A DNA stretch of 63,231 nt, the filler included, from Rhabdomonas costata (Eukaryota): assembly GCA_019059605.1 (NCBI GenBank). It is 18 parts of 18 records of this genome, joined end to end, with 100 filler letters (N's around TTAATTAATTAA, not from the genome) between each part and the next. Parts side by side here need not be neighbours in the genome. Positions count along the whole stretch, not along the records: positions 21,101 to 24,513 come from JAHMHO010000880.1; 17 more parts are not named here. One strand, 5' to 3'. The notes beneath the pieces were generated by a model, which made no database searches, had not been told where the DNA came from, and saw only the letters and a program-made list of their open reading frames with translations. Below, piece after piece: positions 1-63,231 of the stretch (position 1 is its first letter; every line of letters starts with the position of its first letter). Position numbers and translations under genes: made by a program.

Positions 1-436
1 GCGGGAAAATTTGAAAACCAAAGGAAGTGGGAGAGGGGAGGAAAGGTTATGTAAAAGGAGCTCGCTTCCCCTCGCCTGTTGCCCTCTACCCTCCAAGGTC
101 AATCTCTACTGCTCTTGTGTACCTTTGTGTCCGTTTCTTTTTACAAAGCTCAGTGTAATTCAGTGTAATTTTCTTGTGCACAAGAAATACAGCAGTGGAA
201 GATAACCTCAGTCTACTGTTCCGTGCAAGAGGGAGAGGGATGGTCGAACCGGAATTTAATGATCCGAAATATCTACCACCCCGTGAGCCGAAATTAATCC
301 TGATCCTAAATTACCACATGTCAGCAAATCACGCCTAAACAAGCCTAAACACGCCAAATCACCTGAATCACCCGTCTAGGAATTCACCAAGCTTCGCCCT
401 TTTTGTTCCTTCCGTACCAACTCTACTCCCTCTTAG

Positions 437-2702
437 GTCTCTTTGCACCATGAGGACCTCATGACTCAGGTGAAATCGCTGCGGGACATTGAGCAAAAAC
501 TGGGTTCTGTGAAGTCCGGGATCGGCTCTTTGCAAGTGTCTCTCAAGAGGTTATGCCCTTTTCGTTGTGTCTGTCAAGAGGTCAAGGGCGCTGCGGTTTA
601 TTTGTGCCACCCCCCCCCCCCCAATTGCCATCAAAAATCGCCATCAATTTTGTCTTGCCTTCAGGGGCCAAACCCACTGTCCTTCTCACATTGCCTTCCT
701 TGCCTTTTCTATGGGGGACCTCCAGCACTCTTGTCTCTTTTCTTTTTTTTTTACCGTGCACTTGTCTTTCATGTTTTTCTACAGCTTCTGCTCCATTTTT
801 AAATTGTTGTTGCATTGCTTAGCCTCCAACAAAACTTGAACGTTGTTTTTGACGTCTGAAACAATTGCACCGCTATTACAAGCTGGCTCGCTCCGGAGCT
901 GTTGCAGATAACGTTGTATTTGATAGATAGAAGATAGAAGTTTTCAATTTTGTAAAATAAAAAATGTATGTCGAGATTTGGTCATGTAATTTGTGGATTC
1001 CTATGCTAGTTTTGGGTACAAAAATGCTTGTCGACGGGACCCTGGTGTCTGGTGCATCGCTATCTCCAAAACTTTTTTTATTTAATTCCTTCCCGTCCAC
1101 AAATAGAGACGCACGTCTTTTCTTGTCTTGCCTTGTCCCGGCCAGCATCAACTGAGTGATTTTGGTGGGCACCAGACGATCGAGAGCCAGTTGCCTGGTC
1201 CCCCTTTCGCGGAGATATAGGCTGGTGGGTTTTTGTACAGACGTTGTGGGTGCTATCGACAAAGGAAAGAAGCGGCGCAAGATTTTAGAGAAATTGAGGA
1301 TAGAGCCGCCAAGGGGAACGGGTGGGTACAGGCCTGATGCAAGGACCGGCCTACGCAGTGTTTTGGGACATAGAAAGACCCGGGCCTGCTTTGGCTTCGC
1401 CCTCTAAGATCTTTTTGTGATGGGGGAAAGCTTTCCATTAGGTAATAAGCTTTGAGCTGTGTATGAAGTGCAAATATTTGAGGTAATTTAACATTTTGAG
1501 AATTTTGATTTTGACAAAGCTGACCATTTTTATTTTGCATTTTCAAGGCTGAAACATACAATTCACGAGCCGCACCAAACGGTAGGGCAGAGTTGTTCAG
1601 CTGAAGAACATGTGGCAGACGGCAGAGTTGCTGCGCCGGCTCCAGCGGTTTCTAGCCTTGGTACGAATATTGACGACGAGAATTCTTCTTTACGTCTTTC
1701 TCTGGTTTTCTTCTCTTCTTCGTCTCTTTCGGTTCGAAGTTTCGTTCAGAGCTTGAGCAAGAAGAAATTCATGGTGATTTTTGTTAACAGCGGGAAATTC
1801 AGTTGGGTGGTTATGCTTGCATGTGCCTCCTTTTCGCATATTGTGGTTGCTGCACATCGGAACTAACTCTGAAAGTCCAAGATAAAACTCAAATTGATTT
1901 TGTTTGCAATCCCAAATTTCCCGCAACGCCATTGGAACAAAAAACGCAAAAAAAAAAAAGCAGGCATTTTCAGATCTGAAGAAATCACGCCAGCAATGCA
2001 GAAGAGGGGAAAAAACAGCGAATAGAGGCGGGGGATGACGTCGGGAGCAGGTATTGTGCAAGTGAAAACGGTGGTGTGTTGGTTCCTTGCTCCGGGAAGT
2101 CCACAGCGGAGGGGACGGGGGTATCGGTTCTCATTTTCACCGGAAGTAGCGAGTTTTTATTATCTCTTGCAGCGATCGTCGAAAGTATGAAATTCTGGAT
2201 TTGTACTCTATCTCTCTGAAGTGTGTAATTGTTTTCATGTTTCCACACACGCACCCGAGCGCGCGAAGACTACGAAAACAATTCAGAGAAATTCTTCAGT
2301 GAAACAAACCTCAACACGACAGCAACGTTGAAAGTCAGGCGCAGTCGGTTTCTTTTCCCGGTCCGTTCACGAGAACTTTACAAACTAAGGTCAGGAGGTC
2401 TTCACTGTCCCGCCTTCACACTTACTACGAAGGAGATAGATTTTAAGTCTCTTAGGTAATTCTGGTGCTGAAATTTGCTCATCTTGTGTGTATCACCTTG
2501 CGTGCCCCGTTTTAATGTGCTCATTATTCCGTTTGCAAAAACTCCATGCAGGTGGCCAAGTTGCGCGAGCAAGAGCAACAATCAAATTCGAGCAACGCAA
2601 GCGGGGTTGCAGCGTCTGGTGGATCTGCAGCGGCCGTTCCTCAACCGGGGGCTGCAGTTCCCCTTGACCTTCCGAAGGCCGCAAAAAACCTCCGCGAGAT
2701 AG
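437..2702 (+). CDS. COG5: Conserved oligomeric Golgi complex subunit 5, N-terminal part (exons 437-549, 1548-1660, 2552-2702; frameshift near 1583-1587)
   Basis: GT-AG exons with matching phases give VSLHHEDLMTQVKSLRDIEQKL...LQVSLKR/LKHTIHEPHQTV-GRVVQLKNMWQTAELLRRLQRFLAL/VAKLREQ...LDLPKAAKNLREI. This follows the COG5 pattern HEDLL..Q...R I...I.EPY...QL..L...DLLRR...KAA. Confidence 0.8.
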
Positions 2703-3419
2703 GTGCTTTTACCTCTACCTTCACTTTCTGTTGAAGGGTCGAAGTTTTCTGCCTTTAAGAAACATCTCACGACGATGAAGTTTTTCGTTCCTGTATGCAG
2801 CTCACCGAACCGTTTTGCGGCTCCCCATTTGTGGGGACAAGTCAAGCCGCCAAAAACTTAGTTATTGATTTTAAAAACGACTGGAAAGAGTACATGTACA
2901 TGTATCTCATTTTTTTCCAGACCGTTGGAAAGTCATCACTCAAACAGCTTCTCCCAGGATTTTCTGTATGTGGACTGATTCAAGCAAGACTTTCGTCGTT
3001 TCTGTATTACCGCGGGCTAGAGAATTGCGCGGAGCATTATAAAGGTTTCGGTGTCTGATGACAATGGGCATGGGGTATATGTGTCATGAAGTGTGAGAAA
3101 TCCGCACCAATGGTGACAGGGTAGCGGGCAAAGGAGCATAAGGAGTCCCTCCTTCGTCAGTACTTCGTCTTCTTCGTTTTTGCTAACCCACTGAGCATTC
3201 TCGGCCTTCTCGGTTATCAGTCTCTCTCCTTCCTCATAATCCCGGCCTACTCTTCCTGCCCTGTAGTTGCAAGTTGTGCGCGCGGACAAGAGACCCAGTG
3301 GAGTCGATGGTAAAGTGGGTACCTTTTCCCAACGTTTTCCCTGGTTCGGCTTGTCCTTCCCGGATTTTTTTGTCACAGAGGCCATTGCAGAGGAGGTGGA
3401 TCTCTGTGACAAAAAAACC

Positions 3420-3519
3420 NNNNNNNNNNNNNNNNNNNNNNNNNNNNNNNNNNNNNNNNNNNNTTAATTAATTAANNNNNNNNNNNNNNNNNNNNNNNNN
3501 NNNNNNNNNNNNNNNNNNN
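3420..3519. other. Artificial contig spacer, first of 17 (others start at 6939, 10456, 13969, 17487, 21001, 24514, 28023, 31533, 35041, 38548, 42200, 45708, 49212, 52718, 56220, 59730)
   Basis: Identical N44-TTAATTAATTAA-N44 blocks (six-frame stop linker) about every 3.5 kb. The flanking sequences are unrelated. Confidence 0.99.
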
Positions 3520-4252
3520 GGGGGTGGGGGCAAAATCAAGGCGAATACGTGGTTTCTGGCTTGACATGGCCAAAAATGATGGAAAAATGAAGCAGCGCTC
3601 AAGAACTACGTGTGTACTTCGTGTAGGATGGGGAAGCCAGAATAATAAGGCTGGGGAGACTTGACTATACGGAGCTCAGAGAAAGCGAATTATGAGCCAT
3701 TTTTTACTGTGTGATAGGGCTTTTTCGAATCGAGCTTTGTCAATTGTTATTCAGTATCGGCAACTTCACGCGCCACAGCAGCAAAGGCACACTTGACCAT
3801 GTCGAATCTTGTTCTGATTCCATCCAGACCCCGTCGCTGCTACAGGCATACAGACAGGCATACGACAAAAGATGGGAAGGAGGCGGTATGAGGGAGAATG
3901 GGTGAGCTTTTTGGGCTGGCGCGCTTGAGCGAAAACCGCAGGAGCAAACCTTCGCCAGGAGACTCCCCGGGCAAGGAGCACATGTCCTCCTCTGGGAGCT
4001 CGATCGAGAGGGTGTCCAGCACAAGCGCCGTGGCGCTCACAAGGTCCTGAGTTTGGTCAACACTATATGCTGGTTCCTAAAACAAATCTCGCCGACGAAA
4101 TCAATTGACAATCGGAGAAACAAATGCGAGTGACAGTCTCCATCACTTTCTCCCGAAAATAGTCAGAAGTCCGTGAAGGACAACATGTTTCAGTTTTTAA
4201 GACACCAAATACCGTATTCACCCAAATCACTATCACTCCTAACCCGGCGCAC

Positions 4253-6008
4253 CGAGAGCCGGATGCATGAGGCGTCGAACTGGAACCGAGGACGAGCGTG
4301 CCCACGATGCACCACCATCTCCTGAAGCGGCCCCAGCTTCAAGTCCAGCGCCTTCTGCTCCACCGGGTCAAAGGCCACGCGGCGCTGCCTCTCCAGCCCA
4401 GCTACTTGGGCAGTCAGACTCTCATAGGACTCCCACCAGGCGTGGAACTTTTCCCTAAACTGAGTCCTGCAGCAAAGGTGGAAAGTAACAGCAAGCTTCA
4501 CGCACACACCTAATTTTGGTGAAAGGTAGAAAACAGGAGTGAGGGAAGGAAAAAACTGGATCTGCTCTGATCGTTTCCGATCAACCCTCAGGAAATCTTT
4601 CAGCGAAATATTACCGTCTGAGGAAACACGTGCCTTCAGTAGATCCACTCACTTGCTCCTGCAGTTGGGCGACTAACATTCCTAAACCAACCGGGTACGG
4701 AACAACTCAAAGACTTGCCGCATTTCATTTAATTAGCTTTTGAAAAACAAGACCTCCTCTCCCAGTAAAGGTTCTTGATCGCGGTCTTCTTCCGGTAGGT
4801 GCTGACGTTCAGCTTCGACACATACGTGTCAATCATGCCCCGGCAAAAGTCTTTGCGCACCCTGAAACCAAACGTGAGCGCGCTAGTTCACAGAGAACGC
4901 TTTCTCACGAAACACCGCCTTACGCCTGAGATATGGCACTTTCAATATTTGGGAAGCAGTTCTATCCCTTCGGGAGAATAAATACGGTGACAGCAAAAAA
5001 TGCGCAGTGTGTTGCTCACCGAGAAATGAAAGAAGGGCTGTGCAGAGACAGAGGACAGGGAAAAAGTTGTTCCCAAAACACTGGTTATGACTAAAGAAAT
5101 CCCAACAGAAAGAATCAATCAGGAAGGGACCGCACATCTGTTCGTTGAGGGAGTGTACCACTACGCACAAGTGAAGGATGTGATGGGTGTGATGGGTGTG
5201 CACACGCACTGGCAGTCTCGGTAGATCCGCAGCTTCACAGACTTCCGCTGGACATCCTCCGACCGGATCCACCGCTCCAAAACCTTGGGGAAGGAGAGCC
5301 ACGACAAGAAGCGTGACAGGAGAAAAACAGAAGGACATCGTGATCCAAAATGCGACGAAGGAATGGGCTTGGGTGGGATGTTGACTGAAAGCTGCGACTT
5401 TGCAACGCAATGCACCAACTGACGTCAGGATAACATGAGAGCATGACTGGGTGACTTACGCCTAAGTTCCAATATACAACCACCTGACCCTCCGTGGGGC
5501 ACAGCCGGAGATGATTCAAAGCGCATCAGTGATATCGAATGGAACTCAGACGCATGGCAAACCCTTCTCTGCTCCAGTCACCGGCCACACATCCACTAAC
5601 CGCACGAAAAATACCCAACCAAGCAAAAAGTCGACAGGGTCGACGTACACCTACACCAACGACGGCAAACACCCTAACCCGGTTCATGCCTCATCCACAA
5701 AGTGAAGATACCTTGGCAAAGGATAGCTCCCGCTGAGCAAGGCACTGCCGAAACCACCGCTGAAGTATCTTCACCCGGTGAACTAGTCGACGCAGCCGTA
5801 GAAGGAAGAGGTCCAGCTGCCGCCGCGTCACCCGAAGCGCGTGCACCACCACCCCGACAACCTTCTTCGGGTCAAAGTCCCGCCTCTTCGGGACGTGCCG
5901 CAGGCCGTGCAGGGCCCCGAACTTGTTCAGGAAGTCGACCTGCTTTCGGGTGACCCCCTCCTCGGGAGGGGCGCCCAGGAAATCGACGCCAATGCTGGTC
6001 AGGGCCAT
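4253..6008 (-). CDS. Hypothetical multi-exon protein with an IQ-like motif (exons 6008-5712, 5283-5210, 4861-4754, 4466-~4253; a further exon probably starts at 4046)
   Basis: GC3-rich segments bounded by AG/GT join in phase. They contain VKILQRWFRQCLAQRE (IQ-like). The end of the 4466 exon is uncertain. Confidence 0.6.
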
Positions 6009-7429
6009 CTGACCACAGATTTGCAGGCTGGTCTAAAAGGCCAAGTTGTTTTGGTTTTGCTCGCTGCGTCCTACCTTCTGCAATGAAAAGCGGCCTGAGT
6101 GTTGGCCAATACGAATGACAAAAGGTAAATACAACAAGGACTGCGCCGAAAGGAGCACAAAAGCACACGTCGAGAAGTACCAAAAAGCGCGACCGTCGAC
6201 AGAACTGTTTCAGAGTCTTCATATCAAAAGGGAAAATTTAGAAACGAAGAAGGCCAGCATCTTGCAATCTTGCAGAGGTTTCGAGGCATTGCCGTGTTTT
6301 TACTCGAACTGTCTGTAGGTATTGTGCCTTAACTTACATGTGCCTGCAGTTGTTCATGGTTAGAAAACACACGTCAAAGGGATCATAAAAAAGGGACAGA
6401 AAGATGGAAGAATGATCCGAGAGCGCCTGCTTTGGTGATTTTCCTCTGAAAAAGAGGCATTTGCAGCGGTGATGCCCACACCACTGCTCAAGCTCGATCT
6501 GAGAGGGTTTCTGCAGAGTAATAGGCAGAGGACAAGCTAGAGCGCTACACGGAAGCAGGCCTGGGGTCATTTGTATAAACAACAGGCCTGCGTGGCCGGT
6601 CCTTGGGGTCAGGGTATACTGACCTTACACCCTCGGCCGGTTGAGGTGCCCTTGGGCGGCTCTTTGGGTTTTCTAGAGAGGGAAATTACTTCATATTATT
6701 TGTCAGGGAAATTACTTCATATTATCTGTCTCCCTAAGGGATCAATGTTGTGATTTGGATGCACATTACCACACAACATCACAAGATTTCAATGCTTTTG
6801 AATTTCGATGAGCGGACAAGGCAATCCACAAGGCAACAAAAGTCCAACCACCGCGGCAGCGTACAAGAACACAGAGAGTGCTTGTGTGTCCTACGATGAT
6901 GAGCGTAAGCGCAGATACGGCGGGTGGGCCAACACAAANNNNNNNNNNNNNNNNNNNNNNNNNNNNNNNNNNNNNNNNNNNNTTAATTAATTAANNNNNN
7001 NNNNNNNNNNNNNNNNNNNNNNNNNNNNNNNNNNNNNNTCGCGCCCTGAAGACATGTTTGCGCATTGGAGGGCAGCAGAATGCACACCGACAGCGGGCGT
7101 TTAAGGTGGGCAAGCGGAAGTTTAATCTGAAGACAAATTTGTTCAACTTTGCGAACTGATAACCTAGAAACGGGGAATCTTTCAGCGTACCAGAGAAAAG
7201 CCAAGGATAACACATCTCAGTCCGATGGGTATGACGTCCTCCAACCTACCCGAAAATAAAAAGTGGTGCTGCAGATCAAAAAGGGCCAATGAGGCCCAAG
7301 GATGGGACTTCTCGGAAACCACCAGGGGGATACAGTGCACAATTCGATGTGTCGTAAAACGTGCCTATAAAAGAACACATGTAGGGAGTTGGTGAAGTGA
7401 AGTGATGTCAAATTGCCGAGACCGGCGTG

Positions 7430-8430
7430 GAAGTCATTGATGAAGATCGAGGTCGAAACAGAAATACTGCCAATCTATCCTCTTCTGGGCCCAGCATACA
7501 GCGGAAAAGATCCGAGGAAAAGAAGGGAAAGAGTCCCCACCGTTAACGCAGCACTCATCCGTGCTACACTCTGCGCCATTGCAGAGTTTGGTTGCAAGGC
7601 TAGGAGAGACCAGCTTCCCGGGCGGGCACACGAAGTTTGGAGGCACAGTCGCGCAGGTCGGAGCTGTCCATCAAAAACAAAAATAAAATGAAACCGACTA
7701 CTCACCAGAGCACCCGAACGCGCACGGTATGGAAACCCTGAAGGCACTCAACCGTGTGTTCCCCCCCAGGGCAATGGAGATGAGGATTTGTAAGTGGCGT
7801 GCAGACTGTTGCTTCCGACACCGGATGAAACGTTGCAACAGGGAAATTATGCACTTCCTTATAACATGCAGGCAACACCGTCCAACCCAACTTCCAGAGT
7901 TGTATGAAACCAAGACAGAGTATCTCTGACAGCTCTGAAACCGCTCTGGACTCCAAACAAACGGAAATCTAATGTTAGGGCCTTCTCCCTTTTTTGCATA
8001 GAGACACAGCCTCAAAGGGGTCTGAGGTTTGCACAATTGCTGCGGCGGCAATGGGCATTTGGGCACAGAGTGGTAAAAAGGGCAAGACAAGGGGGGAAGC
8101 ACTGGTTCACCGAGCGGCCTCTTTTTCTGGGGGTTGTCAGCGAAAGAACAAGAACCTGCACACCAGCAATTCATCCATTCTTCTGCCATTTTAACAGCCA
8201 CTTCTACTGGCTTTTGTTAGTCGTGTTCACGGCCTTCGCAAAGAGCAAACTCCGCTCCAATGCTTTTTCTAAGCTCTTCGCTTGCAGGGAAGCCCTGCAG
8301 CCTGTTTGTGCAGCGTGTTTGCCAGTGACAAAAAAGGGGAAAATCGGGCAGGATGCACTCCATGTGAAAGACGCACAAACCATCCTCGCAACACTCCTCT
8401 GGCGTGCAGTACTTTCCCGAGCACTTTATT
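7430..8430 (+). mobile_element. Possible highly decayed non-LTR retrotransposon 3' region (zf-RVT-like Cys/His remnants)
   Basis: CCF...NREIMHFLITC at about 7806-7870, and CTPC...SQH/LLWR/C split across frames at about 8354-8410, resemble C..C....E...H.L..C. No spliced exons were recognised on this contig. Confidence 0.22.
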
Positions 8431-10560
8431 GTGGAGGGCGATTTCTTCGGCAGCTGTGGCCAGCACGAGGCCAGACTATTGCAGTAGAGTCCCGATGCTG
8501 CCGCCCCTGCACCTTTGGAGTGCGAAAGCGTACACCATTATGAAAAAATTGAATCTTGGTAGTAAAGGTAATGTTCTTGTGCATCCCAAGAAAACGGTGA
8601 ACGAATGTACAGGAGGTTGTGCCAACCTTGGCTCTCTGGGAGCGTATGTTTGATGGAAAACAAGGGCCGGCCGAAGGGCCTAAGCTTTGCCGATATGATT
8701 GCAAGTAAGGCGTGCCCTTCAAATTCACAGCTGTAATTACTATAAGGCGATAAATCGTTTAAGTGTTCCAGCAGTGTGTTCAAACACACAGCAATGGTAA
8801 ATCTCAAAGTTAAATTTTGGCTTCTGGCTAACGAGTGGATGAAACAGTTCCACGGAGGTTAGTTTGCAGCTGGGGCATGAGCAGGCGACAGAGACGCCCG
8901 AAGCGGAGGTGATTCGCTCAGTGTTTGACGGCGCTGTAAGCCAAACCGCCGCTCGAACAAAAAACAAGAGTTGTCTTCATACCGCAGCGTGGACCACCAC
9001 AGGCTGACGTAACTCGGGTCCTCCGATAGTCTCCAACCAAGTAGTACCCCGACAACAGCAGCAACACAGCGCAGAGCACATTTTTGGAGGAGGTGGTTAA
9101 CATATTACGCCGCCAAAGTGAAAGACAGAGGAATACGAAAAGACCAACAGGAGAGGAAGAAGACAAAAAGGCTGATAGGACGTGAGGATAATTCTCCATT
9201 TTTTTCTGCAGCGATTTAAGTCCTCAAAGGCTGCGAAGCTGAGCGAAGAGCTAGCCGCGCAGAATGGCTTCTGTCACTGTTTGGTCTATAAACGGCCTGC
9301 AAGGGAAACACCAATCATACCCGCAACAATGTGGTCGGTTTGGAAGCCAAGAACAAATGCCAAATGACGATCAAAATATTAAGTACGTGTGTCCATGTCA
9401 TTGGTTGCATTAGATTCTCCCCGCTTGCGGTTCAGCAGTATGCGCGGAGCCTTCACAGTACACTGGTCTATCTGCATTCTAATGTTTGGAAATTGCTGCT
9501 ATTCTTACGGGCATGAGAGGCTGCGCTTCCATATGCTTCGCTGTGAAGCGTGTGGATCTACTTGTTCACTGTGCTCGACGTGGACAAAGACAAGATCTCG
9601 TGCCCTTTTTGCGTACCTCCTCGTGGTTGCAGTGGAGTTCATATGGGTGGGCTTCGTTTGCATGATGGATAACGGTGGTTAGTGCCGGAGTTCATGGTGC
9701 TGATGCTAGTGTCTCAGTTCAACGTGACTTACGTGGGGTTGGTGGTGTCCGCGGTGGACTGACAAGGCCAATTGCAGAATAAAAGAAGACAAGTGCTTAG
9801 AAGGTGAACTATTTTGGGACATGTGCAAAATTTTCTGGGACGCAAAAAGGACATTTCTGAACACACTACCGGGAGGGGGCAGGAGGCTCAATACTTTATT
9901 GTTCAAGACATTAATCTCCACGTGGCAGTACCAAACCTTTGACACAGCGTCTATACAATATACTCTATACATCAGTCCGATGTAGCCGATGCCGAGTCAA
10001 ACGGTTTGGTCGACAAGACCCATGGCAAATTGTGGTGCATGAAGGCCACACATCATTCGACAAGAAAAAGGAAAAAAAAAGTGCTGAAAACGTCGGGATC
10101 CGCAAATTTTGGGTGGAGGGGATGGCGAGATCTAACATCATAAAGCTAGACGAAGATACGGTCGATGGACATGTACGATAAAATGGGCGAGTTCGGAATG
10201 ATATTCATAACGCGAGCAGCCACAAAAGAAAATGGAGGTTGGTCAGGTCGGGGGATGAATGATTTTGGTCGCTTCGGCGCTTGATTTGCTGACCCGAAAG
10301 CGTGACGTAACCCAGGCGCGGACCACGGAAAGGCAATATTTCACCTCCTGACCGGTATGAGGTGAAAACCTTGGTCTCTCTATGCTTGCAAAATAATGAC
10401 TCGCCTTTGTTCAAGAACCTATCCAATTCGCGTCCACATCACGCGCACACAAAACNNNNNNNNNNNNNNNNNNNNNNNNNNNNNNNNNNNNNNNNNNNNT
10501 TAATTAATTAANNNNNNNNNNNNNNNNNNNNNNNNNNNNNNNNNNNNNNNNNNNNGTTTG

Positions 10561-10760
10561 TTGGTATCTTCTGGATGTGAAAATGTTCAAGTTGCCTCGG
10601 GTATTGTCCACCCTCTCTCCTCTTCGTTCTCCTTCTGTGGCGCTGATTTATATCCAAGTGGTCAGGCACATAAATCAGCGCCACAGAAGGAGAACGAAGA
10701 GGAGAGAGGGTGGACAATACCCGAGGCAACTTGAACATTTTCACATCCAGAAGATGCCAA
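10561..10760. repeat. Terminal fold-back inverted repeat (91-bp arms 10561-10651 and 10670-10760, 18-nt loop)
   Basis: The arms are reverse complements with 1 mismatch. It begins 5 nt from the contig start, so it is probably an amplification chimera. Confidence 0.95.
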
Positions 10761-10872
10761 AAAATTCCCCTTTCCTGTCATTCTCTTTCTCTCCCGAAGA
10801 ATTAGTGGCAATAAAGGAAAAAAAACCAAACCAAAGCAAGCTCGCAGCGGGATAGGGAAGGGGCGGGGAAAC

Positions 10873-10957
10873 CTGCCCAGTCGCTGTGCTCCCCAATGAG
10901 GCAGATTCGCCTGGGAACGAAGAGCTCGATGAAGTCATTGGGGTTCACGACCTGCAT
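10873..10957 (-). CDS. GHMP (galactokinase-like) sugar kinase, N-terminal exon
   Basis: MQVVNPNDFIELFVPRRICLIGEHSDWAG matches the PGR.xLxGEHxD motif, with R in place of G. GT donor at 10872. Confidence 0.75.
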
Positions 10958-11995
10958 CGCTGCCTCAAAAATGCCCTGCGACAATCCCAAGGACGAGGGA
11001 CCCATAGAAAGAGCGCACGAAGGAGCACGTCCTCCCAAGGCATTCCGGGAAACGAGCGCTAGACCTTTCCACCCCTGCTTTTCAGCACCCAAAGCAAAGC
11101 ACCCAAGGTTTCGACAAACGGAGAGGCACCATCATTACTACCAATGAGACAGGGGCAAAACCGAAACCCGACCTGGGATCTTGTTATAATGTAAAAGTAG
11201 TAGTGAGGCAAAGCCAAATGCAACAAATTGACACACTCGATACTCGATACGGTGATAAAGGGGAAGGTGTGGGGCGGGGTGCCTTTGCCGCGTGCGTCAC
11301 TGTGGAAGAAATTATCCCCTTGACAGCCTCCTTTTTTCCGACAAAATGCGTAAAGAAAACGAAACGAGAGCTGTAAAAAAAACCTGGGAGGATCCAGAGG
11401 CCATAATGCAGTTGTGGGAAGTCACCCGAACCGAAATTGTACAAGGGGAGGCTTACATTAAAAGAAAAGCTGCGGAAGAAAGAGAAACCCAATGAAAGTC
11501 GAAATAAAGACGAAAACCAACCACACCAGGGGGAGCGGAAACGTTCGTGCCGCATGAAACAAGGATCAGTGACCACACCGAATGAAAACTCCACGTTTGC
11601 GTGAGCGAGTTTTCGTAAGAGGGGGACGCCTTCCATGGCATGATAATTCCATGGCAAAATGATAATATTCGATACACATGGTAAGTCCTGCTGACAACGA
11701 CATTTTACCCGAACCTCTGATAACCCATCCATCCAAAACCGACCTTACGCACCGACAAGAAAAGGGAAAGACGCGGCACCCAACCGTGGGAAGCAGTACA
11801 GCGTTGCTGTGCTTGCGCCTTCCAACACGCATGTCCCCGATACATTCACACACACCGCAAGCTGCAAATATCCCCCCACCACCACACACCTGGCAGACAC
11901 ACACACGTACACAATCACCAGTCCATGCCGGGGTGGCGAAACTTCCCTCCCCTTCCCCATCTTCTTCTTCAAGGGGGTTTTGGGGGGCTTCTTTC

Positions 11996-12658
11996 TCAGA
12001 AGTAGGAGCAGATGTACTGCAGGGTGTCCTTCACCTCGATGTCGAAGCCGCTCTTTGCGGGGATGTCAAACTCCCCGCCCGTGTTCACGGTGATCGTCTT
12101 CGATGTCCCATCAAGCTGGAGGGTTAAAGGAGGGCAGGGACTTTTGCACCATTGAACCATGACAACCATAGCACGGTGAGTTAGCCTGAAGCTGACGTCT
12201 CAGGCACCAACCAATCCGCTCAGCTGGACAGTTTCATGCGTGCCTTCTGTAAAATACAGTGCTAGAGTTTTTGATTGCGTTGGTACTGCAAAACAAACAA
12301 TGTCGCAAAATTGGTCAGAACTTGTGTGGTTGATTGTTGATCGGTCATCGCGATCAACACCGAAAAAATTCTGATTCCGTCCATTGGACTTCCTCCCTGT
12401 TTACTCAAACCGTCGGGCAAACACCTTGTACGAGCACGAACCGCTGGTGACCTGCATCTTCTCCGCAGCGTCCGTACCAAAGTGGTACTTCCCTGCAAAG
12501 ATAACACCAAGGGTCTTGTAGGAGCCATCGCCGAAGGTGATCTTATGGGAGACCACCTTGCCGCCGTGGTAGATGTTCGCCGCGGTGTGGGCGGTGACGT
12601 TAGAGAAGCTCGTGGGGTGGGCTGCCTTGCTGAAGGAACACAGGCACCTCCTCAACAT
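11996..12658 (-). CDS. ppnP: Pyrimidine/purine nucleoside phosphorylase PpnP (DUF1255/YaiE), complete, 117 aa, exons 12658-12425 and 12115-11996, with a mitochondrial-type presequence
   Basis: MLRRCLCSFSKAAHPTSFSNVTAHTAANIYHGGKVVSHKITFGDGSYKTLGVIFAGKYHFGTDAAEKMQVTSGSCSYK/LDGTSKTITVNTGGEFDIPAKSGFDIEVKDTLQYICSYF* matches AN.YF.GKV.S...TLG...G.Y.FGT...E.M...F.VPA.S.F...Y.C.Y. Phase-0 GT-AG intron at 12424-12116. Confidence 0.9.
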
Positions 12659-13359
12659 TGCGGCGATCGAAGTGTGAGAAAGAAAAGGAAAGCAGAAAAA
12701 CGCAGTGGAAAATGCACTCGACGAAATGAAGACAAGCACTTTCAGCTGAAAGATGAAGATTTGTGTGGGAGGATGTGCAGCACATCAAGAAATCGACGGC
12801 TCGCAAGAAGGGATTGCGGTTACCGGATACTTGGAGTCATAATACTGGTCTCATCCATAACTTCCTTTTCCTGACAGGGTCCAGAGGAATGCTGAGTCAA
12901 AAAATATGACATGATCCTTTTAAGGTGCGTTTCTTCTTCTTCTCTCTTCGGGGCCACTAAGTCTGAGTCAACAGCCATAATTAGATAGATGCTGCTCAGG
13001 TCGAGGCCACACTGGGAACCTCCCGTACTAGCCGGAGTATTTGTGTTCGGATAATAGATAGCTGAAAGGTGCAAACATGCATGCCAAAATTTTTGTTTGT
13101 GTTCGTGTATAATAGCTCGTTTCTGTGTTTCCCCCCCAATGACTCCCAGTTGTGCTCTTCTCGCGTCCGTGCGTCCCTTTCTGCATGCTAATTCACTCGC
13201 CAACACTGCCTGCTGGAACTCCCTCTCCTAATTTCACCTTTCTTTGCTAAACGGTGCATACATCCTTTTCGTTTCTCCCCTTCCCTTGCCCGGATGAGGC
13301 TGTATTTTGTGCCGGTGACAGGACGCTTTGTGTGACAACAGGTGAGAATTACAAGAGAG

Positions 13360-13542
13360 TCAAGGAGGTTGGGGGAATAAAGGCGATATGGAGGGAGAGG
13401 AGGCAGGGGACCGTTTTGACGTCTTTGCGGGACTCGCGGGCTTGGTGGCCTTTGGGGCGGGACTGGCGCGCTTGGCGGCCTTCGGAGCGGGTCTAGCGCG
13501 CTTTGAGGGCTTAGCGGCGGGGCTGCGGGCTTTACCAACCAT
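13360..13542 (-). CDS. Short K/A/P/S-rich basic protein or exon, histone H1 tail-like
   Basis: MVGKARSPAAKPSKRARPAPKAAKRASPAPKATKPASPAKTSKRSP has about 10-aa repeats with SPA/PAPK motifs. It could also be the first exon of a longer gene. Confidence 0.45.
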   Translation of the reverse strand: MVGKARSPAAKPSKRARPAPKAAKRASPAPKATKPASPAKTSKRSPASSPSISPLFPQPP

Positions 13543-15838
13543 GGTAGGCAGGTCCGATGAAAGAACACTCACTGCTGGATTGAAAGGGAAGAATGAAGAG
13601 CTCTCTCTGAAGAGCTCTGGCTTTGGAGCTTTGGACCTTCATCTGATTTTGGAAAGGTCAGTAATGCTTTCTTTGCCTGTTTGCTCGACTCGCGGCTTTT
13701 TTCTCTGCCCTTTGTCTCAAAGTCTGCGTGCCCTTTTGCTTGCTCCCCGAGTTGATCGTGCTGCAGTAATATGCCCATGCCTTGTTACCCTGCAACGCTG
13801 CCGTAATCAACCGTCTTTCTGACCTTCCAGATTTTTGAATGCAAAAGAGAAGCGGAGAATATTCTTTGCACTTATTCTGAAATCTGCGAATCATCCCCAT
13901 ACCCCTTACAAATTTCACAACAATCGGGGGCCTTAACCCATGCATTCCCGTTGCACAGACCAAAAACCNNNNNNNNNNNNNNNNNNNNNNNNNNNNNNNN
14001 NNNNNNNNNNNNTTAATTAATTAANNNNNNNNNNNNNNNNNNNNNNNNNNNNNNNNNNNNNNNNNNNNTCTTTCCGAGACGCACCGCGACCCAGGAAGGA
14101 GTGTCCGGGGAATGGTAGTGGACGGGGTTGCAGGAAACCGAGGGCGACCGGTAGCACACCCTTTCCACGTGAGCCCCAGCCCCTGTGGAGCAATGTGAGT
14201 AGTACCGGCGCACCCGAGGGGCCACCCCTGAGGGCTCATCGGTGCAGCAAGCCAGCCGCAGCCCCTCACTGTGAGACCTTCGGTGAGGAAGCAGGCGGAG
14301 GTCCGTGGGACATGGGGAGACCCGCGTGGTGACCCTTTGGGAAAGCGGCGCGGCGGGCTCAGTGGGGAGAACCGTGGGAAGGGGAAACCTCGACAGAGCC
14401 ATCCTGCCTCTACCCACCTTGAAAGAGACGCTCAAAAGGGGGAAAAGAGCTACAGAAAAACGCTGGGGGGGGAAAGATGGTAAGTAAGACGGCTGCACTT
14501 GCAATGTCTCAACTCAACCCAACTGGTTAAGACAAGAAGAAGAAGAAACACCGACGAACAGCAAAAAAAAAGAGATGGATTTCTGGTCAAGTGATTTTCG
14601 CAATTTCGCCGAGCGCAGCGAACCTCAGGTCAGCATGTGTTTATTCCCTCCGGAGGGTGCCAGAAGGGGATATGGACGGGCAAGGAAGGGTGCAGCAAAC
14701 GATGAAATCACCTTCTAACCCGCCTTCTTCAACCTCTTTGAAACACAAAAAACGCGAGATATTGAGTACTGACAGCATAATCGTCAGTTTGTGTGGTAAG
14801 ACAGCGAAAGGTCAACATAGATAACGTTCAAAGGCCCCCATAAACAGCGCTAACTACGTTGGATCCTGCATCCTTCGAATCTCAGGGTGGTGGTACCCGC
14901 TTCCTGGCGATGGCACGGCAAGCCGCTCCTGTGGGATGCATGAACCTTGGATGGATATCAATCAGTTTAAAAGTTCCTCCCGCAATCCCTGAGAGCTCCC
15001 ATTCGAACACTTTCCAGAAGTCCGTATGACCCCACCTGCTTCGATATCTACTATATCACCACTCTGGTTCTGAGGCTCTGCCACAAATTGTAACGGCATC
15101 CAAGTTCAGAAGTTGCAGCTCATGACCCTATGACCCTGAAGAAGCTTCGAGCTATGCGTCGCTACGTGATAACCCTGGCTACGAAAAATGATGTTTTTCA
15201 GGTCCTTTGCCCACCCAGCCACACAAAAGGTCCAAAGAGAAAACACCAAACAGCAAACAAAAACAGCATGAGTTGCCGTGGGAAGCATGCCTATGCACAG
15301 TCAAAAAGGAGGGCAAGCACACTGCCTCCCTTGCACGACGAGGTGAGACCAACACACACATGAACCGATTTTCAGCTTAGGGGAAAATCGGCCTACAACC
15401 ACTGTGCAGGGCGGAAGGTGGGGACGACTTCGATCATCCTGAGGGAGTGCCTGTGCAGGACAAATGTGGGCCCACTACTCGGTACACTTCTCTCCCATCC
15501 TTCGGAATAATATAAAAAAATTATCGCATAGAGAAGGGACAAACTGCGGTCGGTGCTCCAGCCTGCATCAGTTTTCAATCAAAAACCTATCCTACTGCCA
15601 CTGATTGGTTGCTTCCTGCCCCCTCTTTCCGCAAAATTTTACCACAAAGGAGGACATGATTCAGCGATGCACGAGACACGAGACACGCGCTCCTAAAACT
15701 CGAGAGGACGGGGGGGGGGAATGCGAAGACCAATGGGTTGGGTCAGGTTGTGCGAGTTTAGGACAATCTGTTCAAAGTACAAAATCCGTACAAAAAAGAA
15801 GGGAAGCACCAAAAGAGAAGCACCACCTGAGCTCAGAC

Positions 15839-16834
15839 CCGAGGCCTCAGCGGCCTTGAGGAGTGCGGGAAGGGTTCCGCCCTCGAGGCCTTCCAACACG
15901 TTGCTCAGCGCATGGAGGCCGTAACCCTGGGGAATCGCCTCCTGGGGCCCACAAGAAGAAGATTTAGAAGGCAAAGGCAAACGCGCCCCATTACTAAGCA
16001 ATTACTAAGCAATGAAGAACATCCCCTTGAAACCTCAGGGGGTTGAGCAGGGCGAGAGAGCACCGCCCCAATCTTTCAAATAATTTCGGTCGGACCGCTG
16101 CGGATCAGCGGGTGTAGGTACTGATGGACACCACGAGACACAGAACTTCCAGGTTGCGCTTGCCTAGATGTGTAGATTGGGGCCCGTACTCTTCTCCTCC
16201 ACGCACTCTTTCTTCTATGAATGGTTTATTTCCGTCTTTCAATCGCAAAAACATACACCAACATAAACAAACAAACACAACTGTCCTTTAGACAAAATAA
16301 AATGGCTGCGACAAAAACTCTCCGAGCGCTAGAGATGGATAAAGTGCAAAGGTCATCCCAATGGAACAAGAGGAGGAACCAAAACTACAACCAGGGTACC
16401 CACCAACCCACCACGCAAGTCCGCCCCACCATTTTTTCGGGGGCCATGTGAAGCTGCCCGAGCTTCTGCTGGGTCTCCCTTTCCAGCTTCCCGGCGTGCA
16501 CCCGGACCCACTCCTGCAGGACAAACTCGTGGGGGTTCGGCGGCTGCTTAGCGACCAGCGCACTGATAAGCTCATCCAGAGCCGCAGCCAACCTTTTTAT
16601 TGTTGCCTTTTTTATCACAGCAAACGGAGAACACATATGACCCGCAGGCCAACGTAGAGGCGAACCCAAGAAACGCAGAAGTATTATGTATAAGGAGCCA
16701 GCAGAGTTGTTTTTGGAAGAAGGGAACCTCCGCACTGGCTGCTCACCTCCCTAGAATCCGGGAGCTCCCCCGCCTCCCGGGAGAAGGTCAGTTGCATCTC
16801 ATGGAATTCCCATGCTGATGTTTTCTTAGATAGC
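15839..16834 (-). CDS. Protein with an RIIa/Dpy-30-like docking-dimerisation domain (exons ~16834-16816, 16592-16430, 15941-15839)
   Basis: YLRKHQ/LAAALDELISALVAKQPPNPHEFVLQEW fits YL.KH.+...L.EL...L...QP.NP.EF. The downstream exon EAIPQGYGLHAL joins in phase 0. The first intron needs a GC donor. Confidence 0.6.
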
Positions 16835-17840
16835 CTGAGCATCTGTTCCTTTGGTGGAATAAAATGCCTCTGATAACTTCAGCGCAGTTCAGAAATGCAA
16901 GCCTAGGCACCTCACAGTAGAAGTCCGCATTACGGACGGCAGAAGCACGAAAAAGAGGAAGCAGACGTCTGTGTTTGAGAATTCTACAGAAGCTTGAAGG
17001 CACACGCAGTCTCATGTACCAATTATTAACCCGTCCGACACACACACACATGGCCTGTATTCTGATCAAACCAATTCTAAAAGGAATACCAAAATCACCG
17101 CTCTGGCATTGTAAAATCTGCGGGATGACACTTTCAGTGTGATGAAACTCACGCATCACACAGGTATCGGAACAAAACCTTTGATGTATATGCATGTACA
17201 CGTGCCATTGTTGTTGGGGTTGGGGTTTGCGTTTAGGTTACGCTGGCTTATTGGCCTCGTCCACCCTTTGTGTTGCCGTTTGTTACACTCAGTTTCAGCT
17301 GAGTGGATAGTACTACTTCCTCACCCTCTGCACTGGCAAGGGTACTCTCGCCATTTTGCTCAGAACTGGCGACAACAACAGATGAAAAAAGCACCGGACT
17401 AACTGTCATAGCCAAGCAAAGGCAATTTCAAATATCCGCAAAAGCCAAAAACGTTAAGCACTGCTAAGCGTATAACCCCCACACCCNNNNNNNNNNNNNN
17501 NNNNNNNNNNNNNNNNNNNNNNNNNNNNNNTTAATTAATTAANNNNNNNNNNNNNNNNNNNNNNNNNNNNNNNNNNNNNNNNNNNNGGTTGGTGGTAGGT
17601 TTCATTGATCACAGCACAATGCGTTGTTTCGCGACACTCCCGGAGCGTCTGAACGCATATTTCCGTCGAAAAGTTGACTTGAGGAGATGTGAACCACTGC
17701 AAAAGCTTCACAATCAGCGGCACCCGAGACGAGGATTGCAATCCTGGTTTTTTTCCAGCTCCACCCAACTCTTCATGTCGACTTTTTGCCCTTCCCATAG
17801 TCCGCAAACACATGTCTTGATTGCTGCCAGCTCAGAGGTT

Positions 17841-18932
17841 TCAAATGATCGAGACATGAAAACTTCTCTCCATTGAGGTGTTCCCATTATGAGGTGCACA
17901 AGGCTGGTGAGTGAGCCGTTTCGTGATCGAGGAAGATGTAGAGGAACAATCCATCGTGAAGGGCCCACAGCGGATAGTCGTTTCGTGGCTGGAATCTGCT
18001 ATCACCGCAGGAAAAACTTTTCTTCTCGCCCTTGCCAGGATCCTGATGGCTTTTGTCTCCTCTTCGCTATGCTGCCACACCACGGAGGAAGGAGGTATTT
18101 CCCTGTACCCAAGTCTCTCTTTGAAGTAAGGGTGAAGATCCTTTCGGCTTGAGATAACGGCGTTGCATAGCTTCTCCCGGCACTCGGGGTCGGCTGTCAC
18201 AAATCGAAAAGCGTTAGCTGGATGGGCTGACAAGGAAACCATCTGAGTGCTGAGCGAATTGCGGCTACTTGAAAACCTGACTGTGTGGTAGCGCACGTTG
18301 CAAAAGGTGCCATTGGGTTTCTGATACAGCTTTGCTCCGGAGACCACGTTGTCATGCAGTCGAACGGGGTTCAGAAAGTGGGTGTTGTTGCTTGATGGAA
18401 AAGCAACTTTTGGCGGCTCTCGAAAGCTCAGCTCTTTTGGCCACACCACAGAGAGAAAAGGCATTTTCTTGGAGTCTCGTGCGCACACGTCGCAAACTGC
18501 AAAGCACAGAACATTTCTCCACACGAAGGCTCGGGTCCAAGCAGATCCCATTACCGTTGTGGGTGGACTGTCCCAACCGATGGCAAGAGGTCTGCCCGAC
18601 GCGGTTGAGGTTGTCGAATTGTCTTGGTTGGCCTTCTTCTTTTTGCTGATGGAAAATAGACTCCCTTCTGCAAAATCTGTCACTGGCTGGGCCTTGTAAT
18701 CTCCAGAAACCATTACAGTTCTGCAGACTGCGCACTTTGTATCCCAGGGCTTCCGTGCCTCATGTAGGAACTCTTCTCTACTCTTGGGGGGTAGCTCTGT
18801 TACGGCACCATCATGAGGACCGGAGTAGTCCAGTGGAAATGCAGGGAACTTAACTCCCCATTGCTTCCGCAAAGCAGGAGGCAACAATCTCCAGACTAAA
18901 AGTGGGTTGGGACCCTTTAACATGCAAGCCAC
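17841..18932 (-). CDS. Intronless 363-aa ORF with two CxxC pairs, resembling the Helitron-associated DUF6570-type region
   Basis: Long ORF with no GC3 bias. KCAVC...VCDVCARDSKKMPFLSV is reminiscent of C..C...+P..S in Helitron N-terminal regions. The resemblance was judged by eye only. Confidence 0.35.
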   Translation of the reverse strand: MACMLKGPNPLLVWRLLPPALRKQWGVKFPAFPLDYSGPHDGAVTELPPKSREEFLHEARKPWDTKCAVCRTVMVSGDYKAQPVTDFAEGSLFSISKKKKANQDNSTTSTASGRPLAIGWDSPPTTVMGSAWTRAFVWRNVLCFAVCDVCARDSKKMPFLSVVWPKELSFREPPKVAFPSSNNTHFLNPVRLHDNVVSGAKLYQKPNGTFCNVRYHTVRFSSSRNSLSTQMVSLSAHPANAFRFVTADPECREKLCNAVISSRKDLHPYFKERLGYREIPPSSVVWQHSEEETKAIRILARARRKVFPAVIADSSHETTIRCGPFTMDCSSTSSSITKRLTHQPCAPHNGNTSMERSFHVSII

Positions 18933-19697
18933 TTTTGAAGGCCACTGGAAAAGCCGTTTTTGCTCTTCGGAAGGCTGAATTCCACAATAGTAGTGATCAG
19001 CAAGGCAGTGGGAGCAAAACAGCGCTGATGGAGATCTTGTCTAAAAGGGGTGGGGCAGGCAAAATGCGATTTACGATTTGCGATTTACCGAAGGATTTTG
19101 TTGCAATGAAACAAAAGGAAAGGTGGCAAAAAAAACGGAAGTTACCTCTGCGTGACAGAATGTGCCGATCCGGTGAACAAAACGTAGCTGCTGGCTTCGC
19201 GCAGGTAGATCGGAAAGAAAATCATGATGGGCAAGCGTTTCATTTGCTCTTACCAAGGGGACATCCACTCTTCCGCACGCTGCACAGTACAATGGTGACC
19301 GCGCAGCACTGTGCTCTGAGATCACGACTGAAACTCCAGGGAGAGTTGGGTGTATTGGCGGAGGTGAACGAGGTCGTGGTGTGCGCCGCGGCCGCGGAGT
19401 GCTCAGCTGCTCCACTGGTATGTAATCTTCATTTAGCACTTCCAACGCAGCGCATGTAAGAATGCTCATGTCCACATCTATGGCGTCCTCTTGAAAAAAT
19501 TCCATCGCAAACAAAAAAAACACAAGAAACCTAAACGCGCAATCCGTCGGGAGAAACAAATATGTGAGTGGGGTTTTTGTGCAAAATGCTGGCTGTGGCA
19601 GCTTTGTCGACAACCGATTTCTGGAAGTTATGTTGAGATTTCACGGTTCCAATGCGGAAGTTCTGATTAAACAACAACGTACCAATTTTGTTGCTTT

Positions 19698-20996
19698 TCA
19701 GTTTTCTCCACCGACTCTTATGTTCTCTTTCCCAAGAGGAGACTTCGCAGTGATGAATAAAACAACTCCAGGCAAGCCACACAATTCAGGCGGGTTGAGG
19801 CTGGAGGAACAGGGAGAGGGCATTTGGAATGTGGAAGGCAAAGGGCTTGATAAAACACCGAAAAGTGGAGGTGAAGGCCGGATTTGGGTTGGCCACCGGC
19901 AATAGGACTGATCGCGTTTCGAGAGAAGGTAGGGGAGAAGGAAAGTTGGATTGGCGAATACATTGAGCAGAATGGTAGATGCAAAGCAACAAGATGGTGA
20001 GAACAAGAGACTGAGAATGATGGGGAAAGGAGACACGGCCACCGCTGGCAGCAGGTTTATCGTGAGAACGAGGTGGTCTTTCACGGTGTACTCGGCATTG
20101 CGTGGAACTCCTGCTGGTGGCACCACTCTTTTAGCACAGTGTGGGCAGTCTAGGTACGCGGCTATTCCTCCCGCGTTTTGCTTCTCGATTGCTTCTTTTA
20201 GGGTGGAGCCGCCTGGGAATTCGACCATCAGCGCGTAGTGCATGTGCTCTGGCGACACCACCTCTTTCGAGCACTCAGGGCATGTTCCTGTCGTTCTTTG
20301 TGCTATCTTGCACATGTCCGGCTCTGCTGCTTCAGTGAGACCGTTCCAGAGCTGTCTCACGTCGGACTGGACATCTTGCCTGGCTTCCACGGGGCCTAAG
20401 TCCTTCAGAGCGGCGTAGGCTTCTTTCACAGCCGACGGCAGCGGTGGGCGTCCAGCTGCCAACTCTGATAGAACTGGAAGAACTTTTTCCGCGAGGGGCG
20501 TTTTCTTTTGAGCCAGGCTGTTTCGAAGGCTTGTCAGGAGTTCGGCATCTGCGGCGATAGCCTGAAGCATGGCATTCATCCCACAGTTCTCGTCGTGGTT
20601 GTCCAATCGCGGAGGCTTGCGGGTGGGAAGGGACCCTGGAGTCATGTTGTACATGCTCTGGATGGTGCGGGGCGCTGAGGTTTGAACAGCTGGCTCAGGG
20701 AGGGGAATTGGCCAGGCTCTTTCGCCCGAGGGACGAAACAACACAACGTGGATGCACGGTTTCCCCAGCGCTTTCAGACCCTCAATTTCTTTAAATCTTG
20801 CCCACACGCAGAGGTCGAACTTTGCGCCGATGGGGAACCTCTCCTCCAGCTTGTAGTTGATGGCGTAGGGGGACTGTCGTGGCGTCCCTTGCAGAGCCCA
20901 GCTGCCAGACAGGTATTCCAGCGCTTTTCGTCCACGAAAGGTGAAGTCCTGAATGTTACCGTCCTGCGTTTTCATCGTCACGGTAAACTCCACCAA
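19698..20996 (-). CDS. USP (peptidase C19)-like deubiquitinase domain, 5'-truncated; the reading after about 20040 may be intronic
   Basis: Cys box RLDNHDENCGMNAMLQAI, QD box ARQDVQS, finger CPEC...CPHC and DHLVLTINL occur in USP order. No His box was found. Confidence 0.65.
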   Translation of the reverse strand: MVEFTVTMKTQDGNIQDFTFRGRKALEYLSGSWALQGTPRQSPYAINYKLEERFPIGAKFDLCVWARFKEIEGLKALGKPCIHVVLFRPSGERAWPIPLPEPAVQTSAPRTIQSMYNMTPGSLPTRKPPRLDNHDENCGMNAMLQAIAADAELLTSLRNSLAQKKTPLAEKVLPVLSELAAGRPPLPSAVKEAYAALKDLGPVEARQDVQSDVRQLWNGLTEAAEPDMCKIAQRTTGTCPECSKEVVSPEHMHYALMVEFPGGSTLKEAIEKQNAGGIAAYLDCPHCAKRVVPPAGVPRNAEYTVKDHLVLTINLLPAVAVSPFPIILSLLFSPSCCFASTILLNVFANPTFLLPYLLSKRDQSYCRWPTQIRPSPPLFGVLSSPLPSTFQMPSPCSSSLNPPELCGLPGVVLFITAKSPLGKENIRVGGEN

Positions 20997-21111
20997 CCCC
21001 NNNNNNNNNNNNNNNNNNNNNNNNNNNNNNNNNNNNNNNNNNNNTTAATTAATTAANNNNNNNNNNNNNNNNNNNNNNNNNNNNNNNNNNNNNNNNNNNN
21101 TGTGGTGGTGG

Positions 21112-21153
21112 AACAATGGCAAGCGTGGAGTTAACTCCACGCTTGCCATTGTT
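21112..21153. repeat. 42-bp perfect palindrome at contig start
   Basis: aacaatggcaagcgtggagtt|aactccacgcttgccattgtt. Probably a fold-back artefact. Confidence 0.95.
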
Positions 21154-21765
21154 TCACTTCCCCATCAAACCACCACAACGCAAGGCGCCTTCAGATCAGT
21201 AAAAAAAATGAAAACGACTCTACCCAGCAATCAAGTGATGCTGATGAAGCTGATAGGGGGATCGATGGGACGGCTGGGAAGAAAAATTGGCACGTCAGTT
21301 TGCGATCTAGTGGAGTGACTTTTCGATGCGATGTACTGACGGGATGAAAAAGACTGGCCAAAACGGCTTACACAGTCAATTTCGTTTGCAGGTAAGTAGG
21401 GGTACGCGGGGTAGCGAGCAAATTAATTGTGGCTCTGTTTGACAAAGATGCCGATCAATCTGTGCTGTTAAAAACATAATCTCGGAAGAAAGTAAAGGAA
21501 AAAAGATGGACGGGGGCATGTATGACGTGCGCAAGCGAATGAAGATTCAATGCATATTCAGCACTTATTGCAAGCCTTTAGAGGGTAAAGCTGAAGCCGG
21601 CTCGGGGTCTTTTCTATGCACTGTGGTGTGTGGCCGGTCCTAAGGTGCAAGCCATTAAAACCTCTGAAATGCATGGGAACTGAAATATCGGGTTCCTCCC
21701 TGCTCTAACTTCAGCGTTTTACTCGCCTTCGCCCGCATCCCCGAGCTTCTGGATCCCCAAGATAC

Positions 21766-21889
21766 CTATTCTCGGAGCTGCTAAAAACGGACAACAGGTC
21801 CAGTGCAACCACCCAGCTGTACAGATATCCGTACAGCCCGACGTCGTAGCCTGTCGCGAAGCCAATCCAGGTGGCCCCGTAGTGGGTGT
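21766..21889 (-). CDS. Alternative, paralogous M3 peptidase exon; second version of exon 22792-22669
   Basis: 124 nt, tag| and |gtatct borders, phase 1 to phase 2, open frame (D)THYGATWIGFATGYDVGLYGYLYSWVVALDLLSVFSSSEN. 18 of 40 residues are identical to the upstream exon, with no gaps. Confidence 0.88.
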
Positions 21890-22668
21890 CTATTTCAAGA
21901 AATGGTAAGACGCACTGGTGGGGTGGGGTGGGCGTGGGCCCTAATGCCCACTATTTGCATGCATGCCCTTGCGATCCAAGTACCGAGTGCAAGACAACCG
22001 AAAGCCATCGGAACCATCCCCAACCCATCACCACCACCCACAATTCCGATGCAGTCACCGATGCTCAAAACGTTCAGGTTTTCAGTGAGCAAAATCAAAA
22101 GCAATGGCAAAATGGCAAAGTCACAAAAAATAACAAAAAAAAACGATGGCACCCAGAAAATGAAGGAAGGGGAGTGACGATGGAGGTTAATAAACGACAG
22201 CCAAGGGTCAATTGCGTATCAACAAAAACATCTGCACAGTCCGCGATATAGCAGAAAGAGAAAAAGGAAAAAACGTCAAAAAGGTCTTATCGCTCTTCCG
22301 GGGATCTTTCTGGGTATTCTCTGAGTGAAAAGGGTGACGTTCGGGCCGAATTAACTGGTCGAACCCACTGAAGCAGATCTAAAGCGGACCGAAGACTTAA
22401 GGACCTCATGTTGAGGGGTCAGGCACTTGAGATGACCATTCTCCGCCTCCGGGTTATAAATACACCACGATAATATATAATGGTTCTCTTTGGCCACTTT
22501 AAGGCCTTTTCAAAAAATTTCAACGACACAAGGGGTGCTTCGATCGTTGTTGTCCTGTATACTGAGACTAACTCCTCGGCCGGGGTTGATTAGAATACCT
22601 TTCAAAACGTTGGCGATCACTGAATCTTCATTGTGTACACAGAGCAGACACACAACACACAATCTTAC

Positions 22669-24513
22669 CCGGAAGGAGATCCCTGGAAACTGGCGAACAG
22701 GTCGTAGGCGCGCACGTCACTCCAGAGATAGCCAAAGTAGCCCGAGTCGTAGCCACTCACAGGGTGGTACCAAGTCGCCACAAAGTTGGTGCCTGAAGCA
22801 CATGGTCAAAGTCAAAGGATGCATGTGAGTAGAGACGAAACACAAGATATGCGACTACTGTAACTACTTGCATCAAGAAGCAAGCTACCACCATCAACCA
22901 TCAAAACCCGCCCCAATCACATTCTTCCAGGATATACAGCGCCTTCAGGAAAGAAAACAGAAGTGTAAACAGAAGAAGAAGAAGAAACAGAAAATTTTCC
23001 ATTTGCGCAGTTTTGGTGTGCTCCCAAAACACCCCCAGCGGTATAGCAATAGGGATGCAGTTTCCAAGGCCCCACAGTTGGTTCGCCGTTCGCCGTTCGC
23101 CGTTCGCGTGGGCAGTGTAGAACAAAGCGAATCAGCGAAGAGGCACCCCAAGTTGCACGGTAATTCAAGCAATAGATTGGCTGCATTCTCGAGCAAACGT
23201 GGACCTTAAAAAGCTTTTCCACGATCGATGTTGCCCGAAAAAAGCCGAAAAAAAACGTACCCTCAATGGACTTCTCGCCCAGGTACTTCTGCCTCATTCT
23301 GTCAAATAGCTGTGCACAGTCCAAGCCCTGCTGACCTTCGAAGTTGTAGGGCGGCGGGCCAGAGTGCAGTTTCATGTCGTAGGAGGCCAGGAAGACCAGT
23401 CCTGCGGTCCGATGCGGACACTACATAGCATATAAGGCTGGGTAAGAAATCCGGTTGAGAAAAAGGTGGTCCCAAAAAGGCGGAATCAACAATCTCGTCA
23501 TAACCCATTGCGTATAAAAACGCATTGCTGCTGCACACGAATAATCCAATACTCCACAGCAAGACCGAAGTTTTCTTGCCCAAAGCGCCTGACAGCTTTC
23601 CCTCCTCCCCCTCACCTTGGTAGTGGTACCCAATGTTGTGGTACTTCGCGGCGACCAGGCTGGTGACATCCTCCTGGGGGAGCGCCCTGTTGAGGTCCTC
23701 GTAGTGCCCCGACAGCCGCGCCAGCACCGGGGCCTCGAAGACCCACTGCTGGAAGGCCATCGACGGTACCTCTAGGAAATCTTGCTCCACCCCGCCCGGG
23801 TAGGGCACCATGGGCCAGGCCCACGAGAACACGGAGTACGGGGTGCGGGTGCAGAGGCAGTGCATCACGTGGCCGAACTCGTGGAAGAAGGTCTCCACTT
23901 CTCTGCGGAGGGGAAGGAGGATGGGGTGGAGGGGCAGAGTTTCACCGTAACCGATGATTCCCAAACAGGCCCAGTTCACATAAATAAACGCACACACAAC
24001 TGCGATACGAAGGTTTGCAAGACGTCTGCAAGACCGCGAACTTCAGACGAGCGACGCAAGATCATAGGTGCTTTCGAGTTTCGAGGGTCCACACCATACA
24101 TCTGTGGCCTTTTAGTCGATCGCTTTTCTGACAAACAAAACAAAGGCACCACCAAAAGACTACATGCGTATTGGTGGGGAGGTCTGAATATTTACTTAGG
24201 GGGACGGGGGTGCGTCTCCTCCAAAACAGAGTTCCCTCCCCAGACCTTTCCTGGGCAATGGGAACAGCCCTACACAGATCCGGCCAATGCAACACCACAT
24301 CCCGTCAAAATGCAAGTTACTTCGCAAAGACATTCTAAGAGACCGTCAATTCTCGTACAGTCAGTTCCATTGGCGAACGCCGGGAGGGCACCGGAAGGCT
24401 CCAAAGCCGATGGTTGCCGCACCTGAAGAGTAGCAGCGAGGGCCTGGAGCCCACCGGGGCGCTGAAGTTGCAGATCATCGCGCAGGCCGGCAGAACCCGA
24501 GCCCCACCCAACC
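22669..24513 (-). CDS. Peptidase M3A (thimet oligopeptidase/neurolysin family), internal exons 24513-24423, 23902-23616, 23401-23261, 22792-22669
   Basis: LPACAMICNF..PSLLLF/REVETFFHEFGHVMH (HEXXH)...VEQDFLEVPSM...LSGHY.../GLVFLASYDMKLH.../GTNFVATWYHPVSGYDSGYFGYLWSD. All introns are GT-AG and in phase. Confidence 0.95.
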
Positions 24514-24800
24514 NNNNNNNNNNNNNNNNNNNNNNNNNNNNNNNNNNNNNNNNNNNNTTAATTAATTAANNNNNNNNNNNNNNNNNNNNNNNNNNNNNNN
24601 NNNNNNNNNNNNNAGCGCCAGCTTCCGTCCTAGAGAAACAGAGAAATAGAGAGAGAAAGAGCCCTTCCCGAGGGCCTTCACCCCCCTTTGCTGGCCGGGG
24701 TGCATCAGAGCCTGAGCTTATTGAACTCCCGCGCCACCACGGCTCAGCATTTCCACACCCAATGTGACAGAGAGCACTTTTCAGTGCGTTCCTTGCACAG

Positions 24801-27800
24801 GGAGCGGGAAGTCGAACATTCTGGACGCGATCTGCTTCGTGCTGGGAATTTCCGTTCTGAGCCAGGTCCGCGTGAACTCCCTGCAGGAGTTGATCTACAA
24901 GCAGGGCCAGGCCGGGGTGACCAAGGCCAGCGTGACGATCGTCTTTGACAACCGCGACAAGAGGCCCGGGCAGTGTCCCGTGGGTTACGACCAGGACGAG
25001 CTCACGGTGACCCGCCAGGTGGGAATATAGGCTTTCCCCAAGAGAAGCATTTGTAAATTGATGCACCCTGAATAATCGGTTTTTTTACTTGGTGCTTCTT
25101 TGTTTTCTGCATATTCGGTTTTCAAGCGCTGCGAGCTTTTGACGTAGAAGGGAACCCTTCAGCAGTCAAACAATTGATACATGTTCAGCAATTATCCGAT
25201 TTCCAGTCCAGCTATACCGCCACTCCCAAAAGCCTCAGACCTTCTTCTTCCTCCTATTCTTCGATGCGTTCCCCATTGCTGCCTTGCCTGCCTGCCTGCC
25301 TGCCTTCCCGGACCTGTGGGGATCTGGCTAAAATAGGGCCCCTGCAAGCTGGGATGGTGACTTTGCACGCCCACGTCCTTTTTTGAATGCACAGCTGCCT
25401 TGCTGCCTTGCCTGTTTTTCTTGTTCGTAATTTGCGTTCAGACCATCGTCGGAGGCCGGAACAAGTATCTCATCAACGGCAGACTCGCCCAGCACAACGC
25501 GGTGCAGGCGCTGTTCCACTCCGTTCAGCTCAACGTGAATAACCCTCACTTTCTGATCATGCAAGGCCGCATTACCAAGGTGACCCCATCCCTCTTGTTT
25601 ACGCTTGAAAAGGGTTTTCACTTGCTGTGGCTGATTTCTGTCGAGCCCTCCCAACGGTGAGTCGGGCCTCTGCTTTTTCCTTTTGCGAGTTGTTGGGAGC
25701 GTTTTCTTTTCGTTGCATATCCTTTGAGGTTCTTGGATTCTCGGCCGCAGCATCAAAATTCTTGTCGTAGGTTCTGAACATGAAGCCTGCGGAAATTCTC
25801 GGGCTGATGGAGGAGGCTGCGGGAACCCGAATGTTTGAGATGAAGAAGGTGCAGGCCCGGAAGACGATTGAGAAAAAAGAACGCAAGTTGGAGGAGATTA
25901 ACCAAGTATCCTTTCTGCATACCCCCACCCACCTCCCTCTCCTTGCCTTTCAAAATTGTTTTTGAAATTGGGACAGGGATAAGCTCATTTCCCGTTTCCC
26001 TTGATTCGGCTGTTCATTGTGGTGGACTTTCGGTTGCGAGGTTGGGCTTTCTGTCGGCAGCTGTTAAGAGGAAGTTCGAATTGTGTGAGGCCTTCTTCCA
26101 GTGGTTAAAAGAGGTGGGACGCGGGTGGGCATGCGGGTGATTCTATACAGCCAAGCCTCTCAGATTGATATCCTTGGTGCTTCTTCTTTTTGGATTTTGT
26201 GGGGACATGGATTTTTATCTCTCGTGCGGCTCCGCTAAGCCTTGTGCCTTTTTGGGGGTATGGGGAACAGGTGATGCAAGAGGAGATCCAGCCGAAGCTC
26301 GAGCGGTTGCAGAAGCAGCGGCAGGATTACGAACTCTTTTTCAAAAACAAGGCGGAGCTGAACAAGCTGCAGCGATGGGTGGTGGCCGCAACGTACTCCC
26401 GCAACCTGGTAAGAACATAGCCCCCCTCCACCCCACACTCCCCCGCATCTCCTTTACGGAGATATGCTCTTGGCCCCCGTGGCCACCATGGATAATATTG
26501 TTTCATGCCCACGCTTTATGAGCTCACAGTCCCTTTTGTTTGCCAATACACCTCATACGATGACGATGTGATGGCTAAGTCACTGACCAATTAGCTTCGA
26601 GACGAGATATTAGCATCTATTTGCATCGTGGCGGTATTTGTTTGGCCTACTGGGCTCATTTCCGTTTCGGAACATGCGTCGCACTTTTCTGGACACGTCT
26701 GCTTTTTCCTGGGATGTGGTCCACCAGACCTCCGCGGACACGGCCCGGGACAAGCTAAAACAGAACGAGAAGCGAGTAGAAGACTCCCGTGAGCGCCTGG
26801 GCACGTGCGCGGTGGACCAAAAGCGCCTTCAGGAGGAGATCAAGGGGCTTAGGGAGAAGCTCGCTAAGGTCGATTGCGCATTCTTCTCTGCTTTCTTATA
26901 TTACTTTTTCCGCTTCATGTTTCGCCTGACTGTGGTTGTGCTCTGAGCTTGGTGCCCAATTCGATGCAGTGTTTCCGACTGCGTGTCCAGTTTCAGGTCC
27001 TAACACTGCATAAGGGCCGGCTTTGGTTTTCCTGACTTCAAGTAGTTCCCTCTTTCATGGTTCTGTCTCGCTACCAATTTTGAGACACGGAGAAGGTGTG
27101 GAAGTGAGGCTTCACTCAGCGGTGCGGTGACGAATGCAGGGCCAGCTGGCGGGCCTTTTTTCGAGACAGAGGTGAGTTGTCTCAGTGAACTTGCCTGGTT
27201 ATTTTAGCTCAACCTTTTTAACTGGGGCATATGTTCCAGGAGAAGCAAGTCCGGACGATGGAGCTGGAGAAGAAGGAGCGTGCCCTGGGCAACCAAGTGG
27301 TGCTCGCAAGCACCGTGCTGGAAAACCGCCAAAAGGAGGTTAGCTCGGATGCTCAGCAGGTTACCGAGACGGCCGGTGCCATCGCTGAGGTCCCTATCCT
27401 TCGCCCGCCAAATGCCACCATTACCACGCAGTTGCACTCGCTGCCACCCTGCGCACACATGCAAGTTGGGATTTGAGGCTGGGCCATCACACAGCATACC
27501 ATGGGATTGGCGCTGTAGCACTTGTCCCCTTTCCCACCAATTGTGCACCTTTGCAGCTGAAGAAGAACCTCACTGCCAAGCAGAAGGAGCGGGACCACGC
27601 CCAGTCCGCCTTCGACGCCGCCTCCGAAAAGATCGAGAAGTTCAGCCAGCCACCCTCCCTCTCTCCCCGCCTCTCTGCGCCTGAGAAATTTGATTTACGC
27701 CTTACTTTGCTTTTTGTTTTGTCCCCTTCCACGTGAAGTGAAGTATTGTGTGTGTATTATGTGACGCTTTTTTTTTTGAGAGAGAGAGAGAGAGAGAGAG

Positions 27801-27949
27801 AGGAGGCTGAGTTCCGTACGGTGCCACTTCTCCACGATTGGCTCACAGGCTGAGCCGTCAGCTGGTGAATTCCCAGAAGCAGGTCGAGCTACTGAAGTCT
27901 GGAGTGGCCGCTGGGGACGACGGGCAGAGCCTCACCGAAGCCCTCATGG
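24801..27949 (+). CDS. SMC2: Condensin subunit SMC2, N-terminal part (exons 24801-25018, 25442-25579, 25771-25905, 26271-26408, 26728-26868, 27240-27389, 27557-27639, 27849-27949)
   Basis: [69 protein letters not shown] and [10 protein letters not shown] are SMC2 signatures. All junctions are in phase. Confidence 0.97.
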
Positions 27950-29096
27950 GTATGTGCGTTTTTGCGCTGCGGATTGGGAAGCTGCGACGTGTGTGTGTTA
28001 GGGGTGTCTACGTGTGTGTACCNNNNNNNNNNNNNNNNNNNNNNNNNNNNNNNNNNNNNNNNNNNNTTAATTAATTAANNNNNNNNNNNNNNNNNNNNNN
28101 NNNNNNNNNNNNNNNNNNNNNNGGGGTGGGGGGCGAAAGGACTGGGACAGGCGGCAGCAACCTTTTCATAATGCCACCTGCAAGTTTGGTGGACCAATAT
28201 GTGCAGGAAGAGAAATGTGAGAGCGAGTCAAGACGCGAAAGAATGAGGGGAACCCTGCACTGGGCGCTCGACCCTATAACAAAGCAAAGACAACACAGTC
28301 ACCGCAAAGGCTCTGGCTCCGCGGCCTTCGCTGCCGAGCGGCCTTTGTCCTTGGCATCCCAAGGTAGTGCCAAGGTGTACCTGGCACCAAGTGGTCTCGA
28401 ACGAAACTTTTCACCGTGGCTTGTTTGTATGCCGCGATGCATCATCGGAAAAGGTGAGGATGGGGCCCATTAAACAGTATAAAATGCCGAGGCACACAGG
28501 GAATTTAAATTCCTCTTTATTGGTATATCTGGTGCTGTAGAGGACGGACATCAGGTGGTCAATTCGGTGACTTTTCTCGGGAAGGGCGACGAACGGTCCA
28601 CAGGAGAAGGCCCACTACTAATGGGACAGAGTTATTTTAGCAGCGGGCGGCTCCGGTCGCTGCGGCGCGACCAGCGGACGGCTGAGGCGGAAACATTGTC
28701 TTGGGGAGTTTTCATGGACGTGCCCACCAAAACTGTTGTTAAATCCCCCACCATGAGGTGGAGAAACTCACTACAAATGGCACCAGTCGCCACAAGTCAC
28801 ACTAGTCACCCTCACAGCCACAGCATCTGACCCTTGTGCGCTGATCGAGTTCGCAATCGTCGTCTGTTAAGCAGGGGGTGCAGGGCTGCGGTTAAGAGAT
28901 AACTCTCCTTACCCAGCTCGCCAATCTCCTGTTGAACTGTCTACCCATCAAAACGTTCACGGGTCCCCAGCGAGGAATCCTGCACCCAGGACGTGCTGCA
29001 TGAAAGCACGTTCCGTGCATCGAAACCCCTCAGGGAACTGGGGCAGTTGCACCATGTGCTCGGTTCCCAGAAAAAGGTGCTGCACAACAAACACAC

Positions 29097-30743
29097 CCAG
29101 GAAGAAGTACAGCAGGTCGGCGTAGCCCAGGATGATCACCCCGGCATTCGCGATGGCCTCCCAATACGAAGGCGACCCACCGGCCTGCAGCAGGCCAGAC
29201 GCCAGCACGCACATCTCGTAGGCCAGGTTGGCGAACTCCCGGAACATCGGCACCCCTCCAATGTCAAAGATGGCACCTAAGCGGTTCTTCATCAAGTCAA
29301 TCGCCAGCAGGGTGAAGCTGAAAAGCGCCACTGAGGCAACCTGCGAAAGGAGCGGGGAGCAGCCCGGTTCACAGCTGGATTTTTGGCGACCTTCTGCATA
29401 CGGAACAAGAAAAACGGAAAAAATATCAGAGAGGAAGAATGGCTCTACGTGACGCTTGAACTTTCTCAAGCGTTACGTAGCAGCAGGAGTAATTTTCACG
29501 AAGTATGCTCACGTTTTCGGAGTGCCTGAAGAGATCAAGCCCAGTGATCATAAGGGTAGGGCCCTTCTGTTCCTTCTGGACCGCTAATCGCAGTGAATTT
29601 ACCAAAGGGCAAACACTTCCCAATCTGAGCAGATGCCACACGAGCTGGGCGCGCGGAACCTGCCCAACCAAACACAGATCCAGAGTTGGGGTTGACCATA
29701 TCACTGCCGCAGAGGAGGAGATGCTTTCGCCTGGTGAGCATGCCCTGTTTGCCACCGTTCTTGACTTTCTACTGTAACCTCTAACTTTTGAGCTTTTGAG
29801 GTGACAGGGGTCACATTTCTAGGGGCACAGCTAATTTTCGGCAGTCTCTTGATGTTACGCGCCGAGGACCACCACGACAAGGTTGGGGCCCCGGGGAACC
29901 AGGGTAGGGGCCCACGAGGGTCACTACGGAACATGGTGGCGGTTTCGATGACCTCAGTGGTGGCATGTAATTAGGGAAATGGCTGAGGATGGGAATGACA
30001 GAGGCCACGGCCGATGAGAAGCGGCCATTCCATTCCAGCACACGCCGTAAATACCCCGGTCATCAGAACGTAGTCCGCCGGGGAGTATCGGGCCACGCGG
30101 TGCGTCACGAAGGCCGCCGTGAGCAGCGCGGTGTGCAGCAGGGCGATCACGAACTGTCCCCGGAAAACCGGCCTGGCCAGGTAGGTCCACTTCTTATCCG
30201 CGAGGTTGGCAATCACGGGGTGGTCCAGGATCTGCACCCCCGAATCAAAAGGGAAGAGAGACATCTTCATGCCTGAACATGGCTTCGAACGTGACGGCTC
30301 GGCATCAGCCGTTTTCGATCAACGATTTCTTTCACTCGACATAGCGGAAACCGAGAGAGAGTCCCAACTCTTCGGCAGAAAGGCGTCATTCCAACCCGCG
30401 ACAGAGTGGTACAGAAACCCGGCCCCGTGCTCCCAAGTCCATTTCCCTCAAAAGAATTGGGATAACGCTCCCACGGCTGTGGGGATGGAGTGAGGAAGGA
30501 AGGAGTGCCATCGAGTACCCGGAGTTGAGCGTCCAACCGGCTGTTCCACGTGTACCTCGCCAGAACATCCAGCACACACGGGGCGTCGGGGTACCGCCCG
30601 GTGTAGAAGAAAGTCGGGAAGTTGTCCAGGTCCTGCAGGCTGTACAGCTGGGCCTCCATGCCGGCGTAGGTGTACAACTTAATGCACCGGCGCCGCAGCA
30701 CAAGCTCCATCACCTCCAGCCGCCCCAGCTCTGCAGCCAACAC
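29097..30743 (-). CDS. TRPV-like cation channel, last ankyrin repeat to about S4 (exons 30743-30519, 30231-30055, 29340-29097)
   Basis: LAAELGRLEVMELVL...LYTYAG...LYSLQDLD...VLDVL / ILDHPVIANLADKKW..ARPVF plus TM helices / ILGYADLLYFFLG parallels TRPV LAA..G...W.YGP...LYDL..ID / P+..LL..KW / LGW.N.LY+.RG. Confidence 0.75.
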
Positions 30744-32020
30744 CTGAGAGAGACAGGGTTTCTCGAATATGAAAAGCACGTTTCCAATGGTCACCGGGAG
30801 AGGTGCGATGCTGTGATGGAGCTACTTGGTCTCGTAAGTTTTGCAAAGTTACCAAAGGCGCCTCAGTGCCCCCATCAAAACCCATGGGGGACAATCACAG
30901 GACATCGCAGATATATAAGGCCTGAGACACAGGCTGTGCGGGGGCTAGTTTCCATCACAACATGGCAGTAATGTCCACCTTGTGCCGAGACAGACATCCC
31001 ACCTCACCCTTCCTCAGTTGACCACCCCATCTAGTCATAGCAGCTACTCTAACATGCAAAACGCAAACAAGGGTCGGCAGCAAGGTACACCGCAAACATC
31101 TCACCCACAACAGTACAACGTGATGCGTTTTGTATCTTGAAATGACGAAATCCCCCGACCTCATCCCGTCTCTTCCAGTCATTGTTAATTTGCTAATGAT
31201 CCTAATTTTCGGATCTACCACTCGAGATGAAAGCACACCAAGCGGCGAAGAAGAAATGCAATCCTGTATGTCCGGAGTCCCACCCGAAAGCAACAGAACA
31301 AAATAAAGAACCAGAGAGAGGAAACCAACAGTGCAGCCATGCACAGACCACGGGTGTCATCTCGTACGCACTAAGTTGGCAGCAGGGGTCATGCTTTGGG
31401 TGAATCTTCCGTGGGCCCTGTTTGGGAAACCAAAAAAGCAACATGAGGCCAGAAATCCCAAGGAAGTAAAAAATGAGCACAGCGTGGCGCCCAACGAGCA
31501 CAGCGCAGCGGGGTCAACCCACCCCCAAAAACNNNNNNNNNNNNNNNNNNNNNNNNNNNNNNNNNNNNNNNNNNNNTTAATTAATTAANNNNNNNNNNNN
31601 NNNNNNNNNNNNNNNNNNNNNNNNNNNNNNNNGGGTGGGTGTTTGGCATAACCGGTCCCAGCTCTTCCGGTCTTTGCTGCTCACCCCTGGGGGGCTTTGC
31701 AGGTGATAGCCTCGCCCTTGCTTGCCAAAAGAAAAGAGTGGAAAAGAGTGGCCTGTGTTAGTAAGTTCTGGTTGACAGGGTACAGAAACCGACTGTTCAT
31801 CCCTTACGTTACGGTTGTTTCGTGTGCAGGTTTTTGTTTCGCTCAGCTCTAAGAAAATGTTATTTAAATGGTCGTCCACATTCAAGAGGTGGTCTGCTTT
31901 ACATGAAAGCCATGAAGTCTTTGAATAATTGAACGTGTTCTCTCAGACAGGTTCTCGGTGCAACTTTCCGAAGCTCCCGAATGAATTCTTCCCCGCTCTT
32001 TTTTTCCCCACCGTGTGCAG

Positions 32021-32310
32021 GTAATGGGGGTAGCCTTCTCCGCTGCAAATGGCCAGCCCGTGGTCGCCACCGCCTCCGGAGATCGCACTGCTTGCGTATG
32101 GCCCGAGAAGGGCGGGCCTGCTCTGGTCGTACTGCGAGGCCTTGAGGGCTTTCTGAGCTCTGTGCACTTTAGCGAAGGGGAAAGCGTGCGGTGACGGGCT
32201 CTTGTGACAAATCCGCCCGAGTGTGGGACTGGCTCACGGGACGTGAGCTGCTACGGTTCGAGCACGATGCTTTGGTGTGGCCCGTGCACTTCAGCCCGGA
32301 CAACACAAAG
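32021..32310 (+). CDS. WD40-repeat exon (two repeats, 1-nt frameshift at about 32177-32180)
   Basis: VMGVAFS...VATASGDRTACVW...LSSVHFSE(x)GKRAVTGSCDKSARVWDWLTGRELLRFEHDALVWPVHFSPDNTK. A polypyrimidine tract and AG lie at 32020. Confidence 0.85.
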
Positions 32311-32978
32311 GCATGTGCAGTGATCTATTTTTTCCTTCGTTTCCGTTTGCCTCCACGTGTGCACTCAGAACTGTTTGCGCAGGGTCTACGGAGTGTCTGG
32401 AGATGTTCTGCGTAGTCCTCATCGAATTTTGAAGCTTTGCACCACGCTCTTGTGTGCGTTTCGTTTACGTTGTGGGGCATAGTTATGGAGCATTTGTGCC
32501 TGCTTGGAGAATTGTTCTCCCGACTTTTTTGTGGTGGTGTATACTAGAAAATTGTTCTGTTTGCAACAGTTTTCAGCGTATATCGAGGTTTTCATCAGCG
32601 GTTGTGTTAACCAAAGAAGTTTCTTGGATCTTGGGAGCACGTTAAACAGCAGAGGGCAACATTGCAGCCTTCTCATTGACCTCAAATGCCAAAAATGCCG
32701 AGAATAATCGGCAAAATAAACGCGAAACGTAATTGTGCACAAAGTGCTATATTCTAAATGCTGTGCAGAGCCACCAGGCGATATTCCAGTTTGTCGCAGT
32801 TGCTTCCAGGTTCTAGTACTGTCCAGTTTTGCCTTGCTGGTCCCAGCGAACTTTTGGCGCTTCGAATTTGCTTTGCCTTTCACCACCTTTGTGTGTGTGT
32901 CCTTTTCCCACTTGATAGGTTTCCAGTTTTTTTTGAGCGCATTATCAGTAATCTATGGATTATGTGCCTTGCACAAAG

Positions 32979-33752
32979 GTTTCTTGGAGCGAGATCGATA
33001 GTGAGTCGAGGCACACACCCCACGTCGCACCTCCCCCGCCCCTGCTCAGCCCACTAGCTGCGTTGGAATCTGTTTTGCTCGTCCAGAAGGAGGGAAATGA
33101 GCACAAGCGAGTGCTGCGAAAAGTGACAGGAGACCGGCTCTCGATGACTGTAGGGGTTACCTGTGTGATGCCCGTCACGCTGGACTTCCTGGAGCGAGTG
33201 GCGAGGCCACTGTACAGGGCACTTCTGGAGGATCCGGTGATCACGAAGGCACTAATTTTGCTGCCTCCAGAGTCCTACCACGTCACTCTCTGCCCCTTGG
33301 AGTGGTCCATAGCGCACCAGATGCCACGTAAGGCCCCTGCCGTGCTGCAGTCTCTTGCGGAGCTGCAGGCTGCCCTTGACGGACTGCTGATCGCGGGAAG
33401 GCATTCGGCTTCACTGGAGTTCACGGTGGAATCCTGTAACCAAAACATGGGCAGCCTGGACTGCGCGCCGGTATCAGCGGAGCAGGAGAATCTGCTTCGT
33501 TCTCTGGAGAGCTTTGTGGTCACCAAATGGGAGGCTCCCCAGCCCGTGCCTCGCCGGAACCGGGAGAGAGTGCAGCGGTGGCACCTGTCGCTGTGCTACG
33601 AGAAGGAGGGATGCACCCTTGAAGAGGAGGGGCTTGCCAAGGCAGCTCTGGCACGCTACGTCACGAGGCTGTTCGGCAGCACGGTTTCCGCGCTTGCCCC
33701 CCGTGTGTGCTGGTACCACTCGATGGCCGAGTTTGTGCCTTTGTTTGTGTAA
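32979..33752 (+). CDS. 2H phosphoesterase (DUF1868-like) domain, terminal exon(s); possible in-frame intron 33001-33057
   Basis: Two HxT/S motifs (LPPESYHVTL, RWHLSLCY), N-terminal GVTCV and C-terminal YHSMAEFVP. AG acceptors at 32978 and 33057, gtgagt donor at 33001. Confidence 0.75.
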   Translation, partial: VSWSEIDSESRHTPHVAPPPPLLSPLAALESVLLVQKEGNEHKRVLRKVTGDRLSMTVGVTCVMPVTLDFLERVARPLYRALLEDPVITKALILLPPESYHVTLCPLEWSIAHQMPRKAPAVLQSLAELQAALDGLLIAGRHSASLEFTVESCNQNMGSLDCAPVSAEQENLLRSLESFVVTKWEAPQPVPRRNRERVQRWHLSLCYEKEGCTLEEEGLAKAALARYVTRLFGSTVSALAPRVCWYHSMAEFVPLFV

Positions 33753-36700
33753 GGCTGCTCAACGCGCAGTTCGTTCATGGCTGCGTTTCATGATAACTGC
33801 TGGAGATGTTTGTCTGTTGCAGTTGGAGTCTGCCCTTCTGCGTCCTTTCATAGTTTTTCAAGGAAGTTAGGAACTGTGAATGCTCGCAACCCCACAAATC
33901 ACTCTACGTAGACAGAAAGCATGTCACCCATGTCACCCACAAGTTATTTTCCCGTCTTACCCTTCGAGTGAGCTGAGGTCAAATGTTGGTGTCGAAGTCA
34001 GCGTTTTGTGCACCTTGTTGTAGCTCCCCAGGCAAGACCAGCATCGCAAGTATTTTGCGAAACTCACTTGCAATTTTTTTTTACATCCGTCGCTCCCCAA
34101 AACGTTCCTCCTTGCGTCTCGCGCGCATTTTCCACATTGAACTCTCTCAGCCTCATACCCTTTGAGTGATTGCCCTGTACGGCTTTTCTTTGAGAGCCGC
34201 TGCCTTTCCCCATCCCCGCAATCCGGTCATCTCAATCGTTTGCTAACCCCTCAGCTGTACAACGGGCGCTGGGGCTTTTGGCACACCCGATTCCTAGATA
34301 TTGGTTGTTCTAGACGTTCTTCGTGTCCAGACATTTACTATGGTGTCTCAATATACACCAGCAAAAAATAATACTAAAGAGAAATGAAATGCACATGAAT
34401 GCGAATGCGATTGTTTCATCGTTGAAGTGGAAGCTCCCATGCTTCCATGGCTTTCAGGATATCTTTTCGCTGCTGTAAACAGCACGGAACTGTGATCAGC
34501 TCAGCTTCCTGAATTGTAGCTAGTGCCTTTTTCTTTTTTCACCATTCCGGTGAAAAATCGGGAATGAGCGTGCGCAACCTCCCCAGCTCAACCACTACAC
34601 ACACACAGCAAGGCTTTCCGACTGCAATCGGACTTTAACTCTCTATACACCATATACGGTGTGACTTCCTCTGCCACCGACGGTACTGTCCCCTCGTTTG
34701 TTTTTTCCTGAGAGAGATCCCTCCCTGTGTTTGTGTGTCTCGCCGCAACTCGCCCCCCAATCCCCAGACCCCCACACACTGCCGCTGTCACGTTGGCTGC
34801 CGGTTGATGGGGATCTGCCCGTGCTGTCCCTGTGGGCCTGGGTCCGGCCTTCCCCTGGGCACGGAATCCCCGTCCAGAGGTGTTTGCCAGAATTAATTGC
34901 ACAAACGGTTTCCAAGCATTGCGGTTAAGCGCATGCAGTGCAAAGGGTTAAAGACCGAACCAATGACTGATTCTCTCGACAGCAACAGATACACACACGT
35001 CACAGCCGTGCTCGACCCAACAGGCCCCCGACACCCCCCCNNNNNNNNNNNNNNNNNNNNNNNNNNNNNNNNNNNNNNNNNNNNTTAATTAATTAANNNN
35101 NNNNNNNNNNNNNNNNNNNNNNNNNNNNNNNNNNNNNNNNCATGCGTTTGCACTTGTTGGTGTGCCTTTCTGTGTGCCTCTCTCGTTACCTTTGTGCTGT
35201 GATTGTTATTTTGCTGCTGCCCTGCGCCGCGGTGTGGGTGACTCCTTGCGGGATTTCCGTTTGCATGGTTTCCTTTTCCCCCTCCTGTGCCCTAATGTGC
35301 TGCCTGATTGACGGTTCCCCCGTGCCCCTTAGTAGAACTTTCGTGCCTGCATTCGGTTTTGAAATACCGAATGCATCTGAGACCCAGGAAGAAGGGAGGG
35401 TTCGGCAGAGTCGGCCCGCTTGGCAACTGAGGTTGAGACGTCGATGACTTAATCGTCACCGCCAACTCGGGCTCGCTGTGTTCGCTGTGATTTGTGATTG
35501 AGTTTCAGAATATGCCGTTCAGGAACACACCGCTTTCCTTGCATGCATACATGCTTTTGGGGGCGTTTCCGCGAACGTCCTTTTTGGCCTCGTTCGATCG
35601 GGCAAATTTCGGTCGATCGAACATAGCTACACTGGACACGCATGACCGCACGATCGTGTAACTGAGGGTTTGTGCTTTGATTTTCGTATGTGAAACGATA
35701 TGTGAAATGATGGGATGAACGCAACAAGGATTTCAATTAAATGCGAAGAATTCGGTTTTGTCTTCGAAGAAATCCTAAACGACTGCATGATTTTGCATTA
35801 TTGTTCTTTTCTTCGATTACAAAGAATTCGGTTTCTCTGGCCGAGCCAGCCGACCTCGACGATCAGGTGTGCGTGTGTGTGTGCGTGTGTGCTCGGTGTC
35901 TGGTTTATATCCCAATATCCCAGGTTGATGGCAGGGTCCTGCGACACTCACTTCAGCAGCGGAGCTGGAACTCGCACCTGCTACGTGAATGCACATGTGG
36001 ACCCCAACCCCTGAGCCCGGAGCTCCTCCACCTGGGTTGCGGGGACTCCTCCCGGGCTGTTCCAGGCAGCACCCAGCCGGAAGGGCTTCATCCGTGGCTC
36101 TATCTGCACGCTTCGCTGAAGCAAAGCGGCGCTGTCCCATACGAGGCCGAGGTAGCAGCGAGCTCGGGACCGTAAGAGACCCGAGGAAGTTCACAACAGC
36201 TTGACTCGCAGTTCTTCTAAGACCAACGACTCTCACCCTCGGGAGTGTACGATGCGAGGCAGGATCCATGAGGACAGGCGCTTGGGATCAGCCGACTCTG
36301 GACGAATTGTTACCGGTCCTTCAGGTGTCTCCAAAGAAAGAAATACAAAGGACAGAGGTCCAGTCCCTTTGGAGATCACTGTCCCTGGGAAGGCTCCAGC
36401 AAGAAATTGCTGTGTGGTGAGGCACCAAGTACCACCATCGTGCATCACCATTACACCATGATTGTTGGCATGATTTTCTGTCTCTCCCCTGACAATCCTC
36501 ATAATACGGGCTACCATGCCCCATATTTTGCTTCGCTTTGAACCCAACCCATTTTGGGTCGGTTGCCCCACTTTGAAAACGCCGGTGAGCGCGCCTTTCG
36601 TGCTTTTATCATTGTGATCGTGTTTCGTACTTGTGCGATTATTTTGTGGTCTTTCCTGTTGTGATTGTCATGGCGTTTTTCCATGCCCCGCAAAGTGCCC

Positions 36701-38289
36701 TTTGTTTGTTTGCTTGTTTGGCATGTTTCTTTTTAAAAAGTTGTTTAGGAGGAACCATTTTTGCAATTATAGCCTTGTCTTTACAGTGACAGTTAACCAC
36801 AAGCAATGGTCGAGACGAGACGAAAGTTGCCACGTTGATATGGAAAACTGGAGTGACAGTGTGCAGAGTGTCAGAACTGACACCCAACCAGTAATAATGG
36901 ATTCGGCACGGGCAAAGGCAGCTCTGAAAAACGTCAAAAAAAAACTTCGCATCAGGGAAATATTTAACTGCAAGGAAGGCCAACTCAGCGTCCGCGAATG
37001 GGGGGGGGGACAGGTTCGCTCTCTCCAGCTCCTGGTTTTAGAAAAAGCCAGGCGCCTTCCACACTTCTCTCATACCCAGGCCTTCGATCGCGTTAGATGG
37101 ACCAAAGATAAAAAATGCTAGAGCAGCTAAACAACCACCTATACGACTGAGATCCGCGCCCGAATAAAAAGCACGGAAATCGACGCACGTTCGGTCAGGC
37201 TTGAGCCTGAGTTCAGCTTTCCATTTGACCGTTTTACCAGGAGGCATCGCAGGGTATCCGATACCCAGATCCGGAATGGATCTTTCATTCCACCATGAGT
37301 TGTGGTTCGTAGTACCGAACGAAGCGGATAATCCGTGACCCTGAAACTTCAGCGAGGCTCGACTTCCACCCAACCTCGCCCTTCAAAACGGGCGGAAAAC
37401 CACACTTCAAAACCAGCAGCTCGAGGTGGAGTTGAAGTATCCTTTAATTTCTTCTGGAGCGAGGTGCAGATCTTGTGAAGGAGACAAAGATCGCCTAAGA
37501 GAATTACATTTGAGACATTTAAGACATGTGTTTACACTCTTCTGCCGACCACTTGGATCTCAGCCTGCCGCACCAGACGCGAATCTACTAATACAATATC
37601 TTCCACATTGCATCGTTACGAATCGGAGAGAAAGGGACGATCCACCTCACGCAGGCCTCATGGCGCTCACGCGCTCGTGCCATCGGCGCAGCCGCCGTGA
37701 CAAGCAGGTGTCACAAGGTCCTTTCCGACAGTTGGGGAGTGGTTGACTAGTGCGTTCGGGGGAATTTCGGTGAAAACTATCGCACTCGGCAGCTCATGGT
37801 AGGACCGGTGAGGCATCAACGCCACCCGGACGGGCAAGGCAAAGTCTTTGTATGCACGAACAGAAAAGATGATAAGGCCCCAGGACGGCCAATTAACACT
37901 GAAAGGTACACGGTCACTGCAAACAGCCGCCTCCCGGCCAGCTTCCGGCACCCCACGACAAGGGTAGCACAAGCGAAGGGGCGCTATTGTGACTCCAGAG
38001 CTGAGAATATCAGGATTTGTTGCTCGTGACAAGACCACTTTCGTTGAGAATCAATGAGAAAATGACAGGAACGGCAGAGAGACAGAGCTTTTGGAAGCCT
38101 CTACTCAGCGGGGAAATTCCACGGTTCGGATAATGGGCAGCATTAACCTATCACCAGGGAAAGACAGCGGAGAGAAAGCCGAAAGTACCGACCTGGCCTG
38201 GGTTCTTCGGCGCGTTCTTCTTCCTTGCCAGTGCCGACACACATTTATGCGCGCGCACATTATATCCAGACACCAACACATTTAGTCAC

Positions 38290-38401
38290 CTTGCTTGGGG
38301 TGGTTGTGAAGGGAGATGGCAGAGCCCGAACTGGTGCTGCCTGGAGTCGCGAGCAGGTCCACCATCGTCTCATCGATGACGTGGACCCAGCAAATGTGCA
38401 C
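38290..38401 (-). CDS. Divergent kinesin motor-like exon
   Basis: AG/GT-bounded VHICWVHVIDETMVDLLATPG...ISLHNHPKQG resembles V.VSY.EIYNE.I.DLL...L.I.EHP..G. Neighbouring exons were not identified. Confidence 0.45.
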
Positions 38402-38790
38402 CTACGGTTGAGAATATACACAAAGGGGAAAAAGGTTGGAGAGAGGGAGTGGAAAAACATCTGCCCAGGATCCACGCCAAAAAAACGAGAAGCGGGCAAG
38501 GGAAAATGGAAGTGACCCACAGCAGGTAACGGCTACGCCTACACCCANNNNNNNNNNNNNNNNNNNNNNNNNNNNNNNNNNNNNNNNNNNNTTAATTAAT
38601 TAANNNNNNNNNNNNNNNNNNNNNNNNNNNNNNNNNNNNNNNNNNNNTCCTCGTCACCTTTTGGGGGGGGTTGCATGCAAGGCTATTCAAAGCAGTTCCA
38701 AACTCAATCCAGCCTCTGCTCTGCATACCACACAATTGTCAACAGGAGGCCACTAAGTTTATCAAGAAAAGTTGAATGCAAGGGTGAGAC

Positions 38791-40048
38791 CTGGATTGCT
38801 GAAACCGACGCAAACTACGAGGAATGCAGAGCCCCAGCGATCTCGGCAAAACCCGTGCTGCAGCAGTAACCGAACTTGAGAGAGTGTAAGATTTGAAACC
38901 AGAAGGCTCGCAAAACCCTGCAATCTGGGAAGCAAGCGATTGGGATAATCGGGGCAATGGTTAACGCGCGCCGCAGAGAGCGCTTCGAGCATTCGCTCTG
39001 ACAGCTGCGACGCAACGTCATTTGCCATGAAATCAGAGGACCGAGCCGTGACATGTCCCGAAAGCCAAAGCTCCACCACAGTTCGCAGCGCACTCGAGAG
39101 GACCTCGTCCATGGCCTGTTCTTCACCGGCACTGGTGGGGCACAAAACGGCGTGAAAAAACGAGTTGATTTCCAGCACCTAAAAGAAAATCAAAAATTCA
39201 TCCAGCAACGAGGTAGAGCAGCTTTTCCTATATAGCTACAGAAAGGACGGCAACCAAAAAAGTGACGTGGATACCGGCACTCCGGCCTCAGTCAACTTCA
39301 AGTATGGGCTTTCCACCGCAAGAAAGTCCTCATCAATGTCGAGCACATAGGCATCTCCGGGGTTGGTTGGAAGTCCACGTGACACAGCATTAGTCTCGGA
39401 AAAATGAGCAACCTCAGCACGAGGTCCACCTTCAGTGTTGCACATTGAGGACGCCACTACAGACTCCTCGCCAACGCTGTTAACTGCCAAGCACTCATTG
39501 GTGAGACTCTGTGTTTTCCAAAAAGCCTTGCACACACAAGGGGAGTTTTCCAGCGGTTTTGTTACACCATATCGATGTGCGTTTCGTGCGCTGCAGTTCA
39601 CCAAATGGGGAGCATCAGAGGGCCACCATGAGCGAGGGAGCCACCCTGGCCAAATCCACAAAACTCGCCGAACAACCCCAGCCAGTATAGTGCCCACTAA
39701 AAAGTCGTCGTTGCTGACCGCCAGTGTGGATGCCAGGGCCCGAGCATCGACATGACTTGAAGGCCATTTCATTTTTTGAAATCTTTCAGGGAGCAACCTT
39801 GGAAGGCCCAAGTCAGAGTGAGCATCAATGTGAAGCACCGTCTGAGGTAGATTTGGGCCCAGAGAGAGCCAGTACCTAACGACCTGATGATGCTCCTCGA
39901 CAATGACAATAGTGAGAGGTGCATCAACCGAAGAGCTCGCACCAATAAATCGGGGCAAGTAAGGGGCCAAACGAATGCCCTGGCTTAAGGCAACGACAAC
40001 AACCGACAGTGCCAGGAAATAAATTCCCCGGAGTCGAAATCTGACCAT
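38791..40048 (-). CDS. UPF0489 (C5orf22-like) protein with N-terminal signal or anchor (exons 40048-39275, 39178-38791; 3' incomplete)
   Basis: IVEEHHQV..YW, VLHIDAHSDL, SNDDFL...VLWIWP.W and YVLDIDEDFL are UPF0489 motifs. Hydrophobic stretch IYFLALSVVVVAL at the N-terminus. Confidence 0.85.
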
Positions 40049-41072
40049 CAACCAGAAAGGAGACAAAAAACACCCCCTGAAGCATCAAAGCAGAAACCAA
40101 AAGTGCAGATCACAACTGGAAGGGGTAGTCTGCCCCCCACCCTATCAAACCTTGTTGTTGTCACTCACTGGGCACAGCAATTATTCATCCTCCAGCAACA
40201 AATTCTCCACGCAGTTCTTAGGCTTTACTGTCAGCAGGTTGTTGGGCGTTTTTTTGCACATGCTTCAGTTTATTAGTCATAGGGTCTGTCCCCCCCTGGT
40301 GGCAGTGAGGTCAAACAGACGATGGGGTTTACTATCACCTTTAAAAGACGACAGTGACCAGAAAGAGTGGTTAGTGTTTGGTATCAACAATTTTCTGTGC
40401 ACTTGCGTCTTTTTTCCTGTCACTGTCGTGTTTTGGTTTCTCGTTGTTGAATGTTCAACCCAGCAAGTGTTGATTCGAAAATTACACCTCGTTTCGGGCC
40501 CCCCTGCCAACCTTCACTTAGAAACAGGACAGAAGTCATCTGGGAAACTAAAACAAGGGAAATAAAATTCAAGTTCAGAAATCATGTCGTTACAGATGGT
40601 AAACGGACTCACTTACGGCCACTAACTTCCACTAATAGTGACCTTGTCCTCACTATCCTCTCGCAATTATAAGCTTGTGTGCTGCGCGTCTGGGAGCCGT
40701 TGGAGCCTATAGAGGGTCCTCACCGCAAACCCGAGCTAATTCAGAATAACCGTCCCTCCTTGAAAACTTTGCTTGACTGGCCCACCCTGTCTTAGCACCT
40801 ATAATCTTGGGTTCCGCTGCGTTCCTCTGCTCAGGACAGCCTGGACCAGCAAAAAATAACGATGTGGGCGTGACAACGTTCACCTAAAGGCCACGCCACA
40901 ATGAAATTCTGGTCCGTGTAGCAGCTACAGGTTTCATGTACAAAAAAGAGCGCAGAGTTCAGTGAATTGCATTCAGGAAACTAATTTGGAACTGAATATG
41001 CGTAAAACGTATTTGCCAGTGTATTTGCTAGGTTTACTAATCAGACGCACCTGGTGAGGTTGACATCTGTGA

Positions 41073-41220
41073 ATGGCAGAGCTCCACATTGATGCACCTG
41101 CGTTTTGGAAAAAATTGAACAATTTAACTTCCCTATGGAAAGAGAGGCCCTTTTTGTTTTGTGAAGCAACCTGCTTGTGTTTTGCTATCGGTAAATGGGT
41201 GGAAGACGCTGCTTCTCAGC

Positions 41221-41262
<42 letters not shown>

Positions 41263-41604
41263 AAGGAAACTGGTATGCTAAAGATATTTTTGAATTGGAA
41301 TGTAAAAGGCCTTCCGGTGTACTCACTTTTTTTTACCTCCTCGGAGGTGAAGCTATGGACTCAGAGGAGTTGGACTTTTTTTTTGATAATTTCATGAAGC
41401 TTTTCAATGTGCAACGCCCATGAATACAAACGCTTTCATACCGTTTCTCCTTTTGCTTGGTTTCAGCTCCCAGCGCTGCAGGAACATCTTTTTGGTCTGG
41501 AGTTTCCGGAGACCATACTCTTGCTTTACCCGAAGAAGCTGCTTGTGTTTTCAAGTCCAAAGCGGTGCGGTGTGCTGAAGGAAATCTCGGTGGGCTGTCC
41601 TGAG
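41073..41604 (+). CDS. SPT16: FACT subunit SPT16-like N-terminal lobe (exons 41073-41222, 41467-41604), divergent
   Basis: MAELHIDAPAFWKKLNNLTSLWK...IGKWVED / ALQEHLFGLEFPETILLL matches ID...F..RL..L...W...G...ED / ALQ.WL.GYEFP.T. Confidence 0.75.
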
Positions 41605-42327
41605 GTGCGCTTGCGTTTGTCCAATCAGCTTTTCTTTCACCATTTTTTGCATGCAGGTTCTCGCGCGGATTCTCGTGCGTCATACGCTCTCCGGGGGGTG
41701 GCGGATGATGCGAGGCTTTTCTGCTGCATTGGTTGCCTCCGGTGATTGCATAAATGCAAAATGGCTTGGTGAGTTTCCATGCAGCAGCGCTCAGAGACTG
41801 AAAAGCTCGCACTACATTCATGCATGGACTCCATATTAATGTAAGGGATGCATCACAAACCCATGTACTGCTCTGACAAGATTGGAGTGTTGATGATGAA
41901 CCTCGGAAAATGACAACAGACGCCACCAGGCATTCGTAAACTGTGATAACGACATGTAACCAGCATCTTACACTGGCTGTCTTTCGGTGCTACCGACTCC
42001 AGGAACATCTGGGAGGGAGAAACAGGAAGCTAAAGTCAAGCGAATTCCCTGTTCCCAATGCTTTCAAAGACAACTATCGAGAGACTGAAACCGCTGGAGA
42101 ACTATTGAGCGCGACAATTGAATGATGGAAAAAGGGAGGGAACGAGGCAGGAAAATGGCCGGTCATTCAAATTATGAAACAAGGTAAACCAAACCCACAN
42201 NNNNNNNNNNNNNNNNNNNNNNNNNNNNNNNNNNNNNNNNNNNTTAATTAATTAANNNNNNNNNNNNNNNNNNNNNNNNNNNNNNNNNNNNNNNNNNNNG
42301 CGTGTTGGGAAATGGGTGACCCTATTT

Positions 42328-45300
42328 TGTACACACACAAGAACTGTACAAAATAGGGTCACCCATTTCCCGTCAGTATCGTATCATGCCCATATCCACC
42401 GCCTCAATGCGGTGGCTCTAGACACTCACTGTAACGCCTTCGCCGCCGCCACGTTGATGGGCTGTAGCACCGCTCTCATCTCCTTAGGCAAGCAGCCAGT
42501 TTTTCTTAGTTCTTTTTTCTTTTTTGCGCCAGGGCGTATTTTCCGCTCCTGTTTGCGCTTCTCGCCCGAGCTGCTACCCGTTTTCGGCAGCTCTTTGCCT
42601 ACTGTCGGTCTCGACACGTGGTTTGTGGCCTTTCCATTTGCGGTCTAGCAAATAACACGCCCAAGCTTGCTTCAGTTTTTACCTTGGTGTGTTACAGTGT
42701 GTCCGCATGGCTTCCGACCACGGCCTTCCGATGCTTTGGTTTAAGTGCACGGAATCTTCCCGGACAGGTTTTGTCTTCTTTGTCATAACCTGCTCCTAGC
42801 AGCGTTTTTACCCGACCGGTTTTGTGTGTGAGATCAACTATCAACCTGCGGGCCACCCAAAACAGTGGATACAAAGAGTTGTGCACAGGTGTTCCACTCT
42901 GTTCTTTTTTGCGTACGGCACCAGGTTCGCGCATCAATAATTTCTCTTTCAGATTCTTTTTGCATCCGGAAAAAACGTCGATCTACCGAGTCTAGGGTTT
43001 GTTGAAAAGTTACTTTCGACACGGACGCGCGCACAAATTGAGGCTCATTGCTCTCCGTTCTCCTTCTGTGGGTTTTTGGGCTTTCGGCTCTGTGAAGAGT
43101 ACTTAGGTTAGTATTGTGCCGCAAAAACATCGGCCGCGGGATGTGCAAACTCCAGGGCTAATTTATCCAGTCCAAGGACTGGATTTTCGCCGTGTGTTCT
43201 CCACAAGCCGCGTGGATATCTTCTTGTGTATCCAGCGTTCGTGCCCTACTGTTTCAAGCTTCCATGTCCATCTGTCTGTGGATGCTGCCGTCTGATTGGT
43301 AATAAAACCTATCGATTTTAGTGCGAAAGCCAATGGCATTGGACCCCAATCAAGCACAGCAGGGAGCATCACCAGGAAAGCCGTTCAAGCTTCCCGGCCT
43401 TCTCAGTCCATTTCCTCCACCGCCACCGCCTTTTCCTCGAAGGCTGCTACTTTGCCGCCCGGCAGCCGAGCCTCTGCCAATATTTTGTTCCTACCCTGCC
43501 CTGGGTTCTATCACCAGTAGCCGATGCCACGTGCGGCCGGCAACCATCAGCACAAAGACCGGGTTACAGCTCCAAAGCCGGAATCACAAAATCACATACA
43601 TCGCGGCAAAGTCCCCCGATCATTAGCCGCAACCGCAAATCCGCTGTCGCAGCGCACTACCTCGAAGCCTGAAGCAGGGAGCATCAAGCCCACTCCGGAA
43701 GCCACGCCTCAAGTTTAATATTGCCATCAGTGCATGTGGGTAGTTACGCAACTCAAAACCGCGCGTGCCATGCCGGAATGTTGCTTCCAGTAGCTCAACG
43801 CACCCCAGCAGCCACTTTGCTTCTGTTTCTGCCGGGATGGATCTGGTGTTCATACGTGCTCAATCTTGCACAAGGCAGTGCGCGGATTGGGCGCGGAAGT
43901 CCAGCGACAAAAGCTGTTCACAAAGGCGGGTCACGGCGGAGTAGATGGTCCACATGCCGAGAAGCAGCGCCACGTCATGAACACTACATATATCAAACTC
44001 AACATCACGTTCCAGACAAAACATCTCCGTCAGCCATTCCACACCGAGAACGTGTTTAAGTTTACGACAGAGCTCCTCACATCCAGCCCAACCACAACTG
44101 TCGCAAAAGCGCCAACCACCGCATCCAAGCCTTCCACCAAAATCTTCACCGTCGCCCACGCCACCACCATCCTCTTTGCGGTGACCTTCCCATCACGCAC
44201 TCTCCTCCAACACACCATCCATGGTATCTGACTCCGCCCCAGCCGCCGACACCATCCACTCGTCCAAATAATACCTTCTGTCACCTGCACAACATGACCG
44301 CGAACTAATATCCATGCCTCCGCCAACATATCTCGAGCCTCCTAGAAGATGTCATCCTTCTCCATAAACTGAACGGAGATGGACTGGGCCATCGCCGTCT
44401 TCATCTCCGGTAAAGTCTTCTTCCAAAATGTGTCCCGAGCGGAGACCTCCACTTGCAGGTACTTCTCCAGCTGCCACCTGGAATAGTGGATGCCCCCGCG
44501 CTGCGATCACACGACTACACTCTCCTCACCACTAAGATGTTCCTCCGTCATTAGTCCCACCGTGGAAACACCAGGCGCCGCTGATGTATGGCCGCTCTTG
44601 CGAGCGATGGTCACGGCAGTTGGAGACACAGTTCTCCGCCTCAACTGCGAATGGTGTCGAGGAGCCCACAGCTCCAACACGTCCTGTTGCTGCAGTGTGT
44701 TGAATGCACTGGCAACTTCCCTGTACTCCGCTGGCGAGGAAACTGCGCCTAAGGCCGAGGGCGCCCGTACGCTTTTGCGGAGCGGCGCTGCTGCCGCGGT
44801 CACCTGGATGCTGCTGTTCCAGCAGTTCCATCATTCAGTGTCTGCTGGCTTTGCCACTCATTTGGTTGTCTGCGACTTCTTTGCAACGCCAATTGCGTGT
44901 GCTGGGGCGCGGAGTGGAGTTGTTGCCCTTGATGTAGCGTTCTTGCTCCGCAGAGATTTCCTTGCGTTCTTATATCTCTTCTTTGGGTTTGTTTGCGCTT
45001 CTGCTGGCGCCGTTGCCGCGTGCCTGTGAGATGACTGTAGAGATACCATGAGCGCACTCCTCCGCGGTGGAACTGAGGTATGTGGATGATGGTGGGCTGC
45101 AGTTTGCTCATGCTGACGCGGGGGGGCTTTTTGTGGCTGCTGCTGGAGGCTCCGAGCAACACCTCTTTGTGGGCTCTGCGCTGGAAGGGTAACATTTGCA
45201 CGTCTATGGGATGTGTACTCCCCGAGAAGTCCACGGTTGGTTGCCCACGGCTGCAAGCTCTGATGGAGCAAACGGAACTGCGATACCACCGTCACCAGTG

Positions 45301-45701
45301 TCTTTACAAATACCGCTCCGCTGCTACCCAATTACTCCCACTCCGTGCTGGAAAGCGAGTATAGTTCCAGCTTATTGTCTTGCAGCAAGAGCCAGCGCCG
45401 ATCCCACGCTTCCCACATGACCTGACCGTTAGGTCTGCTGCGTTGCTGGCACTCATAGCAGCCACGCTGCAGCGAACAGCAAACAGCGCACTCTTTAGCT
45501 CCAACTCTCAGCCGAAAAAGCTTAGACTGCACCACCCGTAGAAGCCCACGCCACAGGTAATGCTGGAACTGCGGCGGTACTGCTGCTGCTGCCACAAATC
45601 ATCAAAGTGTTTCATGAGCATCTGGTTTCGTTCCCCTGTACACACACAAGAACTGTACAAAATAGGGTCACCCATTTCCCGTCAGTATCGTATCATGCCC
45701 A
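42328..45701. repeat. 65-bp direct repeat at both contig ends (42328-42392 and 45637-45701), period 3309 bp; 27-bp hairpin at 42307-42371
   Basis: tgtacacacacaagaactgtacaaaatagggtcacccatttcccgtcagtatcgtatcatgccca occurs identically at both ends. Confidence 0.95.
43700..44800 (-). mobile_element. Decayed non-LTR (LINE-type) reverse transcriptase remnant
   Basis: Ordered degenerate motifs: RAPSALG..PAEYR (KAPGPDG..AEFYK), AVTIARKSG..STVGLM (I.LIPK.G..RPISL), AWILVRGHVVQVTEG, VVAWATVKIL...VVNLNT (YADD...GL.VN) and TRGFELRN (GGLGL.N). Internal stops are present and the catalytic DD is lost. Confidence 0.5.
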
Positions 45702-46376
45702 CAACCCNNNNNNNNNNNNNNNNNNNNNNNNNNNNNNNNNNNNNNNNNNNNTTAATTAATTAANNNNNNNNNNNNNNNNNNNNNNNNNNNNNNNNNNNNN
45801 NNNNNNNTTGTGGTGGTCTCAGCTTCCCCCGACTCTCTCTTGCATCTCGCGGGAAGCTGAGACTACCGTCAAGTTTTTTACTAGCAAACCCATCATAGGG
45901 GTGGCGTCTCCCTCCGGGTCGCTTTTTTATCTTTCGTTGTCGCCAGTGCTGAGCTAAAGGGTGAGAGGGCCCTCAAAGGAGACTACCGTCAAGGTATTGC
46001 ATCGGATTAATAATGGATGAACTAACAAAGGGTCACGGAAGCAGCAGCAATTCTTCGCCGTGCAATGATCTCCACGCGACAGAAAAACCGTGAAGCACAA
46101 GAAAATTGGAAAGAGGCAGGAATCAAGTGTTTGGTGTCGTGTTTTGTCTCGATTTTTGAGCCAAATAAAGTATTACGGACAATGAAACTGTGCTGGGATG
46201 GGATCAACTCCGGATTTTTTTTGTTAAAATGGTAATGGAACGTTAAAACATGGGTCAAGCTGGGCCAAAAGGCAAAAATAATCTTTGACTGTTCAGCTTC
46301 GTCGATTATTTGTGCTGATTCATCATTGATACTATTTACGTAAGCTTTATTTGTGGTATGGTGGTGGGGCCACCAG

Positions 46377-48796
46377 GCCATCTCCGAGATGACTGCAATG
46401 TACACCTACGGGGTGAAGCGCTCCATCTTCACCTATATGTACGCCTCCCCTGTGGAGCAGGGCCGCCTGAGTGCGCTGAACCTGCCACCACCCGAGCCCC
46501 CTGCGGTTCCCCCGTTGGTGGGCACTGTGGAGATCCCCACGCACAACTTCCCCAGGGAGCGCCGGTACATCGCTGAGAACCTGTTCTTCACGCACTACCT
46601 GCTGTACGGAACGATCTACAGCATCGTCGGGCGATGGGAGGCCTTCGCGGAGAACCTCCTGGTGGACACGGACCTGGCCGAGATTAGCCTGCCCTGCGAG
46701 CTGGAGACCTTCCGGTCTCACCAGCTGGATATTGTCAGCAAGACCGTGGAGAAGCTGAAGAATGACTGGTGTGCTTGCCATTAAGCCTTCCTCATTCCTC
46801 ATTTATTAGGAGTTCGTTTTGCTGCGTTTGTGTTGGTTACTCTGTTGTGAGCCCGGAAAGGTTTCAGGGTATCAGGCGTGGAAAGCGATTAGGTTTGGAA
46901 TTCTGTGAATTATGTGCTATCAGCGCTTACACCACTTTTTCGGGTGCTTCCGCGTTTTCAGGTTTTTTTTCTTGAAACGAGCTGTAGATTCTACACGCAG
47001 CGGCTTTTGGTGACGTCGAAACTCTGTGGTGCAGTTCTGAGTTTCGCCTTTTTTGCCAGGTCGGTCAACATTACCGCGACGATCCAGAACGACCTGGATG
47101 ACCACTTTAACTTCTACGAGGACGACGTGGCGAGGTACCGGGCCAGCCGGATGTCCCGGTTTTTCCGTACCATCAATCTGATCATGTCCCACCAGCTCCG
47201 CAGCCTGATGACCCGCAGCCTGGACAGCTACATCCGCTTCATTGAGACCTACGACGTCCGCCAGGTGTCCCAATTGACACCTTGAGTGAAGTGGCGGAGC
47301 CACGGAGCACACACGCTGACCCACACACAGTCACCAGCACATACATGCACACTTTGGGCAAGGGTGGCATGCAAGCACACTTTGGAGTGCTTTTGGGATC
47401 CCAAACTTCCATTCCACCACACTATCGCACTCAGTGACTTTCCTGGAGGCCACAGGGCGAGTTTGGGTGACCCGAGAACTTCATGGATGCCTGTGAGTGT
47501 GAGGAGGGGGCTCACTCGAAACGCTGATGGACCCATGGATTCCATGTGCACAAAGCGCTCAATGGACTCTTCCGATATTGTGAAAGCAGTCTACTACTGG
47601 ACAAGTCGACCTCCGGATCACGGTCGCACATTGGTCCAAGTACATTGGGGCGTCCAAAGTCAGGCGCAACACCGAAACGATGTCCGCCAAAGGGCAGAAA
47701 TTGCCGAGAAAACGACAGCGAGCAAGCCGGTCCGGAAACGTTTGGGAAAAGAATTCCGTTGATGCTGAGCCCAATTGTTTTTTGTCAGGACACTATTGTG
47801 GACCTGGTGAAGGCCGCGACCTCGCTGAGCGGTAACGTTCCTCTGTTTGTGATCAAGCTTTGCGGGCACGGTTCGAAGATCGCGTTCGAGCCGCTGCTGG
47901 AGGAGGTCGTGGAGGTGGTGCAGGGAGTGTTCAACAACATCTTCGCATACACCGATGACATCCCTGGGGTGGGGGACAAGCTCTTCCCGCTGCTCAACCT
48001 GGGTGACTTCCACCTTCGGACGATCCAGCCCGACGAGGACATTGTGTTCCAGGGCAAGCGCATCATCGATGGCGTGCTGACCCGAAACATGGAGGTTGTT
48101 GCGTTGCACGCCTCTCGCCTCCCGCTCTGTGCTGCAATGACGTGTTTGTATGGATTTGTTTGGTTTTGGGGAAGTGCTTTCTCCGATGCCTCCTCCGATG
48201 TTGATGGTTTGATGCGATGCGGTTCAGGACTGTTTTGTCCCTAAACACCACCCTTTACAGTCGTGAAATTGCTTACCTCAACGCTCACCTCTTAGCTGGG
48301 AGGGCTTCCTCGAGCCCTCCCTGGCTGTCTTCAGTTGCCATTTTTTCTATGTCGGTTGAATAAGCGTGACCTTATACATGACCATATTCGTTGTCTTTTG
48401 TTTGGGGGTGTCGTCGGATCCAAGGTCGCAGTGACTTGAGGACCAGGGGTGCGATGACCCAAAGCGAGTTTTCAAAAAAAAATGAAAAAATGAAGCCACC
48501 GATTAAACATGTTCGCGCTATGCCAGCAAAAGAAAACTATACAGCGAAGGGGCCGCAATGTCAAAAAAAAACACTGAAGAACTGAAAAGCAGCTGAACCT
48601 CTGGACCTCGTCGGAGGAGGTGGGAGAGGGTTCACAAGTCGCCGGAGGAACGCGTTGCTCCACCGTTCTGCCGCAGGGCCCGACTGCACTTAAAGCGCTG
48701 TACGATGACTTTGCGTATATTTCGGAGACGGACATCGCCACCTTCGTGGAAGAGTTCGTGGCGCGCGACCCCTCGCTGGAGGACTACAGCAACGAG
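46377..48796 (+). CDS. Axonemal inner-arm (single-headed type) dynein heavy chain, tail region (exons 46377-46768, 47060-47264, 47789-48094, 48677-48796)
   Basis: KRSIFTYM..SPVEQGRL, LPCELETFRSHQ...LKNDW, FNFYE...Y.ASRMSRFF..INLIMSHQLRSL, PLFVIKL..IAFEPLL and DPSLEDY. GT-AG junctions are in phase. Confidence 0.8.
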
Positions 48797-49009
48797 GTGC
48801 GGAACAAACCACGCCACTGTTCTGATTTCCGGATTCTGAAGGATCAAGATGCTTTTTCTTTGACTTTGTGCTTGACGTGGTGACCCAATGATTTTTTATT
48901 GAAATTCAAATTTGACTTTTTTTCGTAAGTTTTAAATTATTCGGTTGCATGATATGCGGGGTGAAGTTAACTTTCCTGCGATATGTGCATTTAATGGCAA
49001 GTAAGGGGA

Positions 49010-49202
49010 TAATTATCATCATCAGTTCTCAAATTGGAGAGGGAACATCGTAGAATCGTGAAATCTACAAGTTTCAATATGTTTGCTGAAGCGGTTCAAC
49101 CTGGAGAAGAAGTTGAGCCGCTTCAGCAAACATATTGAAACTTGTAGATTTCACGATTCTACGATGTTCCCTCTCCAATTTGAGAACTGATGATGATAAT
49201 TA
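49010..49202. repeat. Terminal fold-back inverted repeat (91-bp arms, 11-nt loop)
   Basis: 49010-49100 is the reverse complement of 49112-49202 with 1 mismatch, at the contig end. Confidence 0.95.
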
Positions 49203-50055
49203 CCCCCAACANNNNNNNNNNNNNNNNNNNNNNNNNNNNNNNNNNNNNNNNNNNNTTAATTAATTAANNNNNNNNNNNNNNNNNNNNNNNNNNNNNNNNN
49301 NNNNNNNNNNNGTGGTGGGTGTGTTTGGGTTTGGGGGGAAACGGAAGAGAAACGGGGCGCGATACTTCGAGCAAGAAGTTTCCCCTGAGCTTGGGGAGAG
49401 CTTGCGCTTCCGCACCAGGGCCTTCTTTCGCTTCGGCATCACAGAATGCGAAACAGAGTCCATAATGAGAAACCAGAGAAGACGGAAACGGGAAACTGCA
49501 AGTGGAAACGGGGAAGACCCCTCGAACCATTTCAGCAAGCAACAGGCCATTATTACAAACAACAGAGGAGGAACTTTGGCACCATACGGTAGCCATCCTG
49601 TAGAATGTTCCCAGTGCTTGTCAATACGTCCTATGGCTTCATTTGAGATGCCTCCATTCAGTAATACCAGTGGTAGTTTTGTCCAAACCGAAAGCACTTC
49701 AACAAGCCAAGCTTTCTTCCTCCACATAGGAACCACACTTCTCACCTAGGCTCAGGAAGTCAGAAGGAGTCATTCAACCCCCCCGCGCGTTTTTTGTTTT
49801 GTTTCATTTCCAAGAGGATCCCCGACTTTTGCCCAACTCGTACATAATGCCTGACTTGGTGGAGGTGCACGGCAGAACACGAAGAGGAATCAGGACAGCG
49901 GTGCAAGGTGTTTGTTCATGCATGTCATGCAACACATACAGCACAAAAGGCGTAACAAGGGGACTGTTGTCCTATGAAGGGCACGTTGGAAGGCACCCAA
50001 ATCAGCTCTCCATAGAGGATCCCGAGGGCACGACATGGGACTGATAATGCCCCAC

Positions 50056-52156
50056 GCTGAGAGCACCAGCGGCATGGCTGAGGGCCTCCTGAAGCCTGCG
50101 GCTCCACACCTCTGACTTCAGAGTGATCCCGGTGAGGCATCCTGCATGACAGTGGAGAGGAAGGGAGGAGCATAACGATTGCCATGAGACACAATGTCCC
50201 TTTTGACTTAACGTAATGAGTTGACACACATACACAATGGAAAAGTGAATGTACGCACGATCTCGATGGACGGAGAGCGGAGCGTTAGCTAACGATTTTA
50301 AACTGCACATTGTTACGCTGATGAAATCGGCGTGTCAGCGGCATCATCGGGACTGGGTTCCCGGAGCACACAGGAAACGAAAGGAAAGGGATACCTGGGA
50401 TGACAGGGGTGTTCAGGATGGGCAGGAAGAGCCCCTGGGCGGCCAGGCCCTGCAGCTCGGCGAACAGCACCTGCTGCTGGCTCCGCTCGTTCTTGAGGTA
50501 GGCCTCCGCTCGAACAAGCTTCGCCTTGGGGAGGAGAGAAGAGGATAGCTTGCACTTGGGGAGGGCATCGTCTCATATCATGAAGAAAGGCGCCCACCCC
50601 TACGCCATGTTATGACTTTTAGAGCTTCTTCGACCAAGGCAGATTTCGGCCGCCTAAAATGTCCACTAACTTTCAACTGGTATGCATGAAATATCCTTAC
50701 TCTGGTGAGTGAGTCAGTGAGTTAGTGAAGAAGTGAGTGTATGCCATATTGTGACTTCATGTTTCCTGACATTGTTATCAATAACAGTGAAACGTTGTAA
50801 CTGAGACCGAAGCAGTACAGTACCCACCTGCACACAGCAACAAATCATGGCGCACCAAGGAATGTGTGTGTGTGTGTGTGGGATCAAAGCTTAAGATCAA
50901 GCTAGATGAGCTCTGCTGGAACGAGAACAGACAACTCTCAAGGGGGTCGGGAACCGCGTCAGACCTCAGATTTTGCAGGCAAGGCGGAGAAGAAGCCCTT
51001 CTTGCCAGGCTGCAGGGGGTAGCTGACGTACCCGTCCGCGGCCATTTCTGACTGCAGGGTCCCAAGGGAGGGGAGGTGACTGCACAGAGGGTAGTCGTAC
51101 AGCCGCAGCGGCAGAACTTGGTTCAGTGCGGACATCGACAGCTGTTGGAAAAACCGAACCAACAGACGCGATAAAGACTGGATGCATTCCCCTTGCCCCG
51201 CACCATCCAGCACGCACATACGCACATCTTTTTTATATCGCGGTATTTGTCGAACTTATGACGCTCTTATTTGGTGTGCCTTTTTTCCTGTAAAATGAGA
51301 CACTTCAGGACTCACTAGAGGTTTTTCGGGGGATAAATTTACACTGTGCTGCAAAATGGCGGTGACCTCTCATTGTTCTGTTAAGCATCTTACCAAAACA
51401 TTGTCAATCAAGCTCGTTGGTATCGCAAAGCACCTGAACTTCGCCCGTATTTGATATTAGTCTCTTTTCAAGCCATTTTTCATAATTTTCCAGGGAGAAA
51501 CTGGTGTTTGGTGTACACTACACTTGTCACAATAATACTTTTTGAGTTCGCCATATAAAAGTGTCCACCGCGATACTTTTTCCAGCCAAAATGTGGGCCC
51601 ATCATTGAGGTGGTGACTCCCCTCCGGGCCTTTCGTTTTTTATCACCATCTCTGAGCCTATAACCACAAGAGAGAGAGAAAGAGAGAGGCGCACATCCAG
51701 CATAGATACACTGCCCCAGACCTGGTGGTTATCGGCCAGCATCTTGAGGAGGTAGTTCATGCTGTGGAAGAAAACAACAACAGCAAACCCCTGAAAACAA
51801 CCAGGGAGGGGAGGACGCGAAAACCAAAAGGAGGGGTGGCGCGGGTCTTCAAGTGAACCTTCGCAAGCGGACCACCCAGTCGAAAGAAAAAAAGCCAAAA
51901 AGGAGGGACGGAATTAAGTTCTCGCATCCATCTCTCACTTTCTTCTCCACCCCTTCCGCTCCGAAGCACACCCTTGGTACATAAAGGGGTACGGCCGGGT
52001 CAGCTGCTCCCTCCATTGGTCGATCAGCTCCACGGTGCGGAGCCCCAGCCGCTGCAGCGCGTGCAGCAGCCGCACTGCCTTGCGCTGGAACGCCGCTGTG
52101 CCCACCTCCCCGCTGGAGTACTCCTCCGCCACAGCAAAAAGGCACAGCAGCACCAC
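50056..52156 (-). CDS. Conserved-looking hypothetical protein (exons 52156-51972, 51761-51722, 51141-50965, 50524-50395, 50141-~50056)
   Basis: In-phase GT-AG exons give TVELIDQWREQLTRPYPFMYQG/MNYLLKMLAD, a VE.I..WR...PF...G.NYLLKM..D pattern I recall from uncharacterised protist proteins. Confidence 0.7.
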
Positions 52157-54008
52157 CTGTGCAGTGTGCAGCAGGTCATCGTTGACACAAGTGACACATC
52201 AAACCCGAGGAGTAAGAAACGAAACCCTCCCCCCAAATCCCCGCGTCATCATCAAAACCTGCAACACCCCGCCAGTTCCGATTGACTTTTGTGTGTTTTT
52301 GTTTCTCTATCTGTGCAATGAGTGAGAATGTGGATGGGTGGGCGAATGATTGAATGATTGGGTGTGCGCTTTGGATCTGCAACCTGCGGTTGCTCGTACT
52401 AGCCTGAGAGATTCCCGTGTGGAGTGTGTTTGTGGGTCCCGGACGCAGGCGGGATGTCTCCGGGTTACCTCTGATGGATGCTGTTCATACTCGTTCATTT
52501 TCGTGGCTTGTTTTGTCTGCGTACTCTGACGGGGCGGACCTGCCCCCTCCCCCTCCCCCTCCCCCTTCTCCGAAAGACTCGATGCACATGGTGCATTGGA
52601 CTGAATCTGGCAAAGCGGATGTTTGAAAATAATGTTACCTTTTGACCTGCGTGCCCTGTGTTTGTTGTGTGCGGCCCTTATGCCAACTCAAGGCTGCGAC
52701 TTGACTCGCGCATCGCTNNNNNNNNNNNNNNNNNNNNNNNNNNNNNNNNNNNNNNNNNNNNTTAATTAATTAANNNNNNNNNNNNNNNNNNNNNNNNNNN
52801 NNNNNNNNNNNNNNNNNGGTTGGGGGGGCTGCAGGGCCTGCTCCACGGCCTCCAGCATTACCCGGGCGGTCTCCACCCTCCCTCCCCCTCGGGACTCACT
52901 TCGTGGGACCTGAAGGTACTCCGTGAGTCTCTCTTGGGCAGCGGGGAGGTTTCCTAAAGGAAGGGAATTTCGCCGTTCTCAACGCTTGGACCCCGTTGAT
53001 GGAGGAGGCACATGCGAAGGGCACAATTGACGTTGAGGAATTGTAACCGTAAACTAAAAAATCCAATTGAAAAAGGTCAAAAAAGGCAACGCATGCCAGC
53101 ACTCTCAAAAAAGACTTAGTAATGAGGTTAGGTAACCTGCGTCAGTGAGTACTCTTGGTTTGCACGTCGAAACGGAGGCTGGCTAAAGTCTGGCCTATGG
53201 CTGGGATTTGGGCGGACGAGTGGGATCTCATTTGTTTTTGGGAGGAGACCAGTCTGCATCGCGGCTGGGGCGTGGGGCCTTCAACAACCTCAACTGGTGC
53301 GGGAGAGGCGGGATGGGGAGGGCACTGGTAATTAGGAGAAAACAATTAGGAAGAATCATCAAAAATAATCCAAACACCTCAACTGCCCAATTCTTTTCCA
53401 TGTGAATGTGAAAAGAAAATGAAGGATGCCAACTTATGAGAAAAATAAAGATTTGATGAATGCTTGAGTGCGACGCCGAAGCAAGCTAAGAGTCTTTCTA
53501 TCTGTTCTGAAGGCCCAGTAGACCGGACCTCAACCTCAATAAGCCATGAGGATGAGAAAACGAGGAAGTGTGACCACACACGCCGTGGCACCTGAGAAAA
53601 AGCTCTCCACGCATTGCTGCCATGCGGCGGAAGGCGCGGTGACGACGGGCGACTTTCCAGAAGAGGGTGAGTCGAAGAGATACAGCCACTCCCCTGCACA
53701 AAAAGTAGCTCACCACCCCGCACTGAGCCACCTTCTCGCACCCCACTCAAAAGAACATCCCGCTCTCCACCGCGTGACATAATCCCCGGCAAACAACTCG
53801 GGGGAGGGGGGGCACACAGCATAAATCAGGGAGACATGAAAAATGTCATCTGCTTTTCAGCATCTGACATCTGAAAGAGACTTAACCTCCTTACATGTGG
53901 CCCATTCAACAGCTACGTATCAACAGCCAAAACGGTCCCGCTCATCATCATCAGCTTGGCGACCATGTTTCGCCCCCTCTCTCTTTTCCTCCGCTCACTG
54001 TCGCACAC

Positions 54009-55412
54009 CGTCGTGGTTGTCCCGCAGCACCAACGCCTCGGGAACTAGCTCGTACACCTTGCTGCACCGCTCAAAGGCCCCGCTGCAGTGCACGACGTCG
54101 GTCAGGAACAGGGCGTCCCGGGCACCCTGCTGCTGCACTTCCCCGTCTGAGGAGAAAGCACCCTCACCTCAGAGTGCAGCATGCGCGAAAAAAGGCGACA
54201 GCGCACTGCAACCACAACCGAAGGGCCAATGCTACACCCAGTGACGTGAGGAACCGGTCAGAATGAGTTGTGGAGGAACACACAGAGACCCTGCACGACG
54301 ACAGTCCAAATCATAGGGAAGCTATCGAATGAAAAGCAAAGCATTGCGTTGGTCCAAGACCGGATTTCGGGGGCTGCTATGTCTCAGCGGGCTAGGGCGC
54401 TGATTGCACGCGGCGTATTCCGACACATGCCCGATGGAGAGAAGAGGCAGAAGGGAGAGAAAAGATAACGGAAAATCGATAAACTGGTGGATGGCAGATA
54501 AGATCGAAAATGGGAGGAGCACGGCAGGCGCTGTGATTCGTCGCACCGCGTTCCGACTGCCACACAACTCTCTCAACAGCTAGGTGCGGCTAGGTGCGGA
54601 ACGGTAAAGGGGTAAAATGAGGGGGGAATCTCTCGCCCATCCGTGCAATGACGCACACCAGCAAGAATGGTGGTTCCGTAGTAGCTGTTCATTCGAAGCA
54701 GTACACTGGCCCGACGCTGGATATCTCCCAAGACCTGCACAAATAATTGTGTAAAGAGAAGGCGGTACCGTGCAAGCTCATACATTAAGCGCAAGAGGAT
54801 TTGCTGTGACGGAGAATTTTCTGCCTGCACACCAACGCACACGCAGATGCACACAAGAAACTGGTGTCTGGGGTGTCGCAAAAAACACGCACACACGCAC
54901 ACACTCGTTTAATACACTTGGCAACTGTTTTCTAAGAAGGACTTGAGGTCCACATTCCTCCTGGCCTCCCAACTTTCGATGGGGCATATGGGCCCATCGG
55001 GTATCACACCCTGGCTCTTGCCCCAGCCTCTCACTTGAAGGTCAGCACGAAGCCACCATTCGAAGGGTGACTTTTGGCGCGTCCGTCTGCTCGTCAAAGC
55101 CAGGGTACCCCCATTAATGTACCATTAATGTACCAGGGAACACTACGTTCACTGTCTCTCTCATTATGCTTCACCTTCCGTCACCACCGCCTCCAACAAG
55201 TTTTTTGGTCATTTTTTAAGGTTAAGACTTATGAGGGCTATACGCTTTTTTCAGGGCTGGACACATTTTCACACAAACACACATACCGCAAAGCGAGAGC
55301 TCGCCTCGCACCCCACACTGGTGTACCACGCCATGTCATGACAAAGCGCCACTTGCACCCGAAAGGCCGTCTTGCGGGCCAGCCCGACCACCCGGACGGC
55401 CAGCTCGCAGGC
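54009..55412 (-). CDS. Hypothetical multi-exon protein (best-supported exons 54824-54659 and 54146-54009; additional small exons upstream)
   Basis: AG/GT-bounded open segments joining in phase: ..LENSCQ/AENSPSQQILLRLMYELARYRLLF...TILA/DGEVQQQGARDALFLTD. No family recognised. Confidence 0.5.
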
Positions 55413-56602
55413 CTAACACAGAATGGATAATATGGGGAAAGAAATGCAGCATGAAGATCAGCGTGCAAACAAAACCAGAATCCCTGCTCAGCATGTTCCA
55501 TTCGGAAGGTGGGCGCTGAATTATCCCATCAACCATGCAGCCACCCCAACACGACGCTATTCCAAACGTTTCGATAACGGCGGGCCAAAGCAAAAGGACG
55601 GGAGGGGAGAGAAAAATACCTCCAGGGGGGCGGACGCACAGCGGCGGGCCGCGTTCCAGTGAATTAGGAGCCCTCCGGCGTCGATTGTGGCGATCGTACC
55701 GCGCGCGGCTTCGCATAGAAGATATACCTGCACAACGCGCCCCCGCTATTTCACACACAACGAGCTTGAGGATGCAATGTGAGAACTGGATAACCCTGCT
55801 CAAACCGGTTTTAAACGACAGAAAATGTTGATTTCTCCGTACTGCCCGTTACATTATCACATAAGGAACACACTCATAGTGCGGAAAGAAGACATAATGA
55901 GGAAAGAACCTGCAAAGGTATAAAAAAGGACCGTGACGGTCCTTTTGTGACCCTGCTCTCCATGGGGTTGGTTTGTATGCTGATATCGGGCGTTTTGATT
56001 TCAACCTCACAGGCGCTTTCCCCCAAGCAGAGAGAAGATCTTCTAAGCAACAAGAACGGATGCCTCAGATCAGCCATGAACCTACTGTGGTTGTGAGAAC
56101 TTCATACACACCATCAAAAATATCCATTTTACTGGCGGGCACCCCATCCACACAAAAAGCATGTCAACAGTCGGAATAAAACCATGTTGAGCTACCCCCA
56201 AGAATCCCAAAGAAATTTTNNNNNNNNNNNNNNNNNNNNNNNNNNNNNNNNNNNNNNNNNNNNTTAATTAATTAANNNNNNNNNNNNNNNNNNNNNNNNN
56301 NNNNNNNNNNNNNNNNNNNTTTTTTGGCGCGTTCACCGTGCTGCTGTTCGTGCTGGACGACACGACGGGCATTGGGGTGAGAGTGTGCGCCGTGCCCATC
56401 CACACACACACACACACGCACACACACAATTCGCACAAGGCACGGGTTGGTTCGGCGTTTCCTTCAGGCGGGCTTCTGATCGACTCCCCCGCCTCCCGCC
56501 GCTGTTTTTAGGGCAATGAGCATCCCTTCCTCACCTGCTGGGCGGAGGTATTACACCCACCCACCAACCTACCCACACACACACACACACACACTTGCAC
56601 AC

Positions 56603-58458
56603 CTGGGATGTGGCCCATGTACCCGAGTACCCTTTTGGGAGCCGCCCGCCGGACCAGCTTCCGAGTGGAAAGAGATCCCGGCGGGAGGTTTCTGCGGACC
56701 TCCGACAGGCCCATCGGATCCTTAAAGAACGCACACACACACACACATGCGCACAAAACACCTAAGTCCACACCAAAGCACCAATACGTTCTCCATCGCT
56801 GAAGCATTCAATTATGCCCGCGAGCATCCCTGTGCTGTCTCGATGAAAACGACTTTCAATGGTGAGATGATCATTGCCATTGCATCGCCATTGCAGACAA
56901 CCCCACCCTACTTGGTATTTCTACCATAAAGCCACGCAAGCAAAAGCATGATACCACGGCAGCGGCAGGGGCGTTTTCCAGGTCCCAAGAGTTCAGCAGC
57001 CTGCATAAAAAGAACATGTGAAGTATAAAAAAACAACTAACCAAAAAAGGCATAAAAGTCACCATAGACTGTCTTTTGACTGTCTTTTGTCCAGACAGTG
57101 AGCAACAGCACCAACCTAGGGGCCCACTGCACGCGCCCTTGACGGTCCTTGCTCAGCACAGGAGCACTTGGACGTGCCCTTAATTTGGTTTGGGGTTCAA
57201 TTATAATACGGCTAGCTCCACCCGGAAAATGAGAGATTAGTCTGTAACATTCCGAGCAGAAGTCTTTTTACCCTGTTTTTATGCCGCTAGTCTCAAAAAT
57301 GAAGTGTACGTGGAGATGAGCGCAGCCCATAGATGAGATTTTGCCCGGGGAGGCAAAATACGGCATCGAAACGAGCTTTGCGCCGCCGAAGGCGCGCTGA
57401 TTTTGAGGAGTCAATCTCCAGTTCTTTCAGAGTTTTAGGTATACAGTGCAAAGACGAAGTTTCGGCCAAAAGAACAACTTTTTGTAGGTGGCACAGGCGT
57501 GTTTCCGGTGCACGGCGTGCAACTTCAACGCCAAACCATCAGGCGACACACTGACTGCCCTGATTTAGTACCTCGCTCAGCCCAAAGCCCAGTCCTTGAA
57601 CTGCTCTGAAAAAGTCTCAGGTTGCGGTGGAGCCAAGTGTATAATTTTAAGTTCGACTTTCACTCATCAGTCGGACAAGGGGGACTGCTGGATGGATGAT
57701 GTGCGATTTTATTCATTTTTGATGTAAAACATGTTGGTAGTTGTTTCCGTCACAAACGTCATACGCCCACCGGTGCGTTCCGGGCAAAGAACTGGACGAA
57801 CACTATCATTCACCTCACCATCACCGCTCGTTGGTTGCGTGCGGGGGGGGGGGGTGCACTAACTCGTTCGGCGCTGCAATGGGTCCAACCGCTATGTTTA
57901 ACTGTACGTGTACATTAATTGTCCAGATTGAGCCTGAGCGGCATCTGTTCCATTTCAGCCCAATTTATTCCAGCAGTATGCAGGCGGGTGAAATTCCCAC
58001 CCTGCATTCCAGAGAAGACCTTCCTTCTCTGTGCCAAACCCATCAACGAAGCAGCGTGTGGCAGCCACATACAGCATCTCAAAGTAATCGTCATTGTCCA
58101 CGGTGCGGCTGACCTGCTGGAAGTACCTCACAAAGTCGTTTTGGGGGAGAAAAGACAGGAAACCAGAGAAAAACATGAGCGCTGCGGAAAGCTATCCCAC
58201 CGCTATCTTTCCAGGCCGCGCTTGCACTGAAGACGGCACCGCCAAAACCCACCCACCGTGCAGCACACCTCCCGGGATACAATTCCGCCAGGAAAGTGCC
58301 GGGGATCAAAGACGTCCAGGAAACGTTGCGCTTCTTCCTAAAAATTTGACAAAAAGAATCACCCACGTCATAAACTCACTGGAGACGGAGGTGAGGTGGC
58401 TCCCAGCAAAACGCTCTGAGAAGCTCGATGCGGAAATTAAGACCTCAAAAATGTCGCG
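56603..58458 (-). CDS. Calcyphosin-like EF-hand protein with a C-terminal GYxGHIPG motif (exons ~58458-58367, 58226-58186, 58139-58073, 57000-56955, 56720-56603); possibly decaying
   Basis: Spliced SEFMTASAAWKDSGGIAF(H)DFVRYFQQVSRTVDNDDYFEMLLLNSWDL matches calcyphosin EFL..F.....DG.VT..EF..YY..VSASID.D.YF.LM..NAW.L in register, followed by VLGYMGHIPG. Confidence 0.75.
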
Positions 58459-58696
58459 CTGATACCATTTCAATGCCATTGGTATCCAAACGTGTACAGG
58501 GTGCTGTTTTTGTATACCGCGAGTTGCTGAGCGGTGCTTGTTGTACACATTGCCCGGACTAGGCGTTGATATTATTCGTGTAAAGCCAACTTTAAATATC
58601 TTTTTACGTGACTGGGTTGCGCGGTGCGTCCGTTTGCACTATCGACACCTCGTTTGTGCGGTCATGCTCTCGGTCAGATTTCCTTGAGTTTCCGTT

Positions 58697-59729
58697 TCAC
58701 TGCCCAAACAGTACGTCCGTCACGCCCGGTGTTACTGTATGGTGCATAGGAAAGATGGGATTGCAGTGAAGGGAAAACAGCGAGAGCAGACAATATACCA
58801 ACGCAGTCAGGAGCTTGGCAGCTTTGGGTGACTGTGTCGCCCTGCTGGTGGGGGCAGGTGCCATTTTCCGAGGCAGCCACGGTGACCTGAAAGACGCCGG
58901 TCTGGATCCCATTCCCACATGTTGCGGAGCATGCACCGAAAGCAAAAGCTCCGGTGCAGTTCATTGCCGCGGAGGGAACGTCTGCGAGACAAGAGTGCAC
59001 CATCCATTCAGCGCACCATGGGCGGATGGCCGTGATCCAAAACCAAGGGAACCAGACTGTAGCAGAGTCAAACACCTGCCTTTTGGGCGCCGCGTACGGC
59101 AAAACATCCCTCGTATCCATGTATTTATTGCCTGCAATGCCACGATTTCGTCCTCCGTCCTCCTGCGTTCGATATTTCACTAGGTGCACGCCGCTTTAAT
59201 CCAGCGACCCATTCTCGGTCTAGTTTTGGCACAGAATGGCTCGTTTTAGTCCTAAAATCCTTCCTTAGAGCCTCAGCGGGAAGTTTAGAACAGGAAAAAT
59301 TCAGAGAACGATGCTGCAGTTCGATTCTCCCCCTTCCAAATTGGAGCAGGGGAAAAGAGAAAGAACTGTAACTGAAAAGAGGGAAGGGAGATTGAACTCG
59401 ACCTGAAGGAACACAGAACTCGAGGCGTCCAGAAAGCGAGCGGGCCCCCACTCGGGTCGGAACCCCAGGGGTAGCCAAGCAAACCAAGTAACATTTTCCC
59501 GCTACGGGGACAGCAAAACTCAGCGGCAAGAAGCCCACGGGGACTCGAGCGCTCTCCACAGATCCATACACGCAGTCCTCGCCACTGGCCAGGAAGACCG
59601 TCGTGCCCACAGGCAGCCCCACGCTGGAATTCAGGCGAAGGGAAATGTTCTGTGTCGAGCCAGCGCCTGGGGCCACGCTAGCCTCATAGGTGACAACCAG
59701 ACAGCTCATCCCGTTGCCCCCCCCACCCC
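58697..59729 (-). CDS. Extracellular protein C-terminus with a thrombospondin type-1 (spondin-like) repeat (exons contig end-59403, 58981-58799, short last exon ending 58697)
   Basis: NCTGAFAFGACSATCGNGIQTGVFQVTVAASENGTCPHQQGDTVTQSCQAPDC. Phase-1 GT-AG junctions are consistent. Confidence 0.75.
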
Positions 59730-59829
59730 NNNNNNNNNNNNNNNNNNNNNNNNNNNNNNNNNNNNNNNNNNNNTTAATTAATTAANNNNNNNNNNNNNNN
59801 NNNNNNNNNNNNNNNNNNNNNNNNNNNNN

Positions 59830-62800
59830 GGGTGTTGTGGGGATCGTCTGTAACGCTGATAAAGTACCTGGCAGAGAACACGAAGAGGATCTTGCCGGGG
59901 CCCACGAGCGATGAGGACACGTTGAAGAAGAAGAATAGTGGTGAGGAAGGGGAGAACGGAAAGCTGAACCCGGTCAGTGTACAAGTGTAGGCGGTGCTGC
60001 CCAAGTTACAAACCTTTGAGAGGTTGCTGTTGGGTTGGGTGCCCCAGCGCAAGCCAGAGGCGGTGTCGATGACACTTTTGTTGACCACAACTTGCTCCCC
60101 ACCAATGGAGGTTCCGGAGCCATTGACCAGGTAACTCACGACAACACTGCGGTTGAGGACGGCATAGGTAAAGGTGCTGTTGAGACCGAAGGTCGCATTG
60201 ACTTGGATGCTTGGCGAGGTAGCGATCGTTCGAAAGCTGGATGCAGCGAACCAGAGAGTAAGGTTCAGAAGCCCCACTGTGGTTTTGAGTGGCGTGAAGA
60301 ACACGTAAATCATCTGAGGAGAGCCAGTCCAGCGCATCCCGGCGCAGCTAATGTTGGGCGAGCTCGCAATGTTCGAACTTGTGTTGGTCGCGTTGCTGGC
60401 GCCTGTAGTGTTGGTAGCATTGATACTTTGCAGGAAGCACGGCGAGGAGACCAGAGGATCTGGTGTGGTTCCCCATCGCACTCCCGAGGGGAGATCAACT
60501 TTTGCTGAAGGTAGCAGCACTGCCTCTCCGGATGTGGACATACCCGTCGAAGACAAATTGTATGCCAGCACGACACGGGAGCCAGATAGAATTGCGACCG
60601 GGGAAGGCGTCTGCAAAAGCTGCACAAAGCCAAGAACCTGGAGAGATGGAATGTGAGATACAGTACTGAAGTTCGTCGCTGTCCAGTTGAAAGCGGGCAG
60701 GCTGCCGACAACCGGGGTGCTAATGGTGAAGAAGAGCGCGATGTTGCTGGGGGCTGTTGCCAGGGTGACTCCAGTGAAGTAACAGATGTATGACGCGGAC
60801 ACGTTCTGCCGAATGCAAGGTCGAGCTCCAGCCAGACTAGCAACGGTATTCCACTGCAGCGTGCCGTTGACGACGGAGCTGGGAACGGAAACCTGGGCAG
60901 TGGACGTCGTTCCAGTGGCATTCACATTGTACAGCAGAGTGATCGTGGCTCCAGCCAAAACCTGGCATGAAGGATAGCACACCACCGGTGATACCTCGGG
61001 GTTGATCTGCCCCAACACAAAGATGGAGCCGTTCCCAGGGACCCACGTGGTGTTCTGGAAGTTATTCGCTTGAAAAATCATCCCTTGGTTCAGCAAACCC
61101 ACAGTCGTGACCGTCGGCGCCAAGAACACCCATACATGAGCATCTGTGTTGCGGTAAAACGTCAGGTTCGAGGATAGCCCGCACTGGTAGTAGCTTCTGA
61201 CAGCAGGGCAAGCCATGGAGGAATTTGAGCTGTTCACCATATTCCAGCGTGGAGTACCTGATGTCATCGTCAAGGGAATGAGCAGGGACTCTCCGCCAGC
61301 GCTTGTCCCGGTTGCTCGAAGCACGAAGTGAATCGAGAGACTGGTTCCTGAAAGTTGGGGCGCAACAGGATAGATGCTGGGGATAGAAATCAGGGTGTTG
61401 GAAAGCAGCACATTCGTCTGCAGCTGGAAAGCGTTACGGTTGGGGTCAAGGAAGGCCATCACAGTGATAGGCACCACCTGGGTCCAAGCGATGTAATCTG
61501 TGGCATCCAGTGTGACGTTGACCCCCAGGAATCCGACTGCGGAAGTGGTGGGAGTGAAGTAAAGCCACAACGGGACCAGTGCAGATTGTGCGGAAAAGGC
61601 CGCACTGAGGTCACAGACCCAGTTATAGCCCACCACAGTGCAATTTTGGGCCCTTGAAGAGTTGTCGATGACATTCCACCGCAAGGTGTTGGAAACCACG
61701 CCAAGAGGCACAGTGAGCGTTTCCCCGCCAAGAGTGGGGCCAGAAGGAACCACCGTAAAATTGAGCTTGACAGGCTGCATCGCCAGCACCTTGGGACTGG
61801 CATTTGTATAGCTGACGGCGAATGTGCCCAAGGCGGTGTATGGTGCGAGGTAGGCCTTTGACTGAAAACCCTCTGCAAAGAACTCAATATTAATGGTACC
61901 GGTGCCAACGGAGATATTGGACGGAAGCAAGAAGAGATACAGGTGGGTGTTCTCCGAGAAAATGCCTGTGGAAAGCCGGCAGAACCCCAGCGCCCCAAGA
62001 TTCGTGCAAGGCTCGCTAACTGAAGCATCTGTGGTACTTCCCCAAGACAGGGCTCCGCTGGTGACGTCCACGTTGCTCAGAACGAGAGCCTCCCCACCGA
62101 TGGACGTTCCCGTGGCATTGATGGCAAGGTGCACGACAACTACCCCCAGAGATGCATTGAAGTTGGTTTCTCCTGCCACAGCGAGGGATCCCAGGACAGT
62201 GATGTTGGTCTCGCAAACGCTGTCCGCAAAGTTCTGGGCAACGAACCACACACTTAAATTCCACGGGCCCACCCTGGACAGGTTCGGTGTAAGGAATACC
62301 CGCACGATCTGGGGTAGGGTCGTCCACCGCATACCGCTGCAGCTCACGTTTCCGTCGTGGAGGCTTGAGGAGTCAGAGACCAGGACACAGGGTTTGGCCA
62401 GGGTGATGTCCGAAGAATAGCCCCACCTCACACCCGAGCCGAGGTTAACCTCGCTGGCCGGAATCATGATTGCCTCCCCGCTCTTCGAAACCCCAGAGGA
62501 GTTGAAGGAGTAGGTCAGTGCGATGAGCTCACCGCTGGCCACGACGGTGTCCGGGGCAGTGGAGACGGCAGGGAAGGTGATGAACCCGAGCACGACAACC
62601 CGGGGGACCCGGAACACAGGGCTGAAGCTGCTCGCCACCCAACCGAAAGGAGACAACGTTCCTACCACGTTTGAGGCGATGGTGAAGCTGATAAAAACGG
62701 GCTGGGGAGTGGGGGAAAACGATAACCACAGCGAGCAGACCCAATACATGGTGTCATTGGTCTCCACACATACTCGGGAGGTCTCCAAAGTCCCATCCGG

Positions 62801-63115
62801 ACTCCATATCACCCCGCTTACCTCCGAGTAGGGAACAAGTATTTGGGCAGTGGATGTCGTTCCAGTGGCATTCACCATGAACTTCAACGTCACCGTTGAG
62901 CCCGCCAGAACCTGGCATGAAGGATAGCACACTGTTGGCAGCGCTTCGGGGTTGATCAGCCCCAGCACAAAAATAGAGCTGTTCCCAGGCACCCAAATGC
63001 TCCTCTGAAAGTAGGTTGCCTCGAGCACCACGCTTTCATACAGCTGACCCACAGTTGTGACCGTCGGCGTGAAGAACACCCAAACATGGGCGTCCGTGTT
63101 GCGATAAAACGTCAC
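59830..63115 (-). CDS. Large repetitive S/T/N/V-rich putative surface glycoprotein; about 1095 aa of one exon, incomplete at both ends
   Basis: Uninterrupted 3.3-kb ORF with many NxS/T sequons, ~130-aa two-Cys modules and a 650-aa super-repeat (TFYRNTDAHVWVF at 63115 and 61165). Confidence 0.88.
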
Positions 63116-63231
63116 ATTAGAGCCACCGGCACAAGTGTTGGCGGAGAGGCACTGCTGGTTCCATTATCGATGTCCACGGGGACTCCACGCTGGAATGTGC
63201 TGAACTCTCACAACTCTTCCTGGCCCTGCAC
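63116..63231 (+). other. Inverted segment of the same glycoprotein gene (inversion junction at about 63113-63122)
   Basis: The plus strand reads IRATGTSVGGEALLVPLSMSTGTPRWNVLNSHNSSWPC, homologous to the minus-strand LRATGTSAGGESLLIPLTMTSGTPRWNMVNSSNSSMAC. Confidence 0.9.

Follow-up and report, generated by a model that had tools for sequence, protein, structure and literature searches.

Mutually exclusive exons are alternative coding segments of one gene that can be predicted from genomic sequence by three criteria: similar length, the same reading frame with compatible splice sites, and homology, as set out by Pillmann (2011, PMC3228551). Exclusivity can be secured in several ways, and the account of Hatje et al. 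(2017, PMC5740500) gives the frame shift that follows joint inclusion or joint skipping as one of three mechanisms. In the same account, out of 1,722 human exons that these sequence criteria newly predicted, 654 passed validation as mutually exclusive on the basis of one junction read. An exon switch of this type can change the substrate use of an enzyme. This is described for exons 6a and 6e of coq-2 in helminths (Tan et al. 2020, PMC7434440), the nearest functional parallel to the locus presented here.

The enzymes closest to this locus are thimet oligopeptidase and neurolysin, members of the M3A metallopeptidases with several solved structures (1S4B, 1I1I, 8VJU and others). In human neurolysin with bound peptide, the substrate is held by residues of a loop in the active site. 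According to the published description (PMC11310207), the carbonyl of the substrate at S1' accepts a hydrogen bond from His601 acting with His425, and the P1 backbone is bound by Tyr606 and Tyr613.

Our present results describe a partial gene of this enzyme group in which the exon coding for the active-site loop is present in two tandem copies, exon A and exon B. Because of the properties of these copies in the genomic sequence, we propose the locus as a plausible further case of the known tandem homologous exon substitution.

The contig and the partial M3 peptidase gene

The window, that is the whole stretch of DNA analysed, is 63,231 nt long and consists of 18 contigs of 3,402-3,552 nt with 100-nt linkers between them (44 N, a 12-nt AT stop-codon spacer and another 44 N); it represents more than one locus. 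The M3 gene lies on the minus strand of the contig at window positions 21101-24513 (3,413 nt). As the window is made of joined contigs, the gene is cut at 24513 and at 21101, and the exon downstream of B falls off the contig. The gene model was obtained from tblastn with full-length homologs and from direct reading of the sequence, and comprises five GT-AG exons:

24423..24513, minus strand: upstream M3 exon, coding for the segment before the zinc motif; tblastn match to homologs at 24505-24422, GC3 0.89
23616..23902, minus strand: zinc-motif (HEFGH) exon, 287 nt; Pfam PF01432 match, GC3 0.92
23261..23401, minus strand: constitutive exon ahead of the A/B pair, 141 nt; tblastn match at 23396-23253, E = 1.7e-10 to homolog P0005
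22669..22792, minus strand: exon A, canonical copy of the loop, 124 nt, phase 1 to 2; recognized by AG/GT, Pfam and homolog alignment
21766..21889, minus strand: exon B, diverged copy of the loop, 124 nt, phase 1 to 2; recognized by AG/GT, Pfam, GC3 and conserved columns

The upstream exon is truncated by the contig end at 24513 and has its donor GT at 24422-24421. The zinc-motif exon is bounded by the acceptor AG at 23904-23903 and the donor GT at 23615-23614. A weak tblastn hint of a second duplicated segment upstream of this exon was rejected, the match being the polypyrimidine tract in front of that acceptor, translated in frame. The constitutive exon ends with G at 23261, the first base of a split codon. 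The introns measure 520, 214, 468 and 779 nt, and the one after exon B exceeds 665 nt, the distance to the contig end. Searches for Rfam families and tRNAs found none.

The gene is part of a thimet/neurolysin-like M3 metallopeptidase. The open reading frame of the zinc-motif exon matches Pfam family PF01432 with 63.6 bits (cut-off 27), and this exon (23902-23616) contains HEFGH, an instance of the HEXXH motif, and the conserved segment after it, both aligned to homologs. The glutamate of this segment is the third zinc ligand in M3 peptidases. The HEFGH exon and the Pfam M3 match are traits in common with thimet oligopeptidase and neurolysin. The best protein match of the zinc-motif exon is 60% identical over 97% of the exon, and others reach up to 72% over 65%. 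Identity of this exon to the best homolog is 55-60%, and to the nearest homologs 56-72%. The nearest named M3 homologs are taxonomically scattered: Euglena longa, Amoeba proteus, Diplonema, prasinophytes and dinoflagellates.

Contrary to thimet oligopeptidase and neurolysin, the gene is incomplete in the data: the N-terminal part of the catalytic domain and its C-terminal ~45 residues are missing from both contig and window. The last ~45 residues of the family were sought by hmmsearch with a profile of 68 homolog C-terminal tails; neither contig nor window encodes them, the best match having E = 9 within the contig and E = 1.7 over the whole window. No further M3 segment was found by tblastn in the contig either between the copies A and B or 3' of them (600-800-aa homologs among 120; four homologs). 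The missing domain ends are most simply due to the contig being cut. Since the tail is found neither in the contig nor in the window, the gene has to continue beyond 21101, and the missing C-terminus requires a downstream exon.

Two copies of the active-site loop exon

Exon A lies between an AG at 22794-22793 and a GT at 22668-22667; for exon B, the corresponding dinucleotides are AG at 21891-21890 and GT at 21765-21764. In both exons the first two bases finish the codon begun by G at 23261, and the last two bases open the next codon. The gapless alignment of A and B has 18 of the 40 full codons identical and 64 of the 124 nucleotides, while the next best 124-nt window compared with the pair, out of all windows of the contig on both strands, has 54 identical nucleotides. 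Exon A corresponds to positions 383-407 and exon B to positions 381-410 of the 457 positions of the PF01432 profile, and blastp aligned both to the same segment in all 17 homologs tested. The junction codon codes for Gly in A and Asp in B, the two commonest residues of its column (58% and 15% of the family, respectively). At another column, where the family has Ser in 86% and Thr in 1% of cases, A and B both have Thr; this common rare residue would weakly favour duplication within this lineage. Synonymous differences between the copies are saturated (pS 0.71, compared with pN 0.42), so the duplication is old. Neither between nor after the copies is there a terminal exon, hence exon B is not part of a downstream copy of the gene.

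The pair shows all three of the sequence properties used for prediction of mutually exclusive exons, namely equal length (124 and 124 nt), phase 1 to 2 with AG/GT boundaries, and homology. As for its surroundings, upstream exons are present, nothing lies between the copies, and the downstream exon is not seen in the contig. Joining of A to B leads to a TAG at 21783-21781, inside exon B, and because 124 is not a multiple of 3, skipping of both exons shifts the frame. The initial annotation of this DNA had already given the coordinates, lengths, phases, AG/GT boundaries, open frames and gapless identity of 18 of 40 for the two exons, and the sequence bears out each of these. Its claim that inclusion of both exons or of neither would shift the frame holds as well, and tblastn together with hmmsearch with the tail profile agrees with its claim that no terminal exon and no second HEXXH exon intervenes between the copies.

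Residues 593-626 of neurolysin align to exon A, in which His601, Tyr606 and Tyr613 are all conserved. In exon B the equivalents are Gly, Tyr and Tyr. The segment had initially been annotated as the substrate loop of thimet oligopeptidase, with both tyrosines kept in the two copies and Gly in the second one at the position of thimet His600; this identification is confirmed by the alignment of exon A to the neurolysin/thimet loop, with the Gly of B at the equivalent of neurolysin His601. A further difference concerns the position occupied by Ala607 in thimet oligopeptidase and Gly608 in neurolysin, where A has Ser and B has Val; this position was reportedly the subject of a study by Machado et al. 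from 2007. When compared with the whole family, exon B has Gly at a column with 97% His, Leu at a column with 96% Tyr and Trp at a Glu/Asp column. Such substitutions agree with an altered grip of the substrate and are equally readable as damage. As B lacks the histidine and is changed at a position where thimet oligopeptidase and neurolysin are themselves unlike, the B form should bind or cleave peptides differently, and a difference in specificity between the two products is what we infer from the residue changes.

Several properties of exon B point to its maintenance as coding sequence. Conserved columns were defined as those conserved in at least 80% of 72 distinct homolog segments, and of 17 such columns exon A keeps 14 and exon B 11. 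The mean identity to 76 homolog segments is 19.9 of 41 residues for A and 15.9 of 41 for B. Exon B has retained its exact length, open frame and both splice sites. Its GC3 is 31 of 40, in comparison with 0.72-0.92 in the other exons of the gene and an overall intron GC of 0.48; the binomial probability of such a value is 1.4e-4, and a count of 31 was reached by none of 1,982 intron windows. Finally, a neutral simulation started from exon A was scored jointly for an open frame, AG/GT boundaries and at least 10 of the 14 conserved columns, and the joint rate was 3.5e-5 at 44% per-site divergence and 2.5e-3 at 30%. Conserved columns, length, frame, splice sites, GC3 and simulation together indicate that exon B was under coding constraint until recently at least and, by these sequence measures, is a maintained coding exon rather than a decaying relic. 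The exon duplicate from which the initial annotation set out, with homologous and adjacent copies of equal length and phase, both kept as coding sequence, is thereby upheld.

Sequences similar to exon B were sought elsewhere. No B-like protein with common words was found among 5.8 billion clusters, in collections without proteins of this organism, and an exhaustive HMMER search of 1.84 billion representatives with B gave one match, an unrelated repeat protein of 1,118 aa. The scan for a B-like metagenome locus yielded 584 pattern matches, none of which was confirmed. Among 80 metagenome loci encoding relatives of the zinc-motif exon, the loop segment is present in all 80 and a tandem second copy of it in none, so these related loci give no comparative support to the duplication. 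Two of them had looked like candidates and were rejected: L063 has one loop split into two adjacent pieces, and L080 has two genes in tandem, both complete, and two zinc motifs.

Protein isoforms of other species were also considered as block swaps of the loop and rejected. In Amoeba proteus (cluster of P0002), the sole substitution between P0002 and P0128 is one residue, and P0127 and P0129 are truncated forms. In Euglena longa, P0037 and P0126 differ by a 31-residue insertion after residue 553. A full-text literature search found no description of an M3 peptidase with mutually exclusive exons, its single match being unrelated. To our knowledge, the thimet oligopeptidase and neurolysin genes of animals have no choice of exons for this loop.

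Proposed mutually exclusive use of the copies and its alternatives

In the sense RNA of the contig, two complementary segments bracket exon B:

22618..22632, minus strand: 5' arm of the helix, 37-51 nt past the donor of exon A
21538..21552, minus strand: 3' arm of the helix, 214-228 nt past the donor of exon B

The predicted helix (22632-22618 with 21552-21538) has 15 bp including one G-U and an energy of -17.9 kcal/mol. It is the sole helix with at least 13 contiguous pairs and at most one G-U in the sense RNA of the contig, and its length was reached by 1 of 100 dinucleotide shuffles. A search of the window for a second selector returned two matches, which are the two arms themselves. Other candidates for pairing were discarded: RNAduplex applied to whole introns gave meaningless full-length pairings no better than those of shuffles, and a G-rich/C-rich pair just upstream of exon B also folds no better than shuffles (z = -0.54). 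The 15-nt inverted repeat was considered as a possible transposon as well and rejected; by eye it lacks a target-site duplication, and it occurs nowhere else in the window. Being one observation made post hoc, the helix is a lead, not a result.

The best explanation of the locus is, in our opinion, mutually exclusive use of A and B, to which we assign roughly even chances of being correct. An ancient tandem duplication of an internal 124-nt exon would have produced two homologous exons 779 nt apart, both of which were maintained as coding. The exon that ends at 23261 would then be joined to either A or B, and this copy in turn to a downstream exon beyond the contig, giving rise to two enzymes identical save for an active-site loop of 41 residues. 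In the A form, the loop would be the canonical one. The B form would keep the two tyrosines that bind the substrate backbone and lose the histidine that forms a hydrogen bond with the carbonyl next to the scissile bond. Exclusivity would be enforced at least by the reading frame; the 15-bp helix may in addition steer the choice, since with its arms paired, exon B would be looped out and the donor of A drawn towards the downstream exon. In this model we infer that B is spliced, that it joins the same downstream exon as A, that the two products differ in specificity and that the helix plays a role.

Other explanations have to be weighed against this one. Exon B might come from another M3 gene of this organism, with the contig wrongly joining the intron behind A in one paralogue to the intron ahead of the loop exon in the other. 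A misassembly of this kind is conceivable, as the contig is only 3.4 kb long, comes from a highly fragmented assembly and has a 32+32-nt palindrome at its end (21101-21164); another contig has palindromic arms of 105 nt. The coding constraint and GC3 of B would be explained equally well by a live paralogue, and A is nearer to foreign homologs (up to 25 of 41 residues) than to B (18 of 41). Such a join would nevertheless have to connect non-homologous introns in the same orientation, and neither the 779 nt upstream of B nor the 665 nt downstream contain another M3 exon. Runs rich in G/T and in C/A within the intron between A and B do not mark a junction, because they are common in all 18 contigs, and the rare Thr in both copies, as well as a helix spanning the supposed junction, also speak for one continuous locus. 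We regard the chimera as distinctly unlikely. If the contig is correct, exon B may still be a dead or dying duplicate, a pseudo-exon that was used once or never and now lies unspliced in a long intron, so that the gene makes the A form only. The Gly, Leu and Trp at the 97% His, 96% Tyr and Glu/Asp columns could mean loss of function, B is on average further from the homologs than A (15.9 against 19.9 of 41), and nothing like B has turned up in the protein collections or the metagenome scan; moreover, many candidates predicted from sequence fail validation in the data of PMC5740500. What is difficult to reconcile with decay is that frame, length, splice sites, GC3 of 31/40 and 11 of 17 columns have all been kept despite saturated synonymous divergence. 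At joint neutral probabilities between 3.5e-5 and 2.5e-3, only a very recent death fits, and we consider this explanation quite improbable.

It is also conceivable that exon B is spliced and yields no second protein. Included along with A, it would act as a poison exon, in which frame shift and premature stop lower the amount of enzyme. The TAG inside B upon joining of A to B agrees with this, and looping out by the helix would be in line with B alone being skipped or included in a regulated manner. A poison exon, however, needs neither M3-like coding conservation nor codon bias nor a length exact for the protein frame, and the stop is only 15-17 nt ahead of the donor of B; this possibility seems to us very improbable.

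Mutually exclusive use of A and B can be extended to a bolder proposal. A probably unicellular eukaryote would use exclusive splicing of the animal style to switch the loop of an M3 peptidase between copies of an anciently duplicated exon, dropping the substrate-binding histidine in one of them, under the control of a long-range helix of selector/docking type downstream of the variable exons. Both the device and its RNA control would then have arisen independently outside animals, and in the active site of an enzyme. In this full form we find the proposal unlikely.

Comparison with known systems and significance

If both exons are used, one gene would give rise to two oligopeptidases that differ only in the loop holding the substrate backbone at the scissile bond. 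The locus would then represent a natural loop-swap experiment on peptide choice by M3 enzymes. It would also be a case of homologous exons being exchanged in the active site of an enzyme from outside the animals, where few examples have been validated. If exon B is unspliced, the locus is a well-preserved exon duplicate only and of little general interest.

The exon pair has the features by which tandem homologous mutually exclusive exons are recognized in the descriptions of PMC3228551 and Hatje et al. (2017, PMC5740500): two adjacent exons of equal length and the same frame, with compatible splice sites and homology. Exclusivity due to a length not divisible by three, as presented in PMC5740500, would apply to the 124-nt pair in the same way. 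Documented exclusive exons are mostly of animal origin and validated by junction reads, whereas the present pair is predicted from genomic sequence and its host is probably a unicellular eukaryote. In comparison with documented pairs, A and B are also unusually diverged, with 44% amino-acid identity.

The parallel with coq-2 concerns the consequence of the switch rather than the enzyme. The coq-2 product is an animal polyprenyltransferase for which genetic and biochemical proof is given in PMC7434440; in our case, a change in specificity would follow from the loop residues. Similarity to known systems may extend to the putative helix. Its layout would resemble the docking-site/selector pairing described by Ivanov and Pervouchine (2018, PMC6071210), in which an element close to a variable exon finds its complement in the intron past the cluster, so that the variant between them is looped out. 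In the window there is one such pair, without a competing second selector.

Contig structure and contig ends

The window is assembled from 18 contigs (positions 1-63231), each 3,402-3,552 nt long and separated from the next by 100-nt linkers of N's and stop codons. "Genes" lying on opposite sides of a linker are unrelated neighbours, and features adjoining a linker are cut. Two contigs open with a palindrome of perfect spacing whose arms match at 85% or more: one at 21101-21164, with 32-nt arms, on the contig carrying the M3 peptidase gene, and another at 10556-10765, with 105-nt arms. Both have the look of terminal artefacts, introduced during amplification or assembly. Many contigs begin with a short G/T-rich stretch (for example at 3520, 17587, 28123 and 49312), and many end with a short C/A-rich one (for example at 17486, 21000, 24513 and 31532). 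Runs akin to these are common in contig interiors, in both orientations; the contig ends themselves are asymmetric, with G/T-rich starts and C/A-rich ends.

Introns of the M3 gene and other open frames

Upstream of the acceptor of the zinc exon, which encodes the HEFGH motif, lies a polypyrimidine tract (23905-23985, minus strand). Its in-frame translation bears a weak tblastn likeness to the peptide of the exon preceding the zinc exon. The candidate second duplicated exon at this place was rejected, the match being judged chance or low-complexity. The intron upstream of exon A, one of the two diverged copies of the loop exon, contains a short stretch in which a 7-nt unit recurs in tandem about four times (23075-23105, minus strand).

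Elsewhere in the window, one open frame has a domain match:

39239-40084, minus strand: open frame of 282 codons with UPF0489 domain (E 1.6e-10)

Another, of 1,111 codons (59831-63163, minus strand), spans its entire contig. A Pfam search with it returned zero matches, and the 8,000 top-ranked candidates by shared words, 611-1,945 residues in length, included no homolog.

Tandem genes and protein variants among M3 relatives

Locus L080, one of the metagenome loci encoding relatives of the zinc exon, carries two complete M3 genes in tandem (6001-8456): the zinc motif and the loop are each hit twice, at a distance of about 1.96 kb. Two transcript-derived M3 proteins of Euglena longa, P0037 and P0126, belong to the same 90% cluster; what sets them apart is an insertion of 31 residues that follows residue 553 and lies upstream of the substrate-contacting loop. 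This difference may represent an alternative splice form.
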